NCBI GenBank assembly: GCA_963841565.1
Contig: CAWJCY010000013.1
Span: forward strand, 56,589 to 120,588
Origin: an uncultured Nitrososphaerales archaeon
GTDB taxonomy: Archaea; Thermoproteota; Nitrososphaeria; Nitrososphaerales; Nitrososphaeraceae
Direction of reading: 5' to 3'
DNA length: 64,000 bases
Under the pieces are notes generated by a model. It was not told the DNA's origin and did no database searches. It was given only the letters and a program-made list of their open reading frames with translations. This document shows, piece after piece, positions 1 through 64,000 of the stretch. Both the position numbers and the translations under genes were made by a program. Each line of letters begins with the position of its first letter. The stretch's first letter is position 1.

Positions 1-139
1 TGAAAATCAAGTTGGAAAGCCTATGAAGCGCAAACTTGGGACCACATTAAGTCAGTTGAACCTAAAGACGAAGCATTCCCATAGGAGGAATTTGAATCCT
101 ATGGCGATACTAGAAGTGGCTGAAAGTACACATCAGACT

Positions 140-919
140 TTAAGCCTTTTGGCCTACAAAAATAGAATTAGGATATGAAAAATAGATTTCGTTTCCTTCA
201 AAATGACTATCTAGCCCGAGTATGTTATTCTTTGTATCTTCAATAAATAATTGGCGAATTTTGTCAACATTAGTAGGATCGGGAAATGAGGTCTGAAGAT
301 GATCTTCAAGTCCAATTTTCATCCTATAAAACCCTCGTTTTAGAATTGGTATTCCCACTCTTTGGAATAGTTCTTCAAATTCGGATATAGTTAGAGATCT
401 TACATGTGACGGATCTCGGAGATGTTCTAGTTGATTATATTGAATTGCTTTCTCAGGAGGTGGGGTTGGATCGATTACTACAACTTTTCCTCCGATAGTA
501 CAAACTCTGTTCATTTCGATGAGGGCTGAAAGGGGATTCAACAAATGATGAAAACTAAACTTGGTAATGACGATAGAAAATGAATTTGATGCGTACGGGA
601 ATGTTTTTGTTATATCCCCCATATCCCATCTTACGTTGTCTAACTTGTTCGTTATCTGCAGGTTTTTGGCTTGCTCAATCATTGCGGGCGTTATGTCAAT
701 TCCAGTTACTTGTCTACATATCTTTGCGAATTCAATAGTTAGTGAGCCCGTGCCAGAGGCCACGTCTAGTACGATATCATTTTCGGTTGGTTGGAGGAGA
801 GTTTGGATTCTCTCAAACACTTCCCCAATATATTGACTAGATTTTTTAGCGAATGGCACAGCTTGCTTAGTGAATTGATCGATAATCAAATATCTATGAT
901 CGTATACCGGATTGTCCAT
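140..919 (-). CDS. Class I SAM-dependent methyltransferase (UbiE/Methyltransf_11-like)
   Basis: VLDVASGTG motif I, GIDIT motif II, FSFHH and GGKVVVID segments. Confidence 0.9.
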   Translation of the reverse strand: MDNPVYDHRYLIIDQFTKQAVPFAKKSSQYIGEVFERIQTLLQPTENDIVLDVASGTGSLTIEFAKICRQVTGIDITPAMIEQAKNLQITNKLDNVRWDMGDITKTFPYASNSFSIVITKFSFHHLLNPLSALIEMNRVCTIGGKVVVIDPTPPPEKAIQYNQLEHLRDPSHVRSLTISEFEELFQRVGIPILKRGFYRMKIGLEDHLQTSFPDPTNVDKIRQLFIEDTKNNILGLDSHFEGNEIYFSYPNSIFVGQKA

Positions 920-1835
920 AATACCATCCCTTAAATCAAAGATATAATCTCTTGTATTGTTACCAAACCCAATTAGCAGATGGAGAAAGCGATATTGCGT
1001 CCGTTAGTTTCCGACACCAAATAGAGGGGCACAAAGGTTATCACCAATAATACAAGAAGAAACGACGACCAAGATAAGTGATCACTCTAGACGCATTTAC
1101 AATCTATAAAAAGCAATGCAGGTGGACCTAGAGCAAACATGGTACCTCTAAGAAGGCAGGCGGCCAGAGAATTTGTCTAATCTCATGAGCGTGTTGGTCG
1201 CCTGTCCCTCAACCCTGTGCAGGTTTTATTTTGCCAGACTTTGTAGTCATTGTTTGCTTTGCGCTTTAGTATAAAAGACATTCCGGAACTTGGTTATTCT
1301 TATTAAGAATAGGTTCGTATATCGCAGCACTACATTAAGCGTTCGTCTGTCAGATTATAGGATTCTGGGTCAGAGTCTCTTTTATTAGGTGAAAATGCGC
1401 TTTGTAATGCTCGTTGCAGTGACGGTTTGTACATGTTGGACACTAAGCGGTAAGTTTGTTAAAACAATGTCAATGCCGCAAAAATTGTTTCAATTATTAA
1501 TTTCAAATCTATAAACACACTCTGTAACCATTCATTACTTCAATTGTTGTGTTATGCCAGTTGCAAGTTGACTCATTCTAGTTTTCCTTTTATCCACTCG
1601 TTCACATCGTGGACTTCAAATTCAAATTCAAATTCTACTTACCTGTTTGCTTCGTAGACTTGGACAGATGAACTGCTACTCCAATTCAGGGTAGCTTCTG
1701 GTCGGATTTCGTGATCAATATCTGGTCAACCATAGTAACTCTTTCTATGAACCTAAAACAAACGCCTAACGGAGTTGACTCGTATCCATGATAAGTAGTT
1801 AGATTATTTAAAGTGCGTATCACAATGGGGTCTGA

Positions 1836-2321
1836 ATGACTTCAAACCGACACAAGAATCCTATTCCGACTGTTGACATCATAATTGAACAGAATTCAAG
1901 AATTCTAATGATAAGAAGGAAGAACGAACCCTACAAGGGGTGCTTAGCGCTTCCAGGAGGGTTCGTAAACGAAGGAGAAAGAATTGAAGATGCCGCGAGG
2001 CGAGAGGCAAATGAAGAAACGTCCCTTAACATTGGCCTAAGAGAGATTCTTGGAGTTTACTCTGATCCAAAAAGGGATCCAAGAGGACATTTGATGTCAA
2101 CTGTATTTGTTGCAATACTTCCCGTTGGTAACGATACCGAACCTGTGCAGGCATCAGCTCAGGACGATGCAGAAGAGATATATTGGATCTATTTAGACGC
2201 TCTCGACAACAGTAATATAGCTTTTGATCACAAGAAGATTCTTTTTGACTATAAAGTTTGGAAACAGTATAACGGCACATTCTGGTCGTCAAAAAGCGTT
2301 ACTAACACTAAAGCCGGTTGA
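1836..2321 (+). CDS. NUDIX hydrolase (ADP-ribose pyrophosphatase-like)
   Basis: Nudix box GGFVNEGERIEDAARREANEETS; RDPRGH and AFDH motifs. Confidence 0.92.
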   Translation: MTSNRHKNPIPTVDIIIEQNSRILMIRRKNEPYKGCLALPGGFVNEGERIEDAARREANEETSLNIGLREILGVYSDPKRDPRGHLMSTVFVAILPVGNDTEPVQASAQDDAEEIYWIYLDALDNSNIAFDHKKILFDYKVWKQYNGTFWSSKSVTNTKAG

Positions 2322-2947
2322 GCCACCTAGATTAACCTGTACTAAAGATTTTTGGATCAAGATACTACCAAAAAAGAGATTAATAGTGAAATGAATAATA
2401 ATGACATTAACGTGCCGCTATGATCCATAGTATGAGCAGAATTCTATTATAGACAGTAATATGTTCTAACATGAACTCTTACTACGGAAAAGCCATAACT
2501 TTGTAATCACAGGTGTATATATTTGTAAACCATTTGTAATGTGTTATTATCTTGGGTGCTTTTAATTTATTTAAATATCTTGAAATATTTGAGACGGCGA
2601 AGTAACTCTTGAACCTTAGAGACATAGGGAGCCCATGTTGTATTCGATATTGAGGGAGCAGAAAGTCATTTCACCTCAATAAGGGGCACTCATGATTAAG
2701 CCCCCTTTGATTAGTGATGGATTCCTTAGCTTCCACCAAATAGAATGCGGCTAAAGGTGATTAAATAAAATTCTCTGATTTAAATTTCAGTTATAAGATA
2801 ATTGTCTTCTCAAGATTGAGAAATTGTTGGTGGTGATAATAAGACACATTTCCAACCAGAAATAACGCATAACATATTGGTACCACCCTAATATAATATA
2901 GCGGCTCAAATACCTGAATGACTACTGGTATTATGCACATAGTCATT

Positions 2948-4480
2948 CTAATCGAAATTTGCAATTAGATATTGTTCAAATTTGATCGTTTCATTTTTTC
3001 CTAACAAAATGTCGTCATGAAAGATTGCCTTTTTCCCTTTAGATACATAAATCTTGAGAATGGACGAATCCCTTAGTAATTCCGCAACCAAGTCAGGTCC
3101 CTTTGCTAACATCCCCCTCTCACCTAGAGCATACAAGGTATAATTATTATCATTGCCTTTTTCCAGCTTTGGATTCTCAAACACCAAGTCATATCTGTTT
3201 ATTCTATCTTCAATAACCAGCCTCAATTTTCCAATCTTGTCATCAATTTCCGCTTTCAAAACATATCTATCAAGACTTTCTATCTCGATACTACTCCCAA
3301 TCTGTGCTTCCGCATTATCACTAGCGGTATGATGGGAATTTCCATCCGCCTTTCGAGTCCATATCATCCCTTCCTCTGCTACAACTATTCTAAACTTGCC
3401 TTGCGCCCCAGATATCTTAAGATGTGAATCAATTGTGCTCTGAAGTCCTGCTGAAGTCATTGGTTTAGTGGGTCCTCTGAACCACTGATTCGAACCTTCA
3501 TCAAAATCTTCAAGACCACTGTAATGTACTATGTAACATTCCTTGGCGTTCCACCTTCTGACGAGATCATATGCTTCGGTGACCGAGATCATGCCTGTTT
3601 CAGGGTGCGGGTTATAAGTTTCAGCCCCAAGAATTAGTAAATCTGGATTCCAAAATACACTTTCTTTAGCTTCTGGGAGGGACAAAAAATCCCATCCTAT
3701 AATTATCTTCATATTCAGAATGTTTACAACATAGATAACAGAGTCATCCGAAGACTCATTCCCGTGGTATGCTTGAAAAGCGATTATCGAAAATGGTCCC
3801 ACATTGAAATATTCGTTGGGAGTTACAACTTGGAAGTCTACGTACTTTTCAATATTATTCTTTGTCAAAGGGGTGCGCGACAATAAATCATCAATTATAT
3901 GTTTCTCGCATGCACGCGTACAATAGACTCTAATTTTGCTCCTCGCTACATTCTCTGCGATTGAGGACTGCCGTTGAATAAGTTTGGGAAGGTCACTTAT
4001 ATGATCCTTATGTGAATGAGAAATTAGTAAAGCGTCAAAAAGACGAGCGTCTTCTTTTCGTAGAGCTGGATCCTGCGTTTGAGAGCTGCGCGAAGAGAGT
4101 AGCAATGGGGAACCTATCGCTGGACTAGGATGTAAGCTCGGCTGACCGTGATTTCTCTCTGAGCGATATTTTTCTATCCCTAGGTCTGAAAGTCCTTTTT
4201 CAACACTACTAATTACGCCTTCGCCGAGATCGAAGAGGATATGAAAGTCTGAATCAAAAGTATTCTGTTTGGTTTCTTGGATTATTATTGAACAAGATGT
4301 ATTTGCGTCACTCCTAGATTGTACTATCTCTGCATATCTTTCAGATGTCTCTTGAGTACCCAAACGGCTCTTATCAGGTATGACTCCATTAATTCTGACG
4401 ATTACCTCTTTTTGACTTAATTGATTATCACCGGAAGATTGAGCAAGATTCTTAATATTTTTGTCATACGATGGAATCAT
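2948..4480 (-). CDS. Metallo-beta-lactamase-fold hydrolase (PhnP/PqqB-like) with extra C-terminal domain
   Basis: ILFDLGEG, HSHKDH (HxHxDH), AYHG, GWD and VHYSG metal-binding motifs. Confidence 0.8.
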   Translation of the reverse strand: MIPSYDKNIKNLAQSSGDNQLSQKEVIVRINGVIPDKSRLGTQETSERYAEIVQSRSDANTSCSIIIQETKQNTFDSDFHILFDLGEGVISSVEKGLSDLGIEKYRSERNHGQPSLHPSPAIGSPLLLSSRSSQTQDPALRKEDARLFDALLISHSHKDHISDLPKLIQRQSSIAENVARSKIRVYCTRACEKHIIDDLLSRTPLTKNNIEKYVDFQVVTPNEYFNVGPFSIIAFQAYHGNESSDDSVIYVVNILNMKIIIGWDFLSLPEAKESVFWNPDLLILGAETYNPHPETGMISVTEAYDLVRRWNAKECYIVHYSGLEDFDEGSNQWFRGPTKPMTSAGLQSTIDSHLKISGAQGKFRIVVAEEGMIWTRKADGNSHHTASDNAEAQIGSSIEIESLDRYVLKAEIDDKIGKLRLVIEDRINRYDLVFENPKLEKGNDNNYTLYALGERGMLAKGPDLVAELLRDSSILKIYVSKGKKAIFHDDILLGKNETIKFEQYLIANFD

Positions 4481-4970
4481 ATTCTATAAATGCAACAAAT
4501 GATTTATAACTATTATAGGTTGTCAATTGCGAAAATTAGAGATTCAGATCAATGGTTTCTGGTTAATTCAAAAGCATTTCTAACCAACAAATATCATGAA
4601 TTATCTGGCAACCTTCAAATGTGGCTCAAATGCCATTACTGATCTGAAGGATTACTGTTCGAGTTTAAAGCTTGCCAAAAATTAGTTGGAGAATAATTAG
4701 TTTTTTGATGAGCACTTTGTCAATAGAAATAGTTATAAAACTCAAATATGGAATATGAGCGAAATCTGAATAATTTCCGAGACAATGACACGCAGAAAAG
4801 GTGCAGAGATATTTGTTGAATTCGTCCAAAACCACACTAGTCATGTTCGTCCTACCTCTCTTTTCAGCCCCACTTTGATAATACTAGCGATATCAGATCA
4901 TACTAGACCCCACCAAGAAACAGAATCACAGTAGAGGAAAGTTACCTGTGCTTTCATACTCTTGAGCGCA

Positions 4971-5207
4971 TTACTCCCGCCCGTATAATTCCTTGTCAAA
5001 GGACAAAATCGCAAGAATCAACGCTGTAACAGCGAATATTCCTGCAATTGTGTAAAATTGCCATGGCACTGTAGGAGCAGAAGCTGGCAGTGCGTAAGAG
5101 AATACAAATGCAACAAAAAAGAGCACAGCGACCACGATACCACCAACAAGTCTCCAAACTGACCGGTCGAACCTTTTAAGGAATCTAATTTTAGAATATA
5201 TATTCAT
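4971..5207 (-). CDS. Small two-TM membrane protein
   Basis: 78 aa with two hydrophobic stretches, ATG start. Confidence 0.6.
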   Translation of the reverse strand: MNIYSKIRFLKRFDRSVWRLVGGIVVAVLFFVAFVFSYALPASAPTVPWQFYTIAGIFAVTALILAILSFDKELYGRE

Positions 5208-6055
5208 TCATTTGCCTCGAGCTTATTCACGAGTAATAGCTAAAATTTAATGTTGAGATCACGAAATCAAAAACCCTCACCTCATAGCTGACGACTGACA
5301 AACTAGACTAGTAGAGATTCGCTAATAGCTAAATTTGTTAACATACAGGTCGGTCGCAATTCAGCCATTAGATCAGTGTTACTTTGATGTTCGATTTATA
5401 GACTGAAGGGAGAGAAAGTGAGATAATCTATGGGACCGGTTAATTTGCCAAGTGTACTTGTTGATACAAATACTCGAATCAATATGCATACCGAAAATTG
5501 GAGAATGATGAGTCCAGCTCAGACTTCAAACTCTGAAAGGGTGGTTCGAGACTACTCACCACAATTCAAAGGACGATCGTGCTGTAGAATACTTCAGAGG
5601 CTTATGGTATGCGGCTCGCTGAACTGAAATTCATCGATAAGGGGATCACAAACATGTCATAGGACCAAGGCATTGGGGATGGGCATGTAGAGAGGGAAGT
5701 GAAAATAAATAAACTCTGAGAATTAATTTATGACGTCGACCAAAGAGAAAGTATCCAAGTCTTTCGACTGATAATGTCTTAGCGCTTAAATGAGATAAGA
5801 ATTACTCTAAAATCTTGAATCCTACTAGTATCATTATTCTTATTTCGTAATCAACGGTAGAAGTTCTTTCTACAAGGTTTACTTGAAGTTGACATTATTA
5901 ACAAATGGTATAATTTCAGTCTTTTCAGTTATTCAATCAACGTCATTGAATTTTTAGAAAGCCTACAAGTGAACTTCTTACAAATTTCTTCATTTTCACT
6001 AGATCACGCTGATATGGGTTACACATGATGAAAGTTTTTATAAGTCCCATCTGAC

Positions 6056-7216
6056 TTGGTAATATTGGTAAACCTGGGACTGTTTTTCGTTATTGTTGCG
6101 AGTATTGTGACCTCATTTATGTCGTACTCGACAAGTCAATTTCAAAATTCTCATTTTTCCACGGAAGCTTTGTCAGTAAACCAAGCTCTGGCACAACCAG
6201 ATGGAGACGGTTCGTCCGAGCCCACTGACTTGGGAGAAGCTGACAATCAGCAGACTGAAAATGAGAATGGTCCTGAACCTCCAGGCGATTCAGGTGGGTC
6301 CCCTTCAGAGGATCTGGTCGTTCCACCTAGCGACGGGTGCCCTACAGATTTTGTATTGGACCCAACGACAGGGGAGTGCGATTCGACTTTAGGTCCTTGC
6401 CCAGAAGGCGAGACCAGGGGGCAGGCTGGATTTTGTGCAGTAATGCCTGAAAATTGCCCTCCTGGTATGTATATCAATGAGGATCCTCTTTGCGAGCCCT
6501 GCCCAACTGTAGGTGATGTTCCCAGCGAGTGTACTGCTCCAGAACCAGAGCCAGAACCAGAGCCAGTAACGCAACCAGAACCAGAGCCAGAACCAGAGTC
6601 AGTAACGCAACCAGAACCAGAGCCAGAACCAGAGTCAGTAACGCAACCAGAGCCTCTGCCCAATCTAAATAACACTACAAATCCTGGTAATGCGTCTATC
6701 ATTACTATTAACAATGCTATAGCACAAGCATTTTCTAGTACGACTTATAACACCAATGTTCTACAACAATTGGCACAGAACACCCTCCTTGTGGGTGAGG
6801 AAACAATCCCTCTGCAAGGTATGATTAAGGCAAATGATTCAAGACTACTTTCTACATTTGATCCGTTTAGACTAATAGGTGGTAGCGCAATAGTTTACCT
6901 TCCGACTAGCAATCTTTCTTCCTCATCCTCATCTTTTCCTACCAGTACTTCATTTGTAACGACTCCTAGTAACCTTCAGCTAATAGCATTCGATGATGAT
7001 ACTCAGCAGTATGTTACTCTCCCATCCATGAAGATGTCCATCCTGGAAAACTCTTATAAGACCGTTCTAGGAGCGGCGTTTCAAGGTACTAATCCATTTA
7101 CCGGAGAGCAAGTTACTGTAGACAATATCAAAGCACTATTTTTGCTTAATGAATCTAATCAAACAATCTCCCTTGGATATGGTAGTAGCGTTGCTCTGCT
7201 GACGATAGTAAGGTAA
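6056..7216 (+). CDS. Secreted/surface protein with Cys-rich domain and Pro-Glu linker
   Basis: Hydrophobic N-terminus, ALA-Q cleavage-like site, 8 Cys in CP-rich repeats, (PE)n repeats; BRE/TATA GAAAGTTTTTATAAG at 6030-6044 suggests the start may be TTG 6065. Confidence 0.8.
   Translation: MVILVNLGLFFVIVASIVTSFMSYSTSQFQNSHFSTEALSVNQALAQPDGDGSSEPTDLGEADNQQTENENGPEPPGDSGGSPSEDLVVPPSDGCPTDFVLDPTTGECDSTLGPCPEGETRGQAGFCAVMPENCPPGMYINEDPLCEPCPTVGDVPSECTAPEPEPEPEPVTQPEPEPEPESVTQPEPEPEPESVTQPEPLPNLNNTTNPGNASIITINNAIAQAFSSTTYNTNVLQQLAQNTLLVGEETIPLQGMIKANDSRLLSTFDPFRLIGGSAIVYLPTSNLSSSSSSFPTSTSFVTTPSNLQLIAFDDDTQQYVTLPSMKMSILENSYKTVLGAAFQGTNPFTGEQVTVDNIKALFLLNESNQTISLGYGSSVALLTIVR
6539..6646 (+). repeat. 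3 x 36-bp in-frame tandem repeat encoding PEPEPEPE(P/S)VTQ
   Basis: ccagaaccagagccagaaccagag(c/t)cagtaacgcaa x3 read directly. Confidence 0.95.
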
Positions 7217-7341
7217 ATAGTCGACAAGAAACCTAATTACGTTCTCTTCCTATGGAACAGCCTCACACACGCCTGTCGTACACAAAAAAGATAAAGCACA
7301 GGGATCAGCGATCATTTTTATACTACCTAAAATAATTTCTG

Positions 7342-7608
7342 CTAGTGATCGAATCGATCCTTCTCTTTACCAAATGAACGGAACAGCATCCCACTAAAGA
7401 CCAATATTGCCGTTAAAGCAGAGCCTACAATAGCCCTCTCGAGGGGAATTGAGGCAAGTATAGAAATCATTAAGAAGGTTATTGCCCCAGCCGCAAGGCT
7501 TATGGGTAGCCAAGTCTTTATCGCAGATGAAGACCTAATCACCCTGTTTCTTTGGTTATTTAGTTCTCTATCCCAATATATTGATTGCACCTGATGTGCC
7601 GTAACCAA
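7342..7608 (-). CDS. Small two-TM membrane protein
   Basis: Two hydrophobic helices; divergent from the PAC2 gene. Confidence 0.55.
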   Translation of the reverse strand: MVTAHQVQSIYWDRELNNQRNRVIRSSSAIKTWLPISLAAGAITFLMISILASIPLERAIVGSALTAILVFSGMLFRSFGKEKDRFDH

Positions 7609-7652
7609 TATTCCATCAAATATTTTTAAGGAAAGATAGGATTACAATATTA

Positions 7653-8399
7653 TTGTCACTTGAATCTCGAATCGAAATTCATACCGTGAAGAAGGTAAAT
7701 CTTAAGGGAGGTACTCTTATTGATGGTTTCCCAAGCGGAGGATTAACAAATTCAATAGCCTCAATGTGTTTCATGAATTTAGTACTCAACGATCTTGTAT
7801 CGGTAATGGATTCACCAGGTTTTCCACCAATATCTATGGTCTATGAAGGAATCGGAAATTTTCCTACTAGAATTTATGCAAACGAGAATCTCAAAGTTGC
7901 CTTTCTAATCTCTGAACTGAAGGTAGATACGTCTATCTATTATTATGTTTCAAGAACAATATTACGATGGGCTAGAGAAAATGAATGCGAACTAGTGATT
8001 AGCGCAGGGACAGTACTTGATGAAGAATCAAACGGTTCACAAGAGGGACATGCAATTGATAGTGTATACGGAGTGGCAAGCACGAAAAGGGCTAGAGACC
8101 GAATTAGAAACACTGAGATGATACGAGAGTTACCTAGCGGGGCGGTAAGTGGAATACCTGCATTGCTGTTGAATGAAGGAATTGTCAAGAAATTTGATGT
8201 CATTGTTTTGTTAGGGAAAACTATTCAAGATACTTCGGAATTTGGGCCTGCTGCATCCGCTTCAGAAGCCATCATGAGACTGGTACCGGGGCTTTCTTGC
8301 GATACCGGATCCTTACTTACCAAGGCACAAACATTTGAACAAAATTCAAGAAGGGTCAGGTCTGACCGTAAAGATTCTGCTATAAATCTGTATCGATAG
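7653..8399 (+). CDS. PAC2 family proteasome assembly chaperone-like protein
   Basis: LIDGFPSGGL, FPP, PTRIY, GAVSGIPALLL; ends in LYR (HbYX-like C-terminus). Confidence 0.85.
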   Translation: MSLESRIEIHTVKKVNLKGGTLIDGFPSGGLTNSIASMCFMNLVLNDLVSVMDSPGFPPISMVYEGIGNFPTRIYANENLKVAFLISELKVDTSIYYYVSRTILRWARENECELVISAGTVLDEESNGSQEGHAIDSVYGVASTKRARDRIRNTEMIRELPSGAVSGIPALLLNEGIVKKFDVIVLLGKTIQDTSEFGPAASASEAIMRLVPGLSCDTGSLLTKAQTFEQNSRRVRSDRKDSAINLYR

Positions 8400-8403
8400 A
8401 AAT

Positions 8404-8453
8404 GTGGCAATGGCAACTGGTCTTCTCCTTCACTTTTGCCTTTTCATTGCCAC
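8404..8453 (+). terminator. Stem-loop just after the PAC2 stop (possible terminator or 3' structure)
   Basis: GTGGCAATG...CATTGCCAC perfect 9-bp inverted repeat with inner GCAA/TTGC pairing. Confidence 0.4.
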
Positions 8454-8912
8454 CTATTGATCTCTTACCGACTGTTAGGGCAAAAAGCAGGCTAGACTTA
8501 ATACCTCCATTGATAATCCATTATATCAACCTATATTGCAGAATTCTCAGATATAAGAATTAAATTCCTTAGAATTGCTTATATTTCTTCAATTTATCCC
8601 AAAATTTTGTGAAAGTCTTGGTAGCCTCGTCTGTTGCAAGTTCCCATACCAATACATATCGGAGTCTTTTCTTGACAATATGACAGATTCATCCTTGATT
8701 ATTGGAAGGAAAGCGATAGTTACCTAACTTTATCTCATATCATAATCAATGTTATGCAACTCCGGACCTTCAGCTATCACACGGAACATTCGCTAATTCT
8801 ATGTCGCCCCTAACCCTTTAGTTGTCGAATTTATTCTTAGCATGCATCCAAGCAGAACAAACTACCGCAATCATTATAAGATCTGAACAATACGAAGAAA
8901 TTTGTTAATTTG

Positions 8913-10620
8913 ATGAATAGCAGTAATAGTGTAAGAAGAGGTGAATTATCATTGCTTATTCCAACGATAATTGCATTTAGTTTTGCAATTGCATTGTCAT
9001 TTTCAGCTTTGCAGGACTATGGTATCCTTCCCGCATCACACTCATTATCCGTTGCAGTCTGCGTTTGTTTTTGCTCAGACAACTGATGAACCTGTACTTA
9101 GATATTCTGATGATGTTGGTAATCCCGTATTCAATCGGCCGGGTTTTACAGCCGAAGTAGCAGCCGATGGCCTGTCTTTACCCACTGCCATGGCCTTCTT
9201 ATCACAAAATGACATCCTAGTCTTAGAAAAAGATAAGGGGACTGTCATGAGGGTTATAGACGGGGAAGTACAACCTCAGCCTTTGTTGGATGTCAGCGTG
9301 GCAACTGAAGTAGAAAGATGCATGTGCGGAATTGCCATTTCACAAAACAATGAGACAGGTAAGACGTACGTCTTCTTGTACTATACCGAAGCTCAGGGTG
9401 GGGATGGAGGTGCTCCAATAGGAAATCGGTTATATAGATACGAACTTGAAAATGGGCAGTCAGGAGGCGTGACAGGAGCTGCCAACATTGACTCCACTTC
9501 TGAGGCACCGGCGAGTTCTCCTTCGACAGCCAAACTGGTTAACCCTATACTGCTACTGGATCTACCTGCAGTTCCTGGTCCTAGACACAACGGTGGCGCA
9601 ATCACAATTGGACCTGATAATAACTTGTATATCCCAATTGGAGATACAGACAAAGTGACAGGAGGAACAACACAAACACAGAACAATGATGAACTTCCCG
9701 CTGACGGGTCAGGAGGTATATTAAGAGTAACACAGGACGGTGAACCAGTTATAGACCCAAGCACTGGAAGTTACATCTTGGGAGACGACTATCCTCTTAA
9801 TTTGTATTATGCGTACGGCATACGTAACAGTTTCGGAATTGGTTTTGATCCTATTACAGGAAATCTTTGGGATTCAGAGAATGGTCCGGGGTATGGTGAT
9901 GAGATAAACCTAATATACCCAGGCTTCAATAGCGGTTGGAATCAAATTCAAGGAGTTTGGCAACGTGGGGAAGGAGACCCTCGAGAAGGTCAGAGCGCCA
10001 TTGCTTCTGTCCAACCTGAAGGACTTGTTGATTTCGATGGTAAAGGACAATATCAACATCCAAAACTGACATTCCTCTATACAATCGGTCCGACCGCACT
10101 CAAATTCCTAGATTCCGCTAAATATGGTGCTGGGTATCAGAACGATCTTTTTCTGGGAGATATACATGCGGGACATTTATATCATTTCAGCCTTAATGAG
10201 GATAGGACAGAACTCTTGCTTCCTGAACCTCTAATTGACAGAGTAGCAGATACAGACGGCGAATCTGGTTCAGAAGCCATACTTTTTGCTACTGGATTTG
10301 CAGGCATATCAGATATTGAAGTGAGTCCTTTCGATGGATATATGTACGTGGTCTCCTTGGGACAGGGCAAGATCTTCAGGATATTACCTACTGCAGATTT
10401 GGATATGTCTGCATCTGGGGATTCTATTCCAACAATTCCTCTTACCTCTTCGGAGACAACTCTGCCTCCTGTAGGAGATGAGACGGTTGAAGATAACGAA
10501 GAAAATAACAATGAACAAGTTTCAGACGGATCAGATGATGACGGGGAAGGCAACAACAACGACGATAGCGAAAATGGTGGCGGTGGTGGCGACGAGGCAG
10601 GTAGCGAAGACGAACAGTGA
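8913..10620 (+). CDS. Secreted PQQ-dependent sugar (glucose/sorbosone) dehydrogenase; signal peptide separated by a +1 frameshift at about 9030-9050
   Basis: HNGG, YAYGIRNSFG and ENGPGYGDEIN motifs; ATG 8913 encodes MNSSNSVRRGELSLLIPTIIAFSFAIALSFSA in a frame offset by +1; acidic C-terminal tail. Confidence 0.85.
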
Positions 10621-11200
10621 TGAAAGATTGGTTTTCGAACATCAAACATAAGGACTGAGGGATTCTTGAAAATAAAGGAATTATCAGGCGATATCTCGAC
10701 CATGAAGTAGGCATGTATCGCAAGATAACTGAAATCTATTTTTCGTGAGTTACTGAAACCCTGACATCCGCTGACAGGTTAGAAATCGTTTAAGTTCTCA
10801 AATCACTAAGGATGTTTCATCATCAGTAAGAAATTCGTGTAAAGACCAATTTAGGGAAATTATTTACAATTCGTAGTTAATATTCCATACTCCATGCCAC
10901 CTTCTGGGTAAAATCTTAATCTAGTTCAATCTGCTTCTCTAGCATACTGCCAATAAGTTCGGGTCATATGAGATACAATTGCAATAATTTGGTCGAGTCC
11001 CCGTTTGTTACAAATCTTGGCACTAGTGATTGAAATGACCGAGACATGCAAAAAATCTTGAGATCATAATGAAATAGCCCTCCATCAAAAAAGCCTACGA
11101 ACATCTCATTAGGACATGGAAAACACAACTTCTGCAAATCCTGCAATTCATAGTTTGAATAAGAAGTTACTTTACTGTCTTCACTTCATATCGATCTCCC

Positions 11201-11218
11201 CAGAAAGTTTTTATCATT
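11201..11218 (+). promoter_or_regulatory. Archaeal BRE/TATA promoter, leaderless spacing
   Basis: CAGAAAGTTTTTATCATT about 25 nt upstream of ATG 11237. Confidence 0.6.
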
Positions 11219-11236
11219 CATATTCTTGCTAATGAT

Positions 11237-11998
11237 ATGATTCAAACTTCTTTCTTTGTCGGCCTCTTCGTTCTTGGTATATCGACTTTGTTGTTAACGT
11301 TTTCATTCACTCTCGCACAATCCTTTAGTCCTTTATTTCTAAATGAGTCACTAGCACTGCAAGATGGAGGATCATTATATTCTGGAAGTCAAAACGAGGG
11401 GCTAGAAGATCAACAGGGACCTGTTGTAGGCGTCTCTTCTGTGCAGTGTCCTCCGAACCAACATAACGTAGGATCCACCATTCAATGTGAATGGGACAAC
11501 TGTGGATCGGCAACACCACCTATGTATCGGAATACTCAGACCGGAAGATGTGTCACTGATTGTAGTGAAGTCGGTCAGTTCTGGGTGAAGCAAGGCAATA
11601 TATGCGTACTTAGCGAGGCGAGTAACACGACCTCAACTCAAAGCCCTTCAGCTGCTAGCTCTGTCTCTAACCGAGAGGGGAATGGAAGTGGAACAATGGA
11701 ATTTGGAAATGGAACAATTCAAACTGGAGCTAGTAGTGAGCGTCTTTCAGACAACGCTTCGAAGAGCAGCATAACTTCCAACCTATCGTCATCACCTTCA
11801 ACTATTTCGCAATCAATCGCTAGTCTAGCCGGTGAACCTGCATTACCTTATGCTTGTTTCTCAAACTCATTTACGTGTTATTGTGATGGGACTGAGGACT
11901 GCAAGCAGCTAACTTCATCGGGAGAGTGTAAGGCTGAGGTTAAAACTGTCGAGGGTAAGCCAGGATTAGGTGAGTGTGATTGGAATACAAAATCTTGA
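11237..11998 (+). CDS. Secreted Cys-rich protein (two 6-Cys domains joined by a Ser-rich linker)
   Basis: Signal peptide ending TLA-Q; two clusters of 6 Cys. Confidence 0.8.
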   Translation: MIQTSFFVGLFVLGISTLLLTFSFTLAQSFSPLFLNESLALQDGGSLYSGSQNEGLEDQQGPVVGVSSVQCPPNQHNVGSTIQCEWDNCGSATPPMYRNTQTGRCVTDCSEVGQFWVKQGNICVLSEASNTTSTQSPSAASSVSNREGNGSGTMEFGNGTIQTGASSERLSDNASKSSITSNLSSSPSTISQSIASLAGEPALPYACFSNSFTCYCDGTEDCKQLTSSGECKAEVKTVEGKPGLGECDWNTKS

Positions 11999-12392
11999 CT
12001 ACTTATTCAATGCTTTGCAACTCATGATAGTTTGTTTGTATTTGTCGATCAAGTTTAAGATTCGTGAAAGCAGTAACATCTGACCAGTTTTTATAGAATT
12101 GTCCTTACTGAAGTAATGATACGAGATCCGCCATTTAAATAGACAAGGAACTCGCTTTTTTTTACAGTGACAATTGAATTTGGGAATTCAACGTCTTATT
12201 CTGCTATTGCGAATTTTGGAAAGATTTCAGGATTTAGTCCTATTAATTTGGCGTCAATACTATACTACCAATCGCTTACATGAGGTTCGACAATTACGTA
12301 TGACTCTCATAAGGGATGACGAAGGATTGTTAAGTGAAGATGACTAACCGTCACTGATTGAATCTAGTGTTTAATTGAATGGTTAGTACAGC

Positions 12393-12898
12393 ATGAAAAA
12401 TGCAGTTTTCCAGGCGTAGCCTATTTTTTGGAATTATTGTTGTAATCACGATAGCCTTTCCGATCATATATCAGCAAAAACAATATCATGGATTGAATCG
12501 AGAAAGCCGACCTTGCTCTTGCAATAGCCTTGGGGCTGTCACTTTATGCAGAAATTCTTTGGCCAATTCATGAAATAGTGCTACTATTAGTCGTGCCATC
12601 GGTTCAGTCATTGGCAGATGCGTTGTCTCTATCCGCCTATGCTCCACTAGGATACTACGTCTTTTCAACATACCTTCGCTATTACATGCAATTTCATTTT
12701 AGTCATCTACTTATGATTGCTGCTATAATTGCAAGTGCGATATTCATACTTCTCTTAACAGAATGGGAGATAGGGCTGAGGGTGACAGATTACTGGCACG
12801 TAACAGCCACGGCCGTTGAAGGTAAAATGCCAACCTTTTCTTGGAATAATACGACGGAGGAAGACGGATTTTCGGGTTGTAGTGAAAATCAGCTTTAG
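12393..12898 (+). pseudogene. Decayed multi-TM membrane domain (sensor-kinase-type N-terminal TM region)
   Basis: Hydrophobic segments spread across frames with a stop; AEILW...PS..SLAD...SAY..LGY pattern. Confidence 0.35.
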
Positions 12899-13334
12899 CT
12901 TCATGAGACTTCAAATGAAATGGGAAGTACGGTTGAGTGGGCTATCGAATATGATACTAAACTACCACATTCCAAAGTCGGCTTCGGGATTCCAAATAAA
13001 TCACAGATGTATCATTAATTTCTTTAAGTATTGTACTACCAATATCAACAGGTGCGTCGGCGGCGGTTCAAATAAAACAATAACGTTAGGGCATGATCGA
13101 CAGCGGCAAAGAACTAGTAGGCAGAAAATCTCGACGAGCCAACCAACAGCCACATCAATATTCCATTAATATCTCGCTAATTCTCAAGAAAAATAAAGAA
13201 AAAACCTGAATCGATCTTGTACCCGAATGGCTCCTAATATTTCAACGCCAATTTCATTCTACATCTTAGCTTCAAATTGCTCAGTATCTATCTATTTCTC
13301 AACAGGGGATTGTTGTCAACTAGTTCATAATACT

Positions 13335-15051
13335 TTATTTGCCGAATAACTGATCACATAGTTCCTTACTAGCACCTTCGACACATTGATTGTACATGTC
13401 ACCGAAGAGATCACCGCTGAAGGGATCTTTCTGTGAAAACGGTAATTGTGGCAGCTGTTCAAGAGGTCCCTGTTCCCGAAGTGTCTGTTCACTTTGAAGT
13501 TTCCCCAATTTCAATGGAACGGTGATTTCTTGACCGTCTCTGATTAGCCGAATTTGTACGTTATCCCCAACTTTTTTAGTGTCCAAGTAAGACTGGATAT
13601 CCTGGATTGTGTTAACATCCATTTCGTCTATCCCGACAACAATATCTCCCCCAAGTTTAATGTCACTACCGTTAATGTTGGCAACTTTGTATCCACCTCT
13701 AATCCCAGCCAAATCAGCCGGTCCACCAGAAATTATATCTTCTATGAGGAAGCCCATTTGGGATTGTGTAAGATTCATTCTTTCGGCCAATTCCGGTGTC
13801 ATATTAATGCCGTTTATTCCCAAAGCAGGTCTCTCTGGTTGCTGTACTGGTCCTCGGTTTGGTTGGGACATGTCTTCACCTCCCTGATTTGGTCTAGCAG
13901 CAAGTATCAAATCGATATGTTCGGTCTTTCCGTCTCTAACAACTGATAACTCAATACTGTCACCAACTGCCTTTTGTTCTTCCAAGTAAGAAAGGAGGTC
14001 TTCCATGGCTCTAACACTTTGGTTGTCGATTGCAACAATTAAATCCCCTCCTAGTCTTATATCCTGTCCATCCACAGATGTAAGCACATCTCCTCCTCGT
14101 ATTCCGGCTTTGTCAGCAGGACTATCAGCTGTTATATCTACAACAAGAATTCCCTTTGTATCATTCAAATGCGATGCATTTGAGATTTCAGGGGATAGTG
14201 TGATTCCGGAGATACCCATGTAAGGATGCTGGTAAGAACCGTTTTTCAATAGGGATGATACTACTTTTTGAACCATACTTGACGGGATTGCAAATCCCAC
14301 TCCTGAGTAAACTCCCGTATTTGAGAAAATCGCCGTGTTCATACCCACCATTTCTCCCTTAGAATTGAGCAATGGTCCACCTGAATTACCTGGATTTATT
14401 GCTGCATCAGTCTGAATTATGTTCGATATTGAATATCCGGTGATGTCATTGGGCAAGACTCGTCCCATCTGGCTTATGACCCCGGAAGTCAAGGTCCCAC
14501 TGAGACCGAATGGATTGCCAATTGCAATAACTTGCTCTCCCACCTGTAAGGCTGATGAATTTGCAGCTTTTAGCGGCGGAATCCGTTTTTGAAAGCCATC
14601 ATCAGTTATTTCTAAAACGGCAATATCCGAATAAGGATCTTTTCCAATTACTTTAGCAGTATAGGAATCCCCATCTACAAACGTAACTTCAACACTATTA
14701 GGATCAGAAATCACATGATAGTTGGTGATGATGTGTCCGTCCTGATCATATACAAACCCTGAACCTAGAGCGACATCATCATGAGGGATCAGTTCCCCAT
14801 TTCTTATTACAAGACTATTATTAACAGGACTAGTACCTAGTTACTTGTACAACAGAATTTTCGGTCTTGTTAAAGATTTCTGGCATTGTTAATGCCTCTG
14901 AAGTTGAGCTTGATGACGATAACGAATTAGTGCTAACATTGTTACTCGAGCTTTCATTAGCGTGTTGGGCCATTACTTCCGTTGAAGCTATCCCAAAAAA
15001 CAGAGTGGTCGCCAAAATGGCTATTATGGAGATCCAAAAATAATTGTGCAT
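13335..15051 (-). CDS. htrA: HtrA/DegP trypsin-like serine protease with two PDZ domains; single +1 frameshift at about 14836
   Basis: Signal peptide in 14830..15051; removing one G gives VTSTSPVNN...GSGFVYDQDGHIITNYHV; SDIAVL and AINPGNSGGPL catalytic motifs; two PDZ repeats. Confidence 0.9.
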
Positions 15052-15676
15052 GTGGGGTAGTAACGCATTCTGTTATTTATATGTTGACAATTATGTCATA
15101 AAACATGTGTCTGAATGTCAATTAATACATATATTCATTATATCCGTTTGAACATGAAAGGCTATTATTTTCGAACAACTTTGAAGTATGGATTGAGGTT
15201 GGATCCTGGATTGATTAATATCCTATTAGTTTAGGATAAATGTGAAGAAAGTCAGTCCTTGGCTTCATACATAAATTTTTTGTCAAGGTCATCAACCGTA
15301 AAATGAATGTCATTCTGAGATTATTAATTCTGATTATCTAATTAGATGTTAATTCTCATCCTTCTAAATCAATCTTTTCAGTTATTGACGAATACGGTTG
15401 AACCTAATGCATATCTATGAGAAAAGGTGCTTTCTATTTTGTACCAATTCTCTGTAAGGTAAATTTCTAATATTGAAAAGACTCGCATAGTTTGATGAAC
15501 TGGCAGCTGCCAGGATCTCTAGTATTGCTTTGATTTAAATTCTTGATATACTAGAGTCTCAGCCTTTAGTATAAAGGCGTCAGAACACTCGAGCAGCAAT
15601 CTGATGGCGGTCAACATATGAGTCAGAAATGAGCTGGTAGACGGAATTCAATTGAAACGGCACGCCGTGGAGTGTA

Positions 15677-17025
15677 TTACTTCATGGACTTATGCAACGT
15701 AATGACGAACACGACCATCACAATTACCACAAGCCAGCCTGAAAGGCCCACCGAAAGGTTCAATATTTTTAACGTAAGCAAAGATGTGAATTGGAAAACA
15801 AAGTTGGAAACCGAATTTTGTTGAGCAAGAATGACGTCCCCCAATGCGCGTAAACCTAACGATAAAACGATTAGTAATATTGGTATTTTATTGAGATTAG
15901 TAAATTGGACCGTTTTCCCGATGATTGGAGGAAGCATAAGGGGTAGATATAACGAAATAGTAATTCCGATAAACCCTATTGCAATTGTATGTATTGCGAT
16001 GTCGTATAAGGCAAATCGATATACTTCATAATCCTGTCCGTACGTAATACCAAGAAGTATTGCCACAAAAATACCCAACAGGAGCAGAAGAAATGATATC
16101 TTTATGTGTAGACCTGTAAGATTATACCTTACCTTTTTTTCTCCTTGGACAAGATTGATGATGTCCGAATTATCGAATCCACCAAATGCATAAATTGATA
16201 GTATAAAGGCAACAACAGACGCGAAAAAAAACATGTTAAAGACCAAATGAAGTTTCAATAATTCGGTATCAAAGAGTATAGAAAGTAAACCTGTGATAAC
16301 ACAGCTTGATATTAGGATAAGAGAGGAAAGACCTACGATACTTCGAGGTCTAATGAATCCAAGGAATGATGGAAGGGTCTTGTATTCAATTCCAAATATC
16401 ATGATTATAGGAAATAGTAACCACAATTCGATGTGACTTAAGGGGTAAGCAATTGTTAGTCTTGCCTTTGTGATATCTTTTTCCGAGTAAATAAGACCAG
16501 ACATCTGTGCAAGCTCGATCATATTCATGGTCAGCAATGTCGTGACAGATAACGCAATGAAATAGTCAGATAGTCTTAGCCGTTTCGGTCTTATCTTCAG
16601 CATCAAGAAATAATAGTTACAAAGATCGATATCCCAGCAACTCTCAGAGCGGTGATCACTAACATTATGAAAAAAAACTTGTCAGGCAGTATCGAAGGTT
16701 GCAACAGAGTTACTACTTGAGCGATTAGGGAGAAAAATACAAGGAGAAAAGAAAGATACGCATATTTTACAGATGGGAGTGAGACGTTTCTAAATCTAGG
16801 AACTATCATGTACCCAACACCCATTATGAGTAAAATCAGAAATCCGTCGATCTGAAGTATTCTGTGTTGTTGGAATAATTAACCAAACCAATTAGGCACG
16901 CCGATATCAAGTAGTGTCATCATCCATGCTGCTCCTATGAACGAACCTACAAACAGAATGATCACGGCTGAAACAATGAAAGGCTTACTCAAATAGCTGA
17001 TTTTGATGGTGTTGATGCTTGGCAA
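15677..17025 (-). pseudogene. Disrupted NnrS-like polytopic membrane protein
   Basis: TTG 17025 start, in-frame TAA at 16879-16881, second break at about 16606; HRILQIDGFLILLIMGVGYMIVPRF and AIHTIAIGFIG motifs. Confidence 0.6.
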
Positions 17026-17616
17026 AAACTATAGTACTTTTTTGTTGTTTTTAGGACTATTTAATATTACACGAACCTAAAGCAATCCGAAATACCAATA
17101 GGATTTATGGTCCAATGAGGGTAGGGCTCTAAATTTCTTGTGCCATCTGTTATTTCATAGGTGGGGAGTATAATCTGATTTATGTCTTTTAAGATGATAC
17201 TGTACAATAAGGACTACGCAACAAGTAACGGGATCTAAAATGTCCGGTGGTTTAATTCAAGCTGGAATCAGTTCTTGCGATCAAATGAGATGATTTCGTA
17301 ACAATTCGCCGAATTTGAGGATTGTTAAAGTTCGACCAAGAAAGCAAAAAGCAATTTTAGTTTGGATACTAACTAATTTCTTCATTTCTAAAGTCAACAC
17401 ACACATTTGTGCTTTTGAACCATCTGCCCCATTCCTCCTCCAGAAACCAACAGGCTTCCTATGTCTGCAGCCTTCCTCCAGATGTGCTTTCAGCAATAGA
17501 TGATTCCTCCCTCCAATCTAACGATTGTTCTTTTCTAGGTTGAGTAACAAGATACTGAGCATGAACGTGAACAAAAATCATTTATAATTTTGATTAAGGT
17601 CTACTTGACTATGACT

Positions 17617-17997
17617 CTAATCAGATATCTTACTGGTGATAGGTAGTTCTTGTTCCTCATCTAGTTCATTACCTTGTTTTGCCCGTTTTCGCCGCCTCTT
17701 CCTTACTTCATTGAGGACCTCGCGAATGGTTTCTTCCGAGACCTTAGCAATTTTTGCGTCACACTCTATCCCTTTTGCATCCAATACCTCTTCGGTGACA
17801 GAAATCATTTCCGTCTTGTTGACTTTTTCCTCCTGTGTTAACAGATTCAGACTCATAAACCGGAAGAATGCAAATTCACTCATTATCTTGTTTGACCCAA
17901 TAAAATATAGTGGGCTTCGATCTTTTATGGTTTTCTTGAAGAGTATTTCAATTATTTTGTACATATAGCCCATTACAAATCGGAGTCCTGGTCGCAA
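17617..17997 (-). CDS. Hypothetical protein (true start probably the internal MSEFAFF)
   Basis: Charged helical protein-like composition from MSEFAFFRFMSL onward. Confidence 0.55.
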   Translation of the reverse strand: MRPGLRFVMGYMYKIIEILFKKTIKDRSPLYFIGSNKIMSEFAFFRFMSLNLLTQEEKVNKTEMISVTEEVLDAKGIECDAKIAKVSEETIREVLNEVRKRRRKRAKQGNELDEEQELPITSKISD

Positions 17998-18122
17998 ATC
18001 AGACTAGTCTAAAACCAGGAGCTGTGAATTCTCTCCATATAAGAAAAAATTCTAAAGGTGAGAAAGGAATAGAATATCCGGTCTTAACCGGTCCCTCGCT
18101 AAATTTATCTCTATACTCGTAC

Positions 18123-18587
18123 TCAGGGCGTTATTGTTACTGGACTGGACATTTCTGCCTTTCCTTCGCCAATTTCGGCTGTTTTATCTCTAATAAAATC
18201 CCAAAAGTGCTTCTCGAACGCGTGTGCCCTATAAATTTCAGCCAGAGCAACCGGAATTGTAGCTAGTCCTGCTGTCGCGACTCCCCATATGGCTGTTGGC
18301 ACAATTATGTCTTTACCCCATGCGCCAGTTCTCAGAATTAGGTCGTAGTTACCCTTGGTTCCGCTTATCATTACTTCTACATCTCTTATATTACCCACAA
18401 CTATACTACCTTTGCTACCTTTATGCGCCTTCAAGTTCCAATAGCCGGAAGCAGTGGAAGCAGTGGAAGGTTCAGTCTCTTCATGAATAATATCTAGCTT
18501 TATTTCCTGCAAATGCTTCTTTATGAGTTCCCAAAGTCGTTCGACTTCTACGTTTTTCAAAGTTACGTGTTCTTGTCTCACAACCAC
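18123..18587 (-). CDS. Hypothetical protein with one hydrophobic hairpin
   Basis: 154-aa ORF, protein-like composition, TATA-like element upstream. Confidence 0.7.
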   Translation of the reverse strand: MVVRQEHVTLKNVEVERLWELIKKHLQEIKLDIIHEETEPSTASTASGYWNLKAHKGSKGSIVVGNIRDVEVMISGTKGNYDLILRTGAWGKDIIVPTAIWGVATAGLATIPVALAEIYRAHAFEKHFWDFIRDKTAEIGEGKAEMSSPVTITP

Positions 18588-18948
18588 CTCTCTCGAAAGT
18601 CCCTATTATACCTTTATGCAGTCCAGTTAAGCTCTAATATTTAAAAACTTATAGAACAAATCTTAAAAAATATCAATTAACTTTCAGATACTTCTTTTGG
18701 CCCTTGCAAATCAATTACCTTTCATGGGTCGCGTATATAGCAAAGTTGGATACCATGCCACTAAAGATTCTTTTTATCCTATCAAGTTGTGTGGTGTTCC
18801 AAAGTTAAGCCTCTCTTCCTTTTTCATTGGCAATATTCAAATGACGTCTGAAAGAGTCTCGTGCTGCGATCTCCGTTCTGAAGCCAGTTGTAGTACTACT
18901 TTACGTCCGTCCCCTATATAGAAAGTACCCACTGGTTCTGCTCCTTGC

Positions 18949-19006
18949 TCTTATTCTCTTTGAAGTTGGGTCTTGATTCTTATTCTCTTTGAAGTTGGGT
19001 CTTGAT
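18949..19006. repeat. 2 x 29-bp perfect tandem duplication
   Basis: tcttattctctttgaagttgggtcttgat repeated back to back. Confidence 0.95.
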
Positions 19007-19305
19007 CGATGTCTTAGGCTGACTTGGCAAATCATCTTGTTGTATTGCTCCTGATGGTTTTGGTAGGCAGTTAGCGCGAGCAAATGCATTTGGTCCTAAT
19101 ATACTGGCTAAATTACTTTCGCTAGTATACCTAGAGACGGACTTGATGTTGCCCTTGGAGTAGTCGCACCACCAAAATAAGTACTTTGATTGTGATAACC
19201 TACTTTTACACATTCTCCCAACTTTAGCAAAGTTTGCCATTTCCAAATCAAATACATTAAGAGAAGGCAAAGAATAAACAAATTTTTCTCCCGTGACACC
19301 ACAAT

Positions 19306-20006
19306 CTAAATGACTAATGGCGTGTAGTGCCAGTTGGATAAAAAAGTCGACTTGACATCCTTATTTCTTTTATGAGGTGTGGTGACTATCAATGCTACAC
19401 CCATAAGGATTACAATCATTGCGATTACAGTAGTGCTTGTAATTGATTCGTGAAGTAATAACCAACCTAGAATCACGGCGATAACAGGGCTAACATAAGC
19501 AAATGTGTTGGCTAACGATGGGGTGGTTTTCCTCAATAGCCAATAAAAATCAGTGAAGCCAACTACTGTGACTATAAGAATTAGATAAACCAAAGCAATT
19601 GAGGATTGCCATGATATATCAGATACCTCAAGGTTTCGATATTCGCCCAGGGAAAGTCTTATCGCAGTGAGCATTAACCCTCCAGTAATCATTATCATTC
19701 CGGAGGACGCAAGAACACTTACTGGCAATCTTGATTTCGTCGAGTAAAGAGAACCGAGGGCCCACTACACTGACTTATTATTAGAGCCGTCGTCCCCACA
19801 GGACTCAACTCTCCAGTACTTAGAGAAGGTGCAACAAGAAGCATCAAACCACCAAATCCGGTACAAAGCCCTATTATCATTCGTTTCGATAAACGCCTCT
19901 TGAAAATTAGAAGTGCAAGAATAGCAACCCATAACGGAACAGTCGAATTCAAAAGTCCGGTGATCCCTGATGGAAGATATTGAGCTCCCCATGTCAGAAT
20001 GCCCTG
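19306..20006 (-). pseudogene. EamA/DMT (YedA-like) transporter, 5'-truncated and frameshifted
   Basis: QGILTWGAQYLPSGITGLLNSTVPLW..., FAYVSPVIAVILGWLLLHE; frameshift between ORFs 19719..19952 and 19306..19728; N-terminal helices missing. Confidence 0.8.
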
Positions 20007-20103
20007 TAGGGACGGAAGTCCTACTTCTTCCTGTCAATAGAATACATATACCTCATGATCAGATCAATAACAATAATAGTATTGAAGTATTCCTACTATT
20101 AGA

Positions 20104-20466
20104 TTGATAGTAAGACTAGATCTTTCTAGAGTCCCTAGCACCTTGAAATCTGTTATTATCGATCGATTAAAATTTACAGAACAAAAACAACCGGAATCAA
20201 ATCAACCGGATATAGTAATTATGCAAGGTGAAAGTGAAAGTGAAAATGGCATCAATGATGTAAAAAGAAAAATAAAGGATATCTTGATTCAAATTAAGAT
20301 TCGCGACTTTGTAACAATCACGGATCCGGTAGACCACCACAAGATCCTGATAGTTGGAAAGAAGGATGCAGAAAGACTAGACTCATTTCATTGCAATCAT
20401 TGTGGGATGGAATTCATTGACGAAATTCAACTGGGAATTCATCAGAGGCTCCATTTCCCTTTTTAA
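20104..20466 (+). CDS. Protein with C-terminal C2H2-type zinc finger
   Basis: CNHCGMEF...LGIHQRLH. Confidence 0.8.
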   Translation: MIVRLDLSRVPSTLKSVIIDRLKFTEQKQPESNQPDIVIMQGESESENGINDVKRKIKDILIQIKIRDFVTITDPVDHHKILIVGKKDAERLDSFHCNHCGMEFIDEIQLGIHQRLHFPF

Positions 20467-20705
20467 ATTTCCCTCGTGACGTGTTCATACTAAGTTTCAT
20501 TATCAGATTTTGTTTGTGAGATCGTATTGAATACTTTCTCTTTTCTCGCCTGATATTGGGGAAAGTAATTCTCAACTATCTGCTAGGATGACATTAAATT
20601 GACATGGGTAGTATCCTCTTGTAGATTTCATAGCAGGTTTTATTCATTTACCAGTAGTGAATTAGTCTCTATGTGAGATTCCTATCTTTAAGATCTTCCG
20701 CCTAT

Positions 20706-21080
20706 TCAATTCGCCCCAGACAAGATAATATTGCTAGAGTTTTGATATTGTTCTAAAAATGTTCTCATTGTGTTAATGTAACCTTCCATAAAGTCATTGC
20801 ATGCCGTTATGCCCTCTAAATCATAGTTCAATGCTTTGCTTGAGCATGTATTTAGTATAGTGTTTAACACCTGTTCAATATTCATGTCTTGATTTGACAG
20901 TCTGTCTGCTCTTTCTAGTTGTATATCAATCTGGGCCACATCCTCTGAGGTCATATTTTTAGGATTTCCTAAGTCAAAGTCATAGAGCTTACCGAGACTC
21001 GGAGAAAATACAAATAAACCAAATATCAAGGCTACAGCAAGCATAACGATCCCAGCAACTAATGTCAGTTTTTTCTTCAT
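20706..21080 (-). CDS. Membrane-anchored/secreted hypothetical protein
   Basis: MKKK plus hydrophobic helix; Cys pair. Confidence 0.7.
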   Translation of the reverse strand: MKKKLTLVAGIVMLAVALIFGLFVFSPSLGKLYDFDLGNPKNMTSEDVAQIDIQLERADRLSNQDMNIEQVLNTILNTCSSKALNYDLEGITACNDFMEGYINTMRTFLEQYQNSSNIILSGAN

Positions 21081-22063
21081 TATCGTTTAGCTCCTTCTGC
21101 ATTCTATTGTATATTTTAAGATATCTATACCTCGGTTTAGTGGTACGGTATTCCATACTATCTCAGTCATATTTCAAACTCTAAAGTCCTCGAAGGTCTT
21201 TAGCGTGCTCATTCAGTTGTCTTCAACTTACATTCGCAGCTTACATTACCTTAGTCTGAGTAACACCAATTAATGATCCAAATCACATTCTGCTCGCACA
21301 TAAGGACTTTTATGATCCTAAATCAAAACTCCTGCTTAACATGAATAGAAATAATTATCTGAATTATGTTTTCTTTCACTCTAGACACATCTTCGATGGG
21401 AACATTGGGTGCAATATCGATATTTACGTGGGTATTTTTCATTCAAGATCAGTAAAATCAGCACTTTGTGAATGGGAATTCGTTCTACTTAATAATGAAT
21501 TTACTTGGCCTTGTAGTGACATGGTAATGCTTTGTCCACGGCTTTTGCAGCCTATTTTCGTCGATAAATCTCTCTGGTAACAGCACAGAAATCAAAAATT
21601 TCCCTCAGTGGGATGATTCCATAATTATCAGGGCTTGCAACTAGTGTCTTCAACCTGAATGCAACATACTCTATGAATCAGTCGTAGCGCATTTTAATCA
21701 ATTACCACAAAGGTGTTCTATTAGTATCCAGTTTCTTGTCATAGAGCGAAACCTGATAAGTTGCTCAATGTGTAGTTAAATTATTCATCTGTTAACGTTA
21801 TTTCATATTATGTGTTTAAATTTTTCAATAATGAATACTGATGGAATTTAGCTGATGTGCAAACTAATCTTTCGTAAAGGCTGATGAAAATATATTACTC
21901 AAGAAGAATAGAGAGGAAGATAACGATAAGGTAGAAGAATCAGGGGAAGATGATTAGAGGAATAAGTGATGTAATATCGTTGCAGAAAGGTTAAGAATAC
22001 CGAGTGCTACCATAATACCACTTCATTCACATCTGTCTGCATACATGAAGATTTCACAAAAAA

Positions 22064-22102
22064 TGGTGTGCTTATGGAGCCACATGGCTCCATAGCACAC
22101 CA
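22064..22102. repeat. Near-perfect 18-bp inverted repeat (hairpin/cruciform)
   Basis: TGGTGTGC(T)TATGGAGCCA-CA-TGGCTCCATAGCACACCA. Confidence 0.9.
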
Positions 22103-22369
22103 ACGACAGAAGGTAACGCAATCCATACACCTTTGACACACACACTTTCAATTTGTCTGCAAAGATACCCTTTGTGGTCGATTTACAATTGTTTGAGAAC
22201 CGGTGCCAATACAGCCTGGATTAACCTTATCTTTAGTCTTCTCTGCAGATTGTGACTCGAAGGCCCCGATCACCCGGTTTTTGAACATATACGTTTGCTA
22301 ACACGTGTTCGGTATCGCCTTCTTCCTAGACGTCGAAGTAAGTTGCCACTTTTTTGTTCTTAGCTCAGA

Positions 22370-22416
22370 AGTAACAAAGTCTTGAATGTGAAAGTGTTAA
22401 GATATCACTAGTGATA
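22370..22416 (+). repeat. Dispersed motif copy A
   Basis: AGTAACAAAGT-cttgaatGTGAAAGTg-TTAAgATATCACTAGTGA; matches copies at 43913 and 44689. Confidence 0.8.
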
Positions 22417-22511
22417 GTTTTGTAAAATGGTTAGGTTGGCAATTAGTGTAGTCATATTAGTAACTTAACCATTATTAGTCTAACTCGGTCCTGAATGGAT
22501 AGCATAAGGAT

Positions 22512-23876
22512 ATGGTTTGGTTATCATATGATAGAGGGACAATAGTAATAAGGGGACTAATGCACATCCCTTTCGCTACATTAGACCCTAGAACCAATTC
22601 TCTTAGAGCGCAAGCATTAAACTACTATGATATTATCCGCTATCTGCGTGAAAGTGATATAGAGTACACCGACCAGGTTTTCGAACTCATACCTTCTCCC
22701 CATTTCATTGTAAAAGATGTTTCGTTGAGGGATTATCAGCAAAAGGCCCTGAATAGATGGAAAAAAGTGGGTATGAGAGGCTGTATTGTGCTTCCAACAG
22801 GTGCGGGCAAGACGATATTAGGAATCAAATCTATTGAAACTGTAAATTCTGCAGTGTTAGTAGTAGTACCTACATTGGATCTAATGCATCAATGGACTGA
22901 AGTAATATCAAGCTACATAACAAATACATCGATCGGAAATCTAGGTGGCGGATCCGAAGAAATAGAGGCAATAACTGTAGCTACCTATGACTCTGCCTAC
23001 ATCAGAGCACCAAGTCTTGGCAACAGATTCTCTTTTGTAATATTTGATGAGGTGCATCATCTGGCCGCGCCAGGCTATAGATCTATAGCTGAACAACTGG
23101 CAGCCCCATACAGGTTAGGTCTTACTGCGACGATTGAAAGGGAAGATAAATTACATTTGGACTTTCCAAAATTAGTTGGTGGTGGAGTAGTCTTCGAAAT
23201 CCACCCAACCGAGCTTGCCAAGAGCAGACATCTTGCGTCCTATGAAATCAAGAGGATGCAAGTCGAGTTGACCCCTCAGGAGCAGAACGAATATCATAAG
23301 AACTTCGGAACATACCAACTCTGCCTTAAGAAACTGGGAATTCGGATGCACTATCATGGCTCATTTAGAAGATTGATTATGATGTCGACTAAGAATAAGG
23401 TAGCGCGAGAAGCCTTGCTTGCCAGAAATAAGGCAATGGATATCGCCCTAAACAGTCAATCAAAGTTGAAGGTATTGCGGAATATACTTGCGGAGAATAG
23501 CGGTGTGAAGACTATAATTTTTACTCAACACAACAGCTTGGTCTATTCAATTGCCAATGAGTTTTTGATTCCTGCAATAACTCATAGAACAGACAAATTA
23601 GAAAGAAAGGATGTATTATTAGGCTTCAAAGAGGGACGTTATTTGGCCATAGTTACATCGAAAGTATTGGATGAAGGAGTGGATGTACCTGATGCAAAAC
23701 TAGGCATCATAGTTAGCGGGACAGGGAGTGGAAGAGAATATATTCAACGACTCGGTAGGCTTTTGAGACCAAAGCTGGCTAGTACTGACGGTCCCGATCA
23801 AAAAGCCAAACTGATCGAAATCATATCATCAAATACTCGTGAAACAGGTACCAGCGAAAGAAGGAAAAAGCTCTAA
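22512..23876 (+). CDS. xpb: XPB/Rad25-like SF2 DNA repair helicase
   Basis: LRDYQ, LPTGAGKT, DEVHH, LGLTATIERED (RED motif), VLDEGVDVPDA, QRLGRLLR. Confidence 0.9.
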   Translation: MVWLSYDRGTIVIRGLMHIPFATLDPRTNSLRAQALNYYDIIRYLRESDIEYTDQVFELIPSPHFIVKDVSLRDYQQKALNRWKKVGMRGCIVLPTGAGKTILGIKSIETVNSAVLVVVPTLDLMHQWTEVISSYITNTSIGNLGGGSEEIEAITVATYDSAYIRAPSLGNRFSFVIFDEVHHLAAPGYRSIAEQLAAPYRLGLTATIEREDKLHLDFPKLVGGGVVFEIHPTELAKSRHLASYEIKRMQVELTPQEQNEYHKNFGTYQLCLKKLGIRMHYHGSFRRLIMMSTKNKVAREALLARNKAMDIALNSQSKLKVLRNILAENSGVKTIIFTQHNSLVYSIANEFLIPAITHRTDKLERKDVLLGFKEGRYLAIVTSKVLDEGVDVPDAKLGIIVSGTGSGREYIQRLGRLLRPKLASTDGPDQKAKLIEIISSNTRETGTSERRKKL

Positions 23877-24643
23877 CTCGAATTAATCAAAAAAGGAAAA
23901 AAGAACAGGATAATGAAGATGACGAATATTTGATGCATGAGACAGTAGTGTAGGGACATAAGCAGGCATTGGGACTGATCTTATTGGTGAAGCCCCGGTG
24001 TTAGATTGTTTAGGAATTAAAATCATCGATTGTTATTTCTAGGAGCTCCTGAATCAGTCTTCAAACACCTCTCTTGATTGCTCAATCAAATGTAACAGAA
24101 TTGGCCTAATGGCGCCCTTTGAAGGGATCTTACATATAGAAACAATGTAAATATTAAATACCTCTTTCATTAGCTATTTGTCTGTACACATACTATGAAG
24201 GTGATACTAGCTAGCGAGACATATCCTCTATAACATCATCTTGTCTTGGACAATCTAAGATACTCCACCTTATTGGGAACAAATAGTGGAATCCATAACT
24301 TGATGGTTAATAAAGAGGTGATAGGGACTATCTGATGCCTTGGATTCATGCTGATACCATGGATCATTAATATTCCTAAAGTTGAAGCTGTAGATTGGTT
24401 CCGCTCTTTGGGTTTTTCAGAATGCAATTGTTTGTTGCTTGTTGAAGTATTAGAATGCGTCAATAGCAATTACAATGGAACAGAACTATTGAGCTTAGTC
24501 GAAGACCAAGCATAAAATGACTGCCAACTACGTGTGAATACAATTGCTGCCCTTCGCTACGATAGCAGTTCGGTACGATAAAATGACAGTTGGCTGGAAA
24601 GATTTTTAGTTGCTTATTGCGCTATTATAGTGCGGGTTAAAAA

Positions 24644-25708
24644 TTGAATCTAATTTGGTCAGAGTTTGTGAAGGCAAGACCAAAGTTAACATTGAAATCT
24701 GCATCGATGTTAATATTGGTGAGTTTCATCTTGCTTCCGAATACATTTATCGTTAGCACATTCAATTTAACTGATTTATATACCGATCAGCCTAGAAGGC
24801 ATAGCTACGCATTTGCAACATTAGACAGCGAAACAAATTCATTGACGTCTTCGACTTCGGCTAATCTGGACACCGGTCCTGGAAGTATAGAATATAACGC
24901 TAGGTATTTTTGTGGCACAATTGTTGGCCAGGACGGTCCTCTTAGGCCAGGACGCTATAATTCAGACATAAATATCTTCAATCGGCAGTTATATCCAATT
25001 TCTTTTCTCTGGAACGCAGTTCCCTCTTCAACCCTACAAATGAGCAAAGAAGTTGGTGGACCATCCGGTGATTCCAAACCTTTTACCGCCGATACAAGTT
25101 ACAAGTTGCACACTTTAGCGCCCGGGGATTCCATTAGCCTAAGCTGCAGGGATTTTGTTCCTTCTTTTTCGTTATACTCCAATACCACGGACGGTATCGA
25201 TAGATTCATTGAAGGAGTATCCACTATAAGCATTGATCTAGATCCATCAATTCAAGCTGCAATAACCTCCTCCTCTACAGGGGTGGTCGTATCTCAACCT
25301 TCTGGCGAAGGAACAAGCGAACCGAGTACTAATGTATTGAGTGTTGATGCTATCTACACAGTAAATGCACTAGAAGTACCCAGCAGAGAGATTGTATTGC
25401 AACTAGTCGAGTACACCATAAATAAACAGGATGCAGATGGAAAATTGCCTATGGAAATAATTTCCACACCACTCAGTATAACGGTACCTATAAGGACAAA
25501 TGAGACCGTGAATCCTGATACACAAGTTAAAGACATTCTAGCAAGAGAGTATTCCTTAAATGCAACAGAAAAACAAAGTCTTGACATCACCATAAGAAAT
25601 CTTAGTCTGGGCGTTGGGGCATTGGATGATAATCATGCTATTTCTCTGCAGCGAATAAATGCCTATCAACCGGCTCCTCCTTCAGCTGCTAATTCCACTT
25701 CACCATAA
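24644..25708 (+). CDS. Secreted hypothetical protein
   Basis: Hydrophobic N-region, AFA-T site; YNARYFCG...GPLRPGRYNSDINIFN block; Cys pair. Confidence 0.75.
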   Translation: MNLIWSEFVKARPKLTLKSASMLILVSFILLPNTFIVSTFNLTDLYTDQPRRHSYAFATLDSETNSLTSSTSANLDTGPGSIEYNARYFCGTIVGQDGPLRPGRYNSDINIFNRQLYPISFLWNAVPSSTLQMSKEVGGPSGDSKPFTADTSYKLHTLAPGDSISLSCRDFVPSFSLYSNTTDGIDRFIEGVSTISIDLDPSIQAAITSSSTGVVVSQPSGEGTSEPSTNVLSVDAIYTVNALEVPSREIVLQLVEYTINKQDADGKLPMEIISTPLSITVPIRTNETVNPDTQVKDILAREYSLNATEKQSLDITIRNLSLGVGALDDNHAISLQRINAYQPAPPSAANSTSP

Positions 25709-25865
25709 TATTATGAAACCTAGATTACTACAAGCTTTGGAATATCTGAACACGTGCATCAGATATTCTACTATTTCTAATCTCATGTTCAAGTACATCA
25801 TATTTGAGAATAGGAGGGTTTAATTCCTGTCGTGGTATTTGTCACTTTGTTCATAAATTGAGATT

Positions 25866-26411
25866 CTAATCATTTCTACTGCAGCAAATAAGGTAGGCAA
25901 TGAGTGTGCCCGCATTTTCAACTTTCTTTTCTTTAATTAAATCTTTCAATTGACATACGGTTAATGTCTCAATGTCAGTGATTACTTCTGTGGTTTCGTA
26001 TCTTGGCTTGTCCTTAGTTAGGTCTGTTGCTTTGAAAAGGTGGACCAGTTGCATTGATTTGCTTACTGAAGGATGGTAACTGTATACGTGTTCTATTACC
26101 TTTGCAGAGTATCCTGTTTCTTCTAACAATTCTCGCTTTGCAGTCGTTATCATATTCTCTCCAGGGTCCATGTGTCCTGCGGGGAATTCTAGTAGAATCT
26201 TTTGTAGAGGATACCTAAATTGTTTAATCATGACCAAAGTATTATCATCAAGAAATGGCACAATTAAGACAACATCGGGAGATTTGTACCAGGTATACTC
26301 TATCGTATTTCCACTGTTCGATACTTGAACTTTGTCCTGGTATAGCGTTATCCATCGATTTTCAAAAATTCTGTTATTTTCGAGTGTTTTCCAGTTATTT
26401 GATATATTCAA
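25866..26411 (-). CDS. NUDIX hydrolase (NudF/ADPRase-like)
   Basis: KQFRYP, LEFPAGHMDPGE...AKRELLEETG. Confidence 0.9.
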   Translation of the reverse strand: MNISNNWKTLENNRIFENRWITLYQDKVQVSNSGNTIEYTWYKSPDVVLIVPFLDDNTLVMIKQFRYPLQKILLEFPAGHMDPGENMITTAKRELLEETGYSAKVIEHVYSYHPSVSKSMQLVHLFKATDLTKDKPRYETTEVITDIETLTVCQLKDLIKEKKVENAGTLIAYLICCSRND

Positions 26412-26715
26412 GCCAACATTACTTTTTCCTTAACATGTTTAAATATATCACTCAAGGTTGATCACAGAGGGAAATTCAGTCGTTTGCACATTCTCCGATT
26501 CTTAGAATTAAAATACCATTTGATAAGCTGTTACCAAGTTATTAGTTAGGCCTGAGAAAATAGGAGATTATCACTGAGCTATCAGCCAAGTTAATCGTGA
26601 AACTTGTCAGATTATTTATACTCTCGTACAACTGCGTCACATCAGTTCCAAATAAGGAAATCCAACTTTAACTATCTGCGGGCGGATCACATCTACATAA
26701 ATCTATTGACCCATC

Positions 26716-27261
26716 TTACTTGTTTATCAATACCTTCGAATATGCATCTATGAATCTTTTTGCGTACATGTTAGCATTCTTCTCTGACCCTCGGTGCACC
26801 CCGCCTCTGGATCTCAGATGATGGTAGAACTCGTGAAGTACTACAAAAGGATTGTAAAATATGTCCGAATTCATAGCGTAAATCCTATTTTCATTTTGAA
26901 CATATACAGCATATACAGTCTTCCTCTTTCCCTTGATAGTGCCTACTACTATTTCTGGAGGACGGATATTGTACAGGCTGCTCAGATCTGATAGCGCTTG
27001 TTCAGTGTCTTTGTTAAGAATCTTCCGTACAATTCTTGCCATGCTCTTTTCGTCTAATAAAATACTTAATGAAGGAGTATCGGGCATATTTATGCTATAC
27101 GATTGCGTCAGTATTTTAATATGCTTTCGTATATCGAAATGGATTGCATACTTTATGCATAAAGCCTTGCCTTCTAGATGGCCTATCATCATCCTCATTG
27201 GAAACTCAGTGCTATTCACTGTACGACCAGTTACTCTATTAAGGACCCATTTAGAATTCAA
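26716..27261 (-). CDS. Small HEXXH (zincin-like) protein; likely start at MPDTPS (27087)
   Basis: VLHEFYHH followed by GSEKNAN (candidate third ligand Glu). Confidence 0.65.
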   Translation of the reverse strand: MNSKWVLNRVTGRTVNSTEFPMRMMIGHLEGKALCIKYAIHFDIRKHIKILTQSYSINMPDTPSLSILLDEKSMARIVRKILNKDTEQALSDLSSLYNIRPPEIVVGTIKGKRKTVYAVYVQNENRIYAMNSDIFYNPFVVLHEFYHHLRSRGGVHRGSEKNANMYAKRFIDAYSKVLINK

Positions 27262-27622
27262 GAATAGTATTGGTCCACTTCGTCTATATGTCTAGATAAA
27301 ACACAATTCCCGCTTGCGCTGGGTTGATAAGTATGACTATTGGTACTACGAATACCTCCGCAACTGGTATTTGTCTGCGGTTGCCTCTGAATCTTATAGG
27401 AAAGTCTGATATAACTCCAGATTTAATCGGTTTTTTTTCTAGCGAAACCTAGCGGTTCATGTGTAAGGGAAGGAACCTATCATTAATTTTCAACAAACGC
27501 TGTCCTCATCTAATTGCCTCAGATGGCCTGACCCTAACCTTGGAGCAATTGATTCAATTGAAGGATTCACTGGATAGATGATCCAAGTTATATTTCTCTA
27601 CATGGTATGAATAATATACGGT

Positions 27623-28180
27623 ATGTCTGACAACCAATACATTTCAGAAAAAAAGGATGAAATGCCTCTCCCACCTGAACTGCTGCCTGGAGAGGTTGTT
27701 ACACAAGAAATGACTCCTGTGGAAAAAATGATTCCACTTGAGGCAAGCATTGAGTCAACAGTTACCGAGGGAAAACTTCCAAAACCGGAATCTGAATTAA
27801 AACAAGAAAAGCATCGCCTTAGGAAAATGACTCGGATGCGACAAACAAGCGCAAAGTTAGGTCAATTATTGAAGCAAGTCAAGAGAAATGAAGCTGAGAT
27901 TTATGAAATCAGGAAGTCGATAGAGTCCTTAGATCGTATGGAGAGGATAGCTGCTAGAAGCAACTTGCAGCTATTGAAACAACTTCTGTTGCGGCTTGCT
28001 CAATTGCACAACCAAGTGATGCGAATTCAGAAAGACTTTCGCAGAATGAGGACATCCACAGCGTCGAGGACCAGAACTCGAAAAATCAAGGCGTCAGGTG
28101 GTAAAACTACTCGCAAAATGAAATCTAAAAAACGCGGATCATCTCTTCTTGCTAAAACTAGAAGGAGGACAACCAGATAG
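27623..28180 (+). CDS. Coiled-coil protein with a highly basic C-terminal tail
   Basis: Acidic Pro-rich N-terminus, heptad-rich middle, R/K/T/S-rich tail. Confidence 0.75.
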   Translation: MSDNQYISEKKDEMPLPPELLPGEVVTQEMTPVEKMIPLEASIESTVTEGKLPKPESELKQEKHRLRKMTRMRQTSAKLGQLLKQVKRNEAEIYEIRKSIESLDRMERIAARSNLQLLKQLLLRLAQLHNQVMRIQKDFRRMRTSTASRTRTRKIKASGGKTTRKMKSKKRGSSLLAKTRRRTTR

Positions 28181-29363
28181 CAACAATTAGCAGTTCTGTT
28201 AGTTGTATAAGCAGACTGATTCAACACAGAAGTCTAGACTAGTACTAAAACACAACATTTTTGGATTCATTATCAGGGTCGTGCATTTAATAGATGGTAG
28301 GGGTACGGCCATCCAATTTCTGAACATTTTGCAGTGACTGAGCACCATTGATTATGATGCAAGAATACTGCAACGTCAGCTTTCATATAGTAACGTCACT
28401 GTGATAAAGAAAAGGTGAGTGGGCCGAGAAGCAGATAAACTCATGCTAATCTGTAAGCCATTTACTCCTCCAACCCCATAGATTTGTGGATTTTCTCAAA
28501 CTCAATATCTGCCCACAGTCCCAAAACAGCCGCAAAATGATATCCTTTGATGGTCAGATGACCTGATCCCCTCAAATGGATCACCTAAATGGATCTAGCA
28601 TTGGTGGCCCAAATGTTCTTCATGTATTAAGAAAAAGTGGTATTAACGCATTAGCGTTGACTGCCGGTATAATTTCTTCATAATCCAAGGCACATGCTCA
28701 AATCAATTAAACAATTCAAATATCGAAGCATAAAAGTAAGAATTATTCAAACGGCAGGAAATTAGCCCGCCGCCGGGTCATGGTTGATCTAGCCAGAATA
28801 ATCCCAATAACCGGGAATACGATATGCATTATTCAATAAAAGAGTTACATATCTAAGCATAGCCCGTATTGGGATACATTTACTATCACGAAGAGGGTCG
28901 CTGTTGTCTGCATTTGGTAATATGTAATATACATACGTCGTATCTAAGTTAGTGATACTGCAAACATAATATTACTAAGGATACTTCTGATCTTTCTTTT
29001 CATCATCGGAGTCATGACGTGTCCCATGTGTTTTTATGAATCTTAATAAATCACTGGAATGATGGTCTTCAACCATATAGTAGTTCTTTAGATTTTCAAT
29101 TGTTTGATCATCGTAATGACTTCTACTATCCCCTTTTTTCTTCTCCGTTCTCAATATATTATTAAGTAATCAGATAAAATAAAAAACTATCGGATAATAT
29201 TTTATGTATTATTCTATATATTTAGTACACGAATTTAAATTTGGTCAGAAACTGGCGTAACTGCTGTCATAAATGCCTGATAATTTATTTCTAAAATAAA
29301 GTTGTTTGCTAGATTCGTAGAGTTAAATTAAAATACATCAATTAAGGAAAAGGAGGCTTCACT

Positions 29364-29820
29364 ATGGGAAAGGGTTGCGACAGTAATGATGGTGGTGATG
29401 AGCAAAAGTATAGTACTAGAATTGAAATGGATGTGGATAATAAACGTATTCATGATGATGGTGACAATACTAATGGTAGTAACTCCATAGAGGACCCTGC
29501 AGCCACAAGTGTTGATGCATTAGATAACTGTACTACTGCATTTGTGGAGAGGTTGGATTCGGGCAGAAAGCAGTAATCACCTAATGAATTTGGATTTACC
29601 CATCATTTTACTGGAATTCATTAAGGATAACCGTACAATATTATATGATTGGAATTTAGAATCTGAGATAGATGTGGAAATCAAAGAAGCTGTTCCATTT
29701 CGTACATCATGCATCCTAGATGAGTGTTCACGCGTAGGATTTACTACATCCTTAACAAATGTGTAAGAGCCGGTTAGTAGTTATCAAGAATTATCTGTAG
29801 ACGATATTGTCAATAATTTG
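29364..29820 (+). pseudogene. Fragmented hypothetical protein
   Basis: Overlapping ORFs 29364..29576 and 29542..29766, with protein-like continuation after a stop. Confidence 0.35.
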
Positions 29821-30060
29821 ACTACTATGATTAGGATAGATGCAAAGATTAGCCTATTCATTTTCTGCGATTTAGCTCATCTATCTATTCCGTTGATTCT
29901 TCTATCTTGTCACTAGGTGAAGGGCCAAGCGGAGATTCAGGGGCGAATATCCTCCTTGTCTTCCCAACTTATAAAATGAGAAAATATGATAAAACAATCC
30001 TATCCTAACAAGGCTGAGCCATCGCTTAAGTAAAAATCGCTAGTGATTCCTACAAAGTTT

Positions 30061-30420
30061 TTAATCGTTCAGACGGTTCACTATCTCTATTTTAGATAAT
30101 TCAGCCAAGGGAGCTGCGTATTCGTAAACAATTTGATCACTACTTATTTTCCTCATTATGCCCCTTATTTCCGTGACTTCTATCTGCTTTTTTATTCGTT
30201 GAAATCGCCACATAGACTGACCTATCACAATTTTGAATCTCATATTTCCAGATTCGTAATCCTTCTTTTCTAAGGTCCAGTATTCAGATTCTTGAGTATT
30301 TTCATCAATTTTTGGATTTAGATTCAGAAAATGCGCAACTATTCTTTCAGATCTTCCATCGTATTCGATCAAAAATATCCTTTTATCATTAACAAACTCC
30401 AGACGTATCATGTCGGCCAT
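30061..30420 (-). CDS. Hypothetical protein
   Basis: 119-aa ATG ORF with protein-like composition. Confidence 0.6.
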   Translation of the reverse strand: MADMIRLEFVNDKRIFLIEYDGRSERIVAHFLNLNPKIDENTQESEYWTLEKKDYESGNMRFKIVIGQSMWRFQRIKKQIEVTEIRGIMRKISSDQIVYEYAAPLAELSKIEIVNRLND

Positions 30421-30827
30421 AAAACTTTCGTCGCCTGAGTACCTGAATTTCTATCTTCGGGTTCGCTTGGGTCTCTTCATTTTGGGACATTATTGATTGG
30501 CTACCAGCCATTTAAAGAATGACTAGCCTATTAAAAAAAGTATTCAGGAAAGTCATTTAGGGGAGCTAGAGGATTTATCAATAAATCCAAATTCTTTTGT
30601 GCAGTTACAGATAAGAATCAGGGAGGTTAAGTTAAAGTAATGCTTACAAATTTACTCAGTTCAGAAGGTCATAATCACTGCAAGAAAGGACGAAACGCCG
30701 TTTAGATGATAAAGATGGCCTCCAATTCTCTGCTCATCCTTTAGTTTAGGCTATTTTTTACTGTGAATGCATTTATTTTAGTATTTTAGCGGATATCCTT
30801 AACTGACAGTAAATCAAAAAGGGCACT

Positions 30828-31454
30828 ATGGTACAAGACAAGCAAAGACAAAAAAATGACGAAATTTTACACAGTTCTAACAATACACATGCAAAAAGAA
30901 AGGCTTTGAAGGATATAATCATTATTGGAGGGGTAATATTGTTGGCATGGTACCTCACAGCATATGTTTTTTCGTCAGTAATACCACAATGGGCCATGAC
31001 ATACATAAAAATTGCAGAGATTTTAATTATAGGTTATTTTTTTGTGGAAATAGTAAGCAATTTGGTATTCCGCCTGACTTCCAATTATTTTGGAGATACT
31101 GCACATTCTATCAAAGTTTTCATAAGAATAGCTAGTGCTATTGTAATCGCTGCAATCATTATTTCATACCTCAGTAAAGACCCACTAGTAGCAGCTTCCA
31201 TAACTACAATCACAGGGTTGGTGATAGGGTTTGCCTCGCAATCACTTATTGGAAACCTAATAGCTGGTTTGTATTTAGCCAGCACAAGGCCATTCAAAGT
31301 TGGAGACAACATAACGGTATTTGGAAACACTGGCCTGATATATGAAATAGGCCTCCTGTATAGCAGGCTCCTGTCTGACACAGGCGATATAATCATTGCA
31401 TCCAATAATTCACTGGTATCAGCTACGATTAAAGTTCACAAGAAAGAAATTTGA
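30828..31454 (+). CDS. Short MscS-family mechanosensitive channel protein
   Basis: TM helices, IGFASQSLIGNLIAG, RPFKVGDNI. Confidence 0.85.
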   Translation: MVQDKQRQKNDEILHSSNNTHAKRKALKDIIIIGGVILLAWYLTAYVFSSVIPQWAMTYIKIAEILIIGYFFVEIVSNLVFRLTSNYFGDTAHSIKVFIRIASAIVIAAIIISYLSKDPLVAASITTITGLVIGFASQSLIGNLIAGLYLASTRPFKVGDNITVFGNTGLIYEIGLLYSRLLSDTGDIIIASNNSLVSATIKVHKKEI

Positions 31455-32152
31455 AGAGAATATTCTCAGCTACGACCAGTGGAGTAGGGGGGTATAACTA
31501 ATATTTTGGAGATACCCTCAACCTACTTCTATTATTCCTAAGAATATCGATTGAGCTATCGCCTCAGGTTGTGGGAGTTCTCGTAGATGGGGTACCCAAG
31601 GCTAGCGTATATCTCATCGTCTAGATTAGGTTCAGAAATTGTACCTCATAGAAGATGCATAGAGAATTCTTGAAATAATTGAGGCCTTCAAGAATCTTGG
31701 ATTGTAAGTGTTGTCCTCATAGCATATTGTCAAGCATATCTAATCAATGTCGTAGAATCTTCTTTCAAAACCAGATTATCTAACTCAGGACTACTTTTTA
31801 CATCACTGTTTGTGTTCGTCGTTTAAGAAATGCTTAATTAGAGTTCGGATAAAATAAGTCGAAAAATAAGAATCGAGAAAAATTATAATTATGAAAACTT
31901 TAGGACTCTTATTATCATTTGTGTGCTCATGTGTAAGCTATCGTTGTATAAGGCAATGTAAGTGAAGGTGGACCTGATCGATTGACGCTTTTCTAAAAGA
32001 GATTACCTCCAGGTATGGAGATTGGCAAGACTCCGTACTTGCATTATGTCTGCTGACCCAATTTTAGAACGAAGTCAGTTCAGAGCAGCCATTCAGTGAC
32101 TGGCACGGAAGTCTCAGATTTACTAAAACGCCATTGCAAATCAAGTTTTAGT

Positions 32153-32827
32153 CTATTTGTGGATCAATCTACCATGGTATGTGAGATGCTCCTCAATACT
32201 CTTATTGGACCTAAGGGAATGATCGTGACCTACCATTATATGCTGACAGACCGAATTCCCATCATACTGTAGTATCACTCCAGTTTCCTTGTTCCTGATG
32301 GTATGCAGGTTATCCACATATTCCAAACATCCAGGTCTGTAGAATAGTTTGGGTAAATTTTGAACGTCACCATCAACATCTAAAATATTCTCTTCATTCT
32401 TGTCCAGATTGCGTCTTATAGTAGGGAGGCAATACCCATGCGCTTGTGTAACGCTGGTATTAATCTTGTGAAGGAGATCCAAATGGAACAGATCCCAATT
32501 TGTAGCTGTGGGTAAAATGTATTCATCAGAATCTAAGACGATTAGTACATCAATGCCGAGCTTTCTGCATTCATCAAAATACTTTTGTCGCTTCTCCATT
32601 TCCACTAATCCACTTGTTGCTAGATATCTTACGGGATATTGGAAGCTCTTGACAAGATCTAGGCATTGTTGATCTGAAAGCTCTCCTTCCGCCGGGTATT
32701 CCTTAAACTTGCCATCTACGGCAATTAGATAGTCTAATGGATAAGTCTGGAGTGAGTAAAGGCAGCGAGTTAACGAATGTACATCTTGATAGAAACACAG
32801 TCCTATTCCTATCGATAAATTATTCAT
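32153..32827 (-). CDS. GT-A fold (family 2-like) glycosyltransferase
   Basis: L.RCL.SL, IAVDG, IVLDSDEY (DxD). Confidence 0.7.
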   Translation of the reverse strand: MNNLSIGIGLCFYQDVHSLTRCLYSLQTYPLDYLIAVDGKFKEYPAEGELSDQQCLDLVKSFQYPVRYLATSGLVEMEKRQKYFDECRKLGIDVLIVLDSDEYILPTATNWDLFHLDLLHKINTSVTQAHGYCLPTIRRNLDKNEENILDVDGDVQNLPKLFYRPGCLEYVDNLHTIRNKETGVILQYDGNSVCQHIMVGHDHSLRSNKSIEEHLTYHGRLIHK

Positions 32828-33772
32828 ATGTCGAATGCCACCTACAATTTGGGAAATTTTCCATTTACAATGGAATGATATAAGTGTTTGTAATACTTAA
32901 ACGGATCCAGATGATATGCTCATCCAACCACTAAGAGGCACTAAATGTAATCTTTCATGTCACGCGACCAGACCACTTAGGCCCAACTAATTTTTACCAA
33001 TTATGTTGATTTTTTCTAATGAGCGAATGGATCATTTCGTCGGATTGCCAATCCTGTCTTAAATTTCCTATTTGTTCGTGTTCCCTTGGTATTTGAGCGA
33101 GGACATGTTAGTTCTTTTACTAATTAATGAAGTAGCTCCTAATATTAGTTGATGACCTGCCTATTGATTAGACCTATTTTCCTTCACGAATATGTTGTGG
33201 GCTAGAGTATCCTGCGTCTCTATTCAGGTAGTAGGATTTCGAGGAGCACTAGTACCCGAGATAATCGAAATTAAATTCGTATTGGAGAATGTCCCTGAGT
33301 ATGGTGAGATGATCTGTCTTGAAACATTCAAACTAGATTTGTAAAATTCTATTTCTAGATCATAGTATCTGACGTCATCAAGAGTAGCAGAATCATTTAG
33401 TATTAAAAGAATCCTCACTACCAGCTATGAATAAACTTCATAAGTGCAACACCAATAATAGCAAAAGTTATAGTGCCACAATTAGGATAGGCGAAGACAA
33501 ATTTGGTCTGTTAAGAACACTCACTAATTCAAATAATGGAATCGATCTTACCTAAAATCGGTCTTTTGATTAGTATATATTCAGAGTAAATCCATTTATC
33601 CAAAATCCCAACTATTAGCTAGCTTTTGCTTTCAAGCGTATCTACTTGACAAGCGCTAGGTTGCACTAGATGGAGCATCAGTCAATGAAGGATACAATAA
33701 TGAATCGTAACAATGTACCATATGTGTTGTTAGAAAGACTCAAATAATATGGTATGAAGCCAAAAATTGTAG

Positions 33773-34819
33773 ATGACATCAAGTTCAATCCACTCCTTTA
33801 ATCTAGACACCACAGAGCCCCAAGCCGTTTGCAAAGGCGGTAACAGAACAATAGTCAGTAGTGATAACTTCCCAGTCCTCAAGGGGATGGCATTGTATCT
33901 GTTGCGTTTGGAAAAAGGTGGCATACGTGAGCCCCACTGGCATCCTAATGCAGCAGAATTGAGTTACTGTGTCAGAGGGAAGGCGATTATGACAATATTT
34001 GGCCCCGATGCTTCCGTTGACACTTTTACTGTAGATCGAGGAGAGATTGTATTTGTGCCACGTGGCTATATCCACCATATTGAAAATATAGGATTGGAGG
34101 AAGCAAAGTTCGTGCTTGCATTTAACCACGAGAAACCCGAAGATCTAGGGATTACCGGTTCGCTTGGCTCCATGCCCAATAGGATCCTTGATAAGACGTT
34201 TAACCAACATTCAAATTTTTTCAGTCAGTTTAATTATGGATCCTCCAAGGATATCTTGATCGGATCTAGACAGGATTTACAGTTATCAACGGAGGCCAGG
34301 GATGAGCTTAGTCGAAGGATCCCAAATAACCACAAATTTAATCTCGATGGGATTCCGCCTCAAATTCAGAATGGAGGCGGTACAGTTTCTTTGGGCAATG
34401 CTAGTAATTTTTCCATCCTAAGCGGCCTTGCTTGCTATTCTCTATTTCTTAGGCCCGGCGGGATTAGAGAACCACATTGGCACCCTAACGCAGCTGAATT
34501 AGACTATGTGGTTGAAGGTATAGCAAAAATGGTAATTCTAAGTCCAGGCGGGAATGTTGATTCATTTGAAGTAAAAGCAGGAGAAATCGTGTTTATTCCT
34601 TCTGGATACCTTCACTATATAGAAAACGCTGATGCAGAAAAAATGACTCAGTTTGTGGTATTCTTTGGCCATGAACGACCAGAAGACATAGGCATTTCTG
34701 GATCCCTGAGCGCATATTCAAATGAGGTTTTGGCCGCCATAATAGGTACCGATCCAAAAATTTTTGATTCACTTACTAGGCATGATGAAGATGTTTTTAT
34801 CGTATCAGGGGGTGCCTAA
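33773..34819 (+). CDS. Bicupin, oxalate decarboxylase/oxidase family
   Basis: Two copies of GGIREPHWHPNAAEL, with GYIHHIEN and GYLHYIEN. Confidence 0.9.
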   Translation: MTSSSIHSFNLDTTEPQAVCKGGNRTIVSSDNFPVLKGMALYLLRLEKGGIREPHWHPNAAELSYCVRGKAIMTIFGPDASVDTFTVDRGEIVFVPRGYIHHIENIGLEEAKFVLAFNHEKPEDLGITGSLGSMPNRILDKTFNQHSNFFSQFNYGSSKDILIGSRQDLQLSTEARDELSRRIPNNHKFNLDGIPPQIQNGGGTVSLGNASNFSILSGLACYSLFLRPGGIREPHWHPNAAELDYVVEGIAKMVILSPGGNVDSFEVKAGEIVFIPSGYLHYIENADAEKMTQFVVFFGHERPEDIGISGSLSAYSNEVLAAIIGTDPKIFDSLTRHDEDVFIVSGGA

Positions 34820-35400
34820 GAATTATGTATGTTATTTCAGATAAGTCATTGTAAACATCGGATAAATCATGTCGTGACAAACTCTACTTTAATTGACCCT
34901 TGAACAGATCATGTCAGCTAAATTATCTGGTCACATTGCATTGTTTTTCAGATTATAACAAGACCCTTAATAGAAATAATTACAGAGTATGGAAAGTCGT
35001 TGATTCAGAAGGGACCGTTATCTAATAGGTATGTATTCTTGCTATGGAAATTCTGCCGATCACGGTCTAAATAATTTAAAGGATGGAATATAGTTCTTAG
35101 CTAGTTAATGGCTTTGTATCATCGTATTTCGTATCTATATTTAGTGCTGATGCCAGCCTTTCTCCAAGTACGTCTGAGATGAATTATTGGGAGATAATCT
35201 ATCGAATTTCTGGCTCAACACTGCCTGGTAACTTGTGATTGATTCGTTGTCATCTTAATGAATATGCTTATTGCCGAATAGAAGGGGTATTGTCTTAGTT
35301 CGCAAGTCGGTACTAGAGATTATTCAGAATCTTTTGAATTTGATTAGTGATAATACGAATATTCTGGAAGGTATAAAGCAGATGGACGCATGCATAAGTA

Positions 35401-35490
35401 GTGAAGATGAAGGGAAGGCGGTATTACGGCTGTCATGATACTATAACAGCACTGTAGTTCCATTCTTAATGCCTTCCCTTCATGTCTTAC
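35401..35490. repeat. ~90-nt intergenic multi-stem hairpin
   Basis: Perfect 13-bp IR ATGAAGGGAAGGC (35407-35419) / GCCTTCCCTTCAT (35471-35483), inner GCTGT/ACAGC stem. Confidence 0.8.
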
Positions 35491-35682
35491 AAAAAGGGAC
35501 TGTCGAGCAGTTCAGTGAAGCTAGATATGATCTTTTTTAATTCATCTATTAATTGTACTAGCAGTCAGTTCCATTCAATAATTTAAAAAAATAGTGAAGG
35601 TTGAATGCACCAATTATTGGGTTCAGTACAATTAATACATCCATATATATAATACGGATACTACAGATATTTTGATTTCGGA

Positions 35683-36561
35683 ATGGAACTAGAAAGGAAA
35701 CGAAGTATTCTATCTATAGCAGGAAGCGGGCTAGCATTGCTAACTTTATTGACTTTGAGTAGTGTGACGATGAGCGTTATGTCAGCAACAGCACAGCAAC
35801 AAGAGCAAGGTAGCATGACCACAGGAGCTGATGAATTGTCATTTACTTCACTCTCTGAGCAACAGGCAGTAGCTTCACAGACACAGGAACCATCAACTAA
35901 CGCAGCATGTGGACAAGTCGTAAGCGGAGTAGTAAATCTAACTGCAAATCTTAACTGCAGTGGAGATGGTATCATAGTAGGTGATCCAAACACAGTAATT
36001 AACATGAATGGATTCTCAATCACAGGACCTGGACAGGACAGCTCTAAAGTTGGAATTATGGTACCAAATGTTGATAATGTAGTAGTAAATGGACCTGGTT
36101 CAATAAGCAACTTCCAAGCAGGAGTACTTCTTACTGGAGCAACTGGATTTGCGATTAATTCTGTCATACTATCTAACAACCAGATAGGTACATTTATGAC
36201 AGGAGCTGAAAATGCACAAGTACAACAAAACATCATACAAGGTAATAGTATAGGTGTAGCATCTCACTCAAGTACAGGTGCTGCTATAGACTCAAACCTT
36301 ATGAATGGAAACTTGCTAGCAGGAATAACATTTGTCAACTCACAACAGTCAAGTATAGCAATGAACAATGTAGTTGGAAGTCAGAATGGAGTATTTCTTG
36401 ATGGACAGAGCATACAGAATACAATATCAGCCAATAACGTACTTGAGAATGTAATTGACCTTAACAATGCAAACGGACTACCAATAAACATCAATGCAAA
36501 TCAGTATGTAGACAACAGCTGTGAGACAAGTAATCCAAGTGGTCTGTGTATAGGAAGGTAG
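35683..36561 (+). CDS. Secreted right-handed parallel beta-helix protein (NosD/pectin-lyase-like)
   Basis: Signal peptide; CG...LTANLNCSGDGI; Asn-ladder repeats. Confidence 0.88.
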   Translation: MELERKRSILSIAGSGLALLTLLTLSSVTMSVMSATAQQQEQGSMTTGADELSFTSLSEQQAVASQTQEPSTNAACGQVVSGVVNLTANLNCSGDGIIVGDPNTVINMNGFSITGPGQDSSKVGIMVPNVDNVVVNGPGSISNFQAGVLLTGATGFAINSVILSNNQIGTFMTGAENAQVQQNIIQGNSIGVASHSSTGAAIDSNLMNGNLLAGITFVNSQQSSIAMNNVVGSQNGVFLDGQSIQNTISANNVLENVIDLNNANGLPININANQYVDNSCETSNPSGLCIGR

Positions 36562-37078
36562 TAAAGTACAGGAGAGCAAAGAGCCTCCACTTCTTTAATT
36601 TTTTATCAACTCGATAAGAACTGATGTTAAAAAAGATTAGTGATAGAAGAGAATCTGACCAATCATCATTGGATTAAATAATTCACTTAGAACATATTTG
36701 AAAATAATCATTGGGTAAAAGGGTACTAAGGATCAAATAATCTTCTGCTTTTAATTGTAACTTTTGTTTTGTTGTCATTGTCCAAAGGTGAATGTTTGAA
36801 AACGAAATCTGCTTTTTGAACGAAGTGAGTGATATGAATTTGATCTTACGACTGACATGTTTTACCCCTCAAAAACGTAACGGTATGAGAGCAAATAGTT
36901 GAGCGTCATCAAGGAACCCTCATCTCGTCAGGTAGTAAATAGTGCAAAGCTAAAAGGACGTAGAAAAGAGAAAGTACTATAAATAATGCTCAAATTGAAG
37001 CAAGAATACAATTTTTGATGACCAGGTAGAGTTCAAATTTGATTAATAGATGAATATTTTTTCCCGAAGTCGTAAGCC

Positions 37079-38393
37079 CTAGTTACACAAGATGCTAGGA
37101 GCTGTAACAACCATACCATACTTCTCATCAACAAGTCGGGCTAGCTTTTGTGGAAAGTTTTGTTTATGCCGCGAATTCGAGTTGTGTGAGTAGCTTAATC
37201 CATTTAGCATCATTTCGAAGCTGCCAACAATGATTAGCTTTTCCTTGGAACGAGAAATCGCTACGTTCAGGTCTTGTAGCGAACCAAGTGCGCCGACCAA
37301 TCTTTCTGGATTGTTTCGGACTAAGGAGAAAATTACAATATCTGCTTGTGTGCCCAGCGCACCAGTCGTTGTCAAGACTCTAGTCTCAATGTCAAGATGC
37401 TGAAGATATTTTGATATCGTCCGTCTTTGTTCTGTATATCGTGTCACTATAGAGATCGACTTTGAGGGAGCTACTCTTTTGATTTCACAACAGATCCGAA
37501 CACAGGCTTTCGCTTCTACTTCATTATACCATGAGCTAGGTCCTCCCATCTCTTCGTTGCCATTCAGATTAACCCAAGTAATAACTTCTTCTGGATTAAG
37601 AATTTCCTTATAATTCTTATCAATAGCATATTCCGCTCCAAACCTCCTACTTGCTATTTCAGGGGCCGAATTCAAACCACCATAATCAGCAAATTCATCC
37701 ACTAACATTGCTAGCCTATCAGGGAGTCGATGGGTAGTAAAGAGTGTGTCATACTTCGCACATTTAAGTACCCATTCCATTGCACTAAGATCATAGTCTG
37801 CTAGCCCTATAGGTCTTGATTGTTTGGGATCGCCCACAACAGTAGCTATGATTCCACACTTAGATGCAAGTTCGATTATATTGTTGGTTTCATAAGAAAT
37901 ATTTTCCTTCATAAGATGAATACCTAACTGATTGATTCCAAGAGCAAAAGGAGACAAAAGATGTTCCAGTCTTTCAATACCTGCTTCATCAATGATCATA
38001 TTTTCAAATTTTATCGAGGTGGACAGTCGTTTGAGCGATTGGGTTGTGCAAATCACGATTTTTTTCGCTCTGACGAATTCAATGTTATTGCTAAAAGGTA
38101 TGGGGAGTCTAGGATCAGCTCCAGGCGCGTATCCACTTCTGACGCATAAGAATTTTGATCCTTCAGGACCTAAAACTATACTCAATTCCCTTGCGAATTC
38201 GTTGGCTGCCGAATTGGTAAAGGCTACCAAGAGCATATTCTTGGCATATCCTTCGCAAATCATTTTAACTGCAAGAAAGTCTACCCGTAGTCGTCTTTCC
38301 ACATCCTGCTGGTCCGATTACGCCCGCCACTCCTCCTGATTTGACACGCCAGTTCAATATTCTAGATTGATCTGGATTGAGTTTTATCGTCAT
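37079..38393 (-). CDS. UPF1/Dna2-like SF1 helicase; +1 frameshift at about 38280 just after Walker A
   Basis: ATG 38393 overlaps the upstream stop (ATGA) and reads MTIKLNPDQ...GPAGCGKTT; downstream frame has AFTNSAANE, IIDEAG, VVGDPKQSRP, NEVEA, LNVAISRSKEKLIIVG. Confidence 0.85.
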
Positions 38394-39793
38394 ACCAAAA
38401 GCTCCGGCGGAATAAGCATCTCAGCGGCTAATTTGTGAAATTGATGAATAGGTCGAAGCATGCTTCGGGTAAGGTTGAGCTCATCCCTAAGTAGGATTAA
38501 AGGAAAATGAAATAGTTGCCTCTTAGCCCTTTGTACGGCGATCTTAGATCTAAAGCTAAGTGTGATTTTACTATTCCTGACCTCCATCACGCTAGCCTGC
38601 TCATTGATACAAGAAAGAAGTGACTTACTTGGTTCCATTCCTATTATTCTTACAATCCTACGTGGCTCAAGCGGAATGTTATCGTCAGTCCTCGAAAGTA
38701 TAACTTTTTCATCAATATTAAAATCATAAGAGTACCCTCTAGATAGTATGCCGATTTTCTCCAGCCTACGTAAGGCTTCTTCCTCTCCATGCTTGCTTAT
38801 CTGCGTATAAACCACATGTTTGTGTAGGTGTGTTTCTGCTCTCTCCTTCAGGATCGCATAGCGTTTAGCAAAAAATTGCTTTGTCACTTTTTCATACTGA
38901 GCAGGTAACTTGCCTTCATACGCTAATCTAGCATCGCGTTGGTAGAAAAGACATTCTTTACTCCCCTCTAGGCCTTTATCGCAGACAGGACAGAATTTTG
39001 GTCTCTGAACGCGAACCCTTTCCCCACAAAGGACCATGTGAGCAAATTGTCTATTGGTCTTAATTCTTTCTACTTCCTTCACGATTGTTTCTGTTTTAGG
39101 GAAGTACACCCCACTGTTGTGTACTATGCATGAAAAATTGTGCCCACTCCAATCGTCTTCGCTGCGACGGTATCTAAAATTTGCAAGTAGAGTATTGGCA
39201 ATGAGTTGCCATTTCTCTCGGCCACTTACAGTATTGCTAAGTTCGTAACTTTTCCAATCTAGCAAACCATATCCACTAGAATACTCTAAAAGTGCGTCGA
39301 TCCTACCTTCGTGATGGTCCTTGATATTTGTAATTGTAACTTCTGTTAGGACTCTTGAAGGTCTTTCATGATTCTTCATCAACCTCCGGGTCATTCCTAC
39401 GACAAGACCATTGTAGATATCATTGACTTGGAGCTCGAAATCGTCTTGGACAAATCTATTTTCTTGATGTGCGCCTTCTATGATATCTTTGATTACAGTA
39501 TTTACTATTTCGGATGATTCATTTACTATTTTCTTGGCAATTTGTTCATAATTCTCCAACCCGCTATGCCAATTTTCAAGAATTGGGCCGCTCATACACA
39601 AGCTCATTATGTCATGAACAGTATTGGCGACTAGGTAATCTTTATCACTCCTAGTCGCTCCAAATGGGTAATCAAGTTTGAAAAGATTTTGGCAAACACA
39701 TGCGGTGGCAATTTCTGAAGACTGTACAAGATGGGTTTGGCATCTTCTCAAATAGTCATAAGTTCTTCTAACGTCAATAATATCACTATTCAT
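38390..39793 (-). CDS. Cas4/Dna2/AddB-like Fe-S PD-(D/E)XK nuclease with C-terminal barrel/stalk-like extension
   Basis: SSEIATACVC, TVHDI, E...GRID...LDWKS, WQL, CPVC-x9-C. Confidence 0.8.
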   Translation of the reverse strand: MNSDIIDVRRTYDYLRRCQTHLVQSSEIATACVCQNLFKLDYPFGATRSDKDYLVANTVHDIMSLCMSGPILENWHSGLENYEQIAKKIVNESSEIVNTVIKDIIEGAHQENRFVQDDFELQVNDIYNGLVVGMTRRLMKNHERPSRVLTEVTITNIKDHHEGRIDALLEYSSGYGLLDWKSYELSNTVSGREKWQLIANTLLANFRYRRSEDDWSGHNFSCIVHNSGVYFPKTETIVKEVERIKTNRQFAHMVLCGERVRVQRPKFCPVCDKGLEGSKECLFYQRDARLAYEGKLPAQYEKVTKQFFAKRYAILKERAETHLHKHVVYTQISKHGEEEALRRLEKIGILSRGYSYDFNIDEKVILSRTDDNIPLEPRRIVRIIGMEPSKSLLSCINEQASVMEVRNSKITLSFRSKIAVQRAKRQLFHFPLILLRDELNLTRSMLRPIHQFHKLAAEMLIPPELLV

Positions 39794-39922
39794 ATTTTTG
39801 TTCCTCCCCTCCCCTCTACATTCATTAAGACTTTAGACGGTCAATGCCTGCATGTAACAGGAGGCGATCGTCCATCTATAGATGCAACAGTTGTCAATAT
39901 TTAAGTGGAAGATACTGTGATC

Positions 39923-39941
39923 GGGAGGGAGGGAGAGGGGG
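39923..39941 (+). other. Canonical G-quadruplex-forming motif
   Basis: GGG-A-GGG-A-GGG-AGA-GGGGG in AT-rich intergenic DNA. Confidence 0.6.
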
Positions 39942-40165
39942 AGTTCAAGTATAGATTAAACAAAATATGCATCAAGATGAATTAACTTCGCATTTGTTCG
40001 CAACAATTACAAGTACGGGAGCTGCTGTTAAGTAGGCCAAGAGCTTCTAATGATTTTTCCTCAAATGCATAATCAACATTAGATTCGGATACAATAACTG
40101 TTGTATACTATGCAACACACTGAAAACTAATTGTAAATATACATGATGAAAGTAAAGTTTTTGAA

Positions 40166-40339
40166 ATGATGGAAATAGAACTGGAATTAACATCTCACTC
40201 TAAAGATGTGACTGAAATCTTAGAAAAGGTATCTCAGTTAGTAAAGAGGTCACAGGAATTAGGATTTGAAATGAAGGAGTTAGAAATCGAATCGGAGTAC
40301 GATAAAAAAGAAAAGGAAGGGGCGGCGGAGAAAGAATAG
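40166..40339 (+). CDS. 57-aa acidic small protein (below the ORF-track cutoff)
   Basis: MMEIELELTSHSKDVTEILEKVSQLVKRSQELGFEMKELEIESEYDKKEKEGAAEKE; beta-alpha-beta-like amphipathic pattern; TAAATATA element about 30 nt upstream. Confidence 0.65.
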   Translation: MMEIELELTSHSKDVTEILEKVSQLVKRSQELGFEMKELEIESEYDKKEKEGAAEKE

Positions 40340-40346
40340 TCAGACC

Positions 40347-40383
40347 TTCACCTCACTCTCTAACTTTGAGATTTAGAGGTGAA
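40347..40383 (+). terminator. Stem-loop after the small ORF
   Basis: TTCACCTC...GAGGTGAA 8-bp IR with inner TCTC/GAGA. Confidence 0.4.
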
Positions 40384-40665
40384 CTGGCCAAAAGGTCAGT
40401 CGCCGAAGATTTTATTCATTTAAATCAGTTTATCTGTTCCACTTCCTAACTAATGTACCACTGCAACATTATAATATAACCGAGAATAGTTTTGCAACCA
40501 GTAACATTTAGGAGATGAGGCAACTGTCAAATTACTTGCTTATATGGTGGGTAACAAGTGCTGATGAGACAATAATGTGCTTAAGAGATATACATTTGTC
40601 TCAAAAAAGCGAACCTGGGTAAATGAACAATAAGTATAATCTTTTTCAGAAGAGTTGTCCAATAT

Positions 40666-41628
40666 CTAAATAAGTCCAGTTTGGTCATGATATCCTTCTA
40701 TCTGAATAGTGGCATGGGTTATTCTAAAATTCTTCTCAAGCAATGAATTTATTTCTTGTAGCACCTTCAAGGACTTACTTGGATCTATAACTACGACATG
40801 AGCAGATAATGCGTTTAGACCTGAGGTAATGGTCCAGATGTGCAACTCAAAGACACCAGTTACACCTTTAATCTGAAGGATTGCATTCTTGACAGCTTCA
40901 TGTGATATGTTGGCCGGTACACCCTCCATGAGAATATGAAGTGATTTGTTAAGTAGCCTCCAAGTCCTTGGGAAGATGAACAAGGCAAGAACGATGCTTA
41001 CTATGGGGTCGGCCAAATAAAAGCCGGTTAAATATATGACAATTCCCGCAATGATAATACCAACTGATCCGAGTGTATCGCTAAGGACTTCAAGATATGC
41101 TCCCTGCATATTCAGGTCGACATCTTTTTTCTCGTTTTCGGAATGATCCTTATTCAAGTCGATTGTATGCTCATCTCTTTCGACTGAATTGAGAGGGATA
41201 TTGTGCGAGTGACCCTTGAGAAGCAGTATCCCTACGACATTCACGACAAGTCCAATGCCCCCAACTACTATCATCGGTAGCACATCGATTTGATGAGGTT
41301 CTATTATTCGCCAATACGCTTCATAGAGAATGTAAAAGGAAATCAATATCAATACGACACCATTGGCTAGTGCGGCAAGTATCTCCAATCTATAAAATCC
41401 AAATGTTCTTTGGGGGGTGGGAGGCTTGCGGGAATAAGAAATTGCGAAGAGGGCCAGGGCCACCCCCCCAACATCTGCTACCATATGACCGGCGTCAGCA
41501 AGTAAAGCTAAGCTACCCGTTATGATGCCAGAAACCACCTCTACGGCGAGAAACCCAGTAACGATATAGAATACGATCCTGAGCTTTGTTATCCGATGTT
41601 TCGTTATTTCATTTCTAGTTGTGGACAA
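40666..41628 (-). CDS. czcD: Cation diffusion facilitator (Zn/Co/Cd exporter)
   Basis: SLALLADAGHM, TFGFYRLEILAAL, His-containing loop, ELHIWTITSG, HATIQIE. Confidence 0.92.
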   Translation of the reverse strand: MSTTRNEITKHRITKLRIVFYIVTGFLAVEVVSGIITGSLALLADAGHMVADVGGVALALFAISYSRKPPTPQRTFGFYRLEILAALANGVVLILISFYILYEAYWRIIEPHQIDVLPMIVVGGIGLVVNVVGILLLKGHSHNIPLNSVERDEHTIDLNKDHSENEKKDVDLNMQGAYLEVLSDTLGSVGIIIAGIVIYLTGFYLADPIVSIVLALFIFPRTWRLLNKSLHILMEGVPANISHEAVKNAILQIKGVTGVFELHIWTITSGLNALSAHVVVIDPSKSLKVLQEINSLLEKNFRITHATIQIEGYHDQTGLI

Positions 41629-41683
41629 TTATTTTTCCTTCAGTCCACATACAGTCTATTATTGCCTATTATATTGATATTCT

Positions 41684-41699
41684 CAATACATATGTATTG
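41684..41699. promoter_or_regulatory. Perfect 16-bp palindrome, candidate metal-regulator operator
   Basis: CAATACATATGTATTG about 55-70 bp upstream of czcD, next to a TATA-like element. Confidence 0.5.
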
Positions 41700-42059
41700 G
41701 AAGGTCCACTCGGAAGTTTAAACCTCTATAATGTAATAGGTTGGGAGGTTTGGGAGTAATGGAAAATCCTAGCTGTCTTAAGTATTTAGGCTACTATACC
41801 ATACGAATGTTAGATCATTTAGAGACAGAGTAATGGTCACCCCACGGATAAGATTACTAGTATACGGTAACGAGGATTGTCGTGGGAATGGCACCTATTC
41901 GAGACCCATTTCTCTTCTCACCATTTGATTTCGAATAACCTTGGTTAATGCACTCCACTGCATTCGATTTAAACAATGGCATTGACAACCAATCAGTTAT
42001 TGCGTTCGTCCGCGAAGTTGATTCCTTAAATATTGCTTATGGCATTTAGAAAACCAACT

Positions 42060-42507
42060 ATGAAAAACAATGAATTCATCCTGGCTGGAGTACTGGCAAC
42101 AGTATTACTTTTCTCGACAACTGCTATGCCGCAAGGCATTTGGATTTCTTCAGATCCTGTAAACGCCCAAATGGATAGCGGTAATCAGACAGCAGTTATA
42201 GACCAGTTACTTTCAAACCTAAGCCAAGCAAAGGAAGGCAGCAGGAAGTGGAAACTCTACGGCGGTAACCATGCAATTGACCGCTATAATAGGAGAGCTC
42301 TCTGATATACTTGGTAAGGTGACAACCGATGAAAACGGCGAGAACTTGGACGAACATACGCACGTATTCGTACACAAAGGACATACTCATACCGTAACAC
42401 ACAAGCATCCTCATCATTCTGACCATCATCACCATGATAATGGAGACTGGTTCGAAAAACATCACATTTTCAATCCAAATGATTGCAAACCAGGCCTTAT
42501 GTGTTAA
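42060..42507 (+). CDS. Secreted His-rich putative metal-binding protein; +1 frameshift at about 42238
   Basis: Signal peptide ending VNA-Q; removing one G gives KEAAGSGNSTAVTMQLT...; C-terminus HTHVFVHKGHTHTVTHKHPHHSDHHHHD...CKPGLMC. Confidence 0.75.
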
Positions 42508-42923
42508 TCACCCCCCCTCTTTTTTTATTATTTAATATTGAGAATCTAACATACAATAAGCATTTAATTCAAATTATAGTTCAATGAAAATTAAGCCATG
42601 AGTTTCGACAGTATGTTAAAATCTTACACTTCTAAAGACCCTTTTCCATCCGCTGTTTAAAAGAAAAAATATGAATTATCCCACGATGGACTATCATATT
42701 TCTAACCTCGATAGCTTTTGCAGCATCTTCAATATCTGCATGAGGGATAGTACCATGGCTAACTCCCACTGCTACAAGCTGGCCACGCAAACCAATCTGG
42801 AAAAACTCATCCACTATTTTGTTAAACGTCTCAACTTGCTTGACCCTAGACCTCAAAAATTCTTTAATGGAAAGTTCTAACGAGGATATAGATTTAAGAA
42901 AGGACATGTGCATTGGATAAGAA

Positions 42924-43136
42924 ATGAATCCACCAGTACCAGCAGAAGATGCACCGTTAAATACATGGAAAGAATTCCTGCATAGGATAAATGATGCAAA
43001 CGTCAAAGAATTAAGCGACGAAGAGCTAATCCTATGTAAAAAGAAGAATGAAATACTAGAAAAGCGTTACCACACACAAACACAAGCAATATTAGGAGAA
43101 TTAAGGCGCCGGAACAGAATTTACGAATTAAAGTAG
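42924..43136 (+). CDS. Small helical hypothetical protein
   Basis: 70-aa ATG ORF, amphipathic helices. Confidence 0.55.
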   Translation: MNPPVPAEDAPLNTWKEFLHRINDANVKELSDEELILCKKKNEILEKRYHTQTQAILGELRRRNRIYELK

Positions 43137-43163
43137 ATTTACTATGGAACTAAGACTGAGTAA

Positions 43164-43352
43164 ATGATAAGTAATACGTACTGGCAAGATATCCCTATGT
43201 CTATGCCTGAAATTCCTCCTGGATTAGCGCTTCTTCTGCAACCTGGTCCAGGTTGTGGGGTAGAATCGCGAGAGGGTCAAGATATCCATCCGGGAGAAAC
43301 GATTACATGCACGTGGGTCAACGAATATAGAGTAGCACCTCCAACCTCCTAA
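43164..43352 (+). pseudogene. Fragment of a surface-protein beta-sandwich repeat
   Basis: C...GQDIHPGETITCTWVN resembles the end of a prealbumin-like surface repeat; no signal peptide. Confidence 0.35.
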
Positions 43353-43684
43353 ACTGTCATAACCATCATTTCTGAAAAAGCACAGGGACGGCGTAACACG
43401 CTACTTATACTGGGATAATTGTGATAAGGTTCTGTAATAGATAATAGTGATGTATACATTGGATAATCTGGAGTGGCAGCCCAACAACAGTAATGGAATG
43501 GCGGGACTGGCACGGCTATAAGGTAATAAGTGCTGATGCCTGCCGGTCCCTAACTGAAGCATCAGCCAATTCCAATTGTCATTAATACCTTACCTTCCAC
43601 TGACAAGAACATCGGTCTCCATAATAGACTACTCAGGTTAAGAAGATACGAATTTTTAAATTCATTGAGTTATTAATAACTTCT

Positions 43685-43885
43685 ATGACATACATTATAG
43701 GCATAGAAGCTTGCTGTCCAGGAATGAAAACTATGGTAGAACATAACAGTATAAAACCCAACGTAACTCTGGGTAGCGACACGGCTCAAATATTTGTAAG
43801 AGGAGACAATAATCTAATACATGATTATGACCAGATAAAATTTTGTCCCTTTTGCGGCAAGAAGATTAGGATTATAGACGGATAG
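43685..43885 (+). CDS. Small zinc-ribbon protein
   Basis: CC...IKFCPFCGKKI; TTTTTAAA upstream and T-tract downstream. Confidence 0.7.
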   Translation: MTYIIGIEACCPGMKTMVEHNSIKPNVTLGSDTAQIFVRGDNNLIHDYDQIKFCPFCGKKIRIIDG

Positions 43886-43912
43886 TATCTTTTTTGCCGA
43901 TACTAATTGTAG

Positions 43913-43951
43913 AGTAACAAAGTCCCACGCTTAAACTTAAAATATCACTAG
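43913..43951 (+). repeat. Dispersed motif copy B
   Basis: AGTAACAAAGT-cccacgcttaaac-TTAAAATATCACTAG. Confidence 0.75.
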
Positions 43952-44384
43952 AATTTCTGACTTAATCTCTCATAAGATATACGGCTTATCGGGTATGCAA
44001 AAGCCTCCAATTCCATAAAGACTCATACTTTTGCTATTAGTTGAATGAAGGTCAAATACGTTTCAGTCGACTAAAAATTCGACACAGGCATTCAGAAATG
44101 ATGTCGAAAATCCAAGCTTGTATTACTCCAATTCTGCTCTAATGCGTCTTAACAACTGTTCTGAGGCAATCGGCTTCTATTTAAGTGTAGATTTAAAGGT
44201 ACCAAACCAGCGATTATTGATAATATTTACCATATTATTATACCAAAAATTGGAACAGAATAAATACGATATCTGCCCTTTGAATGATTGTCAACGAACG
44301 GGGCTTCACTAATCCTGTTCTAGATGTTCAGGAGAAAAATACGTTGGAAACTTAAACCACTATTACAATAATAGTCAAACCCTT

Positions 44385-44693
44385 TTGAATAAAGGCGAAT
44401 ATGCTAAGGCCGAAGAATTGCTTTGGGGATCTATCGTCGAAGCAGCAAAAGCATTAAGTCTAAAGTATACTGGACAACCTATTAACGATCACAAAAGCAT
44501 AAGGACATATTTAGATAAATTATGCCTAGGGTATAGCAACAAAGAGTATTGGAGAGAATTGAACCGGTCTGCGGAGAGGTTGCATATAAATTTTTATGAA
44601 TCATTCTTGGGAAAAGATGAGTTTTGGGAAACCTATGAATATGGAAAATTGCTTCTTTCATTTCTCGAGGGTCTGTTACCAGTTAGGGAGTAA
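44385..44693 (+). CDS. PaREP1-family (HEPN-related) protein
   Basis: GEYAKAEELLWGS...AAKA, AERLHINFYE; may extend upstream to ATG 44284 via a frameshift in an A-run. Confidence 0.8.
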   Translation: MNKGEYAKAEELLWGSIVEAAKALSLKYTGQPINDHKSIRTYLDKLCLGYSNKEYWRELNRSAERLHINFYESFLGKDEFWETYEYGKLLLSFLEGLLPVRE

Positions 44694-44733
44694 CAAAGTT
44701 GTAAGCGTGAAAGTATTAAAATATCACTAGTGA
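44689..44733 (+). repeat. Dispersed motif copy C, overlapping the PaREP1 stop codon
   Basis: AGTAACAAAGT-tgtaagcGTGAAAGTa-TTAAAATATCACTAGTGA. Confidence 0.8.
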
Positions 44734-44746
44734 CGCCATTATCATT

Positions 44747-46219
44747 CTAAAGGTTCAAAAGGTTTAGTCTACGTCGTTCAAAATCCTTCATAGGCGGATA
44801 CAATTTCTCACTCATTTCCGCAATAGAGAGTATTATTTCTTCCCCAAATGGAGGCCCAATTATTTGTGCTCCTAGAGGCATATTCTCCTTGGTTAAACCT
44901 ATTGGGATGCTTATTGCAGGTAGGCCAGTACTATTAAATACTATTGTATTTTGTAACAAGGCTTGGCGTGTTTCTACAGCAACGTTGTTGCCTACACTAA
45001 CAACACTATCATTGATTCTCGGGGCAGTTACAATAGTTGTAGGAACGACAATAGCGTCAATCTTTCGATTTGATAATATGGCTAGTATCTCATTTCTTAT
45101 CTCATTTACCGCTTTGAGAGAGTGAATATAATCGACTGCGGATATACTTTTTCCTTGTACCAACATCTCTTTCACTTCGGGGCTATAATCATCTGGTCTC
45201 GTATTAAGCCATTTCATGTGAACATCTGTAGCCTCTGCAAGTCTAATATTTCTCCACGAGTTATAGTATTTCTCCGTATTTTGCAAATTAAGGTCATCTA
45301 TAACATCTATCTTTATGGAGCGTAAGAACTCTACGAAGCTATAAAATAGATCTGATATCTCAGAATGGAGGTTATCACAAAAATATTTCTTTAGGACTGC
45401 AATTCGTAGTCCTCTAGTGCAGGGTTCTTCTAGGATTTTTGTGTAGGGCGGAAGGTTCCTATTTGCGGAAGGGCGATCTAACGCATCCCAACCTGTTATA
45501 TATTCCATCACTGCAGCTGCGTCCCATGCACTTCTTGTGATGCAACCAACATGATCAAGAGTAGGGGCCAGTGGGAAAATATTGTCCGTGCTAATCATAC
45601 TGAAAGTAGGCTTCAATCCTACTGCGCCACATAGTGAAGCAGGGACTCTAATTGATCCTCCTGTATCAGTTCCTATTGAAATTAAAACCATTCCAGTTGA
45701 AATTGCAACAGCAGATCCCCCACTGGAGCCGCCTGATAACCTGGATGTATCCCATGGATTTTTAGATGTGCCATAAAATGGATTTATGCCAGTAATTCCA
45801 GATGCAAACTCGTTCAAATTATTCGTTCCGATGAGGATTCCCCCGGCTCTTTCCATTCGTTGCACAACAGTTGCCGTCGACTTAGGAACGAAGTCAGTAA
45901 GTATTTTCGAGCCTGCGGTACACCTAATACCACTTACATAAATTATATCCTTAACCGAAAAAGGGATACCGTGCAGAGGGCCACGGTACTTTCCGAGACT
46001 GATTTCTTTTTCGGCTGTTCGAGCCTGCTTGTACAATTCGTCTTCTCCTATAATAGTGATAAACGCATTAAGGATAGGATTCAACTTTTTGATCCTATCA
46101 AGTGATGCTCCAATTAATTCAGTTGGAGATAATTGCCCCGTCTTTATTCTCTCTGACAGATGCTTTATCGAAAAAATTGATGATGCTGAATCATCGATAA
46201 CCACAAAACTAGTTCCCAT
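44747..46219 (-). CDS. Amidase signature family protein (GatA-like)
   Basis: LHGIPFSVKD, GGSSGGSA, GTDTGGSIRVPAS. Confidence 0.92.
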   Translation of the reverse strand: MGTSFVVIDDSASSIFSIKHLSERIKTGQLSPTELIGASLDRIKKLNPILNAFITIIGEDELYKQARTAEKEISLGKYRGPLHGIPFSVKDIIYVSGIRCTAGSKILTDFVPKSTATVVQRMERAGGILIGTNNLNEFASGITGINPFYGTSKNPWDTSRLSGGSSGGSAVAISTGMVLISIGTDTGGSIRVPASLCGAVGLKPTFSMISTDNIFPLAPTLDHVGCITRSAWDAAAVMEYITGWDALDRPSANRNLPPYTKILEEPCTRGLRIAVLKKYFCDNLHSEISDLFYSFVEFLRSIKIDVIDDLNLQNTEKYYNSWRNIRLAEATDVHMKWLNTRPDDYSPEVKEMLVQGKSISAVDYIHSLKAVNEIRNEILAILSNRKIDAIVVPTTIVTAPRINDSVVSVGNNVAVETRQALLQNTIVFNSTGLPAISIPIGLTKENMPLGAQIIGPPFGEEIILSIAEMSEKLYPPMKDFERRRLNLLNL

Positions 46220-46259
46220 GTGATACCTATTTAGGAGTTCACTTTTCTTAACTTGGATC

Positions 46260-48494
46260 TCAGCTCATGGATTTGAGAGGTAGTGTAAAACAAAATGTAG
46301 CACCCTGTTCATTGTCGTTGTTATAGGCCCAAATTTTGCCACCGTGTGCCTCAACAAGGCTTTTTGACACGTAAAGACCAAGTCCGGTTCCACCATCAGA
46401 GGTAGTAACAAATTTAGTAAATAGTTTTTTATTGATGCTCCTATCAATACCAATCCCTCTATCCTTTACCATTATGACAATTTCTTCGGAAGTATTCTCA
46501 TCTTTCTCCATAGAAACTTCAATTGGGAGAACTATTTTATTATCTTGAATCATTCGTTGATTTGAAGAATTCAAGGCATTATTTAAAAGGTTTGACAAGA
46601 CTTGAATAATCCTGTCCTTGTCCACTTCGATTAAAAATAGGCCTGGTTCTAAAGGTGCCTTGTAAAGTACTTGGCAAAAGAGATCTCTAACTTTTTTGTT
46701 GTTGTCGTTGTTGCTTGTGCTGTCATTAACGTTCTTACCGCCTTCTCCAAAGCTCTTCCTCTCTATAGATGTTTGGTATTCTGTTACTAATGATGATATC
46801 AGACTGTCTAAATTGACCATCTCCTTGTCTAACTTTAGTATTTTGCCTTCAATTTTGGTGACATCCAGTATATTGTTAGTAAGGCGATGCAATCTCTCTG
46901 CATTTCTTGCAATTATTATTAAATACTCATTAAGATCCTGGTCCTTGTTACTTTTTAGTACAACTTTGGATAATCCTAATATTGGTTGAATGGGTGTCCG
47001 CAGCTCATGAGCTGCAGTGTTAATAAATTCTCGCTGTGCGATATCACGCAACCTTAATTCATCATTTAGCCCTTCAAGGCGATCATAGAGTTCACTCTGT
47101 CTCCAAAGTGTTTCAAATATAGAAGCATAGGAGAGAACGGTGGACTTACTATTGGAATAAGTACTAATACCTATCGCATCAACTGTTCGGTCCTTTGTAT
47201 CATCATTGAGCTCTACTGTCAGAGAGTATTTCTTATCCACAAGCAGTAGAGAGATTCTAGTTTGCAAGTTTTCTTTAAGATGTCTCACCTTGATCTGATT
47301 TTGATATTGAAAAGTACTTAAATCATATCTCTTTGCAAAACTCAGAATCTTTTTGTTACTAGGACTCAAGATTCTTATAATCACACCATTGTCGGTTGCA
47401 GCCTGCTCCAACAACTTGAAGGAGCCAGCCCTAACCTGACGTAAAAATGCGTTACTAGTGGCACAAACTATCATTATTTCACTTCTGGAATTCTTTATAA
47501 GCTCATAAGTAAGTTTTTGAACTTCATAAGGGTCTTTGATAGTTTCAATAAACTCTTCTTCCGTCCCCCTTTGTATCTGGTCAATCCTTCGTTCAGCAGG
47601 TAAGGCTTTGCCCCACAGAGTCTCAAAAAAGTACTGCTGTTGTTCCACGAATGCTCTGATATTGCTTCGAATAAGCTGTGCCGGAGCCTGACCTACTCCT
47701 GCCGACGAGCCTGCGCCATAGCTTTTACCATCGATTATGCCAAAGTTCCCTTTCACTTTTTCGAGATGCCGTAGCTCACATATTTTAAGAAGTTTTTCAC
47801 AATATTTCATATTCTCTTTCGTTATTTCCGTAATGAATCTCAACCTGATGCCCCTCCTAGACAGTTCTGCATAATCAGACCAGATAGGAGAGTTCACAAA
47901 GAGTGACGGTCCGGTAAAATCAGTACAACTGTCAAATCTTTCTTGAACATGGCTGAGATCCCGTAGAAAATGCTTAATGATATTCTCTTGCCCATAGAGA
48001 ATCTCCGTCTTTTCCACCGGAAGATTTCTCTCTAGCTGCACCATTCTAATCTCTGCAGGTATGGCCGCATTCCAGAGAAACTCGAAGAGGAATTGATGAG
48101 CTTCAACTATTGCAATTGTGTCCGTTGATATGCCATAGGTCTCAGCCACACTTGAGGAAGCATATCCAAGATATTGTTTACCGTCAGCTAAGACAAAATT
48201 GGATCTGATGCTATCAAGATGCCGGATTTCTGCACTTGGAATGATACTATTAATCTCTGCCGCATTTTCATTGGTGATCTCTGTCAGGATTCTGATCCTG
48301 ACGTTCCTTTCTGCTTTTAATTTAAAGAGTCCCTTTTTCACTTCACTCTTCGCAAGATGCAATGATATTTCCTGATGATCAAGACAGGCATCAAATTTGT
48401 CTACAACCCAAGCTAGTGTTTCACCCATTTTCTTACCCATCGATTCATTGCTATGAAACGCGTTAGTAGCATCCGGCGGTTGAGCGGTTTTCAT
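46260..48494 (-). CDS. Cytoplasmic sensor histidine kinase with three repeated N-terminal sensor domains
   Basis: AAHELRTP, NLLNNA, DRGIG, GTGLGL; repeated R.LTEIT.EN / E.RHL / FE.LW motifs. Confidence 0.92.
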   Translation of the reverse strand: MKTAQPPDATNAFHSNESMGKKMGETLAWVVDKFDACLDHQEISLHLAKSEVKKGLFKLKAERNVRIRILTEITNENAAEINSIIPSAEIRHLDSIRSNFVLADGKQYLGYASSSVAETYGISTDTIAIVEAHQFLFEFLWNAAIPAEIRMVQLERNLPVEKTEILYGQENIIKHFLRDLSHVQERFDSCTDFTGPSLFVNSPIWSDYAELSRRGIRLRFITEITKENMKYCEKLLKICELRHLEKVKGNFGIIDGKSYGAGSSAGVGQAPAQLIRSNIRAFVEQQQYFFETLWGKALPAERRIDQIQRGTEEEFIETIKDPYEVQKLTYELIKNSRSEIMIVCATSNAFLRQVRAGSFKLLEQAATDNGVIIRILSPSNKKILSFAKRYDLSTFQYQNQIKVRHLKENLQTRISLLLVDKKYSLTVELNDDTKDRTVDAIGISTYSNSKSTVLSYASIFETLWRQSELYDRLEGLNDELRLRDIAQREFINTAAHELRTPIQPILGLSKVVLKSNKDQDLNEYLIIIARNAERLHRLTNNILDVTKIEGKILKLDKEMVNLDSLISSLVTEYQTSIERKSFGEGGKNVNDSTSNNDNNKKVRDLFCQVLYKAPLEPGLFLIEVDKDRIIQVLSNLLNNALNSSNQRMIQDNKIVLPIEVSMEKDENTSEEIVIMVKDRGIGIDRSINKKLFTKFVTTSDGGTGLGLYVSKSLVEAHGGKIWAYNNDNEQGATFCFTLPLKSMS

Positions 48495-48660
48495 GTGAGC
48501 ACCTGCAACATCTCAATATACGAAAATAGGATAATAATTTATCGTAAAACTTCAGCCATGTACATGGCTTAATACAATCAGCCTAACAATAAGAAAGAAT
48601 CACCGACAACAAAGTTCCACAATAACCTACAAGATGAGGAAACCAAACATGCCTCAGTCG

Positions 48661-49554
48661 CTACTCCTCAAGCGGCATCAACTTAAGATACTTCTCGAAC
48701 TTGTCTGCATACACATAGAATACATTTTCACCTGTGATATCATACAATTCATCCAACTGGGATATCTCTGCCTTATGATATTCTAGTGTCGCCAGATTTT
48801 CCAGCAAGTCGTAGGAAGACCATGTCCCTGTATCATATTTCCATAGATTTTCCTTCAAATAATTTACCCCTTTATCGAAGATAACTTTTGTATTAGTATC
48901 GTTAGTCATCTCGTAATAACGCCACAAAAAGATTAGCGCTTGAGTATGACCGTTTAAGACATACGTCTTAACGAATCCTGGTTTGGCTAATATCTGCAGG
49001 AATATCGAAGAACCGTCATGAGTCTCTACCGTAGCTAAGCCCCCAGAATCGTAATCGACAAAAAAAGCCTTAATTGCCTTATTTGCAGTTTGGAGATACT
49101 TTTCGTTATTCGTGAGGTCAAAGGCCAGAGCCAAAACATAAATTGATTCTGCTTGAGCTAGTGCAGAATAATATGGGGGTTCAACCCAACCATAAAATCT
49201 CCAAGGAAAATCATATTCCCAAATGGTATATTCTTCTCCACTTTTCAACTCGTCGGTTTTATTGATCGAGTTTTCCACGAGCCAGTCCGCAGTGTTGATA
49301 AAATACTGTTTTGATTTTTCTGTGTTTACGAAATTCTCAAGGTCTCTGTAATATAACAGGCCGCCATTTGCTGATACCAGAGGATTATACACTTTTCTCT
49401 GCACTCCGTGATAGTTGCTTATCATTACACCATTCTCATCGGGCTCCGGTTCTGCAAGCAAACCAAAAAATGATGACATAAAGGTCCCTGAACCAACCAA
49501 GACAATTGCTTGTAAGAAAATGACCATTAGAAAGTATTTTGATATAAGTGACAT
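48661..49554 (-). CDS. Secreted D-glucuronyl C5-epimerase family protein
   Basis: YSALAQA, YVLNGH, YDTGTWSSYDL, YH...I.QL. Confidence 0.8.
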   Translation of the reverse strand: MSLISKYFLMVIFLQAIVLVGSGTFMSSFFGLLAEPEPDENGVMISNYHGVQRKVYNPLVSANGGLLYYRDLENFVNTEKSKQYFINTADWLVENSINKTDELKSGEEYTIWEYDFPWRFYGWVEPPYYSALAQAESIYVLALAFDLTNNEKYLQTANKAIKAFFVDYDSGGLATVETHDGSSIFLQILAKPGFVKTYVLNGHTQALIFLWRYYEMTNDTNTKVIFDKGVNYLKENLWKYDTGTWSSYDLLENLATLEYHKAEISQLDELYDITGENVFYVYADKFEKYLKLMPLEE

Positions 49555-49603
49555 GTTTTCTTACTAGATCAATTTTCAGATACTAATTACATTCAACCTT
49601 TGT

Positions 49604-50678
49604 CTAAATCTCTTCAATTGTATAAGAAAGTCTATAATCACAATTGGTGTCTACTGTATCAAAAATATCCCCCACCTCACCAGTGGACTCTGAGCATTCA
49701 AAATGATCACCTATCCCAAAATTGTTTCTAATATCATATTCTGTAGCAATTATGCCAATTGCGTCATTTCTATCATATGTTGTTAAGAACTGAATAGAAT
49801 CTTCAACTTTATCTTTGTATTCGGGTAAAGGCGTTTCAGTATCTAATATTCCTGAAATGTCAGGTAACACCCCATCGCCAGATTCGTGTCCCGCCACATC
49901 GACACTAGACCCATTGTCTTTATGCCTGCTGTCAATAATTCCCTCATCCAACTCTGCGCCAACAGTTACAATTCTCAAAGTACTATTTTCGGGAACCTCC
50001 AGGGATAACGATTTACCTTTGAAATTGATCGTTTGTCCACTCTCCACGCGATCTCAGCTCGGTGTTATCTGATAAATGAATTCTTTTGTTATTCACATAC
50101 GCATCTAATTGCCACTCCGCTGGAAACAAAATATCGTGATTGTCGTTGATGAATATAGAATTAAATGTAACATTCAATTTACGAATAGAGCCATTGGAGT
50201 TTTCCGATTCTAACGATGATGCATTCCTGTCCATATTCAAAGTATTATTTGAAATGGAGAAAATTTTGTTTTCTGGATGAGTATCGTTCTGTCCAAGTTC
50301 AGCATAGTCATAGCTACTGGCATTGGTGCCCACACTCCCGTCTTCATTAGAAGATTCTGGAGTCTGAGAGTTTGAAGTGGAGTCGCTGTTACTGGAATTA
50401 TCGTAGGCTGACGCAGAATTGGATGGTTGAAGTTCAGTCTCCAATAAGAACAGGTCTTCGTCTACGTTATTAAGGTGTTGTAATGCTTCTATCAGATCTC
50501 CTTTTTGTAAGGCTAGTCTGACTTCCATTACATTTTCTCGTATTTCTTCAAGAGCTTCAGATTTGAATGATGGCTGCTGATTAGCCAATGCGGTCCCCCC
50601 ATTTAGCATTAACATAACAGCAGCAAGCAGGATGTTAAAGGTGATAATGACACATTTCATTTCAAGCCAATTAGACAA
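49604..50678 (-). CDS. Secreted hypothetical protein; +1 frameshift at about 50050
   Basis: Signal peptide ORF 50013..50678 continues into 49604..50047 (VESGQTINF...) in the +1 frame. Confidence 0.65.
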
Positions 50679-51064
50679 TTATTGTTCTAACCTACTATAC
50701 TAACAAGAGCCGAATAATTGCTTTGCGAATAATTCCCAACAAATAATTGAGCGGCCCAAAAAGCCGTTTGTCACGCAGAGCGAAATCCATATTTAAATTT
50801 TCTTCAATGAGTATAGGTTACGCTTTCTTCCCCCCCTCAAGAACTCGTGACGGCTACGAATTTGAAAATTACTTGTGGCAGATCCTGCTGTTTCTTTACG
50901 ACATCAAGTTTCCAGCCAGCCCGATAGTCATTTTTTTGTCAAGATTGAGGGAGAAATGTACAACTTAATCCGTCGGCGTAGTAGAGAATACTCGGCTAAC
51001 ACATCTGTTGTCACCACAAGGATACTTTTAGAAGCTATACCTAAACCTTCGACGAGCAACAAGG

Positions 51065-51778
51065 CTAACGCTGATTACCAGGATCGACAAAGTATGCCGT
51101 CTTTATCATCTTGCCGATCTCTTCCAAATTCTTTACAAAGTCCATATAACCATCAGCCATGTAAGAAATTTCATAGACCTTCTCTCCTCTTAATAGTAAG
51201 ACTGACATTCCGTACCTTTGAGTTTTGTCATCAATACTAAAGAAATAATCAAGGACCCAATAAGGATACCCGTCAATGGTTTCATTTGACTGCCTGTTTT
51301 CCGTGATGTGCAGATTATAATCGGAAAAAAGCTGCTCTATATCAAAGGTTCTGGCTTTCGCATATTGTTCTAGAGTCAGATTATGATAAGGGGATTTAAG
51401 AGACAATATAGAAAGGTTGGGATTCGCCAATCCGCTAACTTCAGGTGTCAGGTCATTTGCTTGATTTAAATGGTCATCGACGATATCAAAAGAGACAACA
51501 CCTTCAAAATCATTTAGAATATTTGGATCAAACCCTGCTTCATATTTTACCCAATTGGAAGGAAACTGAAGTGATATGCCCAAGTCAGTACCATCAAAGG
51601 TTTCATACGAAGCTGTTGATGTTGTCATAGACGATGATGAGGAGGAAGATGAGAATGAAAATGAAGTAGAAATACTTGAATATCCGGTCCATATTGCACT
51701 TAAAGGCTGATGTTGCGAAAAAAATGCAAGTAAAGTCCCAGCCAGGAGGAGAATAAATAATCTAGGTATCCCTAACAT
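51065..51778 (-). CDS. Secreted PsbP-like domain protein
   Basis: Signal peptide, poly-Ser, GISLQFPSNW, TIDGYP, KVYEISY. Confidence 0.7.
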   Translation of the reverse strand: MLGIPRLFILLLAGTLLAFFSQHQPLSAIWTGYSSISTSFSFSSSSSSSSMTTSTASYETFDGTDLGISLQFPSNWVKYEAGFDPNILNDFEGVVSFDIVDDHLNQANDLTPEVSGLANPNLSILSLKSPYHNLTLEQYAKARTFDIEQLFSDYNLHITENRQSNETIDGYPYWVLDYFFSIDDKTQRYGMSVLLLRGEKVYEISYMADGYMDFVKNLEEIGKMIKTAYFVDPGNQR

Positions 51779-52118
51779 TAAATGGCTGTACCTTTGGTAT
51801 TTAATCGTGGAGCATTTCGTTCATGCGTCTTTTTCTTGCTCCTCTGGGTTCTGCTCATGGGACGCTCACTTACTCCGCCAACCTTCAAAGTGTATTTCAT
51901 ACATGAACCAAGGTGACATATTCAATTCTTCACTTAACTTTGATGAATTTACCATGGTGCCATCCACCTTGGATGTTCGACTTAGCATTTGGCCATCAAC
52001 GCTTCTGTCTTTTCTAAGCAAATGTAAATCTCTATGATCTTAAAGTGTCCTATTGTTATTTGATCCATGAACGATCCTCCGCCCATATCTGGTCTAGAGG
52101 GTGTTCGGGGGATACGAG

Positions 52119-52706
52119 TCATAATCCTTGCTGAAACTGATACCTCGAAGGTATTTTATCAGATTCCATAGTCCCAAAGATTAATGCGATCTCGTCATGA
52201 GCATTAATTTTGATGTTTCTGAAGTCGCTGCTTGTTGGTACCTTTACCCCATTTACGTATACGCTCAACATGCTATTTGTATCATTGAGGCCATTATTAT
52301 CAAATAGATGAGTATTGTTGAAGGTCTGGCCCCAGATATCAATAAAGTTTCCGATAGTAAATTCCCTTTCAAAGGGAGACTCAATATGAATAATTCCACT
52401 TTCGTCGTGTGTATGTAACCAATACAAACATTGTCCTTCGGGATCGATCCCGATTTGCGATGGCACAATGAATGGCTTACCATCGACAAAAATATCAAGA
52501 TGTGCGTGAACGTGGAACTTGGTAAATTCCATGGTATCACATCGTATGCTATCAACGGCAGTCATATTCGGAGTTGATGAAAATACGTCTTTTACGACTG
52601 AAAAAGAGATATCAAGAGCTATGGTAGATATTACGACAGAAGCACCAATATAAATTGCTAGAAATAGAGTAAACGATAATCCCTGCTGGCGATATCTTAT
52701 TAACAT
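52119..52706 (-). CDS. Membrane-anchored protein with His-rich motifs
   Basis: N-terminal TM; FHVHAHL, CLYWLHTHDESGIIHIE. Confidence 0.75.
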   Translation of the reverse strand: MLIRYRQQGLSFTLFLAIYIGASVVISTIALDISFSVVKDVFSSTPNMTAVDSIRCDTMEFTKFHVHAHLDIFVDGKPFIVPSQIGIDPEGQCLYWLHTHDESGIIHIESPFEREFTIGNFIDIWGQTFNNTHLFDNNGLNDTNSMLSVYVNGVKVPTSSDFRNIKINAHDEIALIFGTMESDKIPSRYQFQQGL

Positions 52707-52955
52707 TCTGCAAGGCCTCTCTTAGGCATCTTTCTATTCATTGTCAACCAAACTAACAATATCAAATAAATAGATTAGGGACCTCTGAAATATCATGTTC
52801 TGCTAATCGTTACTCGGGGATGTTACCCTAATCCAAACGTAGGAGTGTGGATCGAGATTTTTACCTACTAAATGATGAGATAGAACACACTATCCATACA
52901 TTTTACATTACTCTCCTCGAGAAATTTGCTGGCAAAATTATCTTAACAAGGCCAT

Positions 52956-54156
52956 CTACATACTCTTAACGTATAGCAGGAATCCTTCTGATTTAGATAT
53001 ACCAAATTTTGCAAGTACATCTGAAATTTCGTAAAAATCAGATTTTTCATTATGCATTTGATTTGGCATAAATAGCTGAATTCTATCAAATTTGCTTGAT
53101 GATATGACCCAATTCACAACAAAAACCAGCAGTTTCTCCAAGGAAGCCGAGGTCGGAGCATCAAGATAGACTAATTGAAACGATGTGTGCTCATCAACAT
53201 TATTCCCTGAATCGTCTTCTTTACTAGTAATCTGTTTTCGTCCCTCATCTCCACTTTGTATTTGTTCTTCCCAAGAATTTTCAAGAATATGATTATTTGT
53301 AATTGCTAATCCTCCAATTTTCTTAATATCTTTGGTTCTAACAACTACTATATTTTTTCTGGCTATTAGTTCCAAGATTTTAGAGCCTTCTAAATCCAAT
53401 TCATACCATTTCCAAGACTGAACAAATCTTCGACCGCTAGAATCGAAAGTTTTTGATCTTGATAGAAAAGTGATAATGTCATCGATATCATTTATTGATG
53501 CGAACGAAACATGCATGTTGCTACAAAAGGTGGTAGTATCACTTGTAGGAACGCTACTTCGATTGTTTTCAAAGATGTCCTTCCTAATTACTAAACCATC
53601 TATGTTTGTATGATGGCCATTTTCCTTGTACCCTGTGTAATATGTCCATTGAGCTCTCTCTTGGAACCCATTCTTTTCCAACATACGTTTTGACGCAATA
53701 TTAGTTTCAGCTGTTATCGCGGCTGCCTCTCTAATATTAGTGTCTATCTTTTTCCCATATTCTATCATTCGAGCTATGAGCTCAGAAGCAATTCCATTAC
53801 GTCGGTACTTAGGATTAATTCTTATTCCCTCAAGCCATACCTGTTTCCTCTTTGGACAAACGTAAGCATGTGATACCCCTACAACTTGACGTGCATTAGA
53901 AGTGAGGCTTCTGATCTCAAGGGCTTCTGCAGCTTCGACTAACTTTGCATCGTCTGGATAAGTGTCATTTGATATTATTTCGGCGACCAGTAAGCTGCCA
54001 TTGAGATTCGAATACCAAGTATCCCATACTTCATGAATGTAGTCTCCCCACCGAAATGTATTACTACAGAATCCTAAAATTTTCGATTTGTCAGATTCAG
54101 TTGCTTTTCTTACTTTAATTTCAATGTTTAGAATACCTCTGATTCTGCAATTTCAT
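52956..54156 (-). CDS. GNAT acetyltransferase; real N-terminus lies upstream of the ORF-track start, +1 frameshift at about 54128
   Basis: Frame stays open upstream of 53768: IKVRKATESD...FRWGDYI...WLEGIRINPKYRRNGIA; ATG 54156 (MKLQNQRYS) is one base out of frame. Confidence 0.8.
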
Positions 54157-54744
54157 TGTTTCTGTTACGTCGCTAGGGTAAAATGATTGATGTTGCATTA
54201 AATTCTAACATGCTGAATATTACGATCCATTACTTATCATTTTAAACAATACACACAAAATGAAAGTCGTAATCAAATCTAATTAGAAAAGTGTAATTTA
54301 TCTTAATGAAATAATTTTTGGCATAATAGAATCAATATCAATATGTATTCATTTTTAATCGTGTGAATCGTACTCCACGAACACAACGGTCACTGATTTC
54401 CTTGAATACATGAGTCAATGCAGTTATAGATATTGATTGAGGGGAGCATAATATCTGTGAAGATAAAACAGAACTTCAACGAGGATAATTGTGTTCTCAA
54501 ATGGGTATCTTTCAAGAGAAATGTTAGCTCTTGTGCGTTTGTCTTCCTGATGGCGTCCGCTCTTGACGATACTAAGAAAATCAGAGGTATTCAGATTGCT
54601 ATGGGACCCTAAACAGGGAGGAGACCTAACCCATTTTCTTCCTACAAAATTATCAAAAAAGGTGCTCAATGTAAGCAAATAATCGGTATTTTGGGGAACA
54701 ATTTAGGGCGTAAGTCATATCTTTACAAATCGTATTAGTTGTTT

Positions 54745-55460
54745 CCCACAAGGTTGTATAGACTGCTACCTATATGCTCTCGGGATACTTTAAACACAAA
54801 GATTCTGAAGGAAATACGGGAAAATTAGGGCCTAGGGATGTGCAGTGGATGACGTCAGGGAGAGGCATAAAACATTCAGAGATGCCCGAGAAAAGTTTTG
54901 CATTAAAGGTTGGTAAATTCATAGTCTCCAGCTCTGCGTTAACCTGCCGAAATCTGATAAGATGACGGCATCGAGATATCAAGATCTTTGCGCTTCCAAT
55001 ATTCCTACAGTTCAAAGGTCTGATGGAAATATTAGCATCAAGGTAATTGCAGGCACAGCAATGTGGACCAATGCAGTCATAGAGACGAAAATGCTAATCA
55101 ATTACCTTCATTTAACTATAAAACCGGGATCCAAAGTGTTACCAAGTGTTCCTAAGAACTATAACACTTTCGCCATGGTATTAATGGAACAAGAATGTTT
55201 GGAAGGGATAACCAAGTCGCATCAAAAGGACAAATAGTTCTATTTAGAAATGATGGCGATCAGGTCCAAATCAAAGAGGCAGGTACTCTCTCTGCTGACA
55301 ACAACAATCTCGACGACGGCAATAGAGTAGTCCTTAATGTATTGTTAACTGGAGGAATCCCGCTGAATGATCCGGTAACAAGATATGGACCCTCTGTAAT
55401 GAATGTACAAGATGAAATTTATCAGCCGATCTTAGGCTATCGAAGTCGGAGGCTAGGAAT
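54745..55460 (+). pseudogene. Pirin-family pseudogene
   Basis: Decayed HRGFETVTY (HKVV*TATYML), HKDSEGN...DVQWMTSGRGIKHSEMP, VIAG and RYGPSVMN spread over several frames. Confidence 0.85.
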
Positions 55461-55893
55461 GGTAAGTCCTCGATCGACAGCTAGGACACTTTGGTTCTGC
55501 TCTAAGCACACAACTAAAATTGAAGGGATCAGTATAGTTGGCTTAATCATTGCGTGTCCTTGGACAAGGTTACATTTTTAGTTCATATTACATCTTGGAA
55601 ACTTCAGACTATAACATTCTCTTATTGATTATTACACAATTATTTGATTCCTAGTTTCGACGAATGAGCGTGAAATTCTTATATCACGATCAGGAACACA
55701 ATTGGCAATTTTGAACAAAAATCTGTGAAATCAGCAGACGAACTCACAGAAAATGTAACAAAATATCCTACGAGCTTCGGTATCGTCACTTAAAGGCAAT
55801 CACAATCAATTGATGTTAACAAACTAGAAATTGGGCCTTGAATGGTGACGGAGCATTTATCTACCTACCTCGTTAAGACCGACGAGATTTAGG

Positions 55894-56985
55894 TTGAGTC
55901 ATTTCACCAAAAATTATCGGCAAAGTCCAATTTACCGAACCCTCTTCAGTCGATATGATATACTACTACTTCTCAGGTCACAGCTTCTTCTCTTTAACTC
56001 CAGGAAGAAATGGGGGTTACTTTTCGCAGTAGCAACGATCTCAGGAATGTTTTGTGTACCCTCAGCATTAAATCAGATTCAAGGTAACATCTTTGGGTCC
56101 TTCGACAACCGCGTGTCCTTATTGATAAGTTTCCTTCTACCAATATCTACACTTCTCATAATTACCGGCATGTATGTGCTTAACGATTTGTTTGACGCCG
56201 ATCTTGATCGCAGCAACGGGAAAACTAATCGTCCTATATCGTCTGGAAAAGTCTCCAAGGGCCATGCGTTACTATTTGTTATAATGACAAATGTAATTGG
56301 ACTCTCTATTCCTGTTTGTACTAATAATCTATTGGGGATTTTATTGACATCGATGATAGCATTAATTGGTATTCTGTATTCACTTCCAAAGGTTTCACTA
56401 AAAGACAGATATATCATAAAAACCTGCGCCATTGGAATAGCTATGGCGAATTCGTTGTTACTTGGGGCAAGCATTTACTTGCATGAGGATATTGGGACTG
56501 ATACTGGTAACGCTTTTCGCTGGATTAGTGGTCATCTGGAAGGTTTAATATTATATCCTATTTTTGCAGGAGCTATGCTCTTTATAATGGTCTTTGTTAC
56601 ATCACCACTGAATGATTTAGGAGATATTAAGGGGGACAGGGAGGCGGGTAGGAGGACTATTCCGATTGTGATTGGAAAAAAAAATACTGTAAGGCTTTGT
56701 CTGTTAATAACCATTGGCATTGCTTTCTCATCATGGATGTTTTATGTTACTTCAAATTCCTATAATGAAGGCAACGGAACTGAGTTGCATAACAATGTCA
56801 ATTCAATCTCGATAGCGCTTCCTTTGGCTGTTTCTGGTACATGTCTCTTGATTATTTTTCACCTGTTGAACGTATTGAAAAAAATGGAAGACCAAAATTA
56901 CATTAGGGAATCGGTGAGTAAAAAGTCAATGCCATTGCATTTACTATTGCAATTATCTCTCGTTATCGGCTGCCTGTTACAGTAA
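55894..56985 (+). CDS. UbiA-family prenyltransferase
   Basis: NDLFDADLD...RPISSG and NDLGDIKGD...GRRTIP Asp-rich motifs; multiple TM helices. Confidence 0.9.
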   Translation: MSHFTKNYRQSPIYRTLFSRYDILLLLRSQLLLFNSRKKWGLLFAVATISGMFCVPSALNQIQGNIFGSFDNRVSLLISFLLPISTLLIITGMYVLNDLFDADLDRSNGKTNRPISSGKVSKGHALLFVIMTNVIGLSIPVCTNNLLGILLTSMIALIGILYSLPKVSLKDRYIIKTCAIGIAMANSLLLGASIYLHEDIGTDTGNAFRWISGHLEGLILYPIFAGAMLFIMVFVTSPLNDLGDIKGDREAGRRTIPIVIGKKNTVRLCLLITIGIAFSSWMFYVTSNSYNEGNGTELHNNVNSISIALPLAVSGTCLLIIFHLLNVLKKMEDQNYIRESVSKKSMPLHLLLQLSLVIGCLLQ

Positions 56986-57171
56986 TGTAGTAATTTTGAA
57001 CCATTTAAAGCCTGTGCTGAAGCCAAATCTTAAGGATGTCTTGATCATTAGCCATCTTTTCTCTGTTTAAGAAACCTATTGTCGCCGCTATGGTCAACTG
57101 GACAAAAGTAGTAAATCTACAGATGGATCTATTGAGAGCATATAGTCAAAGAAAGGGTGAGGAAGGGCTAG

Positions 57172-57543
57172 CTATGCTTTGATAAATTGTCTTAACTTTT
57201 CGTTCTTCACTAGGGCATCCATTATCTTACTACGTTCAGAATCCGGAATGCCAGATGAATCGAGAACATCTAATGCCTTTAGCTTCCAGTATTCCTCTGA
57301 TACTGCTTGCATTAACACAAGGTGCCAGTCAAAAACTACCTTCCCAAACGAAGTCAGATGATATTTTCCGTTTGCCTTGCTAACTAGATTGTAAATAATC
57401 AATGCATGAAGCCTCGAATAGAATTGTTTTCGTGTTAACTGCAGATTAGCAATCGAAAGTGATTCACCCTCCTTAATCACAGATAGCATTTCCCTACACT
57501 TGTCATCTGAAATACAATTCAAAATTTGGGATTCTGTTACCAA
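57172..57543 (-). CDS. Winged-helix DNA-binding protein
   Basis: LTRKQFYSRL..L....LV....GKYHLTSFG. Confidence 0.75.
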   Translation of the reverse strand: MVTESQILNCISDDKCREMLSVIKEGESLSIANLQLTRKQFYSRLHALIIYNLVSKANGKYHLTSFGKVVFDWHLVLMQAVSEEYWKLKALDVLDSSGIPDSERSKIMDALVKNEKLRQFIKA

Positions 57544-58563
57544 ATATACTTGAAATAGGAAAATATGGCTTTATTAATCTTTTGAAGGATGATGATAGTC
57601 AAGTCCTATGTGCCGCGCTGGAAAGGAAACTGGATCTCAGCAACGGTTGAGTGGAAGGATCTTACTCACTATCTTTACTAACCCAAATAGCAACATCTCA
57701 AACAATGAGATAAAGCCGGATTGAAATTTAGAAAAAGCGGACCAAATCTAGTTCATTGTATCATTACCTGGAACTAGATAAGTAAATAATTCGCCGAGAT
57801 ATTAAGAAAATTGGTAGTGTGGAGCAAAAGGATACGATTCTGTTGATTAGAATTTAGAGGACAATAAGCAATTGTCCAAGCTTAGAATTTGTTTAAAGGT
57901 CTTCTCTCTCATTTTTCGATCTCTGGAATGATTGTTGTTGTTTACTAAGGTTCTCCTAAGGACAGGCCGGATAGCCTGTTATCTATTTAATGCTAAGTGA
58001 GACCATGGCATTGGATACAAAAAGTCCTAACTAAGAGTGGAAATTATCCTACTCATCTAAACGGGTATCACTGAGGCTCTCATTGTTCATGAATTCTGCA
58101 TTTTTTTTCATCAATGGTATTGGATCTGGTCTCATCTTCGTCTTCACCAGCCTTATCATCATCTCGGTCGTTGCTAATCGTCTCATGATAAAAGCTTGGT
58201 TGATATGCGGCCCAAATACACACTGCGACAAATCTCAAAAATTTCATAATATCTGGAAATTCCCAGACATAAATAGAGGAGCTGACAGTTCCCATTGGTA
58301 TGACGAAAGCCACTAATGCAAGTAGATGTCTGATATTTCTAATAACTCCAGATTCATTAGACTGATATCAAACTTGGAACGAGTCAGTCTTGCTCCGCTA
58401 AGCAGATTGGCAAAGCGAAGTAGATGAAAGGATAACCGTGAGGTACGCTTCAGCTGATCACATTACCTATAGGTGGCTTCATAACCTGTAAAATGGTATT
58501 ACTTTACCTCTTCTATAATAAAAAAAGGCTAAATTGCAGAGCAAATGACGATAAGTTGAAGTA

Positions 58564-60066
58564 TTGAAAGACAAATACGAGTATCGAAATGTTTTCACTG
58601 ATTACTTACCTCTTGCTATCAACCATGAATCAATAGAAATGGCATTAAGTGTAGCAAGGGAGAGGGGATCAAATTATCCTGTATTAGCAATAGTGACAGG
58701 CACAAAGCCTGATTTCTATAAACAAGCTCCTCTTGTAACAGAAGCAATGAAACGCCGTATCCCATCTTTTGTTATAGATACCGGTCAACATTTTGATACC
58801 ACTTTAGGTTATGGTATACAAGAATTCAATATCCAAGAGTCGGTAGCTTGCAACTTGCAAGTTAGAGGGAACCTGATGGAAAAGGCAAGCGAATTATTAT
58901 TGAAATTTGCAATGTTTGGTAAAATCTTTAAGGAAAAATTTCCTGGCCGTACGATACTTCCAGTTGTCCATGGCGATACCCTTGTGGCAGGTATCACACC
59001 TCTGTCCTGGCTCTTTGGACTTGGGCAAAAAGTTGCCCAAAACGAGGCTGGCCTTCGCTCCATGAGCCCCAAATACGTGAGAAAGCTAACATTGAGTGAG
59101 CCAAACGAGGGCCAGATTGAGGATTTTGTTAATTCGCAATTTGACAGTAGTTATTGGTTCATAGCACGCGATGAGCCATTTCCTGAACAAGTTGATACGT
59201 GGATCTGTTCAGCAGGGGCACAGTTTTTTTTTGCGCCGACCTTGCTTAACCGAGACAACCTCATTAGAGAAGGCTACCCAGAGGACTTGATCTATGTAGT
59301 AGGAAATTCTGTGGTTGACGCGATTGAGATGAAACGGAGAACCAAATCACAATCGAGTATATTTGAATTATATCCAGAATTATTGTCTGAGATTGCTTTG
59401 ACGTCCTCTTTGAATGGTGCTCCGACAATACGCGACGAATGGATAAGAGTTGATATTCATCGAAGAGAAAATCTCACTCCCTCTAGATTCTCAGTTATAG
59501 TCAAGAGCCTGATAGAGTTGGTCAAGGCCGGTTATAGAGTAATTCTGATCAAGCTTACCGCTACGCAACATGCTCTGGACAGGTACGGACTAACTGACTT
59601 ACTAGACATGCTTCAAAGGGAATATCCACGTTCCTTTATTCAAACTCCTCTATGGAAGGAATATGGCCATGTTATAGAATTTCTAGACAGCGGACGCTGT
59701 TGGTTGGAACTCACCGATTCAGGTTCCATGCAGGAAGAGCTACTTTATTTTCCTGGGGTTAATTCAGTCACAGTTAGACTCAACACGGATAGACCGGAGA
59801 CAATATTTGAAGCACAAGGAAATGTCCTCGCTCCTCCGGTAAGTCCTGAGTGGATAGTAGAGATAGTGAAGCGAGTCGACCAAGACAAGATTCCTCTGTA
59901 CAGCAATAAAAGGAAGAAGAAGATCTATGGGGAACCAGGTCAGGTCTCTCCTAAAGTGATAAATATCCTAAAGAAACATTTTGATGAGAACTATAATTTT
60001 TATCCTTGGTTGCATAACAGACTTGGACTATGGAAAGAGCCAGACTCGGAATTCACTTACCTGTGA
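58564..60066 (+). CDS. Divergent UDP-N-acetylglucosamine 2-epimerase family protein
   Basis: GTKPDFYK, TGQHFD, VHGDT, EAGLRS, HRREN, TDSGSMQEE. Confidence 0.85.
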   Translation: MKDKYEYRNVFTDYLPLAINHESIEMALSVARERGSNYPVLAIVTGTKPDFYKQAPLVTEAMKRRIPSFVIDTGQHFDTTLGYGIQEFNIQESVACNLQVRGNLMEKASELLLKFAMFGKIFKEKFPGRTILPVVHGDTLVAGITPLSWLFGLGQKVAQNEAGLRSMSPKYVRKLTLSEPNEGQIEDFVNSQFDSSYWFIARDEPFPEQVDTWICSAGAQFFFAPTLLNRDNLIREGYPEDLIYVVGNSVVDAIEMKRRTKSQSSIFELYPELLSEIALTSSLNGAPTIRDEWIRVDIHRRENLTPSRFSVIVKSLIELVKAGYRVILIKLTATQHALDRYGLTDLLDMLQREYPRSFIQTPLWKEYGHVIEFLDSGRCWLELTDSGSMQEELLYFPGVNSVTVRLNTDRPETIFEAQGNVLAPPVSPEWIVEIVKRVDQDKIPLYSNKRKKKIYGEPGQVSPKVINILKKHFDENYNFYPWLHNRLGLWKEPDSEFTYL

Positions 60067-60168
60067 CCATCGTTCCTTTTCCCGTTAGAACCGATTGTAT
60101 GATATTAATATGTCAAGTCACTGGGTCTGCAGCCAGCGTACGCACTTGAACCCCTTAAGGTCCTTGAA

Positions 60169-61398
60169 ATGAAAATTGTGTCGGTGGTCGGCGCTAGGCC
60201 TAACTTTGTAAAATTAGCTCCAGTTCATAAATCGCTATCACCGCATTGCGATCACATAATCATCCACACAGGCCAGCATTATGACTATGAAATGTCGGAT
60301 ATTTTCTTCAAAGAGCTCCAGATCCCGAGGCCCGATATCAATCTTGGAGTTGGTTCGACAAGCCCTGGTGAACAGATAGGCAAGATGATAAAAGGGGTGG
60401 AGGCGGAGTTGGGATTTGGGAAAAGTGAGGGTGATGGTAGTGGAGGTGTTGCATCAAAACCTGATTTAGTCATTGTGTACGGAGATACAAATTCAACTCT
60501 TGCGGGTGCCTTTGCAGCGTCGGTGAATAATATACCAGTTGCGCACATAGAAGCTGGTCTCAGGAGTTTTGACAGAAGGATGCCAGAAGAGCGAAATCGG
60601 ATCCTAACTGATCATTTGAGTGATCTCCTGCTCGCTCCAACTGGCACAGCTGCGACGAATCTGAAAAATGAACATGCGGCGGGAAGAATCATTAACTCTG
60701 GGGATATTTCAGTTGAAGTAGTTAATGAAGCATGGAAATTCTCAAAAAATTCAGTGATTTTGAAAGAACTATCTTTAGAATCTAGAAAATTTATCCTCTT
60801 CACAATGCATAGAGCTGAGAGTACTGGCTCATACTCAAACCTTAAAGCAATTGTGGAATCATTTCAAGATTTAAAAAAGCAGTCGCATGATCGGTCCTCG
60901 TCATCAGCTTTGGTGGGGCCGAAGATTTCGAGTATAGGCAGTTCTAGTTCCACCAACAAACACAATGTCCATGGGCATCAATTGCAGATAGTATTTCCGA
61001 TACATCCAAGAACTGAGAAAATACTCAAAACGTACGGACTATACGACAAACTGGTTGGTTTAGAAAATGTCAAGATAATTAAACCATTAGGCTATATCGA
61101 CTTTCTCCGGCTTGTGAAGGAATCCTACAAAGTGATTACTGATTCAGGTGGACTTCAAAAAGAAGCCTATCTCTGCTCCATTCCATGCATCACTATTAGA
61201 AAAAGCACTGAATGGATAGAAACTTTACAAGGAGGATGGAATAAACTTTGTTCCTTCAAGAAGGATGAGATAGTAGACCTTATTCTTCAGCCAAGCTCAT
61301 CGTTGGAGAAAAATTATAGCAAGGATATATTTGGCAGTGGAAATGCTTCGGAGATAATTCGGGATTCCATCATTTTCGGATATTATAAAGGGTCGTAG
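60169..61398 (+). CDS. wecB: UDP-N-acetylglucosamine 2-epimerase (non-hydrolysing)
   Basis: GARPNFVK, HTGQHYD, YGDTNS, HIEAGLRSFD, TDSGGLQKEA. Confidence 0.93.
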   Translation: MKIVSVVGARPNFVKLAPVHKSLSPHCDHIIIHTGQHYDYEMSDIFFKELQIPRPDINLGVGSTSPGEQIGKMIKGVEAELGFGKSEGDGSGGVASKPDLVIVYGDTNSTLAGAFAASVNNIPVAHIEAGLRSFDRRMPEERNRILTDHLSDLLLAPTGTAATNLKNEHAAGRIINSGDISVEVVNEAWKFSKNSVILKELSLESRKFILFTMHRAESTGSYSNLKAIVESFQDLKKQSHDRSSSSALVGPKISSIGSSSSTNKHNVHGHQLQIVFPIHPRTEKILKTYGLYDKLVGLENVKIIKPLGYIDFLRLVKESYKVITDSGGLQKEAYLCSIPCITIRKSTEWIETLQGGWNKLCSFKKDEIVDLILQPSSSLEKNYSKDIFGSGNASEIIRDSIIFGYYKGS

Positions 61399-61668
61399 TG
61401 ATACGGCTCTGCTTCAAATGCAGTTAAAATGAATATCTAAGATTTGTTCTCGATCGCAAATTGCCCCATGTAGACGAATCGCTTTAATCTTACAACGACT
61501 AACGTTACTACTGATGATATTCTATAACGGCCTAGTATCCTTCATTTAATGAAGGTCGACAATGCTTTTTTGCTAGTATATCACTACGCATTTAGGTAGC
61601 TTTGAAAGCAGGTTCTGCCCAATATCACTAGAAATATATCCTTCATTTCTGCAACTTCTAGAAGTAAA

Positions 61669-62559
61669 ATGGTAAAAAGAGGAGGTGTTGCTTTGGTTAC
61701 AGGCAGCTCAACTGGAATAGGATTTGAAACGTCACTGGCTCTTTCGCGTAGCGGGATTCACACATTTGCTACGATGCGGGCACCTCAAAAAGGTGATACC
61801 GTTAATAGAATAGCTAAAGAAGAAAATCTTCCGCTAACTATCCTAGGAATGGATGTAAATAATGAAGATTCCGTAAGAGAAACAGTACTAAAAATAGTTG
61901 ATAATGTGAACAGGATTGATATTTTAGTAAATAATGCAGGATACGGTTTGTTTGGCGCTTTAGAAGATATGTCTACTGAGGAGATAAAGAAACAATTTGA
62001 GACGAATTACTTCGGAGCAGTAAGAGTCATCAAAGAGGTCTTACCAACAATGAGGAAGCAAAGAAGCGGGACTATCGTAAATATTACCTCAATTGCAGGG
62101 GTGGTAGGAATACCTGGTGAATGCATATACTCAAGTTCAAAATTCGCATTGGAGGGACTGAGCGAATCAATATCATATGAACTTCAACCGTACGGGATCA
62201 AGGTGATTCTGATAGAACCTGGTGTCATCAATACAAATTTCGTACCAAACATTAGATTTCCAAGTAAAGCCAAAGAAAAGACAAAGCGTACTATCGCGGC
62301 GGGTAAGAACGGTTCGTTTTCATATTATTCTAAAACAATAGACGCATTTCTATCTCACTACTATCCCCTAATGAAGAACGCGCCCTCTCCAACAATGGTC
62401 TCGAAGAAGATCATTGAAGCTGTCAAGAATGCATCAATGTCCTCTCAGTGTTTTTTCAGGTACACGGTAGGAGAAGATTCAAAAAATTTGGCTGCCGCAA
62501 AAAAGGATATGTCAGATTTCCAACTACACGATTATATCTCAAAAAGAATGCTCGGTTAA
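61669..62559 (+). CDS. Short-chain dehydrogenase/reductase
   Basis: TGSSTGIG, NNAGYG, YSSSK (YxxxK), EPG. Confidence 0.93.
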   Translation: MVKRGGVALVTGSSTGIGFETSLALSRSGIHTFATMRAPQKGDTVNRIAKEENLPLTILGMDVNNEDSVRETVLKIVDNVNRIDILVNNAGYGLFGALEDMSTEEIKKQFETNYFGAVRVIKEVLPTMRKQRSGTIVNITSIAGVVGIPGECIYSSSKFALEGLSESISYELQPYGIKVILIEPGVINTNFVPNIRFPSKAKEKTKRTIAAGKNGSFSYYSKTIDAFLSHYYPLMKNAPSPTMVSKKIIEAVKNASMSSQCFFRYTVGEDSKNLAAAKKDMSDFQLHDYISKRMLG

Positions 62560-63441
62560 GTTATGATTGGAAGCAGTACTGTGCCGCACCGGCAACGAAA
62601 GAAGGTCTTTGACTTCATAATATTATGACTATAGTCAGTAAATGAATACCTCTATAGGTCTTCATGCATAATAATACTAAAGGTAATTCCTGAAAGGAAA
62701 TAAGTGATGAGTACGACTAATCAAAATTGCTAGATCTCCTGATTCACAGCAATTAAAGTTTTAAGTAAGATATGCTATACGACATATGCAAAATGGGCAT
62801 GAATATTTCAGTTAGATTCTTGCCGGATCACTGGTTGTATCTCTAATAATGGTTTCAAAATTGCGTGTTGATTGTCTAGAACTGATCGCCTATCTTGAAT
62901 TGATCTCAAGATAGGTATTATTGTTGTACCAATTATTTTGGAATGATACGCATAATTATTGTCTGTAAGCAATATTATTAAATAAGAAAGAAAAAGGAGA
63001 ACTTGTGGATTTGTCATAACTGCTGTCGCCTGTTACTTTTTTGAAAGTTGCAGAAATATCAGTGAAGGACATATGGACAGTTTTCGCCGTCTCTAGCGTC
63101 CTCTGGAAACTGCCTTCCAACCAAAGAGCGCAAAAAGAGTAATTTATTACTCCTCACTGGAACCGTCCTTAATTTGACCATATTCTCATGAAGTTTATGT
63201 ATAAAGATATCATTTCTATGTACGTCATCTGGATCATCTCTTTTTCGCAACTACGCCATAACTTCATAATTGAGATAGATTTCATATGTTAACACATCGC
63301 CAGCATAACCGAAAATAATATTTGTAAATGCCCGAGATATCATTGATTCATATCTCAAGAACACAGGTGTCCCGGTATTAGCAACAAAAATACTTAGGAT
63401 GAAGGGTTAAGAATTTAAGCAACCTAAAATCAATTGAACTA

Positions 63442-63693
63442 ATGGTCGAAATTTTATATCAAGATTTAAGCAAGTCCGATTCAAATTATTACTATATCGG
63501 CATACCTAAGGATTGGAGCGGAGCTAATGACAATGAAGTGACTGTAATCGTGGACGATGTATGTGTCATTGTTCCTCAAACAATTGCTGGGGCAACAGGT
63601 GAGCTAATAGTTCTAAGATTGCTTGAAGCAATGATGGCTGGAGACATAATTGATGCTGGAGATATACAGAAGGCAATAGAACACATTCTCTAG
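63442..63693 (+). CDS. Small hypothetical protein (possibly AbrB-like)
   Basis: YYIGIPKDW resembles the AbrB-type I.IPK.W strand. Confidence 0.5.
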   Translation: MVEILYQDLSKSDSNYYYIGIPKDWSGANDNEVTVIVDDVCVIVPQTIAGATGELIVLRLLEAMMAGDIIDAGDIQKAIEHIL

Positions 63694-63901
63694 CCTCTAT
63701 CATTTTTCAGATCAATAAATAATATAAATTCCTCATTAGATACCACTGGCTTTTCTTATAAAGCTCCTTTTATGTCCGGTATTAGGCATGAGTGGATCAA
63801 AAGCTGTAACAAGTTACAATTTTATGTAAACTATCAAAATTAGACCAATAGCATAATATTCAAATCATGTATATATCAGGCTATCCTTATCTGTAACTAT
63901 A

Positions 63902-64000
63902 TTGGACAGCAAGCGCTATTATGCAGTTCTTGGTGTATCTGAGCATGCAAGTTATCAAGAAATCAAGAGAGCATATAGGCGTTTAGCGAGAAAATATCAT
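63902..64000 (+). CDS. DnaJ-domain protein, N-terminal part (runs off the window)
   Basis: TTG start; DSKRYYAVLGVSEHASYQEIKRAYRRLARKYH. Confidence 0.85.
   Translation, partial: MDSKRYYAVLGVSEHASYQEIKRAYRRLARKYH

Follow-up and report, generated by a model that had tools for sequence, protein, structure and literature searches.

The window (the whole 64-kb stretch of DNA that was analysed), from a soil ammonia-oxidising archaeon, carries on its minus strand two overlapping genes, here called gene 1 and gene 2, the second of which is interrupted by a single extra base. The features of the locus are as follows.

38390 to 39793, minus strand: gene 1, an open frame of 467 amino acids.
38903 to 39793, minus strand: gene 1 residues 1–297, predicted PD-(D/E)XK (RecB/Cas4-type) nuclease domain, from the ORF, invariant residues, and structure matches.
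38393 to 38902, minus strand: gene 1 residues 298–467, predicted stalk helices and β-barrel (1B-like module of Upf1-type helicases), from secondary structure and structure matches.
38390 to 38393, minus strand: ATGA in which the stop TGA of gene 1 (38392–38390) overlaps the start ATG of gene 2 (38393–38391), read in the sequence.
38265 to 38393, minus strand: 5′ piece of gene 2, 42 codons that include LNPDQ and the Walker A sequence GPAGCGKTT and run into a premature stop due to the frameshift, from its frame and an AAA_30 match (E 1.5e-4).
38280, minus strand: single extra base breaking the helicase frame, without counterpart in same-genus loci and near-identical contigs.
37079 to 38279, minus strand: remainder of gene 2, SF1B (Upf1/Dna2-type) RecA1–RecA2 motor with motifs Ia to VI (AAA_12, E 2.6e-26).

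The proposed nuclease and stalk/barrel subunit

The N-terminal domain of gene 1 contains the motifs ATACVCQ (C32 and C34), H60, E151, HEGRIDA (D166), and LDWK (D179 and K181), followed by FCPVCDKGLEGSKEC, which holds C268, C271, and C281 in a CxxC-x9-C arrangement. The cysteines form a 1+3 set (C34; C268, C271, C281), and both the N-terminal Cys plus C-terminal CxxC-xn-C group and the catalytic D ... (D/E)-x-K core of iron-staple PD-(D/E)XK nucleases are present; D166, D179, W180, and K181 are taken to be the residues of the catalytic motifs. Ten residues (C34, H60, E151, G163, D166, W180, K181, C268, C271, and C281) show no variation across an alignment of 80 sequences or across one of 21 sequences that reaches down to 24% identity. 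D179 is Asp in at least 90% of the 80 sequences and Glu in some distant members (VEWK, LEWK), and the spacing of the last two cysteines, x9 in gene 1, shortens to x5 in remote members, P0246 and P0255 among them. The initial annotation had described a 467-residue protein with an N-terminal Cys, H, E, GRID, DWK, and CxxC-x9-C, all of which were located, the key ones being invariant. By analogy with the iron-staple nucleases, the gene 1 product would bind an Fe–S cluster.

The gene 1 family is unannotated, its members being entered in the sources as "hypothetical protein". Gene 1 of the window gave no Pfam match at E up to 0.1, no match to any PADLOC family, and nothing at E up to 10 among PDB chains searched by sequence, and its assignment therefore rests on the predicted structure and on relatives. 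The sole sequence lead is a sub-threshold RecB match (E 0.019). Distant relatives rise above the 22-bit cut-off of PF12705 (P0271, 40.6 bits; the copy at locus L065, 34.4 bits; P0255, 24.7 bits), and a precomputed PF12705 assignment is carried by 5 of 120 gene 1 homologues, among the matches listed.

The best Foldseek match of the gene 1 model was Dna2 (5ean_A; E 3.1e-11), and residues 10–460 of the model align to residues 36–587 of mouse Dna2 (5eax_A; Z-score, 16.4; rmsd, 4.6 over 388 residues; VIA), with a structural-alignment identity of only 12–13%. Cas4-containing chains rank below Dna2 (Z-scores, 12–14), as exemplified by the alignment of residues 21–297 with Cas4 (8d3l_J; Z-score, 12.1), and residues 18–288 match AdnA (9np6_A; Z-score, 11.1). 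The nuclease matches are DNA nucleases throughout (Dna2, Cas4, AdnA/AddB, MGME1, RecE, and Exo5). The C-terminal region of ~170 residues is predicted to consist of helices at 298–347, strands at 350–437, and a helix at 442–460, with a mean pLDDT of 84.4. Residues 300–456 superpose on residues 3–159 of the Ighmbp2 chain 4b3f, which comprise its N-terminal stalk and 1B barrel (Z-score, 9.1; rmsd, 3.1; 136 residues aligned), and residues 297–455 superpose on residues 1144–1304 of Sen1 (8rao_O; Z-score, 9.0), in agreement with the barrel and stalk initially proposed for this region. The low-confidence parts of the model are the cysteine-bearing loops (31–33, 40–51, and 274–276).

The helicase gene and the extra base at 38280

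The sequence across the ATGA overlap reads TTGGTATGACGATAAAA, and gene 1 and gene 2 are likewise immediately adjacent or overlapping in the same-genus loci. The overlap, the LNPDQ motif, and the Walker A sequence had been pointed out at the start of gene 2 in the initial annotation and can be read there; the SF1 motor motifs that it assigned to gene 2 are also present, together with AAA_12, but gene 2 as a whole is not one open frame, the extra base at 38280 having been missed. The frame from 38393 ends after 42 codons (stop at 38267–38265), and the remaining helicase (37079 to 38317) lies in the +1 frame (AAA_12 in Pfam; E 2.6e-26; 92.8 bits); the ORF track began at a GTG at 38302 because the frameshift splits gene 2.

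On the minus strand, the window has GGTAG[A]CTTTC at 38280, where each of the 11 same-genus loci compared reads GGTAG-CTTTC (or GGCAG/GGTAG-T); leaving out locus L009 (genome G013, flagged unpublished) gives 10 of 10. The helicase is intact in nine of these 11, one of the others (L005) being broken elsewhere and one (L010) cut by the contig end. The extra base is also absent from every covering contig in sequencing runs X1, X2, and X4 (3/3 covering runs; X3 gave no cover), the contigs compared being more than 99% identical to the window and assembled rather than raw reads. The family normally has two intact genes, and the extra base most likely reflects an error of assembly or a very recent mutation private to the strain. 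A programmed +1 frameshift in gene 2 was ruled out, since the base is missing in all of these loci and covering runs.

The extra base lies outside any homopolymer, and this leaves room for a real mutation that has inactivated the helicase in the strain, with a dead system and an orphan gene 1 as the result. The pair does decay in other genomes, including through a different frameshift in the helicase of L005/L026. Such an inactivation nevertheless appears unlikely to us, given the contigs at least 99% identical that lack the base in all three covering runs, the 399 codons downstream that run without a further stop, and the low dN/dS of the helicase; the T-run at 37011 also differs in length between the window assembly and three runs, which suggests indel errors in this assembly. 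The dN/dS values are 0.05–0.09 for the helicase (nine orthologue pairs) and 0.08–0.10 for gene 1 (seven pairs with unsaturated dS), and by this sequence measure both genes are under strong purifying selection.

The helicase was characterised further through the intact orthologue P0121, to which gene 2 of the window is 95% identical over residues 40–438. P0121 matches AAA_12 (90.8 bits) and AAA_11 (32.5 bits; cut-off, 27 for both) as well as AAA_30 in Pfam, and motifs I–VI and the AAA_11/AAA_12 profiles of Upf1-like SF1B helicases are found in gene 2/P0121. The best sequence match of the helicase in the PDB is Upf1/NAM7 (3.4e-11), with DNA2 also matched (4.2e-7), and the alignment with Upf1 contains Walker A and the conserved C-terminal (RecA2) helicase motifs. 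The P0121 model superposes on residues 188–644 of Ighmbp2 (Z-score, 24.2), on Upf1 (Z-score, 23.0), and on residues 622–1056 of Dna2 (Z-score, 22.8), the closest structures including the RNA helicases Ighmbp2, Upf1, Sen1/SETX, and nsp13. This monomer model is of moderate confidence (pLDDT, 74.8; pTM, 0.59; below 50 for residues 150–170) and begins at the equivalent of Ighmbp2 residue 188, without the 1B barrel and stalk.

Domain arrangement compared with Dna2 and related enzymes

Because gene 1 matches Dna2 residues 36–587 and the helicase orthologue residues 622–1056, the two proteins jointly tile one Dna2 chain; they also tile Ighmbp2 (the end of gene 1, 3–159; the helicase orthologue, 188–644). 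The models support a break between the stalk/barrel and the RecA1 motor, as in a Dna2-like chain cut in two, and the split at the stalk/RecA1 boundary that had been suggested from the initial reading is thereby upheld. The module order of Dna2-like enzymes (nuclease, stalk/barrel, and SF1B motor) is kept across the two genes, and every locus examined has two genes in place of a single polypeptide. With its modules in two chains, the pair is filed as a variant of the Dna2-like nuclease-helicases and not as a member. No fused gene 1–helicase form occurs among 142 profile matches (1.84 billion representatives), of which the longest has 589 residues and the full-length ones 400–490, and these matches gave no sign of extending outside the gene 1 family.

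The helicase lies directly downstream of gene 1 in 40 of 45 loci, three of the remaining five being contig ends inside gene 1, and the pair stays together even where both genes have fallen to 27% identity (L064 and L065). A complex model of gene 1 with the helicase scored 0.76 in each of three runs, against 0.00 for the best of three controls; 58 of 80 solved complexes attain the mark used, as do 2 of 110 mismatched pairs. At least 91% of the contacts are common to the runs, the partner pLDDT is 85, and the predicted interface on the gene 1 side is formed by stalk residues 299–317 and 441–460. The model, which pairs gene 1 of the window with the helicase of a same-genus orthologue in author-made alignments, supports binding of the two products to each other, although its score may owe something to single-chain Dna2 and Upf1-like structures that the predictor has learned. 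Both the co-occurrence and the interface thus speak for the partnership originally put forward. On the basis of the domain content, fold matches, Dna2 tiling, conserved adjacency, purifying selection, and predicted interface, we propose, with a probability of about 0.78, that gene 1 and gene 2 encode a two-subunit Dna2-like nuclease-helicase.

In the proposed mechanism, subunit 1 would begin with the iron-staple PD-(D/E)XK nuclease and end in the stalk helices and barrel that usually belong to the motor's own chain, and subunit 2 would be a minimal SF1B motor, made up of RecA1, RecA2, and a small helical insertion. On the model of Dna2 and Bad, the two chains would dock via the stalk, and a free 5′ single-stranded DNA end would thread first through the nuclease and then along the barrel to reach the motor. 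Driven by ATP, the motor would run 5′ to 3′, with the nuclease cutting the strand ahead of it, and translational coupling through the ATGA overlap would provide equal amounts of both chains. DNA as the substrate, the polarity of translocation, and the cellular role are inferred.

Mouse Dna2 (PDB entries 5EAN, 5EAX, and 5EAW) has the same order of an Fe–S PD-(D/E)XK nuclease, a stalk/barrel, and SF1B RecA1–RecA2. It is one polypeptide, whereas the pair is two with a structural-alignment identity of only 12–22%; moreover, the pair is unevenly distributed and dispensable within its lineage, while DNA2 is essential and ubiquitous in eukaryotes, as stated in PMC7430649. As far as the models go, the kinship to Dna2 is a likeness of fold and module order, short of orthology. 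Bad from Geobacillus stearothermophilus, described in the same paper, is prokaryotic and, like the pair, has an iron-staple nuclease before an SF1B motor; an Fe–S cluster, ssDNA endonuclease, 5′–3′ translocase and helicase activities, and a sporadic distribution are reported for it there, and similar proteins in Euryarchaea are mentioned as data not shown. Unlike the two-chain pair, Bad is a single monomeric chain, and the two are likened by description, not by sequence.

Cas4 and Cas4-like proteins of PF12705 (PMC5704561, in the part used here) resemble gene 1 in nuclease fold and in the 1+3 arrangement of cysteines (Cas4 chains, Z-scores of 10–14), but gene 1 has the additional 170-residue stalk and barrel. 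The helicase links of Cas4-like proteins given in that part of PMC5704561 are to UvrD-type SF1A (fused or in an operon) and YprA-type SF2 helicases, with no SF1B/Upf1-type link among them. The Upf1-like SF1B helicases Ighmbp2, Upf1, and Sen1/SETX match gene 2 in motor core and motifs and the gene 1 C-terminus in stalk and 1B barrel; they carry the barrel and stalk in the motor's chain without a nuclease, whereas the pair carries them in gene 1.

With PADLOC-DB 2.0 (library of 2023), no described system was found, in keeping with the initial suggestion of an undescribed system, and gene 2 matched only parts of MkoA, MkoC, and GajB. MkoA models of Mokosh (MkoA/MkoC) match the C-terminal motor of gene 2 (E 2.4e-28; profile positions 912–1090 of 1112), and only the generic helicase core of gene 2 is shared with Mokosh and the other helicase-bearing PADLOC systems. 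No nuclease partners of helicase-bearing defence systems were found among the neighbours scanned. One sub-threshold PLD-like match falls on a histidine kinase (46260–48494). In the literature searched on Dna2 and Dna2-like proteins in archaea, ammonia oxidisers included, and on the Cas4 family, mainly at the level of titles and abstracts, no description of this split form was found.

Neighbourhood, distribution, and cellular role

The pair had initially been placed among accessory genes with no cas genes or CRISPR array. The absence was confirmed for cas genes among the 10 neighbours scanned and for a CRISPR-like array in the 64-kb window, and the cas1/cas2 genes and array that accompany CRISPR-associated Cas4 are missing over the same range. 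The surroundings, on the other hand, are ordinary transport and metabolic genes, not a defence island: the 10 neighbours include a cupin, a NosD-like protein, a CDF efflux protein, an amidase, a histidine kinase, and similar, and the locus, including the CDF gene, is syntenic within the genus. No restriction, methylase, or cas families occur among the 10 recurrent neighbour clusters scanned, and the locus has no GC anomaly. An Rfam search of 36000–42500 returned no family. Of the sampled words, four RNA sequencing runs contained a share of only 0.05–0.08. A scan for bacterial-type promoters and terminators, whose models are uninformative for an archaeon, gave 12 sites versus 10.5 expected.

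A divergent Csa3-like regulator, a winged-helix gene that matches HFX_2341_N plus DUF6293_C and, more weakly, CARF_Card1 and Csa3_N, is located upstream of the pair in 20 of 45 loci (near full length in 18). It is absent from the window by tblastn and from the corresponding genome (88% complete) by a PF19810 search, and the 870-bp gap upstream of gene 1 (39794–40665) contains only ORFs of at most 57 residues and no regulator remnant by tblastn. The pair was seen only in Nitrososphaerales, where it is patchy and at times decayed: it occurs in 23 of 61 relatives (22 of 36 in family f1) and, class-wide, in 3 of 301 genomes (2 of 39 in f1 and 0 of 261 in other families, as given). Decayed copies were noted, for example, at L063 (genome G027), L040, and L053, with fragments in genome G004, and two loci occur in some MAG records (L047/L057, L034/L051, and L032/L053). 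NurA is encoded in 52 of 61 relatives, with or without the pair; a complementary distribution of NurA and the pair, considered as a test of a resection role, was ruled out, holders and non-holders having NurA alike.

Our leaning is that the pair is a regulated accessory enzyme that processes DNA ends or flaps in repair, with antiviral activity almost as likely; the patchiness, the decay in several genomes, and the presence of NurA in relatives with and without the pair count against an essential repair role. The same two-subunit machine could, as a possibility of lesser but real weight, be an antiviral or anti-plasmid effector that degrades the DNA ends of invaders under ligand-sensing, Csa3-like control. 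Its patchiness within one family, its decayed copies, its two loci in some MAG records, and the divergent regulator would fit such a role, and HFX_2341 represses cas genes in Haloferax according to PMC11434293. That paper, however, concludes that HFX_2341 is a global regulator, and the regulator was not found in the window or its genome. The PADLOC results (no match for gene 1 and partial helicase-core matches for gene 2), the ordinary and syntenic neighbours without restriction, methylase, or cas families or a GC anomaly, and the strong purifying selection on both genes also argue against defence. A more elaborate and rather doubtful form of this idea would see in the pair the effector of a lineage-specific module, so far undescribed, for immunity or genome surveillance in soil ammonia-oxidising archaea. 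The heterodimeric Dna2-shaped motor would be turned on by a Csa3-like CARF/winged-helix sensor and would thread and shred the free DNA ends of invading elements; in the genus of the window, the sensor would be lost and the effector retained under different control.

The resemblance of the motor to Ighmbp2, Upf1, Sen1/SETX, and nsp13, and the best PDB sequence match to Upf1/NAM7, also bring to mind a Upf1-like RNA helicase that works with a nuclease in RNA surveillance or decay. This we consider very improbable, as all nuclease matches of gene 1 are DNA nucleases, the whole of gene 1 fits Dna2 best, and the Dna2 helicase core lies within ~1.4 Z of the top match.

Single-chain Dna2-like enzymes are known from eukaryotes and a few prokaryotes (Bad). 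The pair would be a Dna2-type machine assembled from the products of two translationally coupled genes, with the cut falling exactly where the stalk/barrel meets the motor, and such a natural split would let the nuclease and motor halves be purified separately and mixed, for the study of mutual regulation in Dna2-type enzymes. The DNA repair and antiviral systems of Nitrososphaerales have, to our knowledge, seen little experimental study, and with the pair this order, which is important in soil nitrification, gains a candidate enzyme for DNA-end processing or defence. Since a Csa3-like sensor-regulator often accompanies it, the pair may also allow a connection of ligand sensing with DNA-end processing to be tested in archaea.

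Architecture of the gene 1 product

Gene 1 is an unbroken reading frame, followed on the same strand by the frame in which most of gene 2 is read:
38390..39793, minus strand: gene 1, 467 aa
37079..38317, minus strand: remainder of gene 2, in the +1 frame relative to its ATG; Pfam AAA_12, E 2.6e-26

The N-terminal part of the gene 1 product carries ATACVCQ (Cys32 and Cys34), His60, and Glu151; the catalytic-type motifs HEGRIDA (Asp166) and LDWK (Asp179 and Lys181) and the Cys group FCPVCDKGLEGSKEC (Cys268, Cys271, and Cys281) complete the motif list of the initial annotation, all of which is present. Cys34, His60, Glu151, Gly163, Asp166, Trp180, Lys181, Cys268, Cys271, and Cys281 are invariant in an alignment of 80 homologues (90–41% identity), and remain so when homologues down to 24% identity are included. 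The last Cys spacing is x9 in gene 1 and x5 in the distant homologues, x5 being the canonical spacing of Cas4, AddB, and Dna2.

Searched by sequence, gene 1 had no match in Pfam, PADLOC, or the PDB; its sole sequence match, RecB, was sub-threshold (E 0.019). The AlphaFold2 model built from the 80-sequence alignment is confident (pLDDT 84.4; pTM 0.84), and Foldseek placed three mouse Dna2 entries on top (E 3.1e-11 to 7.5e-10), followed by AdnA, Cas4, ACE1, Upf1, MGME1, and Ighmbp2. The model was further compared with individual chains using the structural aligner VIA-align.

Structural alignments of the gene 1 model (chain; Z; rmsd; aligned residues; model range; chain range)
Dna2 5eax_A; 16.4; 4.6 Å; 388; 10-460; 36-587
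Cas4 8d3l_J; 12.1; 4.4 Å; 182; 21-297; 8-212
Ighmbp2 4b3f; 9.1; 3.1 Å; 136; 300-456; 3-159
Sen1 8rao_O; 9.0; 6.2 Å; 137; 297-455; 1144-1304

Based on the matches to Dna2, Cas4, Ighmbp2, and Sen1, the modeled gene 1 product is an iron-staple nuclease followed by a stalk and a 1B-type barrel as in Upf1-like helicases. This agrees with the nuclease and barrel/stalk assignment originally guessed.

The helicase gene and its interrupted frame

The stop codon of gene 1 shares bases with the ATG of gene 2 in an ATGA overlap, and the frame from this ATG reads MTIKLNPDQ...GPAGCGKTTTG, with the LNPDQ and Walker A (GPAGCGKTT) motifs noticed earlier. In the window this frame meets a stop after 42 codons, and the helicase remainder lies in the +1 frame, so that the ORF track began at GTG 38302. 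The initial annotation was right about the start and the helicase domain, and overlooked the frameshift. A DNA alignment located one extra base at 38280, which is lacking in all 11 same-genus loci, a result that holds without L009 (genome G013, flagged unpublished). The helicase is a single intact ORF in nine of these loci (about 437 aa from ATG; 441–447 codons stop-to-stop), its start overlapping or adjoining the end of gene 1; of the other two, L005 has its break elsewhere, and in L010 the contig ends before the gene is complete. At L005/L026 the helicase is split by a frameshift near residue 110, another site than 38280, in a genome that likewise consists of few long contigs.

The region was also compared with contigs from four public sequencing runs (X1–X4, four studies). 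The base at 38280 is absent from every covering contig (one in X1, which is possibly the window's own sample and then not independent, one in X2, and two in X4; X3 has no cover there), the longest of which are >99% identical to the window. Compared with the contigs from three of these runs, the window also has one T fewer, at 37011, in a T-run immediately 3' of the helicase stop (37010-37016); combined with the insertion at 38280, this pattern, typical of indel errors, suggests that the assembly contains such errors. After the frameshift, 399 codons remain open; they share 95% identity with the orthologue and have a dN/dS of 0.05–0.09 against nine orthologues (L005, L009, L010, and more distant loci excluded). 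From the absence of the base in same-genus loci and public-run contigs, and from the open, low-dN/dS codons beyond it, we take the insertion to be either an error of assembly or a private mutation of very recent origin, and the pair to be normally intact. A programmed frameshift was rejected because of the same absence from all 11 loci and all covering contigs.

Gene 2 was analyzed through P0121, an intact same-genus orthologue, which contains the Pfam domains AAA_12, AAA_30, and AAA_11 and matches Upf1/NAM7 (3.4e-11) and DNA2 (4.2e-7) among PDB sequences. Its structural model is moderate (pLDDT 74.8).

Structural alignments of the P0121 model (chain range; Z; aligned residues where recorded)
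Ighmbp2, 188-644; 24.2; 374
Upf1, 466-906; 23.0
Dna2, 622-1056; 22.8; 378

The two products tile Dna2 (gene 1, 36-587; helicase orthologue, 622-1056) and Ighmbp2 (3-159 and 188-644), and in both tilings the break falls at the stalk/RecA1 boundary, where the split had been proposed.

Conservation of the pair and its predicted complex

Among 61 related genomes, gene 1 was found in 23, which all belong to one family; by group, it was found in 22/36 genomes of that family, 12/13 of the window's genus, and 0/24 of 19 other families of the order. In a class-wide sample it was found in 3/301 genomes, with none in several well-sampled same-family genera of that sample (0/8, 0/14, 0/7, and 0/6). Locus records are titled Nitrososphaerales, Nitrososphaeraceae, Nitrososphaera, Nitrosocosmicus, or Ca. 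Nitrosopolaris, with four titled Thermoproteota only and one Nitrosopumilales. NurA was found in 52/61 relatives with or without the pair, which is thus no substitute for the usual archaeal resection nuclease.

Of 45 loci on one-genome-per-species contigs, 40 have the helicase directly 3' of gene 1; the 45 overlap a 22-locus set from the same genomes. Three of the other five end inside gene 1 (L034, L051, and L061) and two are fragments (L053 and L066). Even the most distant loci, L064 and L065, keep the pairing, with an identity to the query of about 27% for both genes. Four pairs appear to have decayed (L040, L048, L063, and L026, which is frameshifted). Two loci of the pair occur in each of three MAG records (L047 and L057; L034 and L051; L032 and L053), one copy sometimes fragmentary, which could reflect paralogy or mixed strains in the bin. 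Directly 3' of the distant pair in L065 lies one further ORF:
L065:6694-7083, plus strand: 129-aa ORF, no Pfam match, truncated where the contig stops

Among 1.84 billion representative sequences, a profile search gave 142 matches, the full-length ones of 400–490 aa; the longest has 589 aa, and hence no fused nuclease-helicase form was found among them.

A complex pairing gene 1 and the orthologous helicase was modeled from alignments that we built, its chains drawn from two congeneric genomes. All three runs scored 0.76 (best of three controls, 0.00), a mark reached by 58/80 solved complexes and 2/110 mismatched pairs; likeness to solved single-chain Dna2 or Upf1-like structures may account for this score. 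At least 91% of contacts were common to the runs, with a partner pLDDT of 85. The predicted interface joins stalk helices 299–317 and 441–460 of gene 1 to a helical insert of the helicase (142–180), for which the monomer model shows poor order. Adjacency and modeled complex both support the partnership initially suggested. The parts of the pair and their arrangement are shown here, and this anatomy is well supported.

Neighborhood and possible role

Neighbors in the window include a bicupin, a NosD-like secreted protein, a CDF efflux pump (its gene syntenic throughout the genus), an amidase, and a histidine kinase; neither a CRISPR-like array nor a GC anomaly was found in the 64 kb. Further details of the window:
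42271-42507, plus strand: 78-aa ORF, extremely histidine-rich (HTHVFVHKGHTHTVTHKHPHHSDHHHHDNGD), about 650 bases from the CDF gene (40666-41628); may be a metal-binding partner
46260-48494, minus strand: 744-aa histidine kinase, sub-threshold PLDc_2 in its sensor part (E 1.8e-5; 25 bits, cut-off 27)
6539-6651: tandem repeat, period 36, 3.1 copies, 98% matches, CCAGAA/CCAGAG units; probably encodes a Pro-Glu-rich protein repeat

In more distant genera, a divergently transcribed regulator gene (about 290–315 aa) recurs beside the pair; its product combines a DUF6293_C winged helix with HFX_2341_N (E 3e-35), and matches CARF_Card1 and Csa3_N less strongly. This Csa3-like regulator is divergently adjacent in 20/45 loci, 18 being near full length, for example:
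L049:596-1543, minus strand: HFX_2341_N and DUF6293_C
L065:2772-3641, minus strand: HFX_2341_N and DUF6293_C
No trace was detected in the window by tblastn, nor in its genome (88% complete) by a PF19810 search. A Haloferax study reports HFX_2341 to be similar to Csa3a and, when over-expressed, to repress cas genes; its authors regard it as a global regulator (PMC11434293).

By analogy with Dna2 and with Bad, a DNA2-like helicase-nuclease of Geobacillus stearothermophilus (PMC7430649), the two products would form a heterodimer, in which a 5' ssDNA end would thread the nuclease and then the barrel to reach a 5'-3' motor, with the nuclease cleaving ahead of it; the ATGA overlap would set equal amounts of both chains. 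Substrate, polarity, and Fe–S content are likewise inferred. Bad is an already published prokaryotic Dna2-like enzyme of a single chain, whereas the present pair consists of two. Cas4-like nucleases have published links to UvrD and YprA helicases (PMC5704561). Within the literature searched, supplements aside, we found no account of a split SF1B/Dna2-like pair from Nitrososphaerales.

A role as a defence effector, nearly as probable as one in repair, would fit the patchy distribution, the repeated decay of copies, and the link with a Csa3-like sensor. The stable chromosomal context, the strong purifying selection, and the lack of defence genes nearby would favor repair, and we lean towards the reading that the pair is an accessory repair enzyme.
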